From an uncultured Desulfospira sp. (GTDB lineage: Bacteria; Desulfobacterota; Desulfobacteria; Desulfobacterales; Desulfobacteraceae), in contig OY760175.1 of assembly GCA_963663165.1 (NCBI GenBank), positions 4,800,001 to 4,864,000 on the forward strand: a stretch of 64,000 nucleotides of DNA, read 5' to 3'. This document shows, one piece after another, positions 1-64,000 of the stretch. The notes beneath the pieces are model-generated. The model was given only the letters and a program-made list of their open reading frames with translations, was not told where the DNA came from and ran no database searches. The position numbers were made by a program, and so were the translations under genes. Each line of letters opens with the position of its first letter. Position 1 is the stretch's first letter.

Positions 1-1
1 T

Positions 2-1180
2 TTTCCTGCGGCCCTGCGGCTTCTGGCCACTGATTTTTATGATACGTTCAGTTCATACAGTCTGACGGTGGCACCGCTGTTCATTTTTATGGGACAAATC
101 GCTTTTCACTCGGGAATCAGCCGGCGTTTGTTTGACTGTGCGTACAAAATGCTGGGAAGCACCCGGGGGGGACTGGCCATTGCCACCATCATGGCATCGG
201 CCGGATTTGCATCCATCTGCGGGTCAACCAGCGCCTCGGCGGCCACCATGGGAACGGTAACCCTGCCTGAAATGAAAAAGTATAAATATGACATGAGCCT
301 TGCCACCGGAACGGTGGCTGCCGGCGGCACACTGGGCATACTGATTCCGCCGAGTACCATATTTATTGTGTACGGCATCATGACGGAACAGTCCATCGGT
401 ACCCTGTTTCTGTCGGGCATTGTACCGGGAATAATGCTGACGGTGTTATTTTCTCTGACCGTTTACATACTGGTTCACCTGAAACCTGAGCTAGGCCCTG
501 CAGGACCCAAAACCACGGTTAAGGAAAAAATACAATCCATTGCCGGTGTATTTGAAATGGTCCTGATTTTCGGCTTTGTCATGGGCGGGCTGTTCGTGGG
601 GATTTTTACCCCTACCGAGGCCGGTGCGGCCGGTGCCGGCATCACCCTTATGGTGGCGGTCATCCGGCGGCTGATCACCTGGAAAACCTTTTCCGCTGCG
701 GTCTGGGAAACCGTCCGGATTTCATGTATGGTTCTGACGATTATTGCCGGGGCCACATTGTTCGGCCATTTTCTGGCCATTACCCGGATCCCCTATGAAC
801 TGGCCAACATCGTCCAGGAACTGCCGCTGCCAGGGTGGGGCATCATTGGGATTATTATTTTAATTTATTTTATCGGCGGCTGTTTTATGGATTCACTGGC
901 CATGATATTATTGACCATTCCCATTTTTTTCCCCGTGATTCTCAGCTTAAATTACGATCCTATCTGGTTTGGCGTTGTCATCGTTTTGGTTGGTGAAATG
1001 GGGGTGATCACGCCTCCGGTGGGCATTAATGCATATATTGTGAACGGCGTGGCGCCAGATGTCCCGCTTCAAAAAATATTTGCAGGCTGTTTCCCTTTTG
1101 TGATCGCGCTGCTGTTTTGTAATGCCCTGCTGGTATTTTTTCCGAAAATACCGTTGTTTTTACCTAATTTGTTTAATTAA
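2..1180 (+). CDS. TRAP transporter large permease (DctM family), 5'-partial
   Basis: Frame is open from base 2. Hydrophobic protein with DctM motifs GGTLGILIPPS, FTPTEAG and ITPPVG. Confidence 0.9.
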   Translation, partial: FPAALRLLATDFYDTFSSYSLTVAPLFIFMGQIAFHSGISRRLFDCAYKMLGSTRGGLAIATIMASAGFASICGSTSASAATMGTVTLPEMKKYKYDMSLATGTVAAGGTLGILIPPSTIFIVYGIMTEQSIGTLFLSGIVPGIMLTVLFSLTVYILVHLKPELGPAGPKTTVKEKIQSIAGVFEMVLIFGFVMGGLFVGIFTPTEAGAAGAGITLMVAVIRRLITWKTFSAAVWETVRISCMVLTIIAGATLFGHFLAITRIPYELANIVQELPLPGWGIIGIIILIYFIGGCFMDSLAMILLTIPIFFPVILSLNYDPIWFGVVIVLVGEMGVITPPVGINAYIVNGVAPDVPLQKIFAGCFPFVIALLFCNALLVFFPKIPLFLPNLFN

Positions 1181-1211
1181 CATGCAAGACTATTAGTACA
1201 AGGATACCCTT

Positions 1212-2117
1212 ATGAGTAAACCACGTATTGGCGTTATTGGAACCGGTGTCATGGGCGCGCCTATGGCCGCCAACCTGGCCAAGGCCGGCTACAGTCTTAC
1301 CCTGTATGACATCAATCAGGAATCATTGCAAAAGGCGGTCGCTGCATCGCCCCTGATGACGGCGGCGGATTCCCCTAAAGCCGTTGGGCAGAATTCGGAC
1401 ATCGTCATCACCATGCTGCCGTCAGGAAAGTTCGTTCAAGAAGCCGTGCTCAAAGAAAACGGGCTGATCCAGGGCCTCAAGCAGGGAGGGCTGCTCATTG
1501 ATACCTCCTCATCGGAACCATGGATGACGGTTGAAACCGCAAAGGCCCTGGAAGCCAAAGGCATCGCCATGGTGGACGCGCCGGTATCCGGGGCTGAAAA
1601 AGGGGCAAAAGAGGCTGACCTGGTATTTATGGTCGGCGGTGAAAAAGCAGCAGTGGACCAGGCCATGCCGGTTCTCAAGGCAATGGGGAATCAGATGTTT
1701 CATCTTGGGCCCAGCGGGTCCGGCCACACCATGAAGTGCATCAATAACATGATCACGGCAATGACCTTTATGGCCACCACGGAAGGGCTTGCCCTGGGCA
1801 AGCAGCTCAACCTTGATCTTGAAGCCATGAACGATGTGCTGAATGTATCAACCGGAGGCTCATGGATCAGCCAGACCCAGTTCAAACGGCATATTTTTAA
1901 CCGCAAATTCGATGATATGTTTAAATTGCGGTTAATGGTCAAAGACATCGGCATTGCCATGAATCTGGCCGACCAGATCAAGACACCGATTCCCTTATCG
2001 GCATTGGGACATCATTTGTGGAAAGCCGCTGCCAATTATGGTAAAGAAGATGCCAGTATCAGCAACGTGGTCAGCTGGGTGGAGCACGTTACCGGTGTTG
2101 AGATTTCCAAATCTTAG
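1212..2117 (+). CDS. NAD(P)-dependent beta-hydroxyacid dehydrogenase (3-hydroxyisobutyrate/tartronate semialdehyde reductase family)
   Basis: GVIGTGVMG Rossmann motif, DAPVSG, G-H-T-M-K-C-I-N-N catalytic Lys region, F-x-L-x-L-M-x-K-D. Confidence 0.9.
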   Translation: MSKPRIGVIGTGVMGAPMAANLAKAGYSLTLYDINQESLQKAVAASPLMTAADSPKAVGQNSDIVITMLPSGKFVQEAVLKENGLIQGLKQGGLLIDTSSSEPWMTVETAKALEAKGIAMVDAPVSGAEKGAKEADLVFMVGGEKAAVDQAMPVLKAMGNQMFHLGPSGSGHTMKCINNMITAMTFMATTEGLALGKQLNLDLEAMNDVLNVSTGGSWISQTQFKRHIFNRKFDDMFKLRLMVKDIGIAMNLADQIKTPIPLSALGHHLWKAAANYGKEDASISNVVSWVEHVTGVEISKS

Positions 2118-2148
2118 GATCATGGACCCCTAACTTGAAGGCATCATA

Positions 2149-2796
2149 TTGAAAAAAACATTGAAGCAGAAAGCCTACCAGATCATTAAAAACAAGATTA
2201 TGAACTTTGAGCTCAGGCCCGGCGAGAGTATCCGTGAAAGCGCAGTGTCACGGGACTTAAAACTGGGCCGCATGCCGGTCAGAGAAGCCTTGGCCATGCT
2301 TGAGAATGAAAACCTTCTGGTTAAAACAGCCGGATATGGATATCAGATCAAAAAGCTCAAAGATTCTGAAATTAATGATTATTTTAAAATTCGATGCAAG
2401 CTTGAAAGTGTCGGGGTCCAGATGCTGATTGAACGGGCCACGGATGCCGATATCTCGCGGATGAAAAAGCATATTGAAAAAGCCGTTGAAATTTATAAAG
2501 GCGACAATATCATCAAGATGATCGAAAGTGATACCCAATTTCATGATATGATGTATCAGGCGACAAAATCAACGGTCCTTTATGATACCATTTCATGTTT
2601 ATCCAATCAGACCATTATCATGCGTGCCGCCGCGATGCAGACCCAGAGCGGAAGAGACAGCTCCATAACCGACCATATTAAAATAATGGCCGCTATTGAA
2701 GAAAGAGACCTGGAAGGACTTCAGATGCTCATTTCCGAGCACCTCAAGTTTGCCCCCATGCATTATGAGTCTATCCGTACGTTCATTTTTGTTTGA
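2149..2796 (+). CDS. GntR/FCD family transcriptional regulator
   Basis: N-terminal GntR wHTH (LRPGE...GRMPVREAL) and FCD-type D-x-x-F-H motif. TTG start. Confidence 0.88.
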   Translation: MKKTLKQKAYQIIKNKIMNFELRPGESIRESAVSRDLKLGRMPVREALAMLENENLLVKTAGYGYQIKKLKDSEINDYFKIRCKLESVGVQMLIERATDADISRMKKHIEKAVEIYKGDNIIKMIESDTQFHDMMYQATKSTVLYDTISCLSNQTIIMRAAAMQTQSGRDSSITDHIKIMAAIEERDLEGLQMLISEHLKFAPMHYESIRTFIFV

Positions 2797-2817
2797 AACC
2801 ATGAAGGAGGTCATCAA

Positions 2818-3132
2818 ATGATCCGCATGTCAGTGATGTATCCGGATACCGGCAGCCGGTTTGATATGACATATTTTTTAAGCGACCATTTGGCGCTGGT
2901 TAGAAAACTGTTAACCCCCTACGGCCTGGTGCGCGTTGAGGTGGATAAAGGGCTCAATGCCGGGCCTCAGGGTGATAAAGCGCCCTATACCGTCATCGCC
3001 CATTTGATTTTTGACAATCCGGAATCCATGCAGGAAGGATTAAAAAGACATGATCCTGAACTGGCAGCCGACACCCCCGCGTATACGGATATCAAACCGG
3101 ATTTTCAGGTCAGTGAAATGATTGACGGCTAA
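2818..3132 (+). CDS. EthD family reductase
   Basis: 104 aa with MIRMSVMYP...FD-x-x-Y...H start and D-x-P-x-YTDI-x-P end typical of EthD. SD AAGGAGG upstream. Confidence 0.8.
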   Translation: MIRMSVMYPDTGSRFDMTYFLSDHLALVRKLLTPYGLVRVEVDKGLNAGPQGDKAPYTVIAHLIFDNPESMQEGLKRHDPELAADTPAYTDIKPDFQVSEMIDG

Positions 3133-3248
3133 TGTTTGTTGTAAAAAAACAACGGCAGGCCAACACCGGGGTGCCGCGACCATTGTCAATACCGGCCCTC
3201 AAGTCCCTGCCGGAAAATTAAAATATTTTAAATGGAGAGGAAAATTCA

Positions 3249-4730
3249 ATGACTGAAACCTACAAGGCGTTTATCAACGGTCAATGGACAGACGCGGAAC
3301 AGGGAAAAACAACCCCCGTCATCAACCCTGCCACCGGGCAGATCGTTGCCAATGTCGCGTGCTGCGCTGTTTCCGATCTCAACAAAGCCGTTGATGCGGC
3401 TCAAAAGGCCGGCCCGGGATGGGCGGCCACACCAGTGGCTGAACGGTCCAAAATTCTGCTTAAAGCCTCCCAGCTGATCATGAAAAACCAGGAGGCCCTG
3501 GCCGCCCTTGAAACCATGGAACACGGCTCTCCCATGCGCAAAACCATGAACTTTGATGTGCCCCTCTGTGCGGAGCAGCTTGAATATTTTGCCGGGGTTT
3601 CCCGTGCCATGACCGGGGATACCCTGCCTGTGGGCCCCTGGTGCCTGTCCACCACGGTTCATGAACCCCTGGGCGTGGTCGGCCTGATCACCCCCTGGAA
3701 TTTTCCGGCCCTCATGGTCATCTGGAAACTGGGGGCGGCCCTTGTGACCGGCAATACCTGCGTGGTGAAACCGCCTTCCATTGCACCGCTGACCCCCTTG
3801 AAACTGGCTGAGATTTTCACTGAAGCCGGGGCCCCTGCCGGGGTGGTCAACGTGGTCCCGGGGCCTGGCGCCGAGATCGGCGAAGCCCTGGTACAGCATC
3901 CCAAGGTGGCCAAAATCGGTTTTACCGGTGATACCTCCACGGGAAAGCGCATTGCCAAATTGGCGGCCGACAGCGTCAAGCAGGTCGGCCTGGAACTGGG
4001 CGGAAAGAATGCCTTTCTGGTATTGGATGATGCCGATGTGGATGCGGCGGTTCAAGGCGCGGTATTTGGGGCGTTTTTTAATTCCGGGCAGGTCTGCGCT
4101 GCGGCCAGCCGGTTCTATATCCATGAGTCCGTGTACGACGAATTTGCACAAAAATTTGTGGCTGAAGCCCAAAAACTTACGGTCGGTGATCCCACCAACA
4201 TGGAAACTGTTATCGGGCCGGTGGCCTATGAGGGCCATAGAAATAAAATTGAAAGCTATATTGAAAATGCCAAACAAAGCGGTGCCACACTGCTGCTCGG
4301 CGGCGAACGCCCTGGTGCCCCGGAAGTCAAAGACGGCTTTTTTGTTGCCCCGACGATTTTTGGCGACTGCGATCACAATGCCCCGTTCATGAGAGAAGAG
4401 ATCTTCGGGCCGGTGGTGGGACTTTGCAAGTTCAAAGAGACCCAGGATGCGGTGAACATGGTCAATGACACGCCCTTTGGGCTGTCAGCGTCGGTATGGA
4501 CCAAAGACACGGCCAAAGCCATCCGGCTGGCCGGCAGCATTCAGGCCGGTACGGTCTGGATCAATGAGCATCTGATCATCTTCTGCGATACCCCCTGGGG
4601 CGGCTGCAAAGAGTCCGGCTGGGGCAAAGACCTGTCCAAAATGGTGCTGGAAGAGTACACCCTGACCAAGCACATTTATATTGATACCACCGGAGAAGTG
4701 GATAAACCCTGGTATGGCATATTGAAATAA
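3249..4730 (+). CDS. Aldehyde dehydrogenase
   Basis: ITPWNFP, FTG, LELGGK, FNSGQVC (catalytic Cys) and EEIFGPV motifs. Confidence 0.95.
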   Translation: MTETYKAFINGQWTDAEQGKTTPVINPATGQIVANVACCAVSDLNKAVDAAQKAGPGWAATPVAERSKILLKASQLIMKNQEALAALETMEHGSPMRKTMNFDVPLCAEQLEYFAGVSRAMTGDTLPVGPWCLSTTVHEPLGVVGLITPWNFPALMVIWKLGAALVTGNTCVVKPPSIAPLTPLKLAEIFTEAGAPAGVVNVVPGPGAEIGEALVQHPKVAKIGFTGDTSTGKRIAKLAADSVKQVGLELGGKNAFLVLDDADVDAAVQGAVFGAFFNSGQVCAAASRFYIHESVYDEFAQKFVAEAQKLTVGDPTNMETVIGPVAYEGHRNKIESYIENAKQSGATLLLGGERPGAPEVKDGFFVAPTIFGDCDHNAPFMREEIFGPVVGLCKFKETQDAVNMVNDTPFGLSASVWTKDTAKAIRLAGSIQAGTVWINEHLIIFCDTPWGGCKESGWGKDLSKMVLEEYTLTKHIYIDTTGEVDKPWYGILK

Positions 4731-4800
4731 GGGCCACGGGCCAACACCGCCCACAACGAATAATGAATGTCTTATCAGGATGTTAGTAAGACTTTCATAT
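4727..4800 (+). repeat. Structured dispersed repeat, copy D (short inner-stem variant)
   Basis: ATAAGGGCCACGGGCC-aac-ACCGCCCACAACGAATAATGAATGTCTTA-TCAGGATGTTAG-TAAGACTTTCATAT matches the reverse complement of the copies at 8472-8649 and 35863-35952. Confidence 0.8.
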
Positions 4801-4814
4801 AAAGGGCTTTTAAA

Positions 4815-5076
4815 GGAGACCGGAAACCGGAGACCGGAAACCGGAGACCGGATGCCAGATTCGGGGATTGATACGCCATCTTGCTCTTAATCATGATCCC
4901 GCTCTTGCTCTAAACAATTTGAGCAAGAGCAGGATTAAGAGCAGGCGCAGGAAAATCAGCCTTGTTGGAGCGGGCCATGCCCGCGATTCAATCGCGGGCA
5001 TGGCCCGCTCCAACCCTACCGCTCAAACCAGGGAACTTGCCGTATTTGGTCTCTCGTCTCCCTTCCTCCGGTCTCC
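4815..5076. repeat. Nested inverted short-tandem-repeat element
   Basis: Six GGARACC-type 7-mers at 4815-4856 are mirrored by GGTCTCTCGTCTCC...CCGGTCTCC at 5048-5076. An inner GCTCTT/AAGAGC-type inverted array spans 4879-4945. Confidence 0.7.
4964..5014. repeat. REP-like palindrome
   Basis: Perfect 25 bp inverted repeat GTTGGAGCGGGCCATGCCCGCGATT-c-AATCGCGGGCATGGCCCGCTCCAAC. Second copy at 47800-47856. Confidence 0.85.
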
Positions 5077-5101
5077 ATTCTTTATAACCTTGAGCCGCTT
5101 A

Positions 5102-5995
5102 TCACTCTCTGGACTGCCTGGCGACAATTTCGTGGATGGCCTTATAATCGTCGTCTGAAACGGCCACAATCCCTGCCATATTCATGTTTTTCAGCATGGC
5201 AGAAAGGCTGGGTGCCGATGAAAACATCACCTTTCTGATCTGGTCCTTCAAAGATTTGTCCAGGGCCCCGCTGAACACAAAGGGATCGTGATGGATGGGG
5301 GCGGATTGCCAGAGCACCACCACCTGGTCCGGATCCAGTCTCTTTTTTATAACTGCCTCATCAATTCTGGCCGACGAGACAAAGGCGGCATCCACATGCC
5401 CGTGCAAAACCGAATTGATGGACCGGTCATGGGAACCGGTAAAGACAACGGTTTCAAAATAAGCGTTTAACGGCTGGCCCACATGTTTTGAAAAGGCCAT
5501 GTTGGGGATGATGGCGCCTGAGGTGCTTTCCGGGTCTGTCAAAGCCACCTTGTGCTGTTTTAAGTCTTCAACCGACTTGAACCCGTTGTCTCTCAACGTA
5601 AGCAACGCCGAGAAATAGTAACTCCCCTCGGGCGTAATGAAACCTTTTTTTCTGGCAAATGAAGCAAAGGCTTCCACCCGGTGATCCCTTGCCTTTGCCT
5701 TGGCATAGGAGGCCGGCCCTAAAACGGCAAAATCTATGGTGTTGGACAAGATCCCCTCAATCACCGAATGGTAGGAAAGGGGCCGGACAACCTGTATGGA
5801 TTTTTTAAGTTTCTGTTCCAGCAGGCCGAGCAGGGGGGATAATTCCTGAATCTGCTGGTCAATATTTTTCTTGGGGACAAGGGAAAAATAGAGGACATCA
5901 GCCGTATTATCAGCCATGCAAATGTTTGCCGAAACAGGAGACCATAAAATCATGACGGCACAGGCCAGGACCTTGACAACCGTTTTCCAGCGCAT
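5102..5995 (-). CDS. Phosphate/phosphite/phosphonate-type periplasmic substrate-binding protein (PhnD family)
   Basis: Signal peptide; D-P-E-STSG and GSHD motifs typical of PhnD/PtxB-like proteins. Confidence 0.85.
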   Translation of the reverse strand: MRWKTVVKVLACAVMILWSPVSANICMADNTADVLYFSLVPKKNIDQQIQELSPLLGLLEQKLKKSIQVVRPLSYHSVIEGILSNTIDFAVLGPASYAKAKARDHRVEAFASFARKKGFITPEGSYYFSALLTLRDNGFKSVEDLKQHKVALTDPESTSGAIIPNMAFSKHVGQPLNAYFETVVFTGSHDRSINSVLHGHVDAAFVSSARIDEAVIKKRLDPDQVVVLWQSAPIHHDPFVFSGALDKSLKDQIRKVMFSSAPSLSAMLKNMNMAGIVAVSDDDYKAIHEIVARQSRE

Positions 5996-5996
5996 T

Positions 5997-8351
5997 CTAT
6001 ATTCTCCTTATAGGTGAGGTGATAAATTCACGGATCTTTTTTTCAGGCACAGGCCGGCTGAACAGATAGCCCTGAACCTGTTCGCACCCGGCCACCTTGA
6101 GGTTGATCAGCTGATCATGGGTTTCAACCCCTTCGGCCACAACGGCAAGGTTCAGCTTTTTGGCCAGGATGATGGTTGATGAAACAATGGGGCTGTCATT
6201 GTGGCTGTTCCGGATATCCTTTACAAAACTCTGGTCGATTTTAAGGGAACTGACGGGAAGGGACCGGATGTGGTCCAGGCTTGAGAACCCTTTGCCAAAA
6301 TCGTCCAGATAAATCTTGACCCCCTTGTCAAATAAGGTCTGCAGGTTTTGGGTCACGATCTGCCGGTCTTCGATAAAGGCGTTTTCGGTAATTTCAACTT
6401 CAATGAGGTTCAGCGGAATCTTGTGGGATTTTAGAATGTCCATAAACCGTGCCGCATAGTCTTTGTCCTTGAGTTCAAGGGGAGAGGCATTAACGGCTAT
6501 GGGAATCAGGTCCATCCCGGCACTCCGCCAGGCCGACTGCTGCCGGCAGGCCGCCTTGATGACCCAGGTGCCCAGGTCGGCGATCAGCCCGGTCTCTTCA
6601 GCCAGTTCTATGAAATCCAGGGGGAAAATCAGGTTGTGGTGGGGATGCTGCCAGCGGATCAGGGATTCAAGCCCCACCACCCGAAAGTCTTTCAGCCGGA
6701 TTTTGGGCTGATAGTGGAGGACAAATTCCCCGTCGGCAATGGCTGCCGGCATCCGCTGCTCAAGTTCAAATTTTTCTATGGACACGGTGTTCAGGCTGGG
6801 ATCAAAAAAACGGTATTGGCCCCGGCCGGATTTTTTGGCCTTGTACATGGCGGCATCGGCATTGAGCAGGAGGGTCTCAATATTCTCTCCATCCCTGGGG
6901 TAAACGGAAACGCCGATACTCGGGCTGGTGATGATCCGGTGGCCGTCCAGGTTTTTACAGGGAGCGGAAACGGCGGCCATGATTTTTTCTACTACCAGCG
7001 CAATATTCTTTTCACTCTTGATCTCTGTGAGCATAACAACAAATTCATCCCCGCCGAACCTTGCGACAATATCCGCTTTTCGGGTACAGGTTTTCAGGCG
7101 CTGACTCACCTCTTTGAGCAGCAGGTCCCCGATTTTGTGGCCAAGGGTGTCGTTGATGGTCTTGAACCGGTCCAGATCAATGAACAGGACAGCATAAGAG
7201 AACTTATTCCGTTTGGCCTGGAGCAGGTTTTTCTCCGCCAGGGAAACAAACAGGTTCCTGTTGTAAAGTTCGGTGAGCGGGTCAAGGGATGCCGCCCGGC
7301 TGGATGCCTTATACTCTTTTTCAAGCTTCTTGATCAGCTCATTGTTTTTCTGGTTGGAGATGGCCAGGGCATCCATGTACTCTTGTTTGCGGTCTATCAT
7401 TTTAAACAACAGCACCATGCCGGACAGGCCAAGGGTTGTTAATAGCGCCAGAATGCAAAACAACCGGTTTCTATACTGGTTGCAATCAGAAAAAAATTCG
7501 CCTAACCCGTTGCCAATGGTAATGACAAAAGGATAATCCCGGACACGCCGGTAGGTCAGATGATAATCGCCAAGGGTGGGATGTTTAAAAATCCCGGAAC
7601 CTGAAGTCCCGGGAATGACCCCGTTCAGCATGTTCATCACCGGAGATTCCCCGACAACCAGTCCGCCGCTTTCAAACCGGGCCAGTTCTTTTCCCCCGTC
7701 ATACTGCACGGTAATGGTTCCGGTTTTACCAATGTTGATATCCTGAAGCAGGTTTAGAAAATATCCAAAATCCATTTCAAGGAGTATGGCCCCTCTAACG
7801 GCAGCCCCTTTTTTCAGGGGAAACAGAAAAGGCACCTGCCAGGAGGCAACAGACCTGCCTTTTTCACGCTCCATGAGAACCGGCTGGCCGGTTTCCACCA
7901 TTTTGTCGATCTGATGTTTGATGTTGTCCGGCTTACTGCCTCTACCAGGGGAGGATTCATAACAGGATTCCCCGGACAGCTCATAAAGGGCAATGCGTGT
8001 AAAGGTTCGTTCTCCATATAGAAAGCCATGGATATCCTCAAGGGATTTATCGGCCCGGGCAAACCATTTTGAGGCAAACAGCTCAATGGCCTGGCGCTGT
8101 TCAAGAATCTGGAACAGGTTTTCAGCCAGTACTCCGGCCAGGTTATACTGCTCCCTTTCAAGACCGTTCAGCAGTTCTTTTTTGTTTTTCTCCACCTGAA
8201 ACAAAAACAGGCCCCAGGCCAGAAAAATCAATACGGTACTGAACAGGATCATCCCTTTTTTTGAAAACCGGGAGTAACGCGCTTTATGGCTGAGCGATTC
8301 CCCATTCAGGGCATCAAAGGTTTTTATGTTCATCTGTGCAGCGCTTTGCAC
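5997..8351 (-). CDS. Membrane-bound diguanylate cyclase/phosphodiesterase (periplasmic Cache-like sensor, GGDEF, EAL)
   Basis: Two TM segments flank a periplasmic domain. FIDLDRFK, RKAD I-site, RFGGDEF, ESL, DDFGKG and EGVET motifs. Start may be the ATG at 8333. Confidence 0.92.
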   Translation of the reverse strand: MQSAAQMNIKTFDALNGESLSHKARYSRFSKKGMILFSTVLIFLAWGLFLFQVEKNKKELLNGLEREQYNLAGVLAENLFQILEQRQAIELFASKWFARADKSLEDIHGFLYGERTFTRIALYELSGESCYESSPGRGSKPDNIKHQIDKMVETGQPVLMEREKGRSVASWQVPFLFPLKKGAAVRGAILLEMDFGYFLNLLQDINIGKTGTITVQYDGGKELARFESGGLVVGESPVMNMLNGVIPGTSGSGIFKHPTLGDYHLTYRRVRDYPFVITIGNGLGEFFSDCNQYRNRLFCILALLTTLGLSGMVLLFKMIDRKQEYMDALAISNQKNNELIKKLEKEYKASSRAASLDPLTELYNRNLFVSLAEKNLLQAKRNKFSYAVLFIDLDRFKTINDTLGHKIGDLLLKEVSQRLKTCTRKADIVARFGGDEFVVMLTEIKSEKNIALVVEKIMAAVSAPCKNLDGHRIITSPSIGVSVYPRDGENIETLLLNADAAMYKAKKSGRGQYRFFDPSLNTVSIEKFELEQRMPAAIADGEFVLHYQPKIRLKDFRVVGLESLIRWQHPHHNLIFPLDFIELAEETGLIADLGTWVIKAACRQQSAWRSAGMDLIPIAVNASPLELKDKDYAARFMDILKSHKIPLNLIEVEITENAFIEDRQIVTQNLQTLFDKGVKIYLDDFGKGFSSLDHIRSLPVSSLKIDQSFVKDIRNSHNDSPIVSSTIILAKKLNLAVVAEGVETHDQLINLKVAGCEQVQGYLFSRPVPEKKIREFITSPIRRI

Positions 8352-8471
8352 CTGCTACCATCCTTTACGACTATTCATCCAGGGCACCCTGCCCGGCCAT
8401 AAGTGCCGGCATGGGGAATTTAAAACTCCCTTTTTACATCCCAGGCCCTGTCCTTACAACATGTTTTTTAT

Positions 8472-8649
8472 AAGAAAGTCTCACTAACAAGCTGAAAAGA
8501 CTTTCATTTTTCGTTGTGGACGATTCTTGGTTGGATAATCCAAGCCGTCCGTGACGGTTATATGAAAGACTCAGCAACCTGTTGAGTGCTTTCAATATTT
8601 GTTGTGGGCAGTTCTTGGTTGGATAACCAAGGCGGCCCGTGGCCGTTAT
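8472..8649 (-). repeat. Two head-to-tail copies (B 8472-8561, A 8562-8649) of the ~90 nt structured repeat
   Basis: Each copy has a CTTGGTT-GGAT-AA(T)CCAAG hairpin and a GAAAG...CTTTCA hairpin. Near-identical to 35863-35952. Confidence 0.85.
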
Positions 8650-8705
8650 GCAAAAAAACGAACCTGTGAAAAGAAACCCGGCTGACAATGAGATCGATAT
8701 CATCT

Positions 8706-8770
8706 GAAACCGGCTGTCTTGTCCTCAGATCCGCGGCTTTTATGCCTGGCTTTTTAGCCAGAGGGGCCTT
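8706..8770 (-). promoter_or_regulatory. Degenerate c-di-GMP-I (GEMM)-like riboswitch candidate
   Basis: Minus strand reads AAGGC-ccct-CTGGCT-AAAA-AGCCAG-gcata-AAAGCCGCGGATCTGAGG..GACAGCCGG, upstream of a GGDEF-EAL gene. The GGCAAAC and GGACGC cores are altered. Confidence 0.4.
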
Positions 8771-9025
8771 GAATCGGGTATATTAAAAAAAATGGGAATA
8801 CCGTTGCAATGGATTTTACCTGATTTAACATAAATCTAATATTTCATTGGGTGTTGGAAAAAAGGTTGGGGGGGCAAAAAAATAAAAATGACGTTTTTAG
8901 CTTTCGGAATAAACCTATAAGTTCAGAAGGGAATAAAATAACGTTGTAACGGATCACCCGCCAAAGGGACCTGTGGCCCCAAATGGCGGGTGAACTTTTT
9001 ATACCGAAACCTTGTGTTGTCCTTT

Positions 9026-12000
9026 CTATGCCGGCTGAGCCTCCCAGGTGACCTTATGGTCGATCCGGTGTTCTTTATCCAGCCGGGCCAGTTTGACCAT
9101 CTGAAATTCGTTGATTTCAATGCAGACCTTGCCTGCTGAATCAGCCAGGGTCAGGTTATAGGTATTGGTTTCCTCTCCGGAGTCTATTTTCCGGGTGATG
9201 CAGTAATAAGGCGTGTTCTTTTCCGGTACACGGTAAAAATTCATCTCCTCAATTTTAAAGGGCAGCACGGTTCTGGAGGATGTCAGAAACTCCAGGAGTC
9301 CGCCGGTCTGGAACATGGCGTCCACCAGGACCGGTGAGGCCTGGAATTTGGGATTCTTCTCTCCTTTGAAAAATTCAGCCTCACTGCTGTCCTCAACCGT
9401 GGTGACCAGGGTGGTGCCGTCAAAGGAGTTGATATCCGTTATGGTGGCGAACAGCCCGAACATGAACAGCCGGTTGGGGTGGTAGACCAGGGAATCTAAA
9501 TCGCCCTCCCAGGACAGGGGAGAAAATGGCCCGATCTCAATGGTTTTTGAATCCGGCCGGGTTTCTGAAAATTCAAATACCCCCTGGTAATGAAGTTTGG
9601 GGTCCCCCATCACCTGTCCTTTGGGGTTTTTAAATACCGATTCTATCCGGCAGGCCACGGCCTGATCGTCTTTGAGGTCCGCCTGGATCATCAGTTCTTT
9701 GGGGCGGCCCTTGAGCAGCTTGATGCCGTAAGGGATATGAAAGTCCTTAAGCCTGGTGAGATGCTCCCGGCCGCCGGTTAGATTCCGGGCCGCCTCGGCC
9801 ATGGTCTCCACGCCGGTGGAGCCCAGGAACAGGGGCACATCCCCCATGGTATGGTCTTCAAGGAAAATGTCGCGGTTCAGGTCCAGGGTCCTGGCCCAGG
9901 CCTTGCTGTCCGGGGTATCTTTGATGGGGTCATCCAGAAAGGGGAATCCTCCGGGGTCTCCCAGGAGCCCGTCGATGTCAAACTCGTAATCCAGGCCGGA
10001 AAAAACCATTTCAGACTCTGTTCTGTCCAAAAGGTCGGCCATGAAGAATTTGACGCCCTGGTCCATGGGCAGGAATTTGATGCCCCGGTCTTCCAGGACC
10101 TTTTTCACCGTGGAATTGGTAGCCATGCCCACCCCGTCCCAGGCGGTCCAGGCATAGACCTTGTACGCCCTTTGAGGATGAAGCTGTTTTTGCCGCAACA
10201 GGGTTTTGCCCAGGAAATCGTTGGCCGCCGTATAATCGGCCTGGCCCTGGTTGCCGAACCGGGCCGTCACCGAGGAAAAGGTCAGAAAATACTTATAATC
10301 CTTTTCCTGGGCCGCCTTGAGCAGGTTCCGCATGCCTTTGATCTTGACATCCGTGACCAGCTCAAAGGACCAGAGCTCCTTTTTGGGGATAAACTGGCTC
10401 ATCTCCATGCCGGCGGCATGGAAGATCCCGTCGATTTCCGGGCAGGCATCCACGGCTTTTTTCACCGCCTCATAATCGGTGACATCGGTGCAGATGTATT
10501 CCACGCTGATCCCCTGGGACCTGAGATATTCCATATTGTCCACAGCGGTCCTGACCCGGTTGAGCCGGTCCAGGGCCCGCTTGATCTCAACGGGCTTTGA
10601 CTTTGGCATATCCTCCCTGAGCATGGCCATGAGCTCGGCACTGGTGGCCTGTTTGTCCAGGAATTTGGGGTCTGTGGCATAGATATCGTTGATATCCAGG
10701 ATCACCAGGTTGACCTTGTACTCCTGGACCACCTGTTTGATGATCTCATAGGTGATGCCGCCGGCCCCGCCGGTGACCAGGAGGGTGTCGTTGTCATTAA
10801 TGATTCTTTCAGTTTGATCCGGGGCACTGGTTTTCATGGACAATACATACCGCTGCAGGTCCTTGTACCCGGCCTCGCACCTTGGGTCATCAGACAACAG
10901 CTCATTGATGAACAGGTCGCTGATTTCAGTCTTGCTTTTCAAGGGGTGAGGGTAAGAAAAATCCACCACCTTGACCCGGGTATGTGCCATTTCCTTGTTC
11001 ACGGTTTTGAGCAGACCGGAAAGGCCCGCAAACATGGGATAGATGTCGTTGCATTCTTTCATATAGGGAAAGATGACCGAATCAAAGGCCATGGTGGCAA
11101 TGAGGGTGCCGGGCTTGTCCAAAACCTCATAAAGGGCCTGGATCAGGACAAAGGTGGATTTGATGGTGGTGTTCAGTTCCGGGTCTGATGCAAATTCATG
11201 GGTTTCCCGGTCAATATAGAAATCGAGGGGGGCCAGATGGATAAACCCGTCCAGATCCGGATGGCCGGACGCCAGTTCTTTTCCCACTAAGGCGGCGGCC
11301 CCAAGATCGGCAAAGGGCAGGGTCACATCCGGGTTCAGATCGGGATCACCCAGGGTGATTACTTCTCCCCCAAGGCGTTTGACCTGCTCGGCCACCACCT
11401 GTGCCATGCCGTGATGGTCAAGGGAAATCAGGATTTTCTTTTTCTTAAAATTCCGGCTTGACAGTTCGGGCAGGGCCGCCTCATTCACCCGGACCACCAG
11501 CCGTTTGATGGGAGAGGCGGGATCCGGAAGGGTATCGGTTTTGGCCGTCTTTTCATTGGCTGAGGGGGCAGGGCTCGGGCCCGATCCGGTTACCGGGATG
11601 GGCTCTTTACCGGAATGATCCGGTTCTGTGGCCCGGGACTCAATGTAGGCCGACAGCCGGGCAATGGTGTTCAACTCCCTGAGCTTAAGATCGTCGGGTA
11701 CATCAAATCCAAAATGGGTGGCCACTTTGCCGAAAATCTCCACCTGTTTGACCGTGTCAATGCCTAAGTCCGCTTCCAGATCCAGTCCCGGCTCCAGCAT
11801 GTCCACGGCATATCCGGTCTGGGCGGCAATAATTTCTTTTACCGTGTCCACAGGATCATTTCCCGGTACCGGGCCTGAGGTCTGGGGAATGGGTTCCGAA
11901 GCGACTGGGTTTTCCTGTGGCTCTGGTTTCGTTGCAGCTGTTCCCCCCCCGGTCCGGCTCACAATATAGTCGGACAGCCGGGCAATGGTGTTCAGGTCCC

Positions 12001-15000
12001 TGAGTTTGAGGTCATCCGGCACGTCAAACCCGAAACGGGTGGCCACTTTGCCGAAAATTTCCACTTGTTTAACCGTATCAATGCCAAGGTCTGCTTCCAG
12101 GTCCAGATCCGGTTCCAGCATGTCGACCGTATAACCGGTCTGTTCGGCAATCACGGCTTTGACGGTTTCCATGGGGCTTTCCAGGGTTTGAGGAGCCTGG
12201 GTATCCCGGGTTTCGAAAGATTCCGGCTCACGCTTTTCAGAAGGTGCTGCCATGGCAGGCCCAACCTTCTGGCTTACATAAGCGGCCAGCTTGTCAATGG
12301 TGTTCAGGTCTCGAAGCTTAAGGTCATCAGGCACGTCAAAGCCAAACCCTGAGGCAATGGTGCCGAAGATTTCCACCTGTTTGACCGTGTCGATCCCCAA
12401 GTCCGCTTCCAGATCCAGGTCGCCTTCCAGCATATCGGCGGCATACCCGGTCTGCCGGGCAATGATTTCCCGGATTCGTTCCACAGGATCGGGGCCTGTA
12501 ACCGGTTCTATCGATGCCGTTGCCGGTTCCACTGTTTGAATATCCGGTTCTTCAACCGGCACACTGTCATCGCCGGCCACCACGCACAGGGTATTGTCAA
12601 TGACCTTGAGTTCCGGGTGCGTTGAGCCCGTGATCTGCTTTAACCAGTTCTGATAGATCAGGTTGCCTTCCACCGGGTTTTCTTCCACCCGCTTGACAAA
12701 CATAAAGGCAAAATGGGAGCCGAACCCTGCAGACAGATGAAGCCCGTATTCGGCATTGATTTTTTCCCGGCCGGAAAAATTAAGGTTCCTGAACCGGTCC
12801 GGCACCTTTTGAAGGTTGGCAATGGGCGGGGCTTTTCGCTTCTGCAGGGCCTTGACCAGGACCACGTCTTCAATGGCTGCGCCTAAGGTGTGGCCGGTAA
12901 ACCCCTTGGTGTTGGAGATGCAGATGGTGTCCAGGTGGTCGGCAAAGGCTGATTCCAAGGCCGTGACCTCGGCATCGGCGGAGCCGCCCCGGGCCGGGGT
13001 ATAGGTTTCATGGGACATGAACAGCAGCTTGTCGGCATAATCCGTTTTGGTCAGGTTGTTCTGCTTCTCCACCTTGGCGATGAACTTGTTCATCTCCCGG
13101 GCCATGTGGGGCACATCAATGTTATAGGTATGATAGGCCGAGTTGGCGATATGGGTGCCCAGGATCTGGCACTGGCCGTTCATGCCGCGCTTGGCTGCGC
13201 ATTTTTCATCTTCAATGACCAGGCCCACGGCCCCGGCCCCCAGGATGGTGCCGTTCCGGTCCTCGTCAAAGGGTTTGGCCGCTTCAGACACCCGTTTTTT
13301 AATGGTGGCGGCGCCCAGGGCCAGAAAGCCTGAACCCACCCACTGGGCCTGGCGCGGGGAAGTGGCGTTCTCGCCGCCCACCACCAGAACCCGTTTGCAC
13401 CGGCCCACCCGGATCCAGTCCTCGGCAATGCCCATGGCCAGGGTGGTGGAGGCACAGGCTGAAGAGACCAGGGTGTTGGGCCCTTTGGCCTTGATGATCT
13501 GGGCTAAATGGGCCGAGCCTAAGGGGCAGGCATTGGCCAGGAAATTCCGGTCAAATTTATAGGTGGTAAAATCCGTTCTTTTCCGGGCCTTGGCCTTGAA
13601 AAACCATTCGGTAATCTCTTCTTTGACATTAAGATCGTTCACCTTTTCCATGAGGAAATAATAGATCTTTTCAAACTCCTCATAGGGTTTGAGGAACAGT
13701 TTTTCATAAAAGTATTTTTCAAGTTCGGCCATAAGGGTTTCGCCGTTGGGCCACAGGGAGGTGATGATCACCCCGGTTTCCTCCTGCATTTCCTCGGGCA
13801 GGGCAAACCCGTCCGGGATCAGGGCTTTGCCGTCTTTCATTTTTTTATACTGCATGACCAGGGGGATGTTGGCATCTTTAAGGGCCTCAATGCCTGCGGC
13901 AATGCCCAAGGACATGGCAATGTCATACTCTTCTTTGATCCCGTATTCATCGGTCAGGTTAAAGTATCCGAGCTGGCCGGCCAGATGGATCACGTCTTCT
14001 GTCTTGGTAATCTGGACAAACCGGGCATTGCCGTCGGGTTCTTTGAACAGCTTGGTAATGTTCTTGTCCGTGATCCTGGCCTGGTCTTCCTGGGACAGGG
14101 ATTCAATAAAATTTTTGCCGTTGAGAATGGCGTCAAAGTTGTCCTTGGCAAAGACGTGCCGGGCCTTTCCGGGAAGCCCTACGGATACCCCTGAAATCAA
14201 GATGCGCCGGGTGTTGAAATCGTACCGTTTGATGGCGTCAATGGCGGCATCCCGTTTCTTGCGCTGAAATTCTTTGTACAGGATTTTGTCAATCAGGCTC
14301 TGGTTGTCCTGTTTAAAGGATTCAAAATCTTCTGAAATGTCGGCCCCGGCCATATCGGCAAATGACAGCTCGTTGCTGACGTTTGCCTGTTCCGGTTCAT
14401 CCGGAAAAGGGTCAACGCCTGGCCGGTCAGGAATCTCTCGGACCGGCCGGGATTTGAACAGGGCGTTCAGGGAGATCAGGTACTGGCGGCAGGCTTCAAA
14501 GGATTCGACCTCGCCTTTTTTGGGGTCCACGGACACGGTGGTGCCGTATTCGCCGATATTGATATACTTGAGCAGGTTGACCAGGAGCCTGGACGGCCCG
14601 ATTTCAATAAAATGGGTTTTGCCCGAGGCATACACATGTTCAATGGACTTGATAAACTCCACCGGCGAGACAATCTGCCGGGCCAGCAGGTCCTTGATTT
14701 CGGTCACCTGTTTGGGATAGGGGGCGGCCAGGGTATTGGAGATGATTCTGCCGTATCCGGCCCGTTTAAAGGTTAAGGTATCCAGGTACTGGCGAAGCTT
14801 TTCCGACGCATCGGCCAGCAGCGGGGTATGGAAGGCCCCGGTGAGGTTAAGCTTCTTGAACATCACCTTTTCTTCTTTCAGGAAGTCGCAGAATTTTTCA
14901 ATGCTTTGGGCCTTTCCCGATACAGCGGTCTGTTTTTCACTGTTTTTATTGGTGATATAGATATCCGATACAAAGGATTTTCGGATCAGTTTTTCGGTTT

Positions 15001-18000
15001 TCTTTTCATTTTCAAAGACCACCATGATTTTGCCGGGCACTTTTAAGGTGGATTCATGCATGAGATCAGATCGTTTAATAACCAGGCGCATGGCATCCTC
15101 AAATCCCAGGATGCCCGAGCAGAAAAGGGCGGTATATTCCCCCACACTGTGGCCGATAAAATAATCCGGAGAAAACCCTTCAAGGGCCAGGCGGCTGCAA
15201 ACGGCGGCCGATGACAGGAATACCGCGGCCTGGGTATTCTGAGTGGAATTTAAGGACTCATCTTCTCCAAACATCAGATCCAGGAGGGAATAGCCCCGCT
15301 GTTCTTTGAAGATGGCCTCACCTTTTTCCATGACCTCCCGGATATGGGCGTCTGATTCAAACAGGGTCTTCATCATGCCCGGATGCTGGGCGCCCTGGCC
15401 GGAGAGCAGGGCCACGATGCGCTGCTTTTTGCCCCCGGGGCCGGCAGACCAGGCCGTGTCTGAAAGGACCCGGTCATCTTCGGGAACTGCCGTAAAGGAA
15501 ACATCCACTACATTATCCACTTTGTGTTGTTCCGGGACCAGGCGGGCCGGCAAGGCTCCCATGATCAAATGGGCATGGTTGCCGCCAATGCCGTTGACGT
15601 TGCTGGCAAACCGCAGGGGCCGGCCCGGTCTGGCATTGGTGAGTTCAAGGGCGGGTTTCAGGATGGCGCACTCTTTGATAATGGAGTGTTCCCGCTCAAA
15701 GTTAAAGTCCGGCAGGATTTTCCCCTTGGCATTCATGAGCATGAGCTTGGCCATGGCCACGGCCGGGTTGGCCGCCTTGAAATATCCGAACTGGGGCTTG
15801 ACGTTGCCGCAGTGCATGGGATGGGAAAAGCAGGCCTGGGTGACCTGTTTTTCAATCATGTCCCCGAAGATATTGGAGAACGCGAACAGATCCAGGTGGT
15901 CCACTTCAGATTTTCGGATGCCGCTTCGCCTGTAGGCCTGGTTGATGGCCGACACAAAGGTGTGTTCCGACGGGGCCAGCAGGTGATCCGGCACCGAAGA
16001 TTTGACCGCACACTCGTTGATTTCCCCCAGGATTTTCATGCCGGATTCGGTGGCCTTTTTATAGGTGGTCAGCACATGAATGGCCGCCCCTTCGCCCATG
16101 ACATACCCGTCTGCCCGGTCGTCAAAAAAGTTGCAGTCCCCGGATGAGAGCAGGCCTAAGCGTTTAAAGGCCATGAGAACCGCCGGATACAGGTTGCAGT
16201 CCACGCCCCCGGCCAGGCAGAAGTCCATGTTTTTTTGTTTTAAGTCCCTGGCCGCATTCCGGATGGCAATCACGGCCGAGGCGCAGGAGGCGTCCACCAC
16301 GTAGTTGGCCCCGTTCAGGCCAAAGTAATTGGTGATCCGGCCCGAGATGATATTGGACAACAGTCCCGGGGTGGTGTCTTCGTTGTTTTCGGGGATGGTG
16401 GACCGGATAACATCTACCAGCTGCCCGGCCACTTTATCCAGAACAGCGTCATCCACATCGGCGGTCTGTTTAATGATGTTGGCCAGCATCAGCTTTCTGA
16501 CCCTTAAGATGTTTTTGCTCTGCCGCTCCCCCGGTATGGTCCCGAGGATCACCCCGGTCCGGGCGGCGGCCTGTTCCTGTTTCAGCAGTCCTGATGATTC
16601 CAGGGCCTCGGAGGCGGCGGTCAGGCCGAACAGCTGGCCCCGTTCAACGGATTTGACCATGGTGGGGGGCATCCGGTATTTCAGGTTGTTGAACTGAAAG
16701 TCTTTGACAATCCCGGCTTTCAGGTGGGGCAGATGGTAATGGGATTTTTTATCCAGCCGGCTGTAGGCGTCATTGTCAAAGTGTTCACCCGGGATCTGAG
16801 ACAGCTGCTTTTCTCCGGATACCAGCTTTTCCCAGAATTCTTCGCTGTTTTTTGCGCCGGGTAGAAACACCCCTAAACCGGCCACAACAATCCGGTCGTC
16901 GTTAAAATCATAAGACAGGTCCCTGAAAAAATCCCGGGGCACTGGAACGTAGGACGGGGTCATCTCTTCTAAAGCCACGTGGTAGTTGATTCCCCCGAAC
17001 CCATAGGAAGACACGGCCGCTTTCCGGGATTGGCCGTCCCGGGGTTCCCAGGGCTGCTGATCTTTAACAATATAAAGGGAGGACCCGGACAGGTCATGGC
17101 TTGAAGACAGGGTTTCAAAATTTCCATTGGGGGGCAGCACCCCTTTTTGGACGGCCAGCAGGGCCTTGAGCAGGCCCGCCGACCCGGCACACCCGAGCAG
17201 ATGGCCGATCTGGGATTTAATGGAAGAGACCCCGGCCCTGGCCCCGGTGTATCCGGCGGTCAGGGTTTCAAGCTCGGCCTGGTCCCCGATAATGGTAGCG
17301 GTGCCGTGGGCCTCAATGAATTCAATCTGATCGGGGTGAAAGCCTTTTCTGGTGTTCTCATAGCAGCGCTGGATACTTAAAAGCTGCCCCTTGGGATTCG
17401 GGGCCGCAATGGCCTTGCCCTTGCCGTCGGAACTGGACCCGATGCCGTTGATGATGCCGAAAATCTGGTTGTTATCCCTGAGGGCATCTTTCATCCGTTT
17501 GAGGACGAACACCACCGACCCTTCGCCGAGAACAAACCCGTCGGCCCGCTGGTCAAAGGGATGTGATCCCGTGGCGGACAGGGTCCCCATTTTGGCAAAC
17601 CCAATAAAGGATTCCGGTGCCAGGTGGGTGTTGACCCCGCCCACGATGACCTGGTCAACTTCCCCTGACAGCAGCTCTCCGGCCGCCGCATCCAGGGCCG
17701 TGATTGATGAGGCGCAGGCCGCATCCACAATATAATTGACACCTCTGATGCCCAGATGCCGGGCAATCCTGGAGGCTTCAATGTTCAGCAACATGCCGTG
17801 AACCGGGTCATACCCCTTGTTTTCGCCTTCGATCCCATCCAGAAGGGCCTGGTTGATTTTTTCTTTTTCTTCGGGGTCAAGGGCCTGATAAGCCTCGGTC
17901 TTTTCCAGCATGGAAACCAGTTGAGGATACCAGTACTTGAGCTGAAGGTCATTGCCCAGTTCATTGGACAGGCAGGTGGCAATGATGACGGAGGTCCGGG

Positions 18001-20434
18001 AGGGGTCATCACAGGAAAGCTGGTCGTTCTCATTTAAAAGCCCGGCACTTTCCACGGCTTTGTAGGCGGTTTGAAGCACCATTTTCTGGCTTCTGGACAG
18101 TTTGTTTTCTTTATCCTCATCGTATCCGAACCGCTTTGCGTCAAACTGGAAATCTTCTATAATCCCGGCCAGGCGGGTATAGGTTCTGTCTTCGGCCGAC
18201 TTGTCGCCGGACAGGTACAGATCGGCGTTAAACCGGGATTCAGGCATCTCTTTGATGGCATAGGTTTTATTTAGAATATTGTCCCAGAGCTGATCCGGGG
18301 TCTGGGCGCCCGGCAGGGTACATCCAACCCCCACCACGGCAATTTCATCGTTGATCCGGTTTCTCGGGCTTGAAAATACCTCCAGTTGGTTAAGGTTTTC
18401 CCGCAGCCGGTGTTTGAACTGAAACATCATGGTATGGATATCTTTAATGGCGGTGACATCCTTGAAAAAGGCTAAGCTGTCCCCCACCAGAAAATTTCCT
18501 TTTTCCCGGTGTTCTGGCCCCTCATACCAGGTATAATGTTCCTCTCCGGGGTTTTTAAAGTCAGGCAAAAACCCTTTGGCCCCGATGAGCAGGGAGCCGA
18601 TGTTTCTTTTTTCAAAGGATTTTTTACGTTGATCCAGGGGTTTTTTCTCCCGGATCATGGCGGCCTCATGTTCCATCATCATTTTGGCAAACCCGGTGGG
18701 GGCGGTCCTTGAGGCAAGGCCTAAGGTTTTGCCGATGACAACGGTTTCGTTCTTTTCAATGACAATGTCCTGGTAGAGTTTCTGGATGCTCTTTGTATCG
18801 ACAATTTCTTTTGTGAACAGGTAGGCGGTCCCGGCCTGAATACCGATTTTAGCGCCTTTGGCCGCCAGAAAAGCGGTCAGTCCTGAAATAAAAAACGACG
18901 CAAAACAGGTGGAAATTCCGCCGGCAAACACCAGATAAATATCGGACAGGTTCCGTTCCGAGTTAACCAGCCTTGAGATGGCCGCTTCCCACAGCACCAT
19001 GGAGGAAAGGCTTCCCACATGGCCCCCGGCCTCGGCCCCTTCAAAGATAAACCTGCGGCAGCCGTTTTCCAGAGCATTGGCCATCATGGACACCGAAGGC
19101 GTGTGCAGGTAAGTCTTTGTCCCGGCCTTTTCAAGTTCGAGCACCTGGGAGGGAACTCCCCCGGCAAACAGGGCATAAGGCACCTTGTACTGTTTGACCA
19201 TGTCCAGATGGATGTTGACCTGGGGGTTAAAGGCCTCGATGCCCACCAGGCCCGCCCCGAAATTGTCTAAAGTCTGGGCCCCTTTTTTAAGCATGTCATC
19301 GGCGAGATCCTTTGGCAGGCTGCCCACGGCAAAAAACGGCAGGGCGCCCTGTTCCAGGACCTTTGAGGCAAATTGTGCGTTGTCCGTGATGTTGGCCATG
19401 GGACCTTGAATTAAGGGCAGGCGGGTGTTCTGATCTGCTGCAAAATTTGAATCCGGAACAATGGGATCAAACTGATCAATAAAGTTGAGGTTGTCGCCGA
19501 TGGTCGTAAAAAAAGAGTGGATCATCTGGCTCAGGTCTTTGGATTCCCTGGCAAAATCCTTGGCAAAGACCGCGTCCTGGCCCAGGTAAAATAAAGACTG
19601 GATAAACGCTGCATCCGGGTCATCCAGGGCGGTCATTTTTTCAGATAACAGATCGTACAGCCCGGAAAGGCCGTCAGGATTTTCGGCCAGGAGAACCGCC
19701 TCCTGTTTCAAGTCTTTTACGATTTTGGTCCCCAGCTTGGCAAACACCCGGAACCGTTCCTGGTCTTCAAAGCTGATTTCCGTGGAATCGCCTTCATCCA
19801 GGGATTCCAGAAGGGCTTTAAAATTTTCAGACACCGGGGCCTGGTCGGAAAGCAGCACCTGGGAATCCATGACAAATCCGGATACGCCGGCAGCCAGCAT
19901 GCCGGCCCCGGTATATTTGCCTACCCCGCCGTGGATAAATACGGGCAGGGACATCTGTTTTAAGTACCATTGCATGAGGATAAAGGATGAATACCGGGAC
20001 ACGTTTCCGGCCGCCTCATTTCCTTTCAGAATGAGGCCGGACGGGTCGGCCTTAAGGATCTCATCTGTCAGATCAATATCTTTGATTTCAAGAATAAGCC
20101 GGGTATCCCCAAAATTTGAAAACGCCTGGGCCATATCTTCTGCCTGGGCCTGTTTTGAAAAGGGAACCACCATCAGGTCCAGGTTGTTCAGATTTTTATT
20201 TTTGATAGCGGCAATCAGGGTTTCATCCCACCGGGACAGCCGGACACCAAAGCAAAAGGTCTCTTTGGACAACAGCAGTACCTTATGCAGGATATCATCC
20301 CGGCTTAAAAATTCGGTATCAAATACGGGCAGTGCCCCTGACGCATAGACGGAGTGAAAATACCGGATATCAAACACCTTGACCGGTGTGTAAATCATAA
20401 GGGGGAGTTTTGAGTTCAGTATTCTTGTAATCAT
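9026..20434 (-). CDS. Multidomain type I PKS / PUFA-synthase-like enzyme (2x FabK/PfaD-like ER, KS, KS0, AT, KS, 3x ACP, KR, DH), ~3802 aa
   Basis: EAGGH (ER); DAACASS/EAHGT/IGH (KS1); DASCAS (KS2); GQGAQ/GHSVGE/GAFH (AT); SACAS/SHETYT/TGH (KS3); 3x DLEADLGIDTVKQ; TGGAGGI and GQADY-x-AAN (KR); DHTMG and DAMFQ (DH). ATG at 20434 follows GGAG. Confidence 0.92.
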   Translation of the reverse strand: MITRILNSKLPLMIYTPVKVFDIRYFHSVYASGALPVFDTEFLSRDDILHKVLLLSKETFCFGVRLSRWDETLIAAIKNKNLNNLDLMVVPFSKQAQAEDMAQAFSNFGDTRLILEIKDIDLTDEILKADPSGLILKGNEAAGNVSRYSSFILMQWYLKQMSLPVFIHGGVGKYTGAGMLAAGVSGFVMDSQVLLSDQAPVSENFKALLESLDEGDSTEISFEDQERFRVFAKLGTKIVKDLKQEAVLLAENPDGLSGLYDLLSEKMTALDDPDAAFIQSLFYLGQDAVFAKDFARESKDLSQMIHSFFTTIGDNLNFIDQFDPIVPDSNFAADQNTRLPLIQGPMANITDNAQFASKVLEQGALPFFAVGSLPKDLADDMLKKGAQTLDNFGAGLVGIEAFNPQVNIHLDMVKQYKVPYALFAGGVPSQVLELEKAGTKTYLHTPSVSMMANALENGCRRFIFEGAEAGGHVGSLSSMVLWEAAISRLVNSERNLSDIYLVFAGGISTCFASFFISGLTAFLAAKGAKIGIQAGTAYLFTKEIVDTKSIQKLYQDIVIEKNETVVIGKTLGLASRTAPTGFAKMMMEHEAAMIREKKPLDQRKKSFEKRNIGSLLIGAKGFLPDFKNPGEEHYTWYEGPEHREKGNFLVGDSLAFFKDVTAIKDIHTMMFQFKHRLRENLNQLEVFSSPRNRINDEIAVVGVGCTLPGAQTPDQLWDNILNKTYAIKEMPESRFNADLYLSGDKSAEDRTYTRLAGIIEDFQFDAKRFGYDEDKENKLSRSQKMVLQTAYKAVESAGLLNENDQLSCDDPSRTSVIIATCLSNELGNDLQLKYWYPQLVSMLEKTEAYQALDPEEKEKINQALLDGIEGENKGYDPVHGMLLNIEASRIARHLGIRGVNYIVDAACASSITALDAAAGELLSGEVDQVIVGGVNTHLAPESFIGFAKMGTLSATGSHPFDQRADGFVLGEGSVVFVLKRMKDALRDNNQIFGIINGIGSSSDGKGKAIAAPNPKGQLLSIQRCYENTRKGFHPDQIEFIEAHGTATIIGDQAELETLTAGYTGARAGVSSIKSQIGHLLGCAGSAGLLKALLAVQKGVLPPNGNFETLSSSHDLSGSSLYIVKDQQPWEPRDGQSRKAAVSSYGFGGINYHVALEEMTPSYVPVPRDFFRDLSYDFNDDRIVVAGLGVFLPGAKNSEEFWEKLVSGEKQLSQIPGEHFDNDAYSRLDKKSHYHLPHLKAGIVKDFQFNNLKYRMPPTMVKSVERGQLFGLTAASEALESSGLLKQEQAAARTGVILGTIPGERQSKNILRVRKLMLANIIKQTADVDDAVLDKVAGQLVDVIRSTIPENNEDTTPGLLSNIISGRITNYFGLNGANYVVDASCASAVIAIRNAARDLKQKNMDFCLAGGVDCNLYPAVLMAFKRLGLLSSGDCNFFDDRADGYVMGEGAAIHVLTTYKKATESGMKILGEINECAVKSSVPDHLLAPSEHTFVSAINQAYRRSGIRKSEVDHLDLFAFSNIFGDMIEKQVTQACFSHPMHCGNVKPQFGYFKAANPAVAMAKLMLMNAKGKILPDFNFEREHSIIKECAILKPALELTNARPGRPLRFASNVNGIGGNHAHLIMGALPARLVPEQHKVDNVVDVSFTAVPEDDRVLSDTAWSAGPGGKKQRIVALLSGQGAQHPGMMKTLFESDAHIREVMEKGEAIFKEQRGYSLLDLMFGEDESLNSTQNTQAAVFLSSAAVCSRLALEGFSPDYFIGHSVGEYTALFCSGILGFEDAMRLVIKRSDLMHESTLKVPGKIMVVFENEKKTEKLIRKSFVSDIYITNKNSEKQTAVSGKAQSIEKFCDFLKEEKVMFKKLNLTGAFHTPLLADASEKLRQYLDTLTFKRAGYGRIISNTLAAPYPKQVTEIKDLLARQIVSPVEFIKSIEHVYASGKTHFIEIGPSRLLVNLLKYINIGEYGTTVSVDPKKGEVESFEACRQYLISLNALFKSRPVREIPDRPGVDPFPDEPEQANVSNELSFADMAGADISEDFESFKQDNQSLIDKILYKEFQRKKRDAAIDAIKRYDFNTRRILISGVSVGLPGKARHVFAKDNFDAILNGKNFIESLSQEDQARITDKNITKLFKEPDGNARFVQITKTEDVIHLAGQLGYFNLTDEYGIKEEYDIAMSLGIAAGIEALKDANIPLVMQYKKMKDGKALIPDGFALPEEMQEETGVIITSLWPNGETLMAELEKYFYEKLFLKPYEEFEKIYYFLMEKVNDLNVKEEITEWFFKAKARKRTDFTTYKFDRNFLANACPLGSAHLAQIIKAKGPNTLVSSACASTTLAMGIAEDWIRVGRCKRVLVVGGENATSPRQAQWVGSGFLALGAATIKKRVSEAAKPFDEDRNGTILGAGAVGLVIEDEKCAAKRGMNGQCQILGTHIANSAYHTYNIDVPHMAREMNKFIAKVEKQNNLTKTDYADKLLFMSHETYTPARGGSADAEVTALESAFADHLDTICISNTKGFTGHTLGAAIEDVVLVKALQKRKAPPIANLQKVPDRFRNLNFSGREKINAEYGLHLSAGFGSHFAFMFVKRVEENPVEGNLIYQNWLKQITGSTHPELKVIDNTLCVVAGDDSVPVEEPDIQTVEPATASIEPVTGPDPVERIREIIARQTGYAADMLEGDLDLEADLGIDTVKQVEIFGTIASGFGFDVPDDLKLRDLNTIDKLAAYVSQKVGPAMAAPSEKREPESFETRDTQAPQTLESPMETVKAVIAEQTGYTVDMLEPDLDLEADLGIDTVKQVEIFGKVATRFGFDVPDDLKLRDLNTIARLSDYIVSRTGGGTAATKPEPQENPVASEPIPQTSGPVPGNDPVDTVKEIIAAQTGYAVDMLEPGLDLEADLGIDTVKQVEIFGKVATHFGFDVPDDLKLRELNTIARLSAYIESRATEPDHSGKEPIPVTGSGPSPAPSANEKTAKTDTLPDPASPIKRLVVRVNEAALPELSSRNFKKKKILISLDHHGMAQVVAEQVKRLGGEVITLGDPDLNPDVTLPFADLGAAALVGKELASGHPDLDGFIHLAPLDFYIDRETHEFASDPELNTTIKSTFVLIQALYEVLDKPGTLIATMAFDSVIFPYMKECNDIYPMFAGLSGLLKTVNKEMAHTRVKVVDFSYPHPLKSKTEISDLFINELLSDDPRCEAGYKDLQRYVLSMKTSAPDQTERIINDNDTLLVTGGAGGITYEIIKQVVQEYKVNLVILDINDIYATDPKFLDKQATSAELMAMLREDMPKSKPVEIKRALDRLNRVRTAVDNMEYLRSQGISVEYICTDVTDYEAVKKAVDACPEIDGIFHAAGMEMSQFIPKKELWSFELVTDVKIKGMRNLLKAAQEKDYKYFLTFSSVTARFGNQGQADYTAANDFLGKTLLRQKQLHPQRAYKVYAWTAWDGVGMATNSTVKKVLEDRGIKFLPMDQGVKFFMADLLDRTESEMVFSGLDYEFDIDGLLGDPGGFPFLDDPIKDTPDSKAWARTLDLNRDIFLEDHTMGDVPLFLGSTGVETMAEAARNLTGGREHLTRLKDFHIPYGIKLLKGRPKELMIQADLKDDQAVACRIESVFKNPKGQVMGDPKLHYQGVFEFSETRPDSKTIEIGPFSPLSWEGDLDSLVYHPNRLFMFGLFATITDINSFDGTTLVTTVEDSSEAEFFKGEKNPKFQASPVLVDAMFQTGGLLEFLTSSRTVLPFKIEEMNFYRVPEKNTPYYCITRKIDSGEETNTYNLTLADSAGKVCIEINEFQMVKLARLDKEHRIDHKVTWEAQPA

Positions 20435-20492
20435 GTAAACGTCTCCAAATGGTTTTGGGTTCAGGTCTTGTGACCTCAATTCCCTTTTGGCT

Positions 20493-20509
20493 ATCAAGGA
20501 ACGTGCCAG
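20493..20509 (-). promoter_or_regulatory. Sigma54 (-24/-12) promoter of the PKS gene
   Basis: Minus strand CTGGCAC-GTTCC-TTGAT (one mismatch at -12) about 60 nt before the ATG. Divergent bEBP gene adjacent. Confidence 0.7.
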
Positions 20510-20524
20510 AGGCGGTGTGTTTTA

Positions 20525-20537
20525 TAACCAGTTGATA
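20525..20537 (-). promoter_or_regulatory. IHF binding site
   Basis: TATCAA-CTGG-TTA fits WATCAA-N4-TTR, immediately upstream of the sigma54 promoter. Confidence 0.6.
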
Positions 20538-20631
20538 TTATATTGATTTATAGAAAAGGAAGTTTTCTTCATTAAAACCATCGACAATCGGCCTTGCATT
20601 TTATGCACATGGCATGTACAAAATTACCCAA

Positions 20632-20739
20632 TTGGCTTTTGGCTCTTAGCAATTAGCAATTAGCTTTTAGCTGCTTGCAGTTGGCTAACAGCTAACAGCT
20701 AACGGCTAACGGCTAACAGCTAACAGCCAACAGCCAACA
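20632..20739. repeat. Inverted heptamer tandem repeat (TTAGC-type arm / GCYAACR x8 arm)
   Basis: Eight GCYAACR copies at 20684-20739 and complementary TTRGC-containing units at 20632-20671. Related array at 26497-26570. Confidence 0.85.
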
Positions 20740-20751
20740 AAGGAAAATTTA

Positions 20752-22224
20752 ATGGCAAAATTCAGTCTGGATTCAGAAGAAAAGATATTTTTCAGGACGG
20801 TTTATCATGCGGCCTTTGCTAATCCTTTCAGTGAGTTAAGGGAAAAGCTGGACCGGAAAATTGCCGGCCTTTTTCCCTCCAACAACCCCAAACAGATCAC
20901 CGACATGTGTATCCGGGAGGTAGACCAGCGCTTAAGAAAGCTGGAGTCCCAGGGCCGGGGAGACCTTAGGCGGTATTCAGAAAAAGACCAGGAAACCCTT
21001 CGTGTGGTCTATTTGTTTGATATCTTTCATAAGTTCAGGGATGATTTTGACCGGCTTATCAATGACCAGATCAAAGCAGGCGATGCCCCGGTAAAAGTGG
21101 ACTTTGCCCAAAACGCCCGGCAGATGCTCATGGACCGTGGGTTTACGACCGAACAGTTCAGGCATTATTTTGCCCTGTCCTTTCAGCTCAGGCGGGCATT
21201 TTACTTTATTTCCCAGACCCTGGTAGGGGAAAGCCCCTGCATGCGGAATTTAAAAAAACACCTCTGGTACAATGTCTTTACCTGCAACATGCTCTTATAC
21301 GACCAGCAGCTTTGGAACCGGATGGAGGACTTTTCCACCCTGCTCTTGGGCGAAACCGGCACCGGAAAAGGAACCGCCGCCAGAGCAATCGGCCGAAGCG
21401 GGTTTATCCCCTTTGACGAAAAAAAGTCCAGTTTCACCCAGAGCTTCACCCAGGCCTTTTCTTCGCTCAACCTGTCTCAATACCCTGAAACCTTGCTGGA
21501 ATCTGAGCTTTTCGGCCACACAAAAGGCTCGTTTACCGGGGCGGTGGACGACTATAAAGGGGTGTTTGCCCTGTGCAGTCCCCACGGGTCAATCCTCTTA
21601 GACGAAATTGGCGAAATCCCCAACCATGTCCAGATCAAGCTGTTGCGGGTCCTTCAGGAAAGAAGCTTTTCGCCGGTGGGGGCCCACACGTCCTACCGGT
21701 TCCAGGGCCGGGTCATTGCCGCCACCAACCGGCCCAGAAAAGATATCATGTCCGGTAAGGTGTTCCGGGATGATTTTTACTACCGGCTCTGTTCAGACAT
21801 CATTGAAGTGCCTCCCTTGGCCGCCCGGATCAAAGAAAAGCCATCGGAACTGGACGATCTTCTGGAATTCACTATTTTCCGTATGACCGGCGTAAAATCA
21901 GAAGAAATATTGGTTAAAGTCAAAAGAATTATTGACCGTAATCTGGGAAAAGACTATCAATGGCCTGGGAACGTCAGGGAGCTGGAACAATGCGTTAGAA
22001 GCATTCTGCTCAGACGAAGTTACAGGGGAAAGGAAAGTTCCGGGACCCGGGAATTTTCCCTGGACCGGATTTTGGCCCGGGGTATCGAAGACCGGACCAT
22101 CGGCGTGCCGGATCTGGTCTCCGGATACTGCAGGCTCCTGTATGACACCCATGGCACCTATGAAAAAGTAGCCCGGGTAACGGGCCTGGACAGGCGGACA
22201 GTAAAAAAATATATTTTAGGATAG
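20752..22224 (+). CDS. Sigma54-dependent enhancer-binding protein with uncharacterised N-terminal domain
   Basis: GETGTGK Walker A, ESELFGH-x-x-GSFTGA, LLDEIGE, WPGNVRELE and a C-terminal HTH. Confidence 0.92.
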   Translation: MAKFSLDSEEKIFFRTVYHAAFANPFSELREKLDRKIAGLFPSNNPKQITDMCIREVDQRLRKLESQGRGDLRRYSEKDQETLRVVYLFDIFHKFRDDFDRLINDQIKAGDAPVKVDFAQNARQMLMDRGFTTEQFRHYFALSFQLRRAFYFISQTLVGESPCMRNLKKHLWYNVFTCNMLLYDQQLWNRMEDFSTLLLGETGTGKGTAARAIGRSGFIPFDEKKSSFTQSFTQAFSSLNLSQYPETLLESELFGHTKGSFTGAVDDYKGVFALCSPHGSILLDEIGEIPNHVQIKLLRVLQERSFSPVGAHTSYRFQGRVIAATNRPRKDIMSGKVFRDDFYYRLCSDIIEVPPLAARIKEKPSELDDLLEFTIFRMTGVKSEEILVKVKRIIDRNLGKDYQWPGNVRELEQCVRSILLRRSYRGKESSGTREFSLDRILARGIEDRTIGVPDLVSGYCRLLYDTHGTYEKVARVTGLDRRTVKKYILG

Positions 22225-22228
22225 ACTC

Positions 22229-23122
22229 ATGTTTTTCTTTCTTCCCCCCCTCATCAGAGGTTGTGCTTCCATTATTATTTATTTTTTGAACACCCTTGTT
22301 CTGACCGTCCCGTTGATCCTGTGTTCTCTTTTAAAATTTATCATTCCGGCTCATGGGTTCGTTGTCTGGATGGATAAATTTCTGATCGGTATTGCCACCC
22401 TCTGGATCGGCATCAATTCAAAAACCACGGACCTTTTCTGCAAAATTCACTGGGACGTCCACGGGCTTGAAAATTTAAAGAAAAAGGAATGGTACCTGGT
22501 GTTGTCCAACCACCAGTCCTGGGTGGATATTCTGGTGCTTCAAAAAATTTTGAACCGGAAAATCCCCATGCTCAAATTTTTCTTAAAAAAAGAACTGATC
22601 TGGGTTCCGTTCCTGGGGCTTGCCTGGTGGGCCCTGGATTTTCCCTTTATGAAACGGTATTCAAAATCTTTTCTGGCCAAACATCCCCACCTTAAGGGAA
22701 AAGACCTGGAAAGCACCAAAAAAGCCTGTCAAAAATTCAAGCATACCCCGGTGTCCATCATGAACTTTGTTGAGGGAACACGGTTTTCTCCCGACAAACA
22801 ACAGGCCCAGAGGGCCGAGTTCAACCACCTGCTCAAGCCCAGGGCCGGGGGAATCGCCTTTGTTTTGGCCTCCATGGGCGACTACCTTCACAAGATCATT
22901 GATGTGACCATTGTCTATCCGGAAAAAGTCCCGAGTTTCTGGGAGTTCATTTCAGGAAAAACCCGGCGCATCGTGGTTTACTTCAACGTGCTGGACGTGA
23001 CCCGGACCCTGAAGGGGGATTATTTTAACGACCCTGAATTCAAACAGGGCTTCTGCGAGTGGCTCAACGAGATGTGGCAGGAAAAAGACCGGAAAATATC
23101 CGGTCTTATTGCCGGGGGATGA
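22229..23122 (+). CDS. Lysophospholipid acyltransferase (PlsC/YihG-like)
   Basis: NHQSWVD (HX4D), FFLKKEL and FVEGTRF motifs; N-terminal TM segments. Confidence 0.9.
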   Translation: MFFFLPPLIRGCASIIIYFLNTLVLTVPLILCSLLKFIIPAHGFVVWMDKFLIGIATLWIGINSKTTDLFCKIHWDVHGLENLKKKEWYLVLSNHQSWVDILVLQKILNRKIPMLKFFLKKELIWVPFLGLAWWALDFPFMKRYSKSFLAKHPHLKGKDLESTKKACQKFKHTPVSIMNFVEGTRFSPDKQQAQRAEFNHLLKPRAGGIAFVLASMGDYLHKIIDVTIVYPEKVPSFWEFISGKTRRIVVYFNVLDVTRTLKGDYFNDPEFKQGFCEWLNEMWQEKDRKISGLIAGG

Positions 23123-23415
23123 TATGAAAAAAATTACCATAATTGTGAAAAAAATGTGTGTCTAATGTGAATTTTTTTTCACAATTATCACAAACTCTCT
23201 GTGTCGATTCTCTCCCCCCCCCTCTTATAAACGATCTTTCCCGGCTTATTTTTCGCGTAATCTTTCTGGCCGCATTTAACCCTTCAGAAAATAGCTGAAA
23301 ACTTTTATTTTCAGGTTGTTCAGGCCCTGCCTTAGTAGGGAATCGCTTACAAAAAAACAAGAATGAATAGCATTTAGTTTATAAATTTTGAATTAATCGC
23401 CAATGAAAAAAATGA

Positions 23416-23431
23416 AGGTACGAAATGTGCA
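23416..23431 (+). promoter_or_regulatory. Possible sigma54 promoter of the PEP-CTERM-like gene
   Basis: AGGTAC-GAAAT-GTGCA has GG-N10-GC spacing. An upstream TGTGAA-N6-TTCACA palindrome lies near 23166-23183. Confidence 0.5.
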
Positions 23432-23530
23432 TATATCCATTTCGTATGAATCAAATTGTATATCGCTTTCCCAAAAGCGATGCCTTGTTAGTTACAATTT
23501 TTTTATGTTCAAAAAAGGAGGATAGTTAAA

Positions 23531-24217
23531 ATGAAACTTAGCCGTATTTTTTTGATTCTTTTAATCAGTTGCTGTCTTACCATTCTGGTTGACTCGGCAA
23601 ATGCTGCCATTACCAACGGCGGTTTTGAGGACACGATTGATTTTAACGGATGGACCTATGATTTAGGCTCATCAGGGGCAAGCATAGTAATCCCTACTGA
23701 TTCTTCGGAGTCGCCCCACACCGGCTTTCAGTATGCAACGATGTATGGAAGCAATTATTATGATCCAGCCATGCTTTACCAGGTTGTACAAAATCCGGAC
23801 TATGATTCGTCCGGAACCAGCATGGACGTCTCTTTTTCGGCCTATGGGGATAGCGGTGAAGGCTGGATCGGCCTGTATATCTGGTACTCCAATGATGACC
23901 AGGTCCCTGATTCCAACACGGTATGGACAGCCGCACCCGGATCTGGAACGGTGGATTTTGCAACTGGTTTAGACGGTAATGTTGCGTTATATCAAAGTGA
24001 TTTTGATGGTGACTACTGGGAGCATATCAGTTATTCAGCTACATGGAGTTTTGAAGCCAAATGGTTCAAAATCGGCATCGCCTTAGCTGCGAATAATTGT
24101 GACACATGGGTAGACACCGTATCTTTCAGTCCGTCGGCTGCAGTTCCGGTTCCTTCCGGAATTATTTTGATGGTATTCGGCTTGCTCTGCCTGGTCCGGA
24201 TCAAAAGAGCAGAATAA
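23531..24217 (+). CDS. PEP-CTERM-like (VPVP) sorting-domain exported protein
   Basis: Signal peptide, ITNGGFE start, C-terminal VPVPSGIILMVFGLLCLVRIKR (motif, TM helix, basic tail). Confidence 0.85.
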   Translation: MKLSRIFLILLISCCLTILVDSANAAITNGGFEDTIDFNGWTYDLGSSGASIVIPTDSSESPHTGFQYATMYGSNYYDPAMLYQVVQNPDYDSSGTSMDVSFSAYGDSGEGWIGLYIWYSNDDQVPDSNTVWTAAPGSGTVDFATGLDGNVALYQSDFDGDYWEHISYSATWSFEAKWFKIGIALAANNCDTWVDTVSFSPSAAVPVPSGIILMVFGLLCLVRIKRAE

Positions 24218-24259
24218 GGGCGTCCCTATGTACACACCGCCAAGCTTAAAAAAAACTCA

Positions 24260-24321
24260 CACCAAGACACAAAGCCACAAAGATTAGGGTCTCACCTTCT
24301 TTGTGGCTTTGTGTCTTGGTG
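24260..24321. repeat. 24 bp perfect inverted repeat built from 8-mer units; probable bidirectional terminator
   Basis: CACCAAGACACAAAGCCACAAAGA-N14-TCTTTGTGGCTTTGTGTCTTGGTG between convergent genes. Confidence 0.75.
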
Positions 24322-24381
24322 CGCGAACATAAAAAAACCAACGGCCGGATGCGTAGCCTTAAAGACCTTCAGCCTAATCTT

Positions 24382-26475
24382 CTAAAATTCCTTGATCTCC
24401 ATCTTAGCCTCTCCATCCCCGTCCGGGGCAACCTCAACCACCCGGACATGCTTTTCCTGATTTTCGAGCTTTATTTCGCTGTTTTCTCCCTGGATCAGGG
24501 TTCCGGGCTGAATTTCTTTGTCCACCTTTACCAGGGGAATGCCCGGGATCATTTCAGACCACTTGGCAAGGTTGGCCTTTTCAGCAAGCTTTTCTGTCTT
24601 TTCCCTTTCAAGAGCCTGAATCTCCTGGTCAATGGCGGCCAGTCCCGTCTCAATCCGTTCGCTTTTGGCAAGGCATTGGTTCAGCCCATGTTCAACCGCA
24701 TTGGCCTTCTGGTGTAATTTTTCCATGCCGGCGTTAAGGCCCCGGACCGTGCTTTCAAGGCCGCTCTTCCCCTCAAGGGAGGCGATTTTTCCTGACAGCT
24801 CTTCCTGCTCTTTCTGGACCATCTCTTTGGCCTGGGCAAACCGGGTCACCTCTGATTGAATCTCTTCTAGGGCCTTGTCCAGGGTCTGTTTTTTATCCTG
24901 GCGGGCCGCTATGGCGTCATCAATTTGGGCCATGCCGGAATCGATCCGGTTTAATTCATGTTCGAGATACCCGTCATGCCCCACCCGGATGGTGCAGGCC
25001 GGCGTGTTTTCCGAGCCTATATGGCGTGCCAGGACCCCTGATTTTGCCGTGACATTGGAGGAGACCACCTGGCCTTTTTGAACAATCAGGGAGCCTGCGC
25101 AGGAAATGGTTGAATTCACGATTTCCTGGTCCGCCACCACATTTCCCATGCAGACAATGTTGGCGTTATGGATGGATTTGGTTTTAAGGGTTCCTCTGGC
25201 GCAAACAGTTCCTTGAACAATTTTCCGGGTGACCGTAACGTCCCCATCGGCCTCAATGATTCCGCCGTCAACCTCAAGTACTGTGATGTTGTTCCCGCTG
25301 ACCTTGACACCGGACTTAACGCTTCCCCGTACGTTGACATTGCCGTCATAGAGCATATCCCCGGTTTCTTCGTCCACATTGCCCGGGGCAACGTATTCCT
25401 CTAAAGCCACAATGGTTTGGGACAAGGTAAATTTGGGAACCCCGTTGACCTTTGCCAGAATTTTAAGGGTATCTTCGGATAATGTTGCCCCGGTGCCGTA
25501 TAAAAGCGGCACATCTTTTCCGGAAACCGCATTGACTGTATGGCCATAAATATCCTGGCCGTTTTGGGCTTCCACACCAGGGGTTTTTTCAGCCAGAACT
25601 GTCCCTTTTTTAACCCGGGGAACCTCTCCTCTGGGCTTGGCATCAATCTTGCCTTCCTTGTCCAAACCACCGCCGCTTAAGTAGTCTGTGTTAAAAAAAT
25701 ATTCGATTTTGGCGTCTTTGCCCTGAACAGGCTCAATGCCCTGGGCCGCCCTGAAGGTCTGTTCTTTAAATACATCGGATTTTATAAACCCCAGGATCTG
25801 GTCGTCGGGCATTACCCCGAATGTGATGCCCTTTTCCGCCAGGGCAGCTTTGATTTTTTCAGGGGTGGTATCCGGGTCAAAGGACGGGGTTTTAATTAGA
25901 AAGGCGCTCATCAGGTCGTTATAAATTTGAAGCTCAATGCCTCCGGCCAGGGATACAGTCTTATACGGGGTTTGATCTTCGGGTGGTTCGTCGGTATCCG
26001 CGGCCTCCTTTATGGCCCGGGTGTGTTCTTTTTCAGTCTCTTTATATTCCCGGCGTTTCCGCTTTTGAATCTTCAGGATATAATCGCGCTGCCGTTCGGT
26101 CATAAACCCTGACATCACCATCATGTCCCCGATACGGATCGGGGATTTCCGGCCTTTCATGTCACTTTCCTGTTCTTCCAAGGCCAGGTCGGCCACGCTT
26201 TGGTTGATGAACCCAAGCTTGACCGCTATGGTACCGAACAGGATTTCCTTTCTCCTTATTTCAAGGGCCTTTTCCCCCTTGATCAGACGTTCCATATTTT
26301 TCGCGGATATCATTTCGTTGGAAATGAAATACCCCTTTAAGTCGGTACTGATATCTTGAGAGTCACTGCAGTATGCCAGGGCTTTTTCGAGCTCCGCCTC
26401 GGTGATTAATAGATTTTTTACGGCCAGAAGCCCGATCAGCGGCCATTTATTAGAATTATCAGCGCCATTAGCCAT
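24382..26475 (-). CDS. FapA/DUF342 family protein
   Basis: V-x-KG-x-VLAEK-x-P, G-x-DIYG, NVD-x-x-TGD-x-x-YDGNV-x-V-x-G beta-helix repeats and a coiled-coil insert. Confidence 0.8.
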   Translation of the reverse strand: MANGADNSNKWPLIGLLAVKNLLITEAELEKALAYCSDSQDISTDLKGYFISNEMISAKNMERLIKGEKALEIRRKEILFGTIAVKLGFINQSVADLALEEQESDMKGRKSPIRIGDMMVMSGFMTERQRDYILKIQKRKRREYKETEKEHTRAIKEAADTDEPPEDQTPYKTVSLAGGIELQIYNDLMSAFLIKTPSFDPDTTPEKIKAALAEKGITFGVMPDDQILGFIKSDVFKEQTFRAAQGIEPVQGKDAKIEYFFNTDYLSGGGLDKEGKIDAKPRGEVPRVKKGTVLAEKTPGVEAQNGQDIYGHTVNAVSGKDVPLLYGTGATLSEDTLKILAKVNGVPKFTLSQTIVALEEYVAPGNVDEETGDMLYDGNVNVRGSVKSGVKVSGNNITVLEVDGGIIEADGDVTVTRKIVQGTVCARGTLKTKSIHNANIVCMGNVVADQEIVNSTISCAGSLIVQKGQVVSSNVTAKSGVLARHIGSENTPACTIRVGHDGYLEHELNRIDSGMAQIDDAIAARQDKKQTLDKALEEIQSEVTRFAQAKEMVQKEQEELSGKIASLEGKSGLESTVRGLNAGMEKLHQKANAVEHGLNQCLAKSERIETGLAAIDQEIQALEREKTEKLAEKANLAKWSEMIPGIPLVKVDKEIQPGTLIQGENSEIKLENQEKHVRVVEVAPDGDGEAKMEIKEF

Positions 26476-26496
26476 AACTATATCCTGTTTTATAAA

Positions 26497-26570
26497 AGCG
26501 GTTAGCGATTAGGCGTCAGCCGTTGGTCATGTTTTACAGCTAATAGCTAACGGCTAAAAGCTAACAGCTT
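26497..26570. repeat. Inverted heptamer repeat (TTAGC / GCTAA arms)
   Basis: AGCGGTTAGCGATTAG...AGCTAATAGCTAACGGCTAAAAGCTAACAGCT; same unit family as 20632-20739. Confidence 0.65.
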
Positions 26571-26571
26571 A

Positions 26572-28287
26572 CTAGATGATTGCGGCCAGTACCCCTGCGG
26601 CAAGAAACGAGGCCTCAATGAGAAATTCGTACTGGCCCCCGGATAAAAATTTTTTCTTTTGGGATATCCTTATCAGTAAAATCATAAAAAGGGGAATCAA
26701 CGCAAGCAAAAAAGCCGCCCCCGGCAGTATATGTAACATACTGCCCAGGGTCATGAGAAGGATATCCAGTATCAACACCCCGAAAATCAGGTTAAAACTT
26801 TTTTCTTCACCCAGCAGAATGGGCAGTGTTTCCCTGCCGCTGATCCGGTCGCCCTGTATGGCCAGGATGTCAAAAAAAGCGGCCCTTGAAAATGCAAGCC
26901 CCGTGGAAAATAGAAAAGCGGCCGGCAGCACCAGAAGCTTTCCCCCGTGGGCAACGGCCGGCAGAATACTGGTCACAACACCCCAGGCAAGCGCAATTAA
27001 AATGGTCTTGGAGCCGGGAATGTCCCTGATCCGGCTTTTCTTTTTATTCCAGAACATTAAAAGGGAAATTTTGGCCTTATTGTAGGCCAGCCCGAGAAGG
27101 GTCATGAGCAGCAGGATAAAAAAGGATAAAATCCCGGTGGAATAGGCCACATAAAGTCCGGCCCCACCGGTACAAAGGGCCATGGCCCTTAGGAAAAAAA
27201 GGTTTTTTCTGTAGAATTCCGCCCGACCTGGATTATTATATGTATCTGATTTTATGGTAAATATATTATTTAATACCTGCATGGACAACACATACAGCAT
27301 GGCGATCACCGAGTGCTTAAGGGAATGGGAAAAGCCCTGAATGGCCGAGCAGGCATAGGTCAGGCTCGCGGCCCCGGCCGCTAACAGCAGGTTGGTTTTG
27401 ATTAAAAAATCCCTTGCCTGGGCAAGTGCCCCTAAAACCGGCTTTCTTTTTTGAAAGGCATTTTCAATCTGAACGCAGGTACAGGTAATGATCCAGTTAG
27501 GGGTTGAGGCGCCGGCGGTAACCGCGATGGATTTGGCTTCGGCCAGCATGTTAAAATCCAGTTCTGCGGCATCCTCGATATGGACGGCCCGTGTGCCGGT
27601 TTCGGTGGCCACCTGGGCAAGCCGTTTGGTGTTGCCGCTTTGCCGGCCGCCCACAACGATGATGGCATCATTCTTTTGGGCCAGATCCCGGACCTCGCTC
27701 TGCCGTTTTTCCGTGGACCCGCAGATGGTATCAAAGATTTCATAATGGGGGGCGTGGGTCTTGCACCAGTCCTTGATCTGCTGGAAAAAAGCGGTGTTCT
27801 GGGTGGTCTGGGCCACCACCACGGCTTTTTCATATTTTGGCAGGGCTTCAAGTTGTGCCAGGGATGTGACAGGCCGGCCATTTGGCCCGGCATACCCGAG
27901 AAGGCCGATGACTTCCGGGTGTTTTTCGTCCCCCACGATAATGGCGCTGTACCCTTTTTTGGCATGGGTTTCCAGGATGACCTGAACCCGGATCACCCGG
28001 GGGCAGGTGGCGTTCAGAACGGTGAACCCGGCCTGTTTGAGGGCCTTTTGATCTTCTGGCGGGACCCCGTGGGCCCGGATCAGGACAATTCCCCGGCCTT
28101 TTTCCGGAATGGTGGAGATCTGGTGAATTCCTTTTCCCTCAAGCATTTCCAGGACCTGGGGGTTGTGGATCAGGGGGCCGTATGTAAAAATAGGGCCTTC
28201 AAACGAGTTGGACGCATCCAGAACCATGTCAACGGCCCTGCGGACCCCCATGCAGAACCCGGCCGTTTTTGCAATGGTGATTTTCAT
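26572..28287 (-). CDS. ispH: 4-hydroxy-3-methylbut-2-enyl diphosphate reductase fused to a UbiA-like membrane domain
   Basis: GFCMGV, IHN, RAHG, ATCP, TIC, SGN and AGASTP IspH motifs, then ~280 aa polytopic membrane region with FFDILAIQGDRISGRETLP. Confidence 0.9.
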   Translation of the reverse strand: MKITIAKTAGFCMGVRRAVDMVLDASNSFEGPIFTYGPLIHNPQVLEMLEGKGIHQISTIPEKGRGIVLIRAHGVPPEDQKALKQAGFTVLNATCPRVIRVQVILETHAKKGYSAIIVGDEKHPEVIGLLGYAGPNGRPVTSLAQLEALPKYEKAVVVAQTTQNTAFFQQIKDWCKTHAPHYEIFDTICGSTEKRQSEVRDLAQKNDAIIVVGGRQSGNTKRLAQVATETGTRAVHIEDAAELDFNMLAEAKSIAVTAGASTPNWIITCTCVQIENAFQKRKPVLGALAQARDFLIKTNLLLAAGAASLTYACSAIQGFSHSLKHSVIAMLYVLSMQVLNNIFTIKSDTYNNPGRAEFYRKNLFFLRAMALCTGGAGLYVAYSTGILSFFILLLMTLLGLAYNKAKISLLMFWNKKKSRIRDIPGSKTILIALAWGVVTSILPAVAHGGKLLVLPAAFLFSTGLAFSRAAFFDILAIQGDRISGRETLPILLGEEKSFNLIFGVLILDILLMTLGSMLHILPGAAFLLALIPLFMILLIRISQKKKFLSGGQYEFLIEASFLAAGVLAAII

Positions 28288-28297
28288 GAAAGCTGGT

Positions 28298-29176
28298 TTA
28301 TGAAAGGGTGTGTAAAAGATCTATCAGACGCTGAAGCTCTGATCTGGACTTAAATCTGATTTCAATGCGGCCTTTATTGCCGTTCATTTTAACATTTACC
28401 GGAGAATGGATCCGCGCGGACAGGGCCGCAGATGTTTCTTCAAGCAGGGCCTTGTCCTCCTCGGTTAAGGCCTTGATTACTTTTTCCGGTGCGGTCTTGG
28501 CCTGCTTGGCCAGTTGTTCGGTCTGGCGCACGGACAGCTTTTTGGCCACAACCTGGCGGAACAGCTCCAGCTGGATTTCCCGGGAGCCGCTGCCAAGCAG
28601 TGCCCTGGCATGTCCCATGGAAATTTCTTCACTTAAAAGGCTTTCCTTGATCTCGTCGGGCAGGCTTCTTAACCTGAGCAGATTGGCAATGGTGGACCTG
28701 TTTTTTCCGATTTTTCCGGCCACCTTTTCCTGGGTATAGCCGAACTCATCAATGAGCCGGGCATAAGCTTCGGCCTCTTCTAAAACATTGAGGTTCTGTC
28801 GCTGAATATTCTCAATGATGGAAACTTCTAAAACCTGCTCATCGGTCAAGTCCTTGACAATTACCGGCACATGGGTCAGTTCTGCGGCTTTGGCGGCCCG
28901 CAGGCGGCGCTCTCCGGCAATAAGCTCATATCCGCCGTCCATGTTTCTGACCAGAAGGGGCTGAAGGATGCCCTGCTGCCGGACGGAATCTTTTAACCGT
29001 TCAAGCTCTTCCTCATTGAAACGGGTTCTGGGCTGATACCGGTTGGGCGTAATGGACGCAACCGGGCAGTTGAAAAAATCAGATCCCTCTCTGGAGGAAT
29101 CCAAGTCCAGATCCGGGATCAGGGCGGATATGCCTTTGCCCAGGCCGGTGTGTTTCCTTGGCTTTTTTATGGTCAT
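28298..29176 (-). CDS. parB: Chromosome partitioning protein ParB/Spo0J
   Basis: [30 protein letters not shown] and HTH. Confidence 0.95.
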
Positions 29177-29934
29177 GGTCTTTTTAGCAGCTCCCTTGCA
29201 AATGCCATATAACTTTTAGATCCAGGTGATGATTTATCATAAAGCAGGATAGGCAGGCCATAGCTTGGCGCTTCTCCAAGCTTGACGTTTCTGGGGATTT
29301 TGGTTTTGAAAACCATGTCTTTAAAGTATTGTCTGGCGTCTTCCATTACGTTCTGGGCCAGGTTGGTCCGTTTATCAAACATGGTCAACAGGATTCCTTT
29401 GATCTTTAATCCGTGATTAAAGGAGGATTTCACCCGTTTGACCGTATCCAGAAGCTGGCTTAAACCTTCTAAGGCAAAAAATTCACTTTGCAGGGTGATC
29501 AAAACAGAATGAGAGGCCGTAAATGCATTCAGGGTTAACAGGCTCAGGGCCGGGGGGCAGTCAATAATAATATAGTCAAAGTCGTCCATTATCGGGGCCA
29601 GTAGGTCTTTTAACCGGGCTTCCCGACGGTTTTCTGAAACCATTTCGATTTCAAACCCGATGAGATCCACATTGGCAGGAATCAGTTTTAGCTTGGGAAG
29701 CATGGTAGAAAGGATGATATCCTGGACATCAATTTCCCCGATAAGGCCATGGTAAAGAGAGGCGTCAAGGCCGGGTTTGTCCACACCGAGAGCGGTGGTG
29801 GCATTGGCCTGGGAGTCACAGTCCACCAGCAGAACTTTTTTCTTCAGTTCCGCCAGGGCTGCACAGAGGTTGACGGCTGTGGTTGTTTTTCCGACCCCCC
29901 CTTTTTGATTTGCTATACTGATAATCTGAACCAT
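29173..29934 (-). CDS. parA: Chromosome partitioning ATPase ParA/Soj
   Basis: [20 protein letters not shown]. Overlaps parB by ATGA. Confidence 0.95.
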
Positions 29935-29984
29935 GATCCGAATTTCTTATCATAATTTACTAGGGGTGGCAATCAGATTGGACC

Positions 29985-32900
29985 ATGAAAAATTTGACAA
30001 TTTTTATTTGTCAGGTAAACTCCGGTCCCATGAAGGATGCAAACCATATTCAATATAATCTTGAACTGCCCATTACCGGCAGGCGGCAGGACATTATCCA
30101 GGCGGTTAAAAATCATCCGGTGGTCATTATTTCAGGGGAAACCGGATCGGGAAAAACCACACAAATCCCTAAATTCTGCCTGGAGGCCGGCAGGGGCAAA
30201 AAAGGAAAAATCGGCTGCACCCAGCCCCGGCGGATTGCGGCCGTGAATGTGGCCAGACGGGTGGCCTCGGAACTCAATGAATCCTTAGGCCAGACCGTGG
30301 GATACAAGATCCGGTTTGATGACAAAACCCCGCCTCGGGCCCGGATCAAGTTCATGACCGACGGGATACTTTTGGCCGAAACCCAGCAGGACCGGTTTTT
30401 AAAGCAGTATGACACCCTGATCGTGGACGAGGCCCATGAACGAAGCCTGAACATTGATTTTACTTTGGGGATTTTAAGGCGGCTGGTCAAAAAAAGAAAA
30501 GATTTGAAACTGGTCATCACCTCGGCCACCATTGATACGGAAAAATTTTCAGCCGCCTTTGACCAGGCCCCGGTTATTGAGGTGTCCGGCCGCATGTTCC
30601 CGGTGGAACTGATTTACAGGCCCCTGGCCGATGCAGGGGAAGACGCCCCGGATGACCAGGCTTATGTGGAGGCGGCCGCCGCCGAAGCGGACGGCCTTAT
30701 GTCCAAGACCCGAACCGGGGATATCCTGGTCTTTATGCCCACGGAGCAGGATATCGGGGAGACCATGGAGATTCTTCGGGGGAAAAATTATCCCGGGGTG
30801 GATATCCTGCCGTTGTTTGCCAGGCTTTCGGCCAAAGAGCAGTCCCGGGTGTTTTCCGCTTCCCCGGGGCGCAAGATCATTGTGGCCACCAACGTGGCCG
30901 AAACCTCGCTGACCATTCCCGGCATCAAGTACGTGATTGATACCGGCCTTGCCAGGATCCCGAGCTATTCTCCAAGGACCCGGACCACGGCGTTGCCGGT
31001 GTCGCCCATTTCCCAGAGTTCGGCCAATCAGCGCATGGGCCGGTGCGGTCGGGTGGAAAACGGGATCTGCATCAGGCTTTATGATGAAGATGATTTTAAC
31101 GGCCGCCCCCTGTTTACGGCCCCTGAAATCTTAAGGAGCAACCTGGCAGAAGTCATTTTGCGTATGATATCCCTTAAGTTGGGGGATGTGAACCGGTTTC
31201 CCTTTATTGATCCGCCGGCACCCAAGAGCATCAAGGACGGATTTGACACCCTTATGGAACTGGGGGCCATTCAAACCCTAAAACAAAGGGAACATAAACC
31301 AGCCCGCCGGCAAAAATCCGGGCAGGGGAAAACCATTGCCTTAACCCCAATGGGCAAGCTCATGGCCCGGATCCCCGTGGATCCGAAACTGGCCCGGATT
31401 CTTTTGGAGGCCCAGAAAAAAGCCTGCCTCAAGGAGGCCGTGATCATTGTCACGGCCCTGGCCATTTCCGATGTTCGCCAGCGGCCTGCTGACAGGGCCC
31501 AGGCCGCTGACCAGAAACATGGACAGTTCAGAGATCCCTCTTCGGATTTTGTTACCATTTTGAACATATGGGATGCCTACAAGGCCGCAGAAAAAAAGCT
31601 GAAATCCAGGTCCAAACTCAAACAATTCTGCGTGGATAATTTTTTATCCTTTAAACGGATCAGGGAGTGGCAGGACATCCATCACCAGATCAGCCGCATG
31701 CTCAAAGAACACGGCATTGTCCAGACCGGCACCCTTGAAGCCGTTACGGAAACCGTCAAGCTCAAATCAAAGGAGTTTGAACACGGCGGCCCCCTTTACA
31801 TTGCCCTGCACCAATCGTTGCTTTCCGGATACCTGTCCCACATTGCCCAGAAAAAAGAAAAAAATCTGTTTAACGCGGCCAAGGGACGGCAGGCATTGAT
31901 ATTCCCCGGCTCAGGCCTGTTCAACAAGGCCGGTAACTGGATCGTGGCATCCGAATACGTCAAAACCAGCCAGCTGTTTGCCCGGGGGGTGGCCAACATT
32001 GATCCGGCCTGGTTGGAGGACATTGGCCGGGACCTTTGCACCTATGCTTACGCCAATCCCCGTTGGGAGAAAAAAAGGGGCGAGGTGGTGGTGGACGAAC
32101 AGGTGTCCCTGTTCGGCCTGATCATTGTCCAGAGCAGGCCTAAGGCCTATGGGAAAATCAATCCCGATGAGGCCTGCGAAATTTTTATCCGGCATGCCCT
32201 GGTCCAGGGGGAAACCCACATGAAGTTCAAGTTCATGGAAAATAACCTCAAATTAATGGAAAGCCTGGAAGACCTTGAAAACAAAACCCGGAATAAAAAT
32301 ATTCTGGCATCGGACGAGGATATTTATTTGTTTTACCAGGCAAGGCTGCCTGTTCCTTTTTATAATATCCGGACCTTTGCCCGGTTTTTAAAAGACCAGG
32401 CAGACGACTCATTTTTGCACATGACCCTGGAAGACCTTCAAAAAAGTCAGGTGGACGAGGATCTGCCCATCCTGTTTCCCGATACCCTGAAAACCGAACA
32501 CGGACAGTTTGCCTTAGAATACTGCTTTGATCCGGGGGCGGAAAACGACGGGGTGACCATTAAGGTACCGGTTTCCAGGACATCCCAGGTGCCCCGAAAG
32601 GATTTGGAAAAACTGGTGCCCGGCCTGTTTGAAGAAAAAATTGCCGCCCTGATCAAGAACCTTCCCAAAGAATACCGGGTCCGGCTGGTGCCGGTCCAGG
32701 AAACCGCCGCCGCCATCGCCAAAAAAATCCACGGCCGGAACGAGCCGCTGTTTACGCTGCTTTCAAGCGGTATTCGGGAGCATTACAATGTGACTATCCC
32801 GGCATCGGTCTGGTCTGAGGATAACCTTCCCGACCACTTAAGAATGCGGATAGCGGTTCACGATGATAAGGGAAAGCAGATCAAGACCCTAAGAGATCTG

Positions 32901-33866
32901 TCCCTTTTGGGACAATTCCCGGGCCAAAGCAGTCAAAAGCAGGCCAATGCCGTTGAACAGGCCCGGAAAATCCATGAACGAACCCAGATTACCGACTGGT
33001 CTTTTCCGGATCTGCCGCCCCATATTGAAATCACCCTGGCCGGCGGGTTAAAACAAAAGCTTTACCCGGGCCTTAAAGTTGAGACCGATAATTTGAACTT
33101 AAGGCTGTTTGAGTCAAAGCAAACCGCCGAAATTTCCCATGCCCGGGGCATTAAACAGCTATATGAATTTAAGTTTCCCGATGATTTTAAGGCCTTGCAA
33201 AAGGATGTCAAAACCGCCCCGGGTTTAAAACAGATCGCCCCTTATTTTGATGTTGCCCACAAAGCGTTTGCCCAGAAGGTGGCCGATGCCCTTCTTCGGG
33301 ATATATTTGCCAGAAATTTTAAGACCCAAAAAGAATTTGAGGCCCATGCCCAGGCGGCAAGGCCAGGCCTTTACAACCAGACCCAAAGCTTTATCCGGGT
33401 GATTCAGGATCTCGGGCAAGAATATGAATCCTGCTTTTCCCTGCTCCAGGATCTGTCCCTTAAACACCAGAACCGGCCCGCCACTTTTGCCATCCTAACC
33501 CAGCTGTTCAACGAGTTAAAAAGCCTGGTGCCGCCAAGTTTCCTGGAACTTTACCCGCGGGACAGAATCAGCGAACTGCCAAGGTATCTGTCCTGCCTGG
33601 GGATCCGGGCCCAGCGGGCCGCCGTTGACCCCTCAAAGGAAGCCAGAAAATCAGAGCTGGTCCAGCCCTATCAGCATCGCCTCAATACCCTGGTGGCCTC
33701 ATTGTCGGAAAAATCTTCCAAGGAAAAGGCCCGGCGGACCGAAGACTTTTACTGGCTCCTTGAAGAGTACAAAATCTCCGTATTCGCCCAGGAACTCAAA
33801 ACCCGGGTCAAGGTATCGGCCAAACGGCTGGACAAGGAGCTGCTGAGCATTTCCACTATGATCTGA
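29985..33866 (+). CDS. hrpA: ATP-dependent RNA helicase HrpA
   Basis: GETGSGKTTQ, TQPRRIAA, DEAH, SAT, QRMGRCGR and C-terminal FAQEL. Start could be 30030. Confidence 0.93.
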   Translation: MKNLTIFICQVNSGPMKDANHIQYNLELPITGRRQDIIQAVKNHPVVIISGETGSGKTTQIPKFCLEAGRGKKGKIGCTQPRRIAAVNVARRVASELNESLGQTVGYKIRFDDKTPPRARIKFMTDGILLAETQQDRFLKQYDTLIVDEAHERSLNIDFTLGILRRLVKKRKDLKLVITSATIDTEKFSAAFDQAPVIEVSGRMFPVELIYRPLADAGEDAPDDQAYVEAAAAEADGLMSKTRTGDILVFMPTEQDIGETMEILRGKNYPGVDILPLFARLSAKEQSRVFSASPGRKIIVATNVAETSLTIPGIKYVIDTGLARIPSYSPRTRTTALPVSPISQSSANQRMGRCGRVENGICIRLYDEDDFNGRPLFTAPEILRSNLAEVILRMISLKLGDVNRFPFIDPPAPKSIKDGFDTLMELGAIQTLKQREHKPARRQKSGQGKTIALTPMGKLMARIPVDPKLARILLEAQKKACLKEAVIIVTALAISDVRQRPADRAQAADQKHGQFRDPSSDFVTILNIWDAYKAAEKKLKSRSKLKQFCVDNFLSFKRIREWQDIHHQISRMLKEHGIVQTGTLEAVTETVKLKSKEFEHGGPLYIALHQSLLSGYLSHIAQKKEKNLFNAAKGRQALIFPGSGLFNKAGNWIVASEYVKTSQLFARGVANIDPAWLEDIGRDLCTYAYANPRWEKKRGEVVVDEQVSLFGLIIVQSRPKAYGKINPDEACEIFIRHALVQGETHMKFKFMENNLKLMESLEDLENKTRNKNILASDEDIYLFYQARLPVPFYNIRTFARFLKDQADDSFLHMTLEDLQKSQVDEDLPILFPDTLKTEHGQFALEYCFDPGAENDGVTIKVPVSRTSQVPRKDLEKLVPGLFEEKIAALIKNLPKEYRVRLVPVQETAAAIAKKIHGRNEPLFTLLSSGIREHYNVTIPASVWSEDNLPDHLRMRIAVHDDKGKQIKTLRDLSLLGQFPGQSSQKQANAVEQARKIHERTQITDWSFPDLPPHIEITLAGGLKQKLYPGLKVETDNLNLRLFESKQTAEISHARGIKQLYEFKFPDDFKALQKDVKTAPGLKQIAPYFDVAHKAFAQKVADALLRDIFARNFKTQKEFEAHAQAARPGLYNQTQSFIRVIQDLGQEYESCFSLLQDLSLKHQNRPATFAILTQLFNELKSLVPPSFLELYPRDRISELPRYLSCLGIRAQRAAVDPSKEARKSELVQPYQHRLNTLVASLSEKSSKEKARRTEDFYWLLEEYKISVFAQELKTRVKVSAKRLDKELLSISTMI

Positions 33867-33881
33867 TTAAGGGGTCAATTA

Positions 33882-34917
33882 AGGGGTCAAGTCTCTCCTT
33901 GACTCATTATGGATTGTCGAACCAAGGCTGTTTTTTTTGATAAGTCCCGGTCATGGGAAAGACGTTGTTTGAACCGGTATATCACGGTACTGACTGTGCT
34001 ATAGCTGTCGATTTTGAAGTATTCTCCTATAGTTTTTAATGATTCCCCGCAGATTTGTCGCGCCAAAAACATTCCCATTGCCCTGGGTTCATTAAAAAAC
34101 GCCCTTTTTGAATAGTACAGTTTGTCTTCGTCGATATTGTAGACCTTACAAATGGCTTGTTTAATTCTGGCTATTTCGGGGGCAAGGCGCTTGGATTCAG
34201 GAACTTCAACGTGCTGTTTCTCCTCAAAAAATTGTTCTTTCACTTGTTCAATAAACCTTTTTCCGCCAAGAATAGCAGGCCATTTTTTCGGGTCTAAAGT
34301 CCGTAATAAATCATCATCGTCCGCTTCACCTATAAAGGCTCGATATGCGCTTGCCTGCGAGCCCGGGGTCGTGGCCAACATGGACAGGATAAAGGATTTG
34401 TGCAGCCATTCCCATTTTTTTGTAACGGAAAGATATCCTTCATGGCTTGACCATTGGTAATCTCCGGGCTTTGCAACTATTTTGGCGCGTACCGGATTTC
34501 GATGAATATATCGAACCAGTTGCAGCAAATAGTTTTCCTCTTCAACCACAAGGGCTTTGTATCTTCCCCGGAATAATTGCCCGTCAAAAGAATGCGCCTT
34601 GTTGAATCGTTGTGTGTAAACACCGTTTATGTGGCGCATGCCTCTTGACAAGTTCGCATCCGGAGTCTGGACCAAAAGGTGATAGTGGTTCGGCATAAGA
34701 CAGAATGCGCTGACACGCAATGCAAAAAGCTCGACAGCCTCAAGCAAAACATTGATAAAGCATTCATAATCTTTTTTTGACTCAAAAATTTTTTCTCTAC
34801 GCCGGCCACGATTTATTACATGATACCAGGCGTTTGGAAATTGTATGCGTAAGGGCCTGGCCATGATTATATTGATACCAGCAAGTTTTTAATGAGTCAA
34901 GGAGAGACTTGACCCCT
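33882..34917 (-). mobile_element. Y1/HUH transposase element with 28 bp perfect terminal inverted repeats
   Basis: AGGGGTCAAGTCTCTCCTTGACTCATTA (33882-33909) is the reverse complement of 34890-34917. The element sits between convergent stop codons. Confidence 0.85.
33887..34864 (-). CDS. REP-associated (IS200-like, Y1) tyrosine transposase with C-terminal DnaA_C-like HTH
   Basis: MARPLRI..YHV-x-NRG, MPNHYHLL (HUH), YIHRNP (catalytic Tyr), WSS, and C-terminal RAMGMFLARQ..SLKTIGEYF..YSTV. Confidence 0.88.
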   Translation of the reverse strand: MARPLRIQFPNAWYHVINRGRRREKIFESKKDYECFINVLLEAVELFALRVSAFCLMPNHYHLLVQTPDANLSRGMRHINGVYTQRFNKAHSFDGQLFRGRYKALVVEEENYLLQLVRYIHRNPVRAKIVAKPGDYQWSSHEGYLSVTKKWEWLHKSFILSMLATTPGSQASAYRAFIGEADDDDLLRTLDPKKWPAILGGKRFIEQVKEQFFEEKQHVEVPESKRLAPEIARIKQAICKVYNIDEDKLYYSKRAFFNEPRAMGMFLARQICGESLKTIGEYFKIDSYSTVSTVIYRFKQRLSHDRDLSKKTALVRQSIMSQGET

Positions 34918-35007
34918 ATGATTTTCAAGGAGAGACTTGACCCCTATGATTTTAGGAGAGACTTGACCCCTATGATGTTGACCCCTATGATGACCCCTAT
35001 GATTTTC
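34897..35007 (+). repeat. Shrinking tandem array of TIR end plus flank
   Basis: TGACCCCTATGAT occurs five times in progressively shorter units. Confidence 0.9.
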
Positions 35008-35710
35008 TGGAAACCAGGGCGATTGCGGCAATACCGGCACCTAAGAGAATTCCTGCAGAGGGGACCGGGACGGCACCGAATTCAATGTTATCGATACCGG
35101 CCTTACCGTCACCGCCGGTTATTGTAAGGGTAAAGGAACTGATTGGCGTATCTGAAATAAAGGCAAAAAAAGTGCTGCCCCAACCGGTTGCATCAGGGGT
35201 TGGAACCGTAACGGCAACGTCATATTCCGTGCCGTCATTAAACGTAATTGCAATCGGCGAGGGATTATGATCCATCAGGTAAAATGCAAAATAGGTAATT
35301 GGAGAACTAAAGTCAAAAGTGTAATTTGTGGAATCCTGCACAGCCAAGGCAGAGTCTCCAATCGGGTCATTCTTCGTACTTCCCAAGATTGTTGAATTGT
35401 CTTCAGGTGTTGCTACATATGCATATCCCTGACTCGAAGTAATGGTCAGGCCCCCGGAAAGGGTATCACCAAGAATGCTGCCGGTAGAAAAACCACTTTC
35501 AAAATCAATAAGGGTATCCGGCGTTGAGATTCCCAAGGCATTTAACCACGCCGTTCTTTGATCTGTTTTGGCCGCCATAGCGGTTGAATTGTTGGTGCTG
35601 CTGCCTGTACTGGCGGTACAGGAAAATACCGTTACTGTTGCAGCCGCCGCAGACCCGGGGCCCATAAACAAAACTGATAATAGAACAGCGAACAAACCCA
35701 TTTTTTTCAT
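34997..35710 (-). CDS. PEP-CTERM-like (VPVP) exported protein
   Basis: Signal peptide, Ser/Thr-rich body, C-terminal VPVPSAGILLGAGIAAIALVSRKS. Confidence 0.85.
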   Translation of the reverse strand: MKKMGLFAVLLSVLFMGPGSAAAATVTVFSCTASTGSSTNNSTAMAAKTDQRTAWLNALGISTPDTLIDFESGFSTGSILGDTLSGGLTITSSQGYAYVATPEDNSTILGSTKNDPIGDSALAVQDSTNYTFDFSSPITYFAFYLMDHNPSPIAITFNDGTEYDVAVTVPTPDATGWGSTFFAFISDTPISSFTLTITGGDGKAGIDNIEFGAVPVPSAGILLGAGIAAIALVSRKS

Positions 35711-35862
35711 TATAACATCTCCATATCAAAAACAAATTTACCAAACAGTCTGAGAACCGCAAATTTTATAAAGTGAATGACCTTAGGGTGTTCTCTGCCG
35801 CCTTTGCCGCATGGTATCAAAGCCTTGGCAGCCCGGCTGTTAAACCTTTGATGCCTTTTTAT

Positions 35863-35952
35863 ATGAAAGTCTCACTAACCTCCTGAGAAGACTTTCATTA
35901 TTTGTTGTGGGCGGTTCTTGGTTGGATAACCAAGACGGCCCGTGGCCGTTAT
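35863..35952 (-). repeat. Structured dispersed repeat, copy C, inside a predicted 5' leader
   Basis: Near-identical to 8472-8649. Lies between the sigma54 promoter and the start codon at 35710. Confidence 0.85.
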
Positions 35953-36048
35953 ATAAAAACTGAAACCCGGCTCAATTCTGGTCACTTTATTTCATCTGAG
36001 GTCCTGTGCTCCACAGCGCAATAGACCGAACATGAATGCAGGAATATA

Positions 36049-36065
36049 AGCAAAAAAAGTGCCAA
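36049..36065 (-). promoter_or_regulatory. Sigma54 promoter
   Basis: Minus strand TTGGCAC-TTTTT-TTGCT, a full consensus. An upstream GTGTGAAGTTTTTTT...AAAAAAACTTCACAC inverted repeat lies near 36250-36291. Confidence 0.8.
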
Positions 36066-36380
36066 TCAAACATGAAAATAAACAGGGACCGGTCGCCCAT
36101 CTCTTTGCCTGGCAGATACCAAAGTCCAATGGGTTTAATTTTAAGATGATTTTTGTTGATAGACCGTCTCATTATGTTTTTAAAATCGAGTCCGACGGTT
36201 CGGGAACCAAAACGCCGGACCTCGCTGTGTTGGGAACTTTTCTTCCCAAGTGTGAAGTTTTTTTCTTAAAATTATGAAAAAAACTTCACACTTTTCAGAC
36301 GATACCCACCACAACTGAATCTTATCTAAGGCAATCGCATATAAGAAAGCAGTCTGTCCCGGAATGAAAGATAACTCCAG

Positions 36381-36455
36381 TAAAATGGACTTGGGACTTG
36401 GGGATTGCAGTATCCGTGGCCTCCCCAAGCCCCATATCCCAAGTCCCCATTTTAT
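36381..36455. repeat. Inverted heptamer repeat (GGACTTG / CAAGTCC arms)
   Basis: GGACTTGGGACTTGGGGATT ... CCCCAAGCCCCATATCCCAAGTCCCC. Confidence 0.55.
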
Positions 36456-36594
36456 ACATTGATCCTTATCACCCAAAGTACGATTAACTATAGGCAAGTT
36501 ACATGCGATCATCCTGCAATCTTATCCTTGACCCCTTATCCATGAAGGGGATACAACTTACGGGAACTTAAATTTTAAAAGAAGGAGAGGAACA

Positions 36595-36756
36595 ATGCAG
36601 CGGGTATATGAGTTTTTAAAGGAATGCGGTCACTATTATCTGGCCACCATAGACGGAGACCGGCCCAGGGTCCGCCCCTTCGGCACCGCCCTAATTTTTG
36701 AGGATAAGCTGTACATTCAGACCGGGAAGGTCAAAGACGTATCCAAACAGATGATG
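36595..36756 (+). pseudogene. Truncated pyridoxamine 5'-phosphate oxidase-like (NimC/NimA-type) protein
   Basis: Strong SD. YYLAT-x-DGD-x-PRVRPFG...LYIQTGKVKDVSKQM family-like sequence stops after ~54 aa, then the frame runs into the antisense of the next gene. Confidence 0.65.
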
Positions 36757-36778
36757 TTTGGGTATAGGGATGCCAGGA

Positions 36779-38089
36779 TCAGACATCTTCCGGTATATTC
36801 AGTAAAAACCGCCAGGCCGGCAGGATATCGATTTTTCCGGATGCAACGGTTATCTGGTTTTCCTCGCTGCGTGTCACGATGATGCCCCGGGGCAGCGCAA
36901 GTTCAGCCATGGCTTCGGCCAGGGCAGTGGTTTCCCGCTTGCTGGTTTTTGGGTCGGCCATGGTCTCACATACCTGAACCAGCATGCGGGTTGATCCTTG
37001 CCGTCCGGCGATAAAATCAACCTCCCGGCCCGTCCCGGTTTTATAATAAAAGATATCCGGCGTGACCCGGCGCAGTGCAATGTATACCAGATTTTCCAGA
37101 AGATGGCCTGAGTTGACCAGAATGCCGGAACTGGTCGAGGTCACCAAGGCGTGGTCAATGCAGTAAATTTTTTTGGGGTTGGTGTTGGCCTTGGCCAGCG
37201 AGGCGTTAAAAATGCGTACCGTAAATAGAACATAGGCGTCTTCAAACCATTCAAGGTAATTGGAAACAGCGGATTTTGGCGCTTTGTGGCCCAGGGATTT
37301 CAGATAGCCGGTCAGGTTGTTGATGGAATAAAGGGAGCCGGTATTATCCACCAGCCAGTGCGCCAGATCCGTGACCGCTTTTGGATGGGAAATATTATGG
37401 CGTTCAATCAGGTCGCGGAACAGCATCGCGCTGAAATATTCCTGGTGGATTTTCAGCCGCAGCATCCGGTTAAGATCAGCCACCTCAGGGAAACCGCCGG
37501 TTTCCCAGTACGCCTCGAATGCCTTCTGGATGGTCAGCCGTTTTTTAGTTGAGAAAGGACCATTACTCTCGATCCCCCTGCAGTCAAGAAACTCCTGGAA
37601 TGAAAATGGAAACATTTCCCAGGAAAGTGCCCGCCCGCGCATTTGCGTGGCAATTTCCCGGGAGAGCATCTGAGCCGATGATCCGGTAATGGCTACCTCG
37701 CATTTTTCCATCCGCATCAATCGGTCAACAAATGGCTCCCAACCGGATACGACCTGAATCTCATCAAAAAAGCAGTACACCGTTTCAACATTCTTCTTTT
37801 CCGGATAAAGTGAGAAGTATGCCTCGGAAATGATCCCTAAATTGTCATGTTGAAGACGATGCAGACGATCATCAAAGAAATTCAGGTAGAGAATGTTCTG
37901 ACGGGGAACACCTGAGTCCAAAAGCCGTTGCATCAGTTGAAACATGAAGGTTGATTTGCCGCAGCGGCGAACCCCAATGCATACGGTTGCCTTTTCCGGC
38001 ACCGAGGATACCGCCGTCCGTCTGGGCACACCCGTCGGCAGGGTCATTTCCTGGAAATCCAGGATTATTTCCTTGAGGTGGTCAATCAT
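36779..38089 (-). CDS. AAA+ ATP-binding protein (AAA_14 + DUF4143 type)
   Basis: GVRRCGKST, FFDEIQ, TGSS, GGFPE, K-x-Y-x-x-D, LLEN and REVDF motifs. Confidence 0.85.
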   Translation of the reverse strand: MIDHLKEIILDFQEMTLPTGVPRRTAVSSVPEKATVCIGVRRCGKSTFMFQLMQRLLDSGVPRQNILYLNFFDDRLHRLQHDNLGIISEAYFSLYPEKKNVETVYCFFDEIQVVSGWEPFVDRLMRMEKCEVAITGSSAQMLSREIATQMRGRALSWEMFPFSFQEFLDCRGIESNGPFSTKKRLTIQKAFEAYWETGGFPEVADLNRMLRLKIHQEYFSAMLFRDLIERHNISHPKAVTDLAHWLVDNTGSLYSINNLTGYLKSLGHKAPKSAVSNYLEWFEDAYVLFTVRIFNASLAKANTNPKKIYCIDHALVTSTSSGILVNSGHLLENLVYIALRRVTPDIFYYKTGTGREVDFIAGRQGSTRMLVQVCETMADPKTSKRETTALAEAMAELALPRGIIVTRSEENQITVASGKIDILPAWRFLLNIPEDV

Positions 38090-38230
38090 ACCAACTCCTC
38101 TGGTAATTTTTCTTTCCGATCAGCATATAAACTGGAAATAATTATTACCAGTTATTCTTATAAGTGGCAAGAAAATTTTCTGGTTTTGGATTATTTTTAA
38201 CCCCAGCAGGGGCATCATGAAAGGGAACCG

Positions 38231-39124
38231 TTAAAAATTTTCATCCAGGTTGAAAAACTCAACCGCGTTTTTGGTTGTGATCCTTTCAAGGACTTTATCT
38301 GAAAGCTTATCCGCGGCCAGGACTTTCAGCTCCCGGTCCCATTCATAAGGGATGTTGGGAAAGTCGGATCCGTACATGATCCGGTCCGGCCTGTAACGGT
38401 CAAGGCAAATTTTCTTTTTGACGGGAAAGTAGCCGCCAATGGCCATGGTGGTGTCCAGCCACAAAGTATCGTATGTCTCAATGAGCCGCTGGTATGCGGA
38501 CAGTTCATCCAATCCCAGATGGGGAACACAGATTTTCAGGCCCGGGAAATTCTTTAAAATCTGTTCCACTTTTCCAGCACTGCAAATTATATAGGGATCG
38601 CATCGGTAGGCGGTACTCTTGGGTTCCCGGCCGGCATGAATCACCAGGGGCTTGTTGTTGGCCCTGCAGCAGTCATACAAAATGTCCATGGCGTCGCTGT
38701 TCATGTCAAAACACTGGACATGGGCATGAAGTTTAAGCCCGCCAAGCCCGTCATCAAAGGCCTCCTGTAAAATCCTGCCCGCCTTATCCTCGCCCGGATA
38801 GACCGTGGCCATACCGGTGACACGGCCTGGAAATTGTCGGCAGCGGACCGCCATATAGGTGTTCAATTGTCGTGAAATTCCAGGCTTGTGCGCATATTGA
38901 AGGGCGATAATGTGATGGATACCCCGGGAGAGTAAAAATTCAAATATTTGGGTGGTTCTCATCCGGTACCGGATCTGCCACGCATGGTCATCAAACCATT
39001 TCCAGATGGAGGCCAGAATCTCTTTGGGGAAGATGTGCACATGGGCATCGATAATGAGGGGAAGCCCTGAAGGAACCTCGCTGCCTTCCGGATCATCAAA
39101 ATACGGCATGTTCGGTCTGAGCAT
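38231..39124 (-). CDS. Amidohydrolase_2 family metal-dependent hydrolase
   Basis: IDAHVH, GLKLH, IHAG, PHLG and YGSDFP motifs. Confidence 0.88.
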   Translation of the reverse strand: MLRPNMPYFDDPEGSEVPSGLPLIIDAHVHIFPKEILASIWKWFDDHAWQIRYRMRTTQIFEFLLSRGIHHIIALQYAHKPGISRQLNTYMAVRCRQFPGRVTGMATVYPGEDKAGRILQEAFDDGLGGLKLHAHVQCFDMNSDAMDILYDCCRANNKPLVIHAGREPKSTAYRCDPYIICSAGKVEQILKNFPGLKICVPHLGLDELSAYQRLIETYDTLWLDTTMAIGGYFPVKKKICLDRYRPDRIMYGSDFPNIPYEWDRELKVLAADKLSDKVLERITTKNAVEFFNLDENF

Positions 39125-39536
39125 TTTGCCTTCCGTATCTGCTGTTCATTTTGACTGGATTTTTAATTTTTACCAATCCGCTAGATTAGCACACAACCCA
39201 AACCCTCATAAAGCATTATCTGATTCAGTCCCCAAATCAGCCACATGAATATTCCGGCATAATATTTGAGTATCTTTGGGAATTTACCAAGGCAATTTGG
39301 CCTTGTTCCTTTGCGCGGGTTTTTGGGAAGGGCAGCCTGCTGTTTTCAAGTGTCAGGCCTGAAACCATAAAAGCAGGTGCCATAAAATAATGGCACTGCC
39401 CTTATCCGGCACGGTATTCTAAACGTTTTTCCAGGTTGCCGGCTGGTCCGTCCCATGGTGTGCAGATGTTAAAAAGTGCTAAATTTCAATTGGTTATCTT
39501 TGCGTCAAAAGAAAATGCCCTTGGATCTCCCTGTGT

Positions 39537-39553
39537 TGGCATGGTTATGGCAA
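39537..39553 (+). promoter_or_regulatory. Sigma54-type promoter (copy 1)
   Basis: TGGCATGGTTATGGCAA (GG-N10-GC). Identical 17-mer at 42023-42039. Confidence 0.7.
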
Positions 39554-39637
39554 TTCCTCAAGGCCAGGAAATTTGAATATTGATATGTCCCGGCCAATGG
39601 CTCCGGGTAAAGACCTATTCCGCAAGGGAGAATAAAT

Positions 39638-41722
39638 ATGACCAAAGAAACGGTATTTAGCGTCTGCGGCATGTGTACGGTGCGCTGCCCCATAAAGGTG
39701 GAAGTTGAAAACGGCCAGGCCGGAATGATCACCGGAAACCCTCATGTACCGGCCATGAAGGGGGCGGTCTGCCCCCGGGGTGCCGCAGGAAAGGCCCTGC
39801 TCCTTGACAAGGAACGCCCCGGGACCCCGCTGATCCGTACCGGAGAAAGGGGTGAGGGCAAATGGCGCAAGGCCACCTGGGACGAGGCCCTGGATTATGT
39901 GGCTGAAAAACTCAACGGGATCAAGGCAGAATACGGGGCCAGGGCCATTTCATTCTCCGACCGGGGCGGCCCGTTCCGGGATATGCACCGGGCGTTTCTC
40001 AAAGGGCTTGGCACCCCCAACTACCACAACCATGATTCCTCCTGTGCCCGGAACGTGCAGCACGCGGCCTTGTCCCTGACAGGCATGGGCCGCAAGGCCG
40101 TGTCCTATGATTTTAAGAACGCCAGGCATGTGGTCCTTCAGTTCAGAAATATTTTTGAGGCCATCAATGTTCAGGAGGTCAACAACCTCATGGACGGCCT
40201 GGAAAAAGGATGCAAGCTGACGGTGATCGATATCCGGGCAAACGTTTCTGCGGCCAAGGCCAGCCGGTTTATGATGATCCGCCCGGGAACCGATTATGCC
40301 TTTAACCTGGCCGTGATTCATGAACTCATTAATAAAAACCTTTATGACAAAGCCTTTGCTGACCGGTGGATTGACGGATTCAAAGAACTGGAACAGTTCG
40401 TGGCGCCCTATACCCCTGAATGGGCCCAGGAACAGACCGGAATCAGTGCCGCACAGCTTCGCCGCTTTGTGGCGGACCTTTCCAAAGCCGCCCCTTCCGT
40501 GATCTGGCATCCGGGCTGGATGGCGGCAAGGTATAAGGATTCTTTTTATATCTGCCGGTCCATTTATATCATCAACGCCCTGCTCGGGGCTTACGGGGCC
40601 AAAGGCGGCTTGCCCTTTGTTCTGAAACCCGGGGATGTAGGGGCCAAAGGCCTTAAATCCTTTATGGATCTTTATCCCAAACCCGAAGAAAAACGGGCCG
40701 ACGGGGTGGGCTGGAAATACACCCATTTTGAACAGGGGCCCGGCCTTGCCCACCTGCTGTTCAAGGCCATTGAAGAGCAGGAACCCTATCCGGTCAAAGC
40801 CTATATCGCCTACCGCCATGACCCGCTCATGGGATACCCGGACCCCGGCCGGCTCCGGAAGATGTGGGATAAGCTGGACCTGCTGGTTTCGGTGACCTTT
40901 TCCTGGTCAGATACGGCCTGGCATTCCGATGTGGTCCTGCCGCTGTCCACATATCTGGAGCGCGAAAGCATCATTGCCACGAAAAATGCCCTCAAGCCCC
41001 AGTTTTTTGTCAGGAAAAGGGCGGTTGAGCCCCGGTATGACAGCCGGGCGGACTGGGAAATTATCTCAGGGCTTGCCCGGCGCATGAACCTGCCGGACCT
41101 GGTGTTTGACCGGGTAGAGGATATCTGGAAATTTCAACTTGAGGACACGGGTCTTTCCATAGATGATTTTGACGCCAAAGGCCAGGTCTCTTTATCCGAT
41201 AAGGCCATATACAAGGACTTCCAGGAATATGCCTTTAAAACAGAGTCCGGAAAAATTCAGATCATTTCAAAAAATCTGGAGGAAAACGGCCAGCCCTCCT
41301 TAAAACCCTATGAGCCGCCATCCGCCGGCAAAGAAGGGGAGTACCGGATCACCTTTGGCCGGTGTGCCCTGCACACCCAGGGCCATACCGTCAACAACCC
41401 ACTGCTCAACGAGCAGATGTCGGAAAACACGCTCTGGATCAATACAAAAGAGGCGGAAAAGCTGGGGATTTCAGACCGGGATGTGGTGACTGTAAGCCAG
41501 AACGGCTATACCGAAACCATCCGGGCCCAGGTCACCGACCATATTCACCCGGAGGCGGTGTTTGTCATCCACGGCTTTGGCCACCGTCTTAAAGCAGAGA
41601 GCCGGGCTTTCGGCAAAGGGCTTGCTGACAACAAGTTCATGGCCGGCGGCATGGATATCTGGGACAAGGCCGGCGGGGCCATTGCCTATCAGGAACATTT
41701 TGTAAAAGTATCCAAAGGATAA
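39638..41722 (+). CDS. Molybdopterin oxidoreductase catalytic subunit, PhsA/PsrA-like, no Tat signal
   Basis: CGMC-x3-C...C Fe-S motif at the very N-terminus, W-x-x-x-x-WDEAL, HDSSC (Mo-ligand Cys), IRPGTD, DVVLP-x-x-TYLER. Confidence 0.88.
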   Translation: MTKETVFSVCGMCTVRCPIKVEVENGQAGMITGNPHVPAMKGAVCPRGAAGKALLLDKERPGTPLIRTGERGEGKWRKATWDEALDYVAEKLNGIKAEYGARAISFSDRGGPFRDMHRAFLKGLGTPNYHNHDSSCARNVQHAALSLTGMGRKAVSYDFKNARHVVLQFRNIFEAINVQEVNNLMDGLEKGCKLTVIDIRANVSAAKASRFMMIRPGTDYAFNLAVIHELINKNLYDKAFADRWIDGFKELEQFVAPYTPEWAQEQTGISAAQLRRFVADLSKAAPSVIWHPGWMAARYKDSFYICRSIYIINALLGAYGAKGGLPFVLKPGDVGAKGLKSFMDLYPKPEEKRADGVGWKYTHFEQGPGLAHLLFKAIEEQEPYPVKAYIAYRHDPLMGYPDPGRLRKMWDKLDLLVSVTFSWSDTAWHSDVVLPLSTYLERESIIATKNALKPQFFVRKRAVEPRYDSRADWEIISGLARRMNLPDLVFDRVEDIWKFQLEDTGLSIDDFDAKGQVSLSDKAIYKDFQEYAFKTESGKIQIISKNLEENGQPSLKPYEPPSAGKEGEYRITFGRCALHTQGHTVNNPLLNEQMSENTLWINTKEAEKLGISDRDVVTVSQNGYTETIRAQVTDHIHPEAVFVIHGFGHRLKAESRAFGKGLADNKFMAGGMDIWDKAGGAIAYQEHFVKVSKG

Positions 41723-41745
41723 TACACGGTTCTGCTGTGATGATT

Positions 41746-41850
41746 TTTGTGGGCTTACGTGGACAGGGTGGACTTTGTGGACAAACCGGCAGGCCGTGGG
41801 GGGCTGTCGGACTGTCCACCCCGTCTGCTCCGTCCACTTAAGTCCACAAA
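41746..41850. repeat. Inverted 9-mer repeat (GTGGAC / GTCCAC arms)
   Basis: Left arm 41746-41782 is an imperfect reverse complement of 41813-41850. Confidence 0.7.
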
Positions 41851-42022
41851 GCCTGATCTCCATGTGGACAGCGCCCTGCAGTAAAAAAAATGCAGCGCAA
41901 GTTTTTTATTGCACTGTCCCCGCGTTGGTTCCCCGGCAACCGCCCTGCACCAAAAAACAATTTGGCAGAATTTATTAATGATTTCAAAAATATAAAACAA
42001 AAAAGCCCCCATGCTAACCCCA

Positions 42023-42039
42023 TGGCATGGTTATGGCAA
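42023..42039 (+). promoter_or_regulatory. Sigma54-type promoter (copy 2)
   Basis: Identical to 39537-39553; 38 nt before the ATG at 42078. Confidence 0.7.
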
Positions 42040-42077
42040 ATCCCAAAATTTAAGTTTAACCCGACACCGGAGGATAT

Positions 42078-42593
42078 ATGAGTCACTATTACCTGTTTCA
42101 GGATACCAGAAAATGCATTGGCTGCCACAGCTGTGAGGTGGCGTGCAAGGCCAATAAAAACCTGCCGGCAGGCCCCAAGCCCTGCCAGATCATCCAGGTG
42201 GGTCCCAAGACCATCGCTGAAGTCCCGAAAATATCCTTTATTTTTATGCCCTGTTTCCATTGTGAAAATCCCTGGTGTGTCTCTGCCTGTCCCACAGGGG
42301 CCATGCAGCAGCGAAGCCATGACGGCATTGTATTTGTGGACCAGGACTTATGCGTGGGATGCAAGACCTGTATTTCCGCCTGTCCCTGGGGGGCGCCCCA
42401 GTGGAACCCGGAAATCGGAAAGGTTGAAAAATGCGATTACTGCAAGGACCGGATTGACCAGGGCCTTTCCCCTGCCTGTGTCACCGGCTGCACCACCAGC
42501 TGCCTTAAGTTCGGGCAGGTTGAAGACATGACACAGATCAGGAGAGAGCGCCACGCTCAATCCGTAACATCCTTTGAGGACACCAGCTTTTAA
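42078..42593 (+). CDS. 4Fe-4S dicluster subunit (PsrB/DmsB/NrfC-like)
   Basis: CIGCHSCEVAC, CFHCENPWCVSACP, CVGCKTCISACP, KCDYC..PACV-x-x-C. Confidence 0.92.
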   Translation: MSHYYLFQDTRKCIGCHSCEVACKANKNLPAGPKPCQIIQVGPKTIAEVPKISFIFMPCFHCENPWCVSACPTGAMQQRSHDGIVFVDQDLCVGCKTCISACPWGAPQWNPEIGKVEKCDYCKDRIDQGLSPACVTGCTTSCLKFGQVEDMTQIRRERHAQSVTSFEDTSF

Positions 42594-42596
42594 GGA

Positions 42597-44765
42597 GTGA
42601 CCATGGAAACCACCTGTCCGGTCAGCCAGACCATTGCGTTTTTGACCCGCCAGATCGGCCCCCAGGGGCTTCCTGACCCCAAAGGGCAGCGGATCAGCGA
42701 ACAGATTCTGGTGCTGGCTGAAGAGATTGCCGACGGGACTGCCGGTGAAGCCCATTTGGCGGCTATTGAGTCCCTGGCCAAAGAATACCGGTATGACGGC
42801 AGCCCGGTCCAGACCCGGGAGGCAGGCCGGGTGGTTGAAGAATTTTTAACAGACCACCGGGAAGTCTTTGAAAACCATATTTTAACCCGGAACTGCCCGT
42901 CCCACGACTGCGGGAAACTGGCCCCCTCTCCATGCCAGATGGCCTGCCCGGCCGGCATTGACATCCCCACCTACCTGGCCCTTATTGCCCGGGGCGAAGA
43001 TGCCAGGGCCATTGAGGTGATCCGGCGGGACAACCCGCTGCCCTGGGTCTGCGGCCTGATCTGCACCAGGCCCTGTGAAATGATGTGCGTCAGGGCAAGG
43101 ATCGATACGCCCATCTCCATTAAGTTTCTCAAAGCCTTTGCCGCTGAACGGGCCATGTCCGACCGAACCTATACCAACCCCGCGCCCAAGCCGGCTAACG
43201 GAAAAAAGGTCTGCGTGGTGGGGGCCGGGCCCGGCGGTTTGTCCTGTGCCTATTATCTGGCCCTGATGGGGTATACGGTTAAAATTATTGAGGCCCTGCC
43301 CGTGCCCGGGGGCATGCTCATGGTGGGCATCCCCCGATACCGGCTGCCCCGGGAGGTGATTGACCGGGAAGTGGCCATGATTGAGGCCTTAGGCGTTGAG
43401 ATTTTATACAACACCCGGTTTGGACAAGACATCACCAAGCCAGAACTGGATAAACAGGGATACGGGGCCTACTTCATCGCTATTGGTGCCCACAAGGCAT
43501 GGGATCTTGATATTGAAGGGGAAAAAGAGTTCCCCAAAGTCATTGAGGCGGTTCGGTTTTTAAGGGACGTGGCTTTGGGCGAACGCCACTGCCCCGGGAA
43601 TCATGTGGTGGTGATCGGCGGCGGCAACGTGGCCATTGACGCGGCCCGGACCAGCCTGCGATTAGGGGCCGAGCGGGTCACCATTGCCTATCGCCGGACC
43701 CGGGATCAGATGCCCGCGGACGTGGAAGAGGTGGAACAGGCCGAGGAAGAGGGGATTGAATTTTCCTTTCTGACCATTCCCACAAAGGTTTCGGGAAGTC
43801 AGGGCCGCATCCACGCCCTGACCTGTATCAAGGCTGAACTCAAAAAGAAAAAGGGGTCTGACCGGCTGGCCCCTGTGCCCATTGAAGGGCAGGAATTTGA
43901 CATACAGGCCGACGCGGTCATCAGCGCCATTGGCCAGTATGTGGACGATTCGGGCATGGACGCTTTTGAGCAGATGAAATGGAGCCGCAGGGGAACCATT
44001 GATGTCAATCACGCCAGCATGGAAACGGCCCAGCCAGGGGTTTTTGCCGCCGGAGACGCGGTATCAGGGCCGGCCACCGTGATCGAGGCCATTGGCGGGG
44101 GGAAACGGGCCGCAGATGCCATAGACCGGTACCTTCGCGGCATTCCCCAGCCCCGGGCACCGAGAACCCCGGTCCGGCACAATACCGAACCGGTCATTGA
44201 AATGAGCGCCGGCCAGAAAATGACGGCCAAACCGCCCCAAATGCCCATGCTCAACCTGTACCGGCGGCGGACCACCTTCCAGCAGGTGGAGCTCGGCTTT
44301 GAAGAAGAAGATGTCAGAAGGGAAGCTGCCCGCTGCCTGCGCTGCGATATCTGCCGGCGGTGCGGCAAATGTGTGGATATCTGCCGGGATAAAATGGGGC
44401 TCAATGCCCTGAAACTGGGTTACCTTGATTTTGACGAAACATCCCCCACGGATTTTCGGGTAACCGCTGAAAACTGTATTACCTGCGGGGCCTGTGCGGC
44501 CAATTGTGAAAATAATGCATTGAAAATTGACGAAAAAGACGACCAGCGAAGGCTGCTGCTGTGCGGCACCGTGCTGAACAGCCAGGCCATCCAGTACTGT
44601 GAAGGCTGCGGGGCCAAACTCGGCTCTGTGGAATACACCCGCTTTATCACCAGGAAAACCAGGAACATTTCACCGGCCACGGACAAACGGCTGTTATGCA
44701 ATGACTGCCTGCGCCGCAGCAATGCGGCGGCCGGGGTCACCAACGGCGCCCTGCCCATGGCCTGA
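42597..44765 (+). CDS. Fe-S flavoprotein, GltD/NfnB/SudA-like NAD(P)H oxidoreductase with extra 4Fe-4S domains
   Basis: PCQMACP, CG-x-IC-x-RPCE-x-x-C, VGAGPGG, GGGNVAIDAAR, FAAGD, EAARCLRC and ferredoxin motifs. Start is GTG 42597 or ATG 42603. Confidence 0.88.
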   Translation: MTMETTCPVSQTIAFLTRQIGPQGLPDPKGQRISEQILVLAEEIADGTAGEAHLAAIESLAKEYRYDGSPVQTREAGRVVEEFLTDHREVFENHILTRNCPSHDCGKLAPSPCQMACPAGIDIPTYLALIARGEDARAIEVIRRDNPLPWVCGLICTRPCEMMCVRARIDTPISIKFLKAFAAERAMSDRTYTNPAPKPANGKKVCVVGAGPGGLSCAYYLALMGYTVKIIEALPVPGGMLMVGIPRYRLPREVIDREVAMIEALGVEILYNTRFGQDITKPELDKQGYGAYFIAIGAHKAWDLDIEGEKEFPKVIEAVRFLRDVALGERHCPGNHVVVIGGGNVAIDAARTSLRLGAERVTIAYRRTRDQMPADVEEVEQAEEEGIEFSFLTIPTKVSGSQGRIHALTCIKAELKKKKGSDRLAPVPIEGQEFDIQADAVISAIGQYVDDSGMDAFEQMKWSRRGTIDVNHASMETAQPGVFAAGDAVSGPATVIEAIGGGKRAADAIDRYLRGIPQPRAPRTPVRHNTEPVIEMSAGQKMTAKPPQMPMLNLYRRRTTFQQVELGFEEEDVRREAARCLRCDICRRCGKCVDICRDKMGLNALKLGYLDFDETSPTDFRVTAENCITCGACAANCENNALKIDEKDDQRRLLLCGTVLNSQAIQYCEGCGAKLGSVEYTRFITRKTRNISPATDKRLLCNDCLRRSNAAAGVTNGALPMA

Positions 44766-44781
44766 AAAAAAGGAGGATAAC

Positions 44782-45006
44782 ATGACATTCCAGCGGGGAG
44801 ATAAAATAGAGGTATTCAGGCCGTCGGAAGACGAGGCCTGGGAGGATTATATGAACGATTTTTTAGGCTGCCACGGGTTTATTGTGGATCCGGACACCTC
44901 GGTTAATGACCCGGATGCCCTGGTGGAGGTCAGCCTTGAAGGCAAAGGCACCCACCGGCTTCCCCAGGACTGCTTAAGACAGATCACCTCCGGCACCGGC
45001 TGTTAA
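44782..45006 (+). CDS. Small hypothetical protein (74 aa)
   Basis: AGGAGG SD before ATG 44782 (MTFQRGDKIEV...). Fills the gap within the operon. Confidence 0.7.
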   Translation: MTFQRGDKIEVFRPSEDEAWEDYMNDFLGCHGFIVDPDTSVNDPDALVEVSLEGKGTHRLPQDCLRQITSGTGC

Positions 45007-45017
45007 GGAACCATCCC

Positions 45018-45776
45018 ATGATTGAGATCACCATTGACGGAAAAAAAATTGCAGCCCAGCCCGGAGATACGGTCCTTCGCACGGCCTTAGCCCATAAAAT
45101 TCCCATTCCCCACCTGTGCTTCCACCCGGCCTTGAAGCCTTCGGGCGGATGCCATGTCTGCGGGGTGGAGGTTGACGCCGGCCCGGATAAACAGGTGGTA
45201 ACGCTCTCGTGCCTTCTCAAAGTCAAAGAGGGGCTCAAGATTAAGACCGACTCTGAGCTTGTGGCGGCCCACAGGAAAAAGGCCTTTGACAAGCTGTTGT
45301 CTATGGCCCCGGATTCAGTACGGATCCGTGAACTGGCCCAAAAGTTCAACGTCCCGGTAGCCCCCCGGCCCGACGGGTGTATCCACTGCCGGCTCTGCGT
45401 GAGGGTCTGCAATGAAATTGTAAAGGTGGGGGCCATCAAAATGGTCAAGACCGATACCGGCAGCCGGGTAGGGCCGGGTGAGGGTACCTGTATCGGCTGC
45501 GGCACCTGTGCCAATCTGTGCCCCACCCGGTTGATCCGGGTCCGGGACCAGGACAATGTCAGGACCATCACCATCGGTGATGAGGTCTTAAGCCGCCTGC
45601 CCCTTGAGATGTGCGAGGCCTGCGGCAGAAGTTACGCCACCCTGCCGTTTCTGGCCCATATGGATGAAACGTCAAAAGACCATCCCCACACCCGGGAGAC
45701 CCACCATTTTTGTCCGTCTTGCGCCAAGTTAATGTCAACCAGAACAAGGACAGAAGATGAACACCTTAAAAAATAA
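45018..45776 (+). CDS. 2Fe-2S/4Fe-4S protein (NuoG/HndD N-terminal-like)
   Basis: IPHLC..GGCHVC..SC 2Fe-2S motif; CIHCRLCVRVC and CIGCGTCANLCP. Confidence 0.88.
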   Translation: MIEITIDGKKIAAQPGDTVLRTALAHKIPIPHLCFHPALKPSGGCHVCGVEVDAGPDKQVVTLSCLLKVKEGLKIKTDSELVAAHRKKAFDKLLSMAPDSVRIRELAQKFNVPVAPRPDGCIHCRLCVRVCNEIVKVGAIKMVKTDTGSRVGPGEGTCIGCGTCANLCPTRLIRVRDQDNVRTITIGDEVLSRLPLEMCEACGRSYATLPFLAHMDETSKDHPHTRETHHFCPSCAKLMSTRTRTEDEHLKK

Positions 45777-45792
45777 ATTTAGGAGGAGAAGT

Positions 45793-46935
45793 ATGAAAAC
45801 AAAGTTCAAGTGGTTTATTGCAGTTCTGATTATCCTATCCGTTATTCTGCCCCTTATGGCCGCAGCACCGGTTATGGCGGATAAGCTGTCCGATGCCATT
45901 GCCGCCGTTCCCCAGGGCACAGGACCCGGGCAGATTGACCCGGCAGCGCCCAAGGGGGTTTACGGCATCCCCGGTGCCCCATCCCCCGGCCTTTTGTTTT
46001 GTTTCTTATGGGCGGTCTGGGTAGGCTGGATTTTTTCAACCGTGGGGGCGTTTGGCGGCATCATGGCCGGTGTGGGCCACATTTCCATTTACGGGATGGG
46101 GGCCTATGCCAAAACCTTTAAAGACACCTCGCCAACTTTAAATAAGCTGATCACGGACAGCATCCGGGTTTCCAATCAGTGGCTGGTGGGACTCTCCGCC
46201 CTGGTTTCCACCGTTAACTACGGCCGGCAGAAACGGCTGGTGACTTCTCTGGGGGTTTTCCTGGGGGCCGGCGCCTTGTTTGCCACCCTGCTGGTGGTTT
46301 TCACCACGGCCGGAAAGGTTAAATTTTCCCAGTATCAGGGCTGGTTCGGCCTTTGTGTGTTCCTGATTTTTGCCTTCATGGTCTATGAGATGTCCCCCAA
46401 GGGCCAGGCGTCTAAAAAAGCGGCCAAAGCGGCGGCCAAGGCCTTTGAAGATACGGTCAAAAATAAGGGCGATATCGGGGGCCAGGGGGTGAAAACCTCA
46501 AAATGGAGCCTCTCCAGAACCGAAATTTCCTTTTTCGGACAGCAGTTTTCCTTTAGTCCCATCTGGGCCTTTATCGGCGGGTTCTGCATCTCGGCCCTGG
46601 CATCCTTTATCGGGGTTGGCGGCGGGTTTCTCTACGTGCCGTTTTTGACCTCCGTGGTGGGGCTGCCCATGTTTGTTGTGGCCGGCACATCTGCCGTTGC
46701 CGTTCTCATCGGCATGGTGTTTTCCATATTCAATTTCATGGTCCTTAAAGGGGTCATGGTTTACTGGCCCATGATCGGCATTGAACTTTTGGGTGTATTT
46801 GTCGGATCCATGATTGGTCCTAGAACCGGCAAGTATATCCCTGAAAAGGTATTGAAATGGATTTTCCTGGTATTGGCCTTCTATATCGGCATCCGCTATA
46901 CCTTAAGAGGGTTTTTCGGCATCGCCATGCTTTAA
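45793..46935 (+). CDS. TauE/SafE family sulfite exporter-like membrane protein
   Basis: STVGAFGGI, GVGGGFL-x-VP and AGTS motifs. AGGAGG SD before ATG 45793. Confidence 0.82.
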   Translation: MKTKFKWFIAVLIILSVILPLMAAAPVMADKLSDAIAAVPQGTGPGQIDPAAPKGVYGIPGAPSPGLLFCFLWAVWVGWIFSTVGAFGGIMAGVGHISIYGMGAYAKTFKDTSPTLNKLITDSIRVSNQWLVGLSALVSTVNYGRQKRLVTSLGVFLGAGALFATLLVVFTTAGKVKFSQYQGWFGLCVFLIFAFMVYEMSPKGQASKKAAKAAAKAFEDTVKNKGDIGGQGVKTSKWSLSRTEISFFGQQFSFSPIWAFIGGFCISALASFIGVGGGFLYVPFLTSVVGLPMFVVAGTSAVAVLIGMVFSIFNFMVLKGVMVYWPMIGIELLGVFVGSMIGPRTGKYIPEKVLKWIFLVLAFYIGIRYTLRGFFGIAML

Positions 46936-47113
46936 GAGTGTTTGGGCGGCTCGTCAGAGGAGCTTCTGCTCACAAAGTCACCCATCTGCTGCGTTGCGGA
47001 AAAATTTGCATCTGGGCAACTTTTCACCCAAACACGGGTTCTCGCTGAGACACCAAATACATTTGTCCGGCAGGCTGTTGAAACAGCCTGCCGGCAGCAA
47101 AAGGAGTTTACCC

Positions 47114-47665
47114 GTGGTAACCCAATTCAATCAGTTTTACTTTGCCATTGACGGCTGGATCATCTTTTTCTACCGGGTAACGGGAATCGGCATTGTGGAT
47201 TATTATATCGGCACCTTCTGCCTTTCCATGATCGCTGTCCTCCTGGGAGAAGTCACCATTTCCCTGGCCCTTAAAGCCAACACCCCATACCTGAACGGGT
47301 TAAGCCGCAGGATGAAAGAAAAGGAGAGCCTTTCCATAAAGGCCTATGAAACCGGAAACATGGCCGGGTACAAAGCGTTGAACAAAGAGGCCACCGATGC
47401 CTGGGGACGCAAGTTTTTTGCCATGCTGGCCCATTCGGCCGCCATTTTATGGCCTGTCCCCTTTGCCTTGGGCTGGATGCAGACCCGGTTTGCGGACATT
47501 GATTTTTTAATTGCCTTTCCCTTTTCCCTGGTCACGGACTCGGTGGGGTATGCCTTTTCCTTTTTTCCCATTTATGTGCTGGCAAGGATTGTGTTTGGGA
47601 AACTAAGGCCCCATCTGCCTTATTTTTCGGCTGTTCACCGGCGCCTGGCGGCGGTATCTGCCTGA
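47114..47665 (+). CDS. Hypothetical membrane protein
   Basis: AAGGAG SD before in-frame GTG 47114 (the ORF track starts at 46994). Three or four hydrophobic segments. Confidence 0.7.
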   Translation: MVTQFNQFYFAIDGWIIFFYRVTGIGIVDYYIGTFCLSMIAVLLGEVTISLALKANTPYLNGLSRRMKEKESLSIKAYETGNMAGYKALNKEATDAWGRKFFAMLAHSAAILWPVPFALGWMQTRFADIDFLIAFPFSLVTDSVGYAFSFFPIYVLARIVFGKLRPHLPYFSAVHRRLAAVSA

Positions 47666-47675
47666 AGGGCAAAGG

Positions 47676-47775
47676 GGGGACGCCCTTAATTTATGTCTTT
47701 GGGCAAGGTTTCTGATGGTTAAAATTGATTTTAATGAATTTTGTGATTTTAAGTTAAAAAGTTAAGGGCATCCCC
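47676..47775. mobile_element. ~100 bp MITE-like element with GGGG-ended imperfect TIRs
   Basis: GGGGACGCCCTTAATTT ... AAGTTAAGGGCATCCCC around an AT-rich core. Confidence 0.5.
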
Positions 47776-47799
47776 ACATCCGTCCCGGGCTTGAGCGGC

Positions 47800-47856
47800 A
47801 GGGTAGGAGCGGTCCATGCCCGCGAACCGATCGCGGGCATGGACCGCTCCTACCCT
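47800..47856. repeat. GTAG-type REP doublet palindrome
   Basis: 26 bp perfect IR AGGGTAGGAGCGGTCCATGCCCGCGA-accga-TCGCGGGCATGGACCGCTCCTACCCT. Confidence 0.85.
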
Positions 47857-48071
47857 TGTATCCACCGAAATGAGTGGGATAAATGGGTGACCCCATTTGT
47901 CCGGTTAAGATTTTCCATTGAAACCCGAAACACAGGTTTCTATAATAAGGCATGGGAAATTTTCATTAACACCCAAAACCGCCCATGAAAGCTATGAAGG
48001 TCTTGGAACCGGCAGCCCTAACACCCTTCGGTCTAAACCCCTTCAGCCTTTCATAGAAAGGTGACCAGGCG

Positions 48072-48548
48072 ATGAGATATCTTAATTACAGCATATTACC
48101 GGTTTTGGCCGCCCTTGTTTTGTTATTGCCGCACAGTGCCGCTGCCCTTCAGCTTCACGCCAGTTCCGAAGGGATCATTACCCACCAGATCGGGCATATC
48201 TTTTTTTTGTTTTCAATGGTTGTTCTCATGTTCATTATCAGCGGGAAAGGGCTGGATATTCAAAAAGGGTGGCGGCTGATTCAGCTGTCCGCCTTTTTTT
48301 TCATTCTCTGGAATGCCTGCGCCATCTGCGCCCATTTTCTTGACAACCAGATTTATGCCGTGAGTATCGAGCGTATGTCCCATGGGCTTGCCAGAATACA
48401 GGTCCAGAACAATTCCGGCCTTCTGGGCTGGGTGTATTACGGGCTCAAGCTGGACCATCTGCTGTGCGTGCCCGCCATGTTTTTTCTGTACAAGGGACTT
48501 GGCTGCCTGGTGGACGAACAGACCTCCAAGGGCGGGCAGATCTCATGA
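48072..48548 (+). CDS. Hypothetical membrane protein coupled to the sensor kinase
   Basis: His-rich TM protein whose stop overlaps the kinase start (ATGA). Confidence 0.75.
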   Translation: MRYLNYSILPVLAALVLLLPHSAAALQLHASSEGIITHQIGHIFFLFSMVVLMFIISGKGLDIQKGWRLIQLSAFFFILWNACAICAHFLDNQIYAVSIERMSHGLARIQVQNNSGLLGWVYYGLKLDHLLCVPAMFFLYKGLGCLVDEQTSKGGQIS

Positions 48549-50041
48549 TCGCTCCGAACCTGCCCATTGTGGTCATTGATGTTGCCGGCTCTTTTGCTAT
48601 GGTGGTGCTGGCCCTTCTTTGCTGCCGCAGGGCCGGGATATTGAGGGAAACCGACCCGGATAATGCCCTGTTCCTTTATCTGGTCTGGATTTCCATCGGG
48701 TTTATGATTTTTGCGGTGTCGCGCTCTTTTGGCCATATGCTAAGGCAGCTGCTGATTTTCACAGACCATGCCGAGATCTGGCATGCCATCGGCCCTTACT
48801 CGGGAAGCGTCAATACGGTTTCGTTTATGCTGGTGGGCCTGATCACCCTGTTTTTCAACCAGAGCTGGAAAATCAACGAAAAGATCCTGTCCTCCAGAAA
48901 AAAGCTTGAGGCCGCCCATGGTCAGCTGCTGGGCTTAAACCAGACCCTGGAACTCAAGGTGGTGGAGCGCACGGAAATGCTGACCAGCTCGGAACATAAG
49001 GCCCGGCGTATTTTTGAACACTCCCTGGACACCATTTTGGTGACCAGTGCCCGGTTTAAGGTTCAGGAGATCAACAACGCGGGCATTGCCCTTTTCGGGT
49101 ATAAAAAAGAAGATATGCTGGAGCGGGAAATGGGACTGATGGATTTTATTGCCCATCCCTCTGACCGGGAACAGATCCTTCACCAGCTGAACACCAATGA
49201 ATACGTGGTCAACGAAGAAGTCGATATTGTCAGGGGCGACCAGGCAAAGGTCCGGGTCCTGATCACCGGCGGGGTGGATTACGGGGCCTTTGGCTGTGCC
49301 AAAACCTTTCATTTCATTATCAAGGACATCAATGAAAAAAAACAGATGGAGCAGCAGATCGCCCAGGCCGACAAACTGGCCGCCTTAGGAGAGCTTTCCG
49401 CCGGCGTGGCCCACGAGATCAACAACCCTTTGGGGATTATCCTTGGCTATACCCAGCTGATGCTCAAAAAAGAGTCTGAATTTACAGAAGACCTTAAAAT
49501 TATTGAAAAGCATGTGAAAAACTGCAAGGAAGTGGTCAGCGACCTGCTCTCTTTTTCCCGGAAAGGCTCAAGGGAAATGGGCAGCGTGGACATCCGTGCC
49601 ATGCTCAATGAGCTGGTCAAATTTTTAAGCAACCATGTGGATTTTAGAAAGGTTAAGATTCGCCTTTCCCTGTGGGAGGATGACAAACTGGCCGTCACCG
49701 GTAATCAACGGGAACTGACCCAGGTCATTTTAAACCTGATGATCAATGCCTGCCATGCCCTGGGCGATACCCCTGATGCCGTCATTGAGGTGAGTACCCA
49801 GAAAAAGGAAGATGATGTGGTCATAACGGTTAAGGACAACGGCACCGGTATAAAGCCGGCCCATCTGTCCCGGATTTTTGATCCGTTTTTTACCACCAAA
49901 CCCGTGGGCCAGGGCACGGGACTAGGCCTTTCGGTGGGATACGGGATTATCCGCCGGCACCGGGGGGACATCTCGGCCCGAAACCGTCAAAGCGGGGGGG
50001 CGGTGTTTACTGTCCGACTGCCTTTGGAAACTTTGACTTAA
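48545..50041 (+). CDS. PAS-domain sensor histidine kinase
   Basis: AHEINNPL H-box, [19 protein letters not shown] and GTGLGL. Confidence 0.93.
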
Positions 50042-50052
50042 AGGAGGTGCCC

Positions 50053-51450
50053 ATGACATCCCGGATTCTGGTGGTGGATGATGAAAAGGACATGACCCGC
50101 CTGCTTCAACGGACCCTGGAACCGGAGCTGGACTGCAAGGTGGCCATGGCCTTTTCCGGCGAAATGGCCTTGAATGTGATCGAGCAGTCAGATCCGGCTT
50201 TTGACCTGGTCATCAGCGATATCCGCATGCCTGAAATGGACGGATTTGCGCTCTTAGACCGGCTAAAAGAAGTGTATCCGGACCTGACCGTGGTCATGCT
50301 CACGGCCTACGGCAATATTGAATCGGCAGTGGCGGCCATCAAAAAAGGGGCTTACGATTTTATCTCCAAACCCTTTGAACAGGATGAGATGGTTTTTAAA
50401 ATCCAGAAAGCCCTGGAGCGAAGCCGGCTGATTTTAGAAAACAAACGGCTTCAAAAGGCCTGCCAGAGTGCGTCCCTGCCCTTGATCGGCCAGAGCCCGG
50501 CCATGGAAAAGGTGTTTAAGAAAATCGCCCTTGTGGCCGACTCCGACGTTACGGTGCTGATCACCGGGGAATCCGGAACCGGAAAGGATCTGACGGCCCG
50601 GTCCATTCATGCCTTAAGCGGCCGGAAGGACAAACCGTATATCCCGGTCAACTGTCCCACCATCCCCGAGCATATTCTGGAAAGTGAATTATTCGGGTAT
50701 AAAAAAGGGGCGTTCACCAATGCCTACCGGGACAAGACCGGGCTGTTCCAGGAGGCCAACCATGGCACCATTTTCTTAGATGAAATCGGGGATGTAGGGC
50801 CCACCATCCAGACCAAGCTGCTCCGGGTGATCCAGGAAAAAGAGGTCAAGCCCTTAGGCGATACAAGGGTGGACCATGTGGATGTCCGGATCATTGCCTC
50901 AACCAATCAGGACCTGCAGCAGAAAATCGTCGACAAGGAGTTCCGGGAAGATTTCTTCTACCGGCTTTCGGTGATCACCATTGAACTGCCCCCGTTAAGG
51001 GAACGGGTCACGGACATCCCTTTGCTTTGCAATCATCTGCTGGCCAAGCATTGCGAAAAGATGAACAAGGCGCCCAAGCACTTGTCTGAAAACGTCATGG
51101 ACCTGTTAATGAAGCAGCCCTGGCAGGGCAATGTCCGGGAACTTGAAAACGTCCTGGTCCAGGGAATTCTCTATGCCGAGGGCGACGTCATCCGCCGGGC
51201 CAATATCCCCATCCAGACGGAAGGGGACCGGGGCGGCATGGACTTTCATATGGAAATGGGCAACCTGCCGTACAAGGCGGCCAAGGAAAAAATGCTGACC
51301 TGGTTCAACCATAACTACATCGGGGCCATGCTCTCCATGACCCAGGGGAACGTCACCCATGCGGCCAAACGGTGCGCCATGGACCGCCAGGCCCTTCAGC
51401 AGATTATGAAGCGGTATGCCATTGATCCGGATCGGTTCAGGGGAAAATAA
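50053..51450 (+). CDS. Sigma54-dependent response regulator (NtrC family)
   Basis: Receiver (VVDDE, DIRMP, KPF), GESGTGK, GAFTNA, FLDEIG, W-x-GNVRELEN and HTH. Confidence 0.93.
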   Translation: MTSRILVVDDEKDMTRLLQRTLEPELDCKVAMAFSGEMALNVIEQSDPAFDLVISDIRMPEMDGFALLDRLKEVYPDLTVVMLTAYGNIESAVAAIKKGAYDFISKPFEQDEMVFKIQKALERSRLILENKRLQKACQSASLPLIGQSPAMEKVFKKIALVADSDVTVLITGESGTGKDLTARSIHALSGRKDKPYIPVNCPTIPEHILESELFGYKKGAFTNAYRDKTGLFQEANHGTIFLDEIGDVGPTIQTKLLRVIQEKEVKPLGDTRVDHVDVRIIASTNQDLQQKIVDKEFREDFFYRLSVITIELPPLRERVTDIPLLCNHLLAKHCEKMNKAPKHLSENVMDLLMKQPWQGNVRELENVLVQGILYAEGDVIRRANIPIQTEGDRGGMDFHMEMGNLPYKAAKEKMLTWFNHNYIGAMLSMTQGNVTHAAKRCAMDRQALQQIMKRYAIDPDRFRGK

Positions 51451-51487
51451 CCCATGAATTTTATGATATATTTCAGTTCATCATTAA

Positions 51488-51760
51488 TTAGTTGTTACCG
51501 GAATTTAAGGCATTCGTGTTTTTAAACATACATTGCCAGAGGCTGTCTCTTTGGCGGGCATACCTGACGGCATCAGCCCTGCTTATTCCGATATCCTTCA
51601 GGTTGTGATCAGTCATTTCCAGAAGCTGCCGGCAATGTTTTGTCAGCATTCTCCAGCGCCTGTACCCCTGCCATACCTGTTTTATGAAATCCCGTATCTG
51701 GTAAAGAAAGTGACCCCTAAACCCGAACCACAACCTGCCTCTTTTTTTGCCGATGCCCAT
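51488..51760 (-). CDS. DUF1127 (YjiS-like) small protein
   Basis: RQLLEMTDHNLKDIGISRAD fits L-x-x-x-x-D-x-x-LKDIG-x-SR. GGAGG SD before ATG 51760. Confidence 0.8.
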   Translation of the reverse strand: MGIGKKRGRLWFGFRGHFLYQIRDFIKQVWQGYRRWRMLTKHCRQLLEMTDHNLKDIGISRADAVRYARQRDSLWQCMFKNTNALNSGNN

Positions 51761-51877
51761 GGCCCCTCCATTGAATTTTTTTGATGTGTGTTTGGGTTTG
51801 TATAAAAAATTATTATTGATCAAACAAACGAATTGTTTTAATATTTGTTATCAATAATTTTTATGCAAGGAGGGCGT

Positions 51878-52762
51878 ATGTCTGAATCAATCCCTGTAGA
51901 TCTGCTGAGAACGTTTATTGCTATCGCAGATAGTGGCAGTTTCAGTCTGGCTGCCGATCAGATATCCAGAACCCAATCGGCCGTGAGTATGCAGGTCAAG
52001 CGGCTTGAGGAATTGATTGAAAAACCTCTGATTCACAGGGACAGCCGGAATTTACAATTGACCGGCGACGGCGTTACACTCCTTGACTATGCACGGCGGA
52101 TTTTGAAACTGAACGAGGAGGCCTTGTCATTATTGAAACGGCCTGAACTAAAGGGATGGGTTAGTATTGGACTGCCGGATGATTATGCGGCCCGGTTTCT
52201 GCCCGAAATTCTGGCCAGTTTTTCCCGAACCCATCCAAGGGTTCAGGTAAAAGTCACCTGTGAGCCAAGCAACATGCTTTTGGAAAGGATACAAAGAAAA
52301 GCTCTGGACCTGGCCATGGTCACCTCACCTGCTCCCGAGATAGAGAATGGAACTCTGCTCAGGCAGGATCCAACGATCTGGGTGACCTCAGAACGGCATT
52401 GCCAGCATGAAATCACACCACTGCCCCTGGCCCTTTTCTCAGGTGACTGTTGGTGCCGGACCTGGGTCCTCTCTGCCTTGGAAAAAGCTGGAATTGAGTA
52501 CCGGATTGCCTATACCAGCCCAAGCATCATGGGCCATCAGGCCGCTGTTACCGCCGGCCTTGCTGTTACCGCCATCAGCCAGAGCACTGTCTGGCCAGGG
52601 ATACGCCAGTTAACCCCCGAAGAGGGATTTCCCTGCCTGCCCAATGCCTCTTTCCTGCTCCGCCGTAATCCGGAATCCAACAACTGCATTGTGGATTCAC
52701 TGGCCGAACATATTGGCAAAGCGTTCAGCTCCTGTTCGGAATTCGGCGGGTGTTTTTCCTGA
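51878..52762 (+). CDS. LysR family transcriptional regulator
   Basis: LLRTF..GSFS-x-AA..RTQSAVSMQVKRLE HTH and IGLPDDYA. Divergent from the DUF1127 gene. Confidence 0.93.
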   Translation: MSESIPVDLLRTFIAIADSGSFSLAADQISRTQSAVSMQVKRLEELIEKPLIHRDSRNLQLTGDGVTLLDYARRILKLNEEALSLLKRPELKGWVSIGLPDDYAARFLPEILASFSRTHPRVQVKVTCEPSNMLLERIQRKALDLAMVTSPAPEIENGTLLRQDPTIWVTSERHCQHEITPLPLALFSGDCWCRTWVLSALEKAGIEYRIAYTSPSIMGHQAAVTAGLAVTAISQSTVWPGIRQLTPEEGFPCLPNASFLLRRNPESNNCIVDSLAEHIGKAFSSCSEFGGCFS

Positions 52763-52880
52763 TCCCGCTGATCATGATTCCAGGAACATTGTTGGGATAA
52801 ATGGGGATCAAAGTTAAATCAGACGTTACATAATTAATTTTACTCCGCCCCAATCCCCCCCAACAATCCCCCCATCCGGC

Positions 52881-54467
52881 TTAGAAGACACTGCCAAAAT
52901 TATCGGCAAACTTATGAAGATCAGCCTGATCTGCTTCTTCTCCGGCAAAAGATTGCGCAAAATGGTATAAATCTTTACCGTCCACATCATCATCTTCATC
53001 CATATCTCCATAAGGCGGTTCCCAGCACAGGGCCTTGATGCAGACATTCCCGAAACCATTGCTATGAGCGTCTGTCCAGGACTTGCCGTTACGGGAATAA
53101 TAACTTTCCCCTTCATTTGACACGGCCCTGGAACTATAGTCTGCAATGGGGCGTTCTAAGGGAACCGGATAAAGTGTTTTAGTATCATTGCTCTCAAATT
53201 TTACGGCGATGCCAAAACCGTCGTTTGCCTGATATGAAACTGGGGTGTCAAGCTTTATGGTGTGCCATCCACCATATGGAAGCTCGCCTGTCTGGGCAGC
53301 TAATATTCCTGAAAATGAAGAACCGGAATGGTTATCGTATACCGTAATTTCATAGGACATTCCGGAAACGGCATAAAAGTTTACAGCATAAAGGGTGCCG
53401 TTTTTTTCAGGAACAAACCAGTTGGCACCGTATGCTTCGGGGGTCCCATATCCCATGGTTCCTGTGGTCCCTAATTCGTCATAATAATAGACTTTGTTTA
53501 TTTTTGAGCTGTCATCTTCTTTGTCGTCAAAACAGGCCAATGTTTTATATCCCAGCAGGGGATCATGATAGGAAACATAAAAATAGCCGTTGTCCCCCCA
53601 GTTCTGGCCCCAGGAATTCCGGACGATAAACGCACCATTCCCGGGCGCACCCGCTACGGTTTTGGTGTCATCCCATCCGACAATTACAATGGCATGGTTG
53701 CTGTATGTCGAACTGCCCGTGTAATAATAGGTGTTTCCGTCTGAATTGTAGTAACCTTGATTCCAATATATATTAGAATAGATTCCCCCATGATCCATCA
53801 CAGCCTGTTTGATATAATCAATGTCTCCGGCCCCTGACCGTACAGGGAGAAATACCACATTGTCAATGTATCTTAGGGGGGACAGGCCTGTATCTTCAGA
53901 TTGATCGTCATAAGGGTCATCTGCCTCGCTGACCGGGCCGGCAAAGCGCGAAAGATATGCCGCGCTCATATCAATATTGCCCCCGGCATCAGGCCCCCGG
54001 TCAAAACCGTGATGATAGACCAGATTATCTTCTGAAAAGTCTTCCTCTTCATTTAAATGTTGTTTTATCTGGCTTTCAAGGCTTCCAAACGTTGCAAACG
54101 CCCAGCAGGTATTGCGACTCCCCTGGTTTTTTACCGGGGTTAAGAAAGCGTCATCTGTTTTTGGGTCGTTGTCCGGATCCCTCATGTCATAAACCGTGTC
54201 GGCAAGGGTGCCCTTGATTTGGAGAGATGGCTTATGAACAACCGGTGTCAGGGGAGAAGGGACAATGTAATAGCGTTGCTTTTTTTCGCTGCCGTCATTT
54301 TTTGATATCTGTTCCTGTGCTGAGGACTGCAAAAAATCCAGTAATTCCGGGTTAACCGGTGCCATGGAAATTTGTCCGTCTGAAGCATATGAAAATGTGC
54401 CGGGTGCCAATATCAGCATGACTGCGAAAATGGCCTTACATATGGAACAACCGATGTGGGGTTTCAT
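52881..54467 (-). CDS. Secreted C1 (papain-like) cysteine peptidase with a C-terminal beta/lectin-like domain and EF-hand/dockerin-like tail
   Basis: NQG-x-x-x-TCWAFA, NHAIVIVGW and RNSWG triad; tail GDMDEDDDVDGKDL. Confidence 0.88.
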   Translation of the reverse strand: MKPHIGCSICKAIFAVMLILAPGTFSYASDGQISMAPVNPELLDFLQSSAQEQISKNDGSEKKQRYYIVPSPLTPVVHKPSLQIKGTLADTVYDMRDPDNDPKTDDAFLTPVKNQGSRNTCWAFATFGSLESQIKQHLNEEEDFSEDNLVYHHGFDRGPDAGGNIDMSAAYLSRFAGPVSEADDPYDDQSEDTGLSPLRYIDNVVFLPVRSGAGDIDYIKQAVMDHGGIYSNIYWNQGYYNSDGNTYYYTGSSTYSNHAIVIVGWDDTKTVAGAPGNGAFIVRNSWGQNWGDNGYFYVSYHDPLLGYKTLACFDDKEDDSSKINKVYYYDELGTTGTMGYGTPEAYGANWFVPEKNGTLYAVNFYAVSGMSYEITVYDNHSGSSFSGILAAQTGELPYGGWHTIKLDTPVSYQANDGFGIAVKFESNDTKTLYPVPLERPIADYSSRAVSNEGESYYSRNGKSWTDAHSNGFGNVCIKALCWEPPYGDMDEDDDVDGKDLYHFAQSFAGEEADQADLHKFADNFGSVF

Positions 54468-54898
54468 TTTTATTCCTTTTTATGTGGTTTTGAATATCCT
54501 TTTCAGTTTTATAGCTATACTCAAATTTCCTTAAGTTTACAAGAACGAAGAATATGGCCGCGGCCCATGGAAAGGCGTCTGACCGTTAAGTATTCCTCAA
54601 CTATTTGAAATAAAAGGGTATGCTGTATTTATACCTGGCAATGGGAATTGGTTTGTGAAAAATAGATTTGACAATTAAAGAATTATTAAGCTTTTATTAT
54701 TTGGATAGTCTAATTTTTTAATTGACAAGTAATCATTATTGTAATATCTAAGATCTCATTGTAATACAATGGCTGCGAGTGCCCCCTGTTTCCAGTGCCG
54801 AAGGGCAGCCCTTCATGGCGATAAAAATTCGGCCGGTTTCCGGGAGGTGCTCACATCATAGATTTTTCCCTTTTATTTCAATGAACAAGGAGACAGAT

Positions 54899-55636
54899 AT
54901 GACAAAGAAAATAATTCAAGCCATCTCGGTTTTATTGGCACTGGCCGGGCTGATGGCAGGTACGGCGGCCAGTGCGTTTGCCGATTCTTCCCAGTGGGAT
55001 ACCACCTGGACATCCAGTTATGCCTACCTTGATGATGATGTCATGGACAACCTGTATTCGACACTTGCCGGAGAGACCGGATATACGGCGGATCAGGTTG
55101 AATCCGGTTTGGCGTCCATGCTTTATACGGCGTTTTCATCCATCACAATACTGGATATTACCAGTATATTGGGTGCACAAAAGGATACGTTGGCCGTAAA
55201 AATTGATGGGGCTGCCACGGTCTCATATACCTATGAAGACACAGTGACAGTCTCCTGGGGTGAATATTCTTTTGATTGGTATTGCTTTACCGCTGCCGAC
55301 GCAGGAGATTATGAATATATCATCGTTACCGCCGTACATCAGGATGGTGAGGACGGCATGCTGCATTTTCACCTGAGATATGGCTCAACTTCGTTTAATG
55401 ACCTTATTGGCAATGAAGCTTACAATTACTGGTGGCCCACATTCGTGCGCAGCAGCCTGACGGCGGAAGATGTTGCAGCAGAGTATGCCGCAGCAGAAAG
55501 CGTAGCAGAGTTTGCCGCCATGATTCCGGCGATTCTCAGCAGCCAGGGAGTAAACCCGGTTCCTGTTCCGGGAGCGATCTGGCTTTTTGGCTCCGGCCTT
55601 ATTGCCCTTGCCGGGATCAGGCGCAGGGGCTGCTGA
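54899..55636 (+). CDS. PEP-CTERM-like protein with ZinT-like metal-binding domain
   Basis: Signal peptide; W-x-S-x-x-x-YL, HFHLRYG and WPT motifs resemble ZinT/AdcA-C; C-terminal VPVPGAIWLFGSGLIALAGIRRR. Confidence 0.75.
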   Translation: MTKKIIQAISVLLALAGLMAGTAASAFADSSQWDTTWTSSYAYLDDDVMDNLYSTLAGETGYTADQVESGLASMLYTAFSSITILDITSILGAQKDTLAVKIDGAATVSYTYEDTVTVSWGEYSFDWYCFTAADAGDYEYIIVTAVHQDGEDGMLHFHLRYGSTSFNDLIGNEAYNYWWPTFVRSSLTAEDVAAEYAAAESVAEFAAMIPAILSSQGVNPVPVPGAIWLFGSGLIALAGIRRRGC

Positions 55637-55689
55637 ACACCTGTTAAAAAGCACAACCCGTACATTTTTCTAAAAAAAGGGGAAAAACC

Positions 55690-55730
55690 ACAAAGCACCC
55701 TTCCTGTTAAAATCAAGAAGGGTGCTTTGT
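55690..55730. terminator. Bidirectional intrinsic terminator
   Basis: ACAAAGCACCCTTC-N13-GAAGGGTGCTTTGT between convergent genes. Confidence 0.7.
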
Positions 55731-55736
55731 TATGCT

Positions 55737-56255
55737 TTAGACCGTATAGACAAAGTCTTCTTTTCTCGGTTTTGCTTCAGGAACAGTGCCGTCAATGTAT
55801 CCCAAAATGCAATGGCCGATGCCCTCGTAATCCCCTTCAATGCCCCACTCTTTTAACAGGGCCTTGCCTTCGGGGCTTTCAAACTCTTCTTTGGCCCGAT
55901 GAATCCAGCAGCTTCCAAGGCCAAGGTCGTGGGCAGCCAGCAGTAAATTGGCCATGACCATGCACCCGTCGTACTGGAAGGTATGCTTGGATTTGTCGGC
56001 CAGAACAATGATAACCACCGGTGCTCCGTAAAATGGATCAATATTGTTTCCCATGATTTTTGCGTTGAGCCCGGATAATTTGTCCCTGACGGCTTTGTCC
56101 TTGACCACCACCATGATGGCGGATTGCATGCCCTTGCCGTTGGGCGCAAACGTGCCGGCTTTGGTGATTTCGTTTAGCAGTTCGTCAGGAACCATTTGGG
56201 GCTGATATTTGCGGATGGATCTGCGGGATAACATTTTTTCGATGGCTGTGCTCAT
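55737..56255 (-). CDS. Nitroreductase family protein
   Basis: RRSIRKY, AP-x-G-x-G-x-Q, PFYGAP and LGLGSCWI. AAGGAG SD before ATG 56255. Confidence 0.9.
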   Translation of the reverse strand: MSTAIEKMLSRRSIRKYQPQMVPDELLNEITKAGTFAPNGKGMQSAIMVVVKDKAVRDKLSGLNAKIMGNNIDPFYGAPVVIIVLADKSKHTFQYDGCMVMANLLLAAHDLGLGSCWIHRAKEEFESPEGKALLKEWGIEGDYEGIGHCILGYIDGTVPEAKPRKEDFVYTV

Positions 56256-56323
56256 ACTATTTTCTCCTTTCATTATTTCAAAGGGTAACAGGCTTGATGC
56301 CTGAATGAAGTTCTCTATTTGGT

Positions 56324-56560
56324 TCAGGCGTCTTTCTTTGCCGCCTGTTCAAGATCGCTCAGAAAGGCCAAAAGATCAAGTCCGTATTTTGCAGCGGCCG
56401 ATTCAATGGGTTCAAACAGGGCATTGCAGCAGATGCACTCCCCGGCTTTTTGGTCCCATTGTTTGAACACGGCTTCAGTGGACCTGAAATTGGAAACAAT
56501 ATCCAGAACGGTCATGTCCGGCCGGATCAGGGCCGGGTCAGGGATTTGGGGGGCGGTCAT
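56324..56560 (-). CDS. Small Cys-containing protein (DUF1858-like)
   Basis: I-x-PDMTVLDIV..TEAVF and CICC. Last gene of the yedE operon. Confidence 0.6.
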   Translation of the reverse strand: MTAPQIPDPALIRPDMTVLDIVSNFRSTEAVFKQWDQKAGECICCNALFEPIESAAAKYGLDLLAFLSDLEQAAKKDA

Positions 56561-56561
56561 T

Positions 56562-57428
56562 TTAAATGTTTCCTTCCAGTATCCGGGTCAGTGCACCCGG
56601 AATCTGCCGGATAATGTCAACCACCTGGGATGCCGGTGTCGGGGATGCGGCCACCCCTGCCACGCGGTTGACCAGGGCCGCGATCTGAGCGGATTCGGGA
56701 ATAGGCCGGCCGCTTTCCACCAGGGCCGAGACCAGTCCGGTAAGGGTGTCCCCGGTGCCGCCCATGGCTTCCATGGCTTCGGCCGCCGGCTGGTCCACCT
56801 GGGTCAGGATTTCCCCCCGGCAGACCACATAATCGGTATGACCCTTAACCAAGAGATGCTTTGCCGCATTGTCATGGCTGTAGGCCCGGGCAATGAGATC
56901 GGGAACCTGGTTGTCCTGGTGGAGGATAAAGCCCCGGGTGTAAAAGGGGTGGGGCGCGGTTTCATCGGCAAGAAAGGACAGTTCCCCCACATCCGGGGTG
57001 AACAGATCATAAGAAAGGGCCTGGCCGCTCATCTTGGCCGCATACATGAACCCGGCATCGGCAATCAGGGTTGGCCGCCGGGCCATGGCGTCCATGGCAA
57101 ACAATACTTTGTTGTGCCAGTCCACGTCGGGCTGAAGATAATGGAATACCAGGGTGGATAAACCGGTTTCAGGCAGCATCCGGGTCAACTCCCGGTAGAG
57201 CTCCCGGCTGCCCTTGCCCCTTCCGATATCCCCTGCCAGTATTCCCAGGGGAGGGTCAAGGCCCAACACCTGGCCGGCCCGGATGACCGCCCCGGCCAGG
57301 GCAGGGGTGCCCCGGTTTACAGGGACTTCAAGGCCGTTGATAATAAGGGTGTCATCCCCTTTCAGGGACATCTGCCCCCGGACCAGGGCAAAAGATTCAT
57401 CAGGCACTGTTCCGGCTATGGCAAGCAC
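56562..57428 (-). CDS. Ribokinase-fold / NAD(P)H-hydrate-dehydratase-like kinase of unknown substrate
   Basis: IADAG, LFTP-x-x-GE, LVKG-x-x-D and GGTGDTLTG motifs. Confidence 0.75.
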   Translation of the reverse strand: MLAIAGTVPDESFALVRGQMSLKGDDTLIINGLEVPVNRGTPALAGAVIRAGQVLGLDPPLGILAGDIGRGKGSRELYRELTRMLPETGLSTLVFHYLQPDVDWHNKVLFAMDAMARRPTLIADAGFMYAAKMSGQALSYDLFTPDVGELSFLADETAPHPFYTRGFILHQDNQVPDLIARAYSHDNAAKHLLVKGHTDYVVCRGEILTQVDQPAAEAMEAMGGTGDTLTGLVSALVESGRPIPESAQIAALVNRVAGVAASPTPASQVVDIIRQIPGALTRILEGNI

Positions 57429-57961
57429 TGGCGGATCATCTCCTCATGGGCAAGTTCAAGGGCATATCCGCAAAGGGTATGGCCGATTTTTCCCGGTCTT
57501 GGGGCGCTGTCCAGGGGCTTTCCCACCATTTCCCGGGCCAGGTACGGCACATCCGGGCAGCCGCCGCCGGATATGTTGACAATGGTCTTGGTTTGTTTGT
57601 GGATGGTCAGTTTCATGTTGGCGGCCCGGATCATCAGATAATCCCCGAAATCTTTGGTGTGGAACAGGTCAACGGGTTTCAGCAGGGGGTCAGTCACCGG
57701 GACCATTTCCAGGGGCGGAATACCGGCCTCGGTCAGTACCCTCATCAGGGACAGGTTTTCAATGAGCGGGAACTGGATGACCAGATCACACCCGCTTTGA
57801 ATTCCCGGGGGCGGTCCCATCACCTTGACGGTCCACCCCCGGGATTTTAATACATTTTCCGCCTGGATCACTTCGCTGGTATTCTCAAATACGAGAATAC
57901 CCAGGTCTTCGTCCAGGGGTTGCGCTTTGGGAACCTTTTTCGGTTTGAAAAAGTTGAACAC
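57416..57961 (-). CDS. DUF3343-domain protein
   Basis: LVFENTSEVIQAE..P-x-x-I-x-SGC motif; C-terminal GGGCPD and TLC. Confidence 0.7.
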   Translation of the reverse strand: MFNFFKPKKVPKAQPLDEDLGILVFENTSEVIQAENVLKSRGWTVKVMGPPPGIQSGCDLVIQFPLIENLSLMRVLTEAGIPPLEMVPVTDPLLKPVDLFHTKDFGDYLMIRAANMKLTIHKQTKTIVNISGGGCPDVPYLAREMVGKPLDSAPRPGKIGHTLCGYALELAHEEMIRQCLP

Positions 57962-57968
57962 CGGGATA

Positions 57969-58187
57969 TCAGCCTTTTACAATGGTAATTCTGGTGTCAG
58001 GCCCTTCCTCCTGAACATCCTTTACCTGGCATCCTTTATTTTCAGCGGCCCGGGCAACGTTTTCCCTGGAGGCCTCATTGTCTACCAGCACCTGGATTTC
58101 ATTGTCTGTCCCGGATGATATGGCATCCAGGGTCATCAATACCGGCTGGGGGCAGGACAGCCCCCTTGCATCAACTATTTTACTCAT
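57969..58187 (-). CDS. yedF: TusA/SirA family sulfur/selenium carrier
   Basis: VDARGLSCPQP and VLVDN motifs, directly downstream of yedE. Confidence 0.85.
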   Translation of the reverse strand: MSKIVDARGLSCPQPVLMTLDAISSGTDNEIQVLVDNEASRENVARAAENKGCQVKDVQEEGPDTRITIVKG

Positions 58188-58278
58188 GGGTTATTTCCTT
58201 CCAACTGAAATTTTTTAACTTGGGACATCAGACTCGGCCTTTTTGCAGCCTTTTTTCTAAAGTCTAATGTCTATCATA

Positions 58279-59367
58279 TTAAGCCGCTTTCTTCCTCATG
58301 GCAAACCCGATAAAAAGGCAGACGGCAAAGCCGACGATCACAGCGGCAATGCCGTGGGGGCCGACACCCTTGGGAGAGCTTGCCAGGCCGAAGTTATGGG
58401 CAAAGCCGGCACCGACAATCATGCCAAGGACAAATACGGCGGCATCGGAATCCCCTTCGCCTGACAGAAACAGCTGGCGGCCGGGGCATCCGCCGGCCAG
58501 GGCAAAGGCAAGCCCGGCCAGGGCCATGCCAAGGAAGTTCCACAGATGAACCGTGTGGGCCACGGGCTGGCCGGTCAATCCCGGATTAAACTGTCCTAAG
58601 ATTACATTGGCCCCAAGGGCGCAGATCAGAAGGGCCACAACACCTGACAGCAGGTGGATCTGGCCGAACAGGATCAGGTCCCGCAAGGCCCCCATGGTGC
58701 AGAACCGGCTGCGCTGGGCTATAAATCCGATAAACAGCCCCACCACAAGAGAAATAATCAGCGGGGCGTGCATAAACCCGGGCCCCTTAAGGCTGTAAAA
58801 GAGAATTCCGCTTTTATCCTGGCCTTCAACCTGGGGAAAGATCAGCATCAGGACCAGAAACCCCAGCATGATGATGGGGAACAGCCATCCGGCCCCGGCA
58901 TGGGTGGCCTGGGTCCGGCCCAGGTTATACCCGTTTTTCAAAAACATGATCCCGATCCAGATCCCGGCAGCCAGACCCAAAAGTCCTGTAACGGCATTGA
59001 GGTCACCACCGGCAAGACGAAGCAGGGCCCGCCAGGGGCAGCCCAGGAAAACCAGGGCGCCGATCATGGCAAATACCCCTAAAACAAACCGGACCAGGGG
59101 GGCAGAGCCGCACCGGGGCTTAAATTCTTTAAACGCATAGGCCGCCCCGAATGAGCCTAGAACAAACCCGATGATTTCCGGTCTCATATACTGGACCACC
59201 CCTGCCCGGTGAAACCCCAACGCCCCGGCAATGTCCCTTTCAAAGCAGGCCACGCAGATCCCCATGTTCCCGGGATTACCCAATTTTTGTAGTACAGCTG
59301 CAAGGATACCGATAACAGCGCCGACACAAATAATTCCCCAACGGGTGGAAAAAAAGTTTTTCGCCAT
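58279..59367 (-). CDS. yedE: YedE family putative selenium/sulfur transporter
   Basis: GNPGNMGICVACF-x-RD, LGCP, RFC and GGCP conserved Cys motifs. Confidence 0.9.
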   Translation of the reverse strand: MAKNFFSTRWGIICVGAVIGILAAVLQKLGNPGNMGICVACFERDIAGALGFHRAGVVQYMRPEIIGFVLGSFGAAYAFKEFKPRCGSAPLVRFVLGVFAMIGALVFLGCPWRALLRLAGGDLNAVTGLLGLAAGIWIGIMFLKNGYNLGRTQATHAGAGWLFPIIMLGFLVLMLIFPQVEGQDKSGILFYSLKGPGFMHAPLIISLVVGLFIGFIAQRSRFCTMGALRDLILFGQIHLLSGVVALLICALGANVILGQFNPGLTGQPVAHTVHLWNFLGMALAGLAFALAGGCPGRQLFLSGEGDSDAAVFVLGMIVGAGFAHNFGLASSPKGVGPHGIAAVIVGFAVCLFIGFAMRKKAA

Positions 59368-59695
59368 AAAATTTCAACCTCCTTGATTTTGAATAAAGCT
59401 GTTGGCTGACAATCAGCAGCTTCAAATAGTTTTGTTGGGCAGGCCTAATGCAAACCCGTCCAGCCGGCCCGTGATTGTGATATAAAGTTAAAGGCGATTA
59501 TTGGATATCGCCTAAAGCAAATTTCCCTCAACCTGTCTTAATGTCACGCATGTTTTTTGAAATCCAATTGATAATTAAAATATCGATCCAAAACGGCATT
59601 TAAAATTTCCATAAACTATTTTGTCCCTTGAAAACCCAGCCCCTTAAGACCATAATCAAAAAAACTCATAACCATTTTCCCCCAGGAGAAACCCA

Positions 59696-60760
59696 ATGGA
59701 AAAAGACAAACCGCAAAATGACGCGCCTGTAAAACTGACCCATAATGTCAAGGGTGCGGGTTGAGCTTCTAAACTGCCGCCGGGGGACCTGGCAAGGGCA
59801 TTGTGCGGGCTTGAAATCCCCACGAACGATAAGGTGATCATCGGCTTGAAAACCGCGGACGACGCAGGGGTTTATAAGGTTTCAGAGGATCTGGCACTGA
59901 TCCAGACCGTAGATTTTTTTACCCCAATTGTGGATGATCCCTTTGAATTCGGGCAGATTGCTGCGGCCAATGCCCTGTCTGACGTGTATGCCATGGGCGG
60001 CGTCCCCAAAACCGCCATGAACCTGGTGGCGTATCCCTTAAAAAAAATGGGGGGAGCGGTTTTAAGGGAAATCCTGTCCGGGGGGATCGAAAAGCTCAAA
60101 GAGGCCCAAACCGTTCTGGTGGGCGGCCACAGCATCGAAGATGATGAACTCAAATACGGCCTGTCGGTCACGGGATTCGTCCATCCCCAAAAGATACTGG
60201 CCAATCAGGGGCTTCGGCCCGGAGACTGTTTGATTCTGACCAAGCCCCTTGGCACGGGCATTCTCAACACGGCCATCAAAGGGGGACTGGCTTCTGAACG
60301 GGCTGCCCGGACCGCCGTGGCCCTTATGGCCATGTTAAATAAAGGTGCGGCCGAAGTGATGCTGGACTTTCCGGTTTCAGCCTGCACCGACGTTACCGGA
60401 TTCGGTCTTCTGGGCCATCTGGCTGAAATGGTTGACGGCACCGGCCTTGAAGTCACCGTGGACAGCAGTCTGGTCCCTGTGCTGGAGGATGTAGTAGGCT
60501 TTGCCTCCATGGGCCTGGTTCCGGCAGGCGCCCACAACAACCGGCTGTTCAGGGAGCATATGGTTGCCCTGGACCCTGCTGTCAGTCCCGTGACAAGGGA
60601 TATTTTATTTGATCCCCAGACCTCAGGGGGCCTTTTGATCGGTTGTCCGGAAGACCAGATCATGGCGCTTAAAACACGGCTGGTTAACAAGGGGATTGAA
60701 TATGCCACCGTCATCGGTCAGGTAGAAAAGGCGGATTTTTCTGGAATACGGGTGGTGTAG
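59696..60760 (+). CDS. selD: Selenide, water dikinase (selenophosphate synthetase), selenoprotein with Sec at UGA 59762-59764
   Basis: AGGAG SD and ATG 59696 are in frame with the ORF at 59801. Reads KGAG-U-ASKL; DDAGV, QTVDFF, TDVTGFGL and DPQTSGGLL motifs. Confidence 0.93.
59774..59795 (+). promoter_or_regulatory. Bacterial SECIS-like hairpin
   Basis: CTGCCG-CCGGG-GGA-CCTGG-CAA can fold into a G-rich apical-loop stem ~10 nt after the UGA. Confidence 0.6.
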
Positions 60761-60763
60761 CCT

Positions 60764-60850
60764 GGAAACCGGAAGACCGGAAACGGAAGACCGGATCGTG
60801 CATCCTTAGGCGTTTTCATTTCGGTCTGCGGCCTCCTTTTCTCCGGGTTT
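60764..60850. repeat. Inverted GGAAACC/GGAAGACC repeat
   Basis: GGAAACCGGAAGACCGGAAACGGAAGACCGG with a degenerate complementary arm; same family as 4815-5076. Confidence 0.55.
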
Positions 60851-61200
60851 TCCTTCATTTTATTACTCTCCCTTTTAATTAACCCTAAAATTTAAATTGC
60901 CTTGCCGGGGACTGAAGCCTCATTCAGACTGTTTAAGGCATAAACAGTTTGTATACGGTTGTCTTGATCCTATATGGGGGTTCCATTTTTCCCATTGGGT
61001 TTCAGGTCAATTGTGAGTTTTTTTTGTGGATTCTGGTTAATTCCTTGACAATGTGGAAGTTTTTATCATAATTTTAGCGAAATTATAGTACCTAATAAGG
61101 CAGTGTGCTATAAAAAGGAAAGAACTGGATAGAAAAAAAATAAATTTTTTTACCATGGGTGGATAGCACCTAAACACAAGTGAGCAATTTTGAGGACACC

Positions 61201-62199
61201 ATGAAAATACTTAATCTGTTGACCATTGCCGCCATACTGGCCTGGGGTTTATCCGGCGCGGTATGTTTTGCGGACGCCACCATAACCATTGGAACCGGAG
61301 AGGAAATCGGCGTTTACTATCAGGTGGGCAAGGCCATCTCTGAGACCGTTAATTCCCTTCCTGACTCGTATATCCGCAGTCAGGTCAAAACCACTACCGG
61401 CTCAGTTTACAACATCAAATCCGTAATGGGCGGATTTGCCGACCTGGCCATCGCCCAGTCAGACCGGCAATATCAGGCCTGCAAAGGACTGGCAGAATGG
61501 AAATCCCTTGGGCCGCAAAAAAAACTGCGTTCTATTTTTTCCCTCCATTCTGAGGCCATCACCCTGGTGGCTGCTGATCAAAGCGGAATCCAGTCAATAG
61601 ACGGCCTGACAGGAAAAGTGATTAACATCGGCAAATCAGGTTCCGGGCAGATTAAAAATTCCAATGAAGTCCTGCAGGCCTTCGGCATCCCGGCCAACAG
61701 CATAACCATTAAGAATTCAAACTCAAAAAGATACCAGCAAATGATGGAAGCCCATGATATTGACGCCTTTTTCTATACCATCGGGCATCCGAGCAGCTTA
61801 ATTGATCAGATATCAAAGAAGTGCAAGGTTTCCATCATCCCTTTAACCGGCCCGGCCGCAGATACCCTGATCAGCCAGTACCCTTACTATGCCAAAACCC
61901 TTATTCCCAAAAAGCTGTACCCCCATATTCTGAATCAGGGCGATATTGAAACCGTTGGGGTGAAAGCGACCCTGGTGACCTCTACAGCGCTGACCGAAGC
62001 CACGGTGTATACCATTACCAAGGCCATTTTTACCAACCTGAACAAATTCAGGAAACACCATGCAGCGCTTTACCGTCTAACCCCTGAATCCATGTTAAAA
62101 GGGCTGTCGGCTCCGATTCATCCCGGGGCGTTAAAGTATTACCGTGAAGCGGGCCTTGATAACCTTGTTGACCCGAGTCTGATCGGAAACGATATTTAA
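61201..62199 (+). CDS. TAXI family TRAP solute-binding subunit
   Basis: IGTG..GVYY-x-x-G, T-x-GSV-x-NI, AQSD and PIHPGA-x-KYY-x-E; signal peptide. Confidence 0.9.
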   Translation: MKILNLLTIAAILAWGLSGAVCFADATITIGTGEEIGVYYQVGKAISETVNSLPDSYIRSQVKTTTGSVYNIKSVMGGFADLAIAQSDRQYQACKGLAEWKSLGPQKKLRSIFSLHSEAITLVAADQSGIQSIDGLTGKVINIGKSGSGQIKNSNEVLQAFGIPANSITIKNSNSKRYQQMMEAHDIDAFFYTIGHPSSLIDQISKKCKVSIIPLTGPAADTLISQYPYYAKTLIPKKLYPHILNQGDIETVGVKATLVTSTALTEATVYTITKAIFTNLNKFRKHHAALYRLTPESMLKGLSAPIHPGALKYYREAGLDNLVDPSLIGNDI

Positions 62200-62291
62200 T
62201 CCTGTTCCTGTTCTTGTTGCGCCGACACCTGCTTGCTCCTCCTGCTTTTGCGCGCTTATTCCTGCTCCTGGGCTCACTGTTGAACCTGCGC

Positions 62292-63071
62292 TTACTTTTG
62301 ATCCTGATTCTGCGCCTGATGCCAGTTGACCACATCCTGATAAGGGATGTTTCCCCCGAAGATGTCCAGGGCAGAACCGATGGTCAGGTCAACCCGGTTC
62401 TGCCCCAGCTTTTTTACCCTGTCAAGGTCTGAGAATTTCCCTGCGCCGCCGGCATAGGTTACCGGAATAGGGGAATGCTGGCCTAAAAGTGTTACCAGAT
62501 CTTCCTGGATCCCCTGCATTTTTCCTTCAACGTCCACCCCGTGAACCAGGAATTCATCGCAGAATCCGGAAAGTTCTTTGATGGTTTCCGGTTCCAGGGC
62601 AACATCGGTAAACTTCTGCCACCGGTCCGTCACAATCCAGAAGCGCCCCTGTTTTTTCCGGCAGCTCAAATCCAGTACCAGGTGCTGTTTACCAACGTGT
62701 TGAACCAGGGTTTCAAGTTTGCCGGCATCCATCGTTCCATCTGAAAACACATAAGAGGTGACAATCACGTGAGAGGCCCCGGCTTCAAGGAACTGGTCTG
62801 CATTTTCCGGCGTGATGCCGCCGCCGGCCTGAAGCCCGCCGGGAAAGGCGTTGAGGGCTGCAAGGGCGGCTTCGGTGTTGCCCGGGCCAAGGCAGATCAC
62901 ATGACCGCCGGAAAGCCTGTCCTTCTGGTACAGCCTTGCAAACCAGTCTGAAGACCGTGCCGATTCATAATTGGTGGTGACGGTCTGGCCCTGGTCTGAA
63001 TCCGCAAGGGTTGAGCCCACCACCTGAACCACTTTGCCGTTGCGAAGGTCAATGCAGGGTCTGAATTTCAT
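62292..63071 (-). CDS. hisA: ProFAR isomerase, eukaryote-type (His6-like)
   Basis: FRPCID-x-x-x-GKV-x-Q-x-VG, VIVTS, LDLSC, HGVDVEG and GSALDIFGG. Confidence 0.9.
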
Positions 63072-63231
63072 ATGTCAAGTTCCTTTATTATCTGTAATCC
63101 TTTTATGGCAAAGGAGAATACGCGAGCTTAAACAAAGGTGCAACGTTAAAGGGGAAATAATTTATCCCCTTGAAACCATGATGCACATGAATTACTTTTA
63201 ACGGTACTTGCGTTGGCATGTAATCATTATA

Positions 63232-63339
63232 GTAACTGTTCAGCAGTGCCCCATCTTCGCTCATTCAGGCCTTCTCACATAGCAAAAGTATGCTACGAAG
63301 TCCTGACTAAACAAATATGAAGCACTGATGAACAGTTAC
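63232..63339. mobile_element. 108 bp palindromic MITE-like element
   Basis: TIR GTAACTGTTCAGCAGTGC / GCACTGATGAACAGTTAC (17 of 18 match), internal stems, and an extra end CTGAATAGTTAC at 63372-63383. Confidence 0.65.
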
Positions 63340-63413
63340 GGACCCTGATTTTGCTTAGTTTTCAGCATTAGCTGAATAGTTACTCATTATATTAATATAC
63401 TGTGGGAGTGACC

Positions 63414-64000
63414 ATGTTTACAGAAACCGTTACCTTTCCGGCAGCCTTTGCCGCAGGCCTGCTCTCTTTTCTTTCTCCCTGTGTCCTGCCCCTGATTCCG
63501 GCATATTTTTCCTTTATCACAGGGCTTTCCCTGGAGGAACTCACGGCCGACAGAAAGGAAATCCGGCAAAAGGTCATTGCGTCCACCCTGGCATATGTGG
63601 CTGGGTTTTCATTTATTTTTATCCTGTTCGGGGCCTCGGCCTCGTTCCTGGGATCTCTGGTGTCCCAATATTCCTGGCTGGTCCGGTATGTGGGCGGCGG
63701 TGTTATTTTAATATTCGGTCTTCATCTTCTGGGCCTTATCAACATCAAGGCCTTTCAGTTTGAAAAACGGGTCCATTTAAAGCAAAAGCCCCTGCACCTG
63801 TTTGGCACCTTTGTTATCGGCATGGCGTTTGGGGCAGGGTGGAGCCCTTGTATCGGCCCTATGCTGGGAAGCATCCTCATTGTGGCCGGAAACCAGGAAA
63901 CCGTTCTTAAGGGGGTCTGGCTTTTAGCGGTCTACTCGGCCGGCATGGCCCTTCCCTTTATCCTGATTTCATTTTTTATTAACTCCATGCTGGGTTTCAT
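63414..64000 (+). CDS. ccdA: Cytochrome c biogenesis protein CcdA (DsbD-beta), 3'-partial
   Basis: Hand translation MFTETVTFPAAFAAGLLSFLSPCVLPLIPAY...GWSPCIGP. Open to the window end; absent from the ORF track. Confidence 0.9.
   Translation, partial: MFTETVTFPAAFAAGLLSFLSPCVLPLIPAYFSFITGLSLEELTADRKEIRQKVIASTLAYVAGFSFIFILFGASASFLGSLVSQYSWLVRYVGGGVILIFGLHLLGLINIKAFQFEKRVHLKQKPLHLFGTFVIGMAFGAGWSPCIGPMLGSILIVAGNQETVLKGVWLLAVYSAGMALPFILISFFINSMLGF

Follow-up and report, generated by a model that had tools for sequence, protein, structure and literature searches.

A pantetheinylated serine is the defining feature of carrier proteins, and phosphopantetheinyl transferases (PPTases) of the Sfp and AcpS types modify the Ser of the (G)x(D/H)S motif. 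The 64,000-nucleotide stretch of DNA analysed here (the window) encodes a megasynthase whose three acyl carrier protein (ACP) domains carry a threonine there instead, each reading DLGID-T-VKQ with an ACG codon (Table 1), as a sequence-only reading of the window had reported. How would such an enzyme carry its chain? That reading left three options: pantetheinylation on Thr, a different use of these domains, or a carrier in trans (an ACP or CoA). The comparative evidence favours the first.

The open frame (9026-20497, minus strand) comprises 3823 aa from a TTG at 20497, while the public record of the same protein begins at the ATG at 20434 and comprises 3802 aa. Its domains follow the order pseudo-ER, ER, KS1, KS2, AT, KS3, ACP x3, KR, DH. 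The full KS/AT/KR/DH/ER set of an iterative fatty acid synthase (FAS) of type I is present with intact catalytic residues, in agreement with the earlier observation on KS1 and KS3 (Cys-His-His), AT (Ser/Arg/His) and KR (Lys/Ser/Tyr); the DH His and Asp are present likewise. The KS3 residues are conserved among homologues (Cys in 253/253, the two His in 259/259 and 257/259). KS2 is likely non-condensing, judging from its residues, and the pseudo-ER is 23% identical to the domain that follows it. No thioesterase domain was found in the synthase domain search.

Table 1. Features of the synthase locus in window coordinates.
Feature	Position	Strand	Remarks
Type S FAS/PKS megasynthase gene	9026..20434	-	Homologue of D. 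autotrophicum HRM2 P0198, 74% over KS3
PKS-type dehydratase (DH)	9080..9943	-	His3549/Asp3726
Ketoreductase (KR)	10139..10786	-	Lys3385/Ser3409/Tyr3422
ACP3	11639..11854	-	Thr2915 (ACG 11753-11755)
ACP2	11960..12175	-	Thr2808 (ACG 12074-12076); predicted four-helix ACP fold
ACP1	12272..12487	-	Thr2704 (ACG 12386-12388) at pantetheine position
KS3, FabF-like	12668..14245	-	Cys2348/His2496/His2536; family marker; best solved relatives are FabF
Malonyl-type acyltransferase (AT)	14576..15406	-	GHS1784 ... GAFH
KS2	15548..16900	-	Cys1405 kept, Phe/Tyr at both His positions
KS1	16958..18349	-	Cys928/His1064/His1099, each in 225/225 scored
FabK/NMO-like enoyl reductase (ER)	18398..19450	-	PF03060 and TIGR03151 matches; His493 in 145/145 scored
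Degenerate FabK/NMO-like domain (pseudo-ER)	19466..20434	-	Weak copy of the following ER; PF03060 E 4e-4, below cut-off
Sigma-54-like -24/-12 element	20494..20508	-	About 60 nt upstream of ATG; 1 mismatch to consensus
Divergent sigma-54 activator	20752..22224	+	Conserved neighbour; its sequence cluster in 24/77 loci

All three ACP domains match Pfam PF00550 over its cut-off. The hallmark serine of that family at the start of helix II is absent, and Thr occurs in all three copies, aligned with the Ser of solved ACPs. In the AlphaFold model of ACP2 (pLDDT 90) helix II starts at Thr38, and comparison with solved ACPs (TM 0.8-0.87) indicates a four-helix ACP fold. Elsewhere the ACPs hold no conserved Ser or Cys.

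Sequencing error or gene decay, for which nothing was found in favour, has next to no probability. The codons flanking the Thr differ synonymously between the copies, as had been noticed before (between-copy dS 0.96-1.45, dN 0.09-0.20), the 3.8-kaa frame is intact, and public contigs of run X1 covering 11000-11777 and 11756-13000 differ from the window in 0 letters, although they possibly derive from the same source sample. In 81 genomes of the bacterial family, the DTVKQ-type motif was found as 244 copies in 80/81, with 0 in reversed-pattern controls; widening the pattern to Ser, with Thr codons still included, added no match. The sequence-only reading would have been undone by orthologues with DS or by relaxed selection. 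Neither was seen: close orthologues have DT, and purifying selection on the ACPs is strong (dN 0.010, dS 0.437 between the window genome and G010; dN/dS about 0.02). The orthologue counts, the selection and the 244 motif copies refute error and decay, and the Thr motif does not stem from chance or sequencing error.

The breadth of this conservation was assessed in homologues chosen by the ketosynthase domain KS3 rather than by the ACP, which avoids an ACP-biased selection. In two such sets of 120 proteins, Thr occupies 339/339 and 283/283 scorable ACPs; over 260 proteins of the synthase family the column holds 958 Thr and 10 Ser of 975, and all four Thr codons are in use. Sets picked by the ACP itself (550/558 and 240/251 Thr) are biased towards Thr and were not used as a test. 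These homologues are kin and do not represent independent events. Two members whose ACPs are all Ser branch at separate places among the Thr members (a single clade is rejected with AU p 6.6e-50) and retain the same architecture; given this separate nesting, Ser and Thr appear exchangeable at the site. Near-identical rows were left out of the trees (119 of 267 for KR, 91 then 46 of 270 for KS3, and 45 of 89 PPTases in the careful PPTase tree).

Conservation of a Thr at a helix start could have another cause. Thr might be kept for helix capping or for other chemistry (a direct O-acyl ester, for example, or a different cofactor), while the linked PPTase serves another site. Ser and Thr are favoured at helix starts, two other ACP columns (TGY and NTI) are equally strong at about 99% Thr/Ser, and PMC7949117 describes a structural motif with Thr at the beginning of helix IV. 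We nevertheless consider this very unlikely, since the site is the exact pantetheine position and no conserved Ser or Cys is available elsewhere in the ACPs. Moreover, the Cys-His-His chemistry of the KS domains and that of the AT imply a thioester carrier.

What enzyme would then modify the Thr? As noted earlier, the window contains no PPTase and no Ser-ACP, and whole-genome searches place no PPTase and no other ACP inside it. The same genome holds Ser-ACPs elsewhere and one PPTase (G000:C1:1839354-1840079); neither AcpS (TIGR00516) nor a second PPTase was found in this genome, which is 96.7% complete. Across the synthase family, co-occurrence of Thr-ACPs with a single PPTase group, which the earlier reading had proposed to look for, was borne out: the enzymes are Sfp-type and fused or adjacent to the synthase. 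A PPTase is fused in 20/349 proteins, and lies within the DNA examined at 36/77 loci and in 25/41 full 20-kb loci. G222 and G252 keep the fused PPTase despite two further PPTases. The sole PPTase of the window genome was placed among the synthase-adjacent ones (tree support 100/99); its alternative placement with the other group was not rejected (AU p 0.072). The family has a second, HetI-like PPTase, from which the linked PPTases are set apart as a group.

In an alignment with Sfp and the human enzyme, the linked PPTases have the Sfp-type residue set (His, Asp-x-Glu, Lys-Glu-x-x-x-Lys). Among 56 of them, conservation is 100% for Asp, Lys-Glu and Lys and 96% for His, and 95-100% over the whole catalytic set. 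The His, Asp and Lys-Glu-x-x-x-Lys set is common to Sfp (4MRT/1QR0) and human AASDHPPT (2CG5), whose mechanism is treated in PMC2148441; the described acceptors of Sfp-type PPTases are serines. Thr-specific residues were sought in the linked PPTases and only group differences emerged, most of which are also present in P0257, a fused PPTase with a Ser partner. A predicted PPTase-CoA-Mg-ACP complex scored 0.88 against 0.58 for the best control, a mark reached by 116/157 solved pairs and 2/215 mismatched pairs. At least 87% of contacts are shared between runs, pLDDT of the partner is at least 90, and the predicted interface includes ACP residues 32-39 and the catalytic Glu. As similar complexes have already been solved (4MRT, 2CG5), this prediction shows likeness only.

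An alternative would be that the Thr domains are never modified and act as structural or docking modules, the chain riding a stand-alone Ser-ACP or CoA. For the S36T variant of E. coli ACP, PMC3340395 and PMC13343975 describe a protein that is unmodifiable and non-functional and was not acylated. The window genome encodes a stand-alone Ser-AcpP, whose neighbours include no FAS II genes, and a Ser-ACP PfaA, either of which could be an alternative source of carrier or fatty acids; KS3, moreover, resembles FabF, a type working with free ACP. Several observations speak against such a role and make it unlikely. The archaeal genome G082, a MAG of unreported completeness, encodes both its KS matches, all 4 ACP matches (all Thr) and its sole PPTase match in one 3258-aa frame; no further ACP was seen in it, yet its synthase includes an intact PPTase. 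No Ser-ACP occurs in 19/20 of the PPTase-fused members, and the all-Ser members share the architecture. In ACP copies that are visibly degenerate the entire DTVKQ motif is gone, whereas the window ACPs keep it at the low dN/dS given above.

Taking these lines together, comparative sequence data and the predicted complex make it highly probable that the ACP domains are pantetheinylated on Thr by the Sfp-type PPTase group that travels with the synthase family. With the same high probability, a glutamate of the PPTase (Glu188 in the 241-aa ORF, Glu181 in the human enzyme) would activate the secondary hydroxyl of Thr, which would attack the CoA beta-phosphate. The AT would load malonyl, KS1 and/or the FabF-like KS3 would condense, and KR, DH and the FabK-like ER would then reduce, so that the megasynthase is probably an ordinary iterative, fully reducing FAS. 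In the window genome, Thr and Ser carriers alike would depend on the single PPTase.

The synthase family has already been described as Shulse-Allen types R and S (PMC3098273) but is uncharacterised; no function for either type emerged from open-access PMC and bioRxiv full text, among the matches listed. As presented in PMC3098273, the secondary lipid synthase of type S is known from one genome, that of Desulfobacterium/Desulforapulum autotrophicum HRM2, a host without fabA/fabZ. Type R is given there as KS-MAT-CLF-ACP3-6-KR with a downstream PPTase, from Acidobacteria, Chloroflexi and Elusimicrobia. The words 'threonine' and 'serine' are absent from the main text of that paper. HRM2 P0198 is a direct homologue of the window synthase, with the same Pfam families, three DTVKQ ACPs and the nearest rows in the KS3 tree. 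Type R, compared through its description and its relatives, is without the two N-terminal ER domains and KS2; the window synthase has these extra domains and a distant PPTase. The domain named CLF in type R looks like an active KS because Cys-His-His is kept. Loci from Acidobacteriota, Chloroflexota, Actinomycetota and Myxococcota display the type R core order, Thr-ACPs and a downstream PPTase.

The synthase also resembles PfaA (TIGR02813) in its tandem ACPs of related sequence (TGY ... LGID) and its KS-AT ... KR order. It scores 858.9 against that model, below the cut-off of 1010.1, has DTVKQ where PfaA has DSIKR, and adds the FabF-like KS3, an in-cis ER and a PKS-type DH. Enediyne PKSEs have the architecture KS-AT-ACP-KR-DH-PPTase, with a single ACP and no known second KS; by this architecture their self-activating C-terminal PPTase is like that of the 20 fused members. 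Open-access PMC and bioRxiv full text contained no Thr-pantetheinylated carrier among the matches listed. The phrase 'replaced by a threonine' in bioRxiv 10.64898/2026.05.19.726425 was rejected as a precedent, as it concerns a KS cysteine.

What the synthase makes can be approached from genome content. KS3 and the Thr motif each occur in 80/81 genomes of the bacterial family, a different genome missing each time, and the synthase is single copy. Neither fabF nor fabZ was found over cut-off in any of the 81 genomes; below cut-off, there is a stand-alone KS (fabF) in 22/81 and a fabZ-like match in 6/81. The window genome has no stand-alone FabA/FabZ, all 4 of its PF07977 matches lying inside two Pfa-like frames. 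In a phylum sample, fabZ is missing in 6/8 synthase carriers versus 22/193 non-carriers, and 2/8 carriers keep it. Since the synthase occurs across the 81 family genomes and none has FabF/FabZ over cut-off, it is, by a slight preference, the probable main FAS of the family. We similarly lean towards its product being the bulk membrane fatty acid of the bacterial family, with the Ser-ACP Pfa system feeding the Ole olefin pathway.

The Thr synthase may instead make a specialised lipid, with uptake or the Ser-ACP Pfa system as the source of bulk fatty acids, a substantial possibility that we place somewhat below even; it bears on nothing but the product and does not conflict with Thr pantetheinylation. 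A PfaA-type KS is present in 75/81 family genomes, so that no bacterial genome examined has the Thr synthase as its sole elongation system (G188, G160, G222, G252 and G036 hold other KS genes). Relatives are also present in actinomycetes and in further taxa that would be expected to possess a FAS of their own, and an acyl-CoA dehydrogenase lies beside the synthase at 15/77 loci. A sigma-54-type promoter and activator, as at this gene, are unusual for a housekeeping gene. By the window alone the sigma-54-like element is not beyond chance; such an element occurs upstream of the synthase in 16/30 related loci versus 0.004 per 260 nt in coding DNA, and the divergent activator likely regulates the synthase, judging from sequence. 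A promoter and terminator scan downstream of the synthase gave nothing beyond chance. Against a specialised product stand the single copy retained throughout a family in which FabF/FabZ are missing, the PfaBC-like gene of the window genome, which is followed by oleA-, oleB- and oleC-like genes, and the core-FAS role proposed for the HRM2 type S synthase by Shulse and Allen 2011 (PMC3098273).

The family also extends to Thermoplasmatota and Heimdallarchaeota (Asgard) archaea, and acyl-CoA carboxylase genes flank the G082 synthase. Tentatively, and with a likelihood just short of even, we propose a widespread, self-contained type I FAS family that uses O-phosphopantetheinyl-threonine made by its own PPTase, that would have replaced FAS II as chief supplier of membrane fatty acids in the sulfate-reducer family and that would form, with acyl-CoA carboxylase, a self-activating FAS in Thermoplasmatota and Heimdallarchaeota. 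If Thr pantetheinylation is true, it would be a natural exception to the serine rule in several bacterial phyla and in two groups of archaea, achieved with the Ser-to-Thr change that serves as a dead control in E. coli. Domains annotated as inactive for a missing Ser would be active, and the PPTase/ACP pair would possibly be orthogonal to Sfp and AcpS. Two questions are thereby made testable: the source of membrane fatty acids in sulfate reducers without FabF/FabZ, and the possible presence of a bacterial-style type I FAS in some Asgard and Thermoplasmatota archaea.

The synthase is recognized by Pfam and NCBIfam as FabK/NMO-like enoyl reductase (ER), KS1, KS2, AT, KS3, three ACPs, KR and DH domains, in that order; residues 1-320 form a weak second ER copy, and no thioesterase domain was found in the synthase. 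A sequence-only reading had claimed that all three ACPs carry Thr at the pantetheine Ser position, and ACG codons were indeed seen there (12386-12388, 12074-12076 and 11753-11755), each within the motif DLEADLGID-T-VKQ and with synonymous differences in the flanking codons. Likewise, neither a phosphopantetheinyl transferase (PPTase) nor an extra ACP was found in the window. Alignment of solved ACPs places Thr opposite their pantetheine Ser, and helix II begins at this Thr in the AlphaFold ACP model (53 relatives, pLDDT 90), which matches solved ACP structures with TM 0.8-0.87.

The synthase family is already described, its function being uncharacterised. Our homologue matches include the Desulfobacterium autotrophicum HRM2 protein, whose gene was listed as type S, of unknown product, by Shulse and Allen in 2011. 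According to the main text of that paper, the related type R gene (KS-MAT-CLF-ACP(3-6)-KR with a downstream PPTase) also has an unknown product, and HRM2 lacks fabA and fabZ, type S being suggested as its core fatty acid synthase; the words "threonine" and "serine" are both absent from this main text (PMC3098273). No report of Thr at the site, or of Thr-linked pantetheine, was found in searches of open-access full text. The closest named relatives of the window synthase are Desulfobacteraceae. Named bacterial loci span Thermodesulfobacteriota, Spirochaetota, Bacteroidota, Chloroflexota, Acidobacteriota, Actinomycetota and Myxococcota, and others come from MAGs labelled Thermoplasmatota and Heimdallarchaeota.

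When the ACP region itself served as query, 550 of 558 domains had Thr, a biased set; hence homologues were re-picked by KS3 alone. Among 120 close proteins (73-100% over KS3, window protein included), 339 of 341 ACP matches carry Thr and two end before the site. Among 120 distant-branch proteins (their source names include Actinomycetota and Acidobacteriota), of which three partial ones have no ACP and several only one, 283 of 284 ACPs carry Thr and one is cut off. The DT motif, whose conservation the sequence-only reading had proposed to follow, holds at every scorable site of these two sets. These counts reflect constraint and not independent events, since homologues are kin. Every Thr codon occurs (ACG 117, ACC 86, ACA 21, ACT 16). 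Compared with a same-genus genome, the ACPs are at dN 0.010 and dS 0.437, lower than the majority of catalytic domains and well under the linkers (0.27-0.35). The catalytic residues of KS1, AT, KS3 and KR, previously read as intact, are invariant or nearly so across 259 proteins, as are those of DH and ER. In the same comparison KS2 lacks its catalytic histidines and retains its Cys; by sequence, it is possibly a transacylase or chain-length factor.

We consider it likely that the synthase ACPs are pantetheinylated on Thr, because of four indirect lines: PPTase linkage, one closed archaeal case, natural Ser versions and the window genome's own PPTase. The proposed co-occurrence with a particular PPTase is borne out: a PPTase is fused in 20 of the 349 proteins examined; 19 of these 20 lack any Ser-ACP, and five of the 19 carry degenerate ACP-like copies as well. 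In 36 of 77 loci a PPTase lies within the examined DNA; among the 41 full-length loci the figure is 25. In the 56 linked PPTases, His, Asp, Lys-Glu and Lys are 95-100% conserved and correspond to the catalytic residues of Sfp and of the human PPTase (assignments from PMC2148441); no residue tracking Thr use was found among them. Two genomes (G222, G252) retain the fused PPTase alongside two others. In the archaeal MAG G082, of unstated completeness, both KS, all four ACPs (all Thr) and the only PPTase match share one 3258-aa frame, which adjoins genes for carboxyltransferase, biotin carboxylase, biotin carrier and BioY. Two PPTases are present in most genomes of the family; a genome search found a single one in the window genome and no AcpS match. 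It clusters with synthase-adjacent PPTases (support 100/99), apart from the family's second group, an alternative placement not being rejected by the AU test (p 0.072). The predicted PPTase-CoA-Mg-ACP complex scored 0.88 versus 0.58 for the best control (the score mark is reached by 116 of 157 solved versus 2 of 215 mismatched pairs); runs share 87% or more of their contacts, the partners have a pLDDT of at least 90, and the interface includes ACP residues 32-39 and the catalytic Glu. As like complexes are already solved, this prediction shows likeness and not modification.

Across 260 synthase-family proteins the site column has 975 entries, of which 958 are Thr and 10 are Ser. Two all-Ser members, the PPTase-fused P0257 (Heimdallarchaeota) and the G188 synthase, nest in separate Thr clades, their joint grouping being rejected (p-AU 6.6e-50). 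Residues other than Ser and Thr are hardly tolerated at the site. Mixed Ser/Thr ACPs occur in P0026 and P0256. Over all collected motifs, the site and next residue read TV (1400), SI (218), SV (18) or TI (2), possibly a size compensation, confounded by clade.

Against Thr modification, helix starts favour Ser and Thr, and two further ACP columns are equally Thr-rich in the 260 proteins. E. coli ACP S36T is described as unmodifiable, non-complementing and not acylated in PMC3340395 and PMC13343975. A carrier acting in trans is also possible in the window genome, since AcpP occurs there as a stand-alone Ser protein, PfaA contains Ser-ACPs and an NRPS carrier is encoded as well.

Locations of the synthase, related loci and neighbouring features
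Feature	Location	Strand	Remarks
Synthase frame	window 9026-20497	minus	one long ORF
KS2	window 15548-16900		Cys kept 143/148; two His positions are Phe, Tyr
Sigma-54-like promoter	window 20494-20508		upstream of synthase; conserved in relatives
Repeats	window ~20625-20740		synthase-activator gap; ~8 imperfect 7-base repeats, then their imperfect mirror
Sigma-54 activator	window 20752-22224		divergent; no recognised sensor domain; conserved in relatives
YihG-family 1-acylglycerol-3-phosphate acyltransferase	window 22229-23122		behind activator; not seen as recurrent neighbour among compared loci
UbiA prenyltransferase-like domain fused to IspH (LytB)	window 26572-28287
IS200-like (Y1) transposase	window 33887-34864		C-terminal DnaA-type helix-turn-helix
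Split Pfa-like system (window genome)	G000:C1:461365-469155 + 814583-823420 (L090, L102)		two sites 350 kb apart
Ser-AcpP (window genome)	G000:C1:6633587-6633820 (L091:9588-9821)		no fab genes around; genome without FabF/FabZ
All-Ser synthase (G188)	L180:3427-14334		DSIKQ
Small frame with own Thr-type ACP	L029:13898-14257		downstream of synthase
PPTase-fused synthases, Thermoplasmatota/Heimdallarchaeota MAGs	L052 / L135 (G082:C1:104000-123900), L053, L049, L085		acyl-CoA carboxylase subunits beside L052, L053; L052 also BioY, enoyl-CoA hydratase
ER-less loci with upstream acyl-CoA dehydrogenase	L050, L051, L056, L057, L060-L063, L069, L070, L074, L076, L079, L082

In ER-less members, an acyl-CoA dehydrogenase gene, whose cluster is represented in 15 of 77 loci, lies immediately upstream of the synthase and possibly substitutes for the enoyl reductase. 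The L052/L053-type locus is a candidate for self-contained type I fatty acid synthesis in archaea.

Among 81 family genomes, 80 have KS3, 78 of them only once, and 80 contain the Thr motif, which occurs 244 times in all; the KS3-less and motif-less genomes are different ones, and widening the motif to Ser added no copies. No fabF or fabZ reached cut-off in these 81, with weaker matches in 22 and 6, respectively. In a phylum sample of 201 genomes, fabZ is absent from 6 of 8 synthase carriers versus 22 of 193 non-carriers. The nearest solved relatives of KS3 are FabF. In the window genome, all six KS and all four FabA/FabZ matches lie inside megasynthases, namely the window synthase and the split Pfa-like system. 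In the latter, the PfaA-like gene encodes two Ser-ACPs together with FabA-type domains, and oleA-, oleB- and oleC-like genes come after the PfaBC-like gene. Other KS genes were present in all five candidate genomes checked. Against these genes and a PfaA-type KS in 75 of the 81 genomes, we favour, on a narrow balance, the window synthase as the main fatty acid synthase of its bacterial family. Its carrier, PPTase and synthase chemistry would be familiar, the departure being the acceptor residue.
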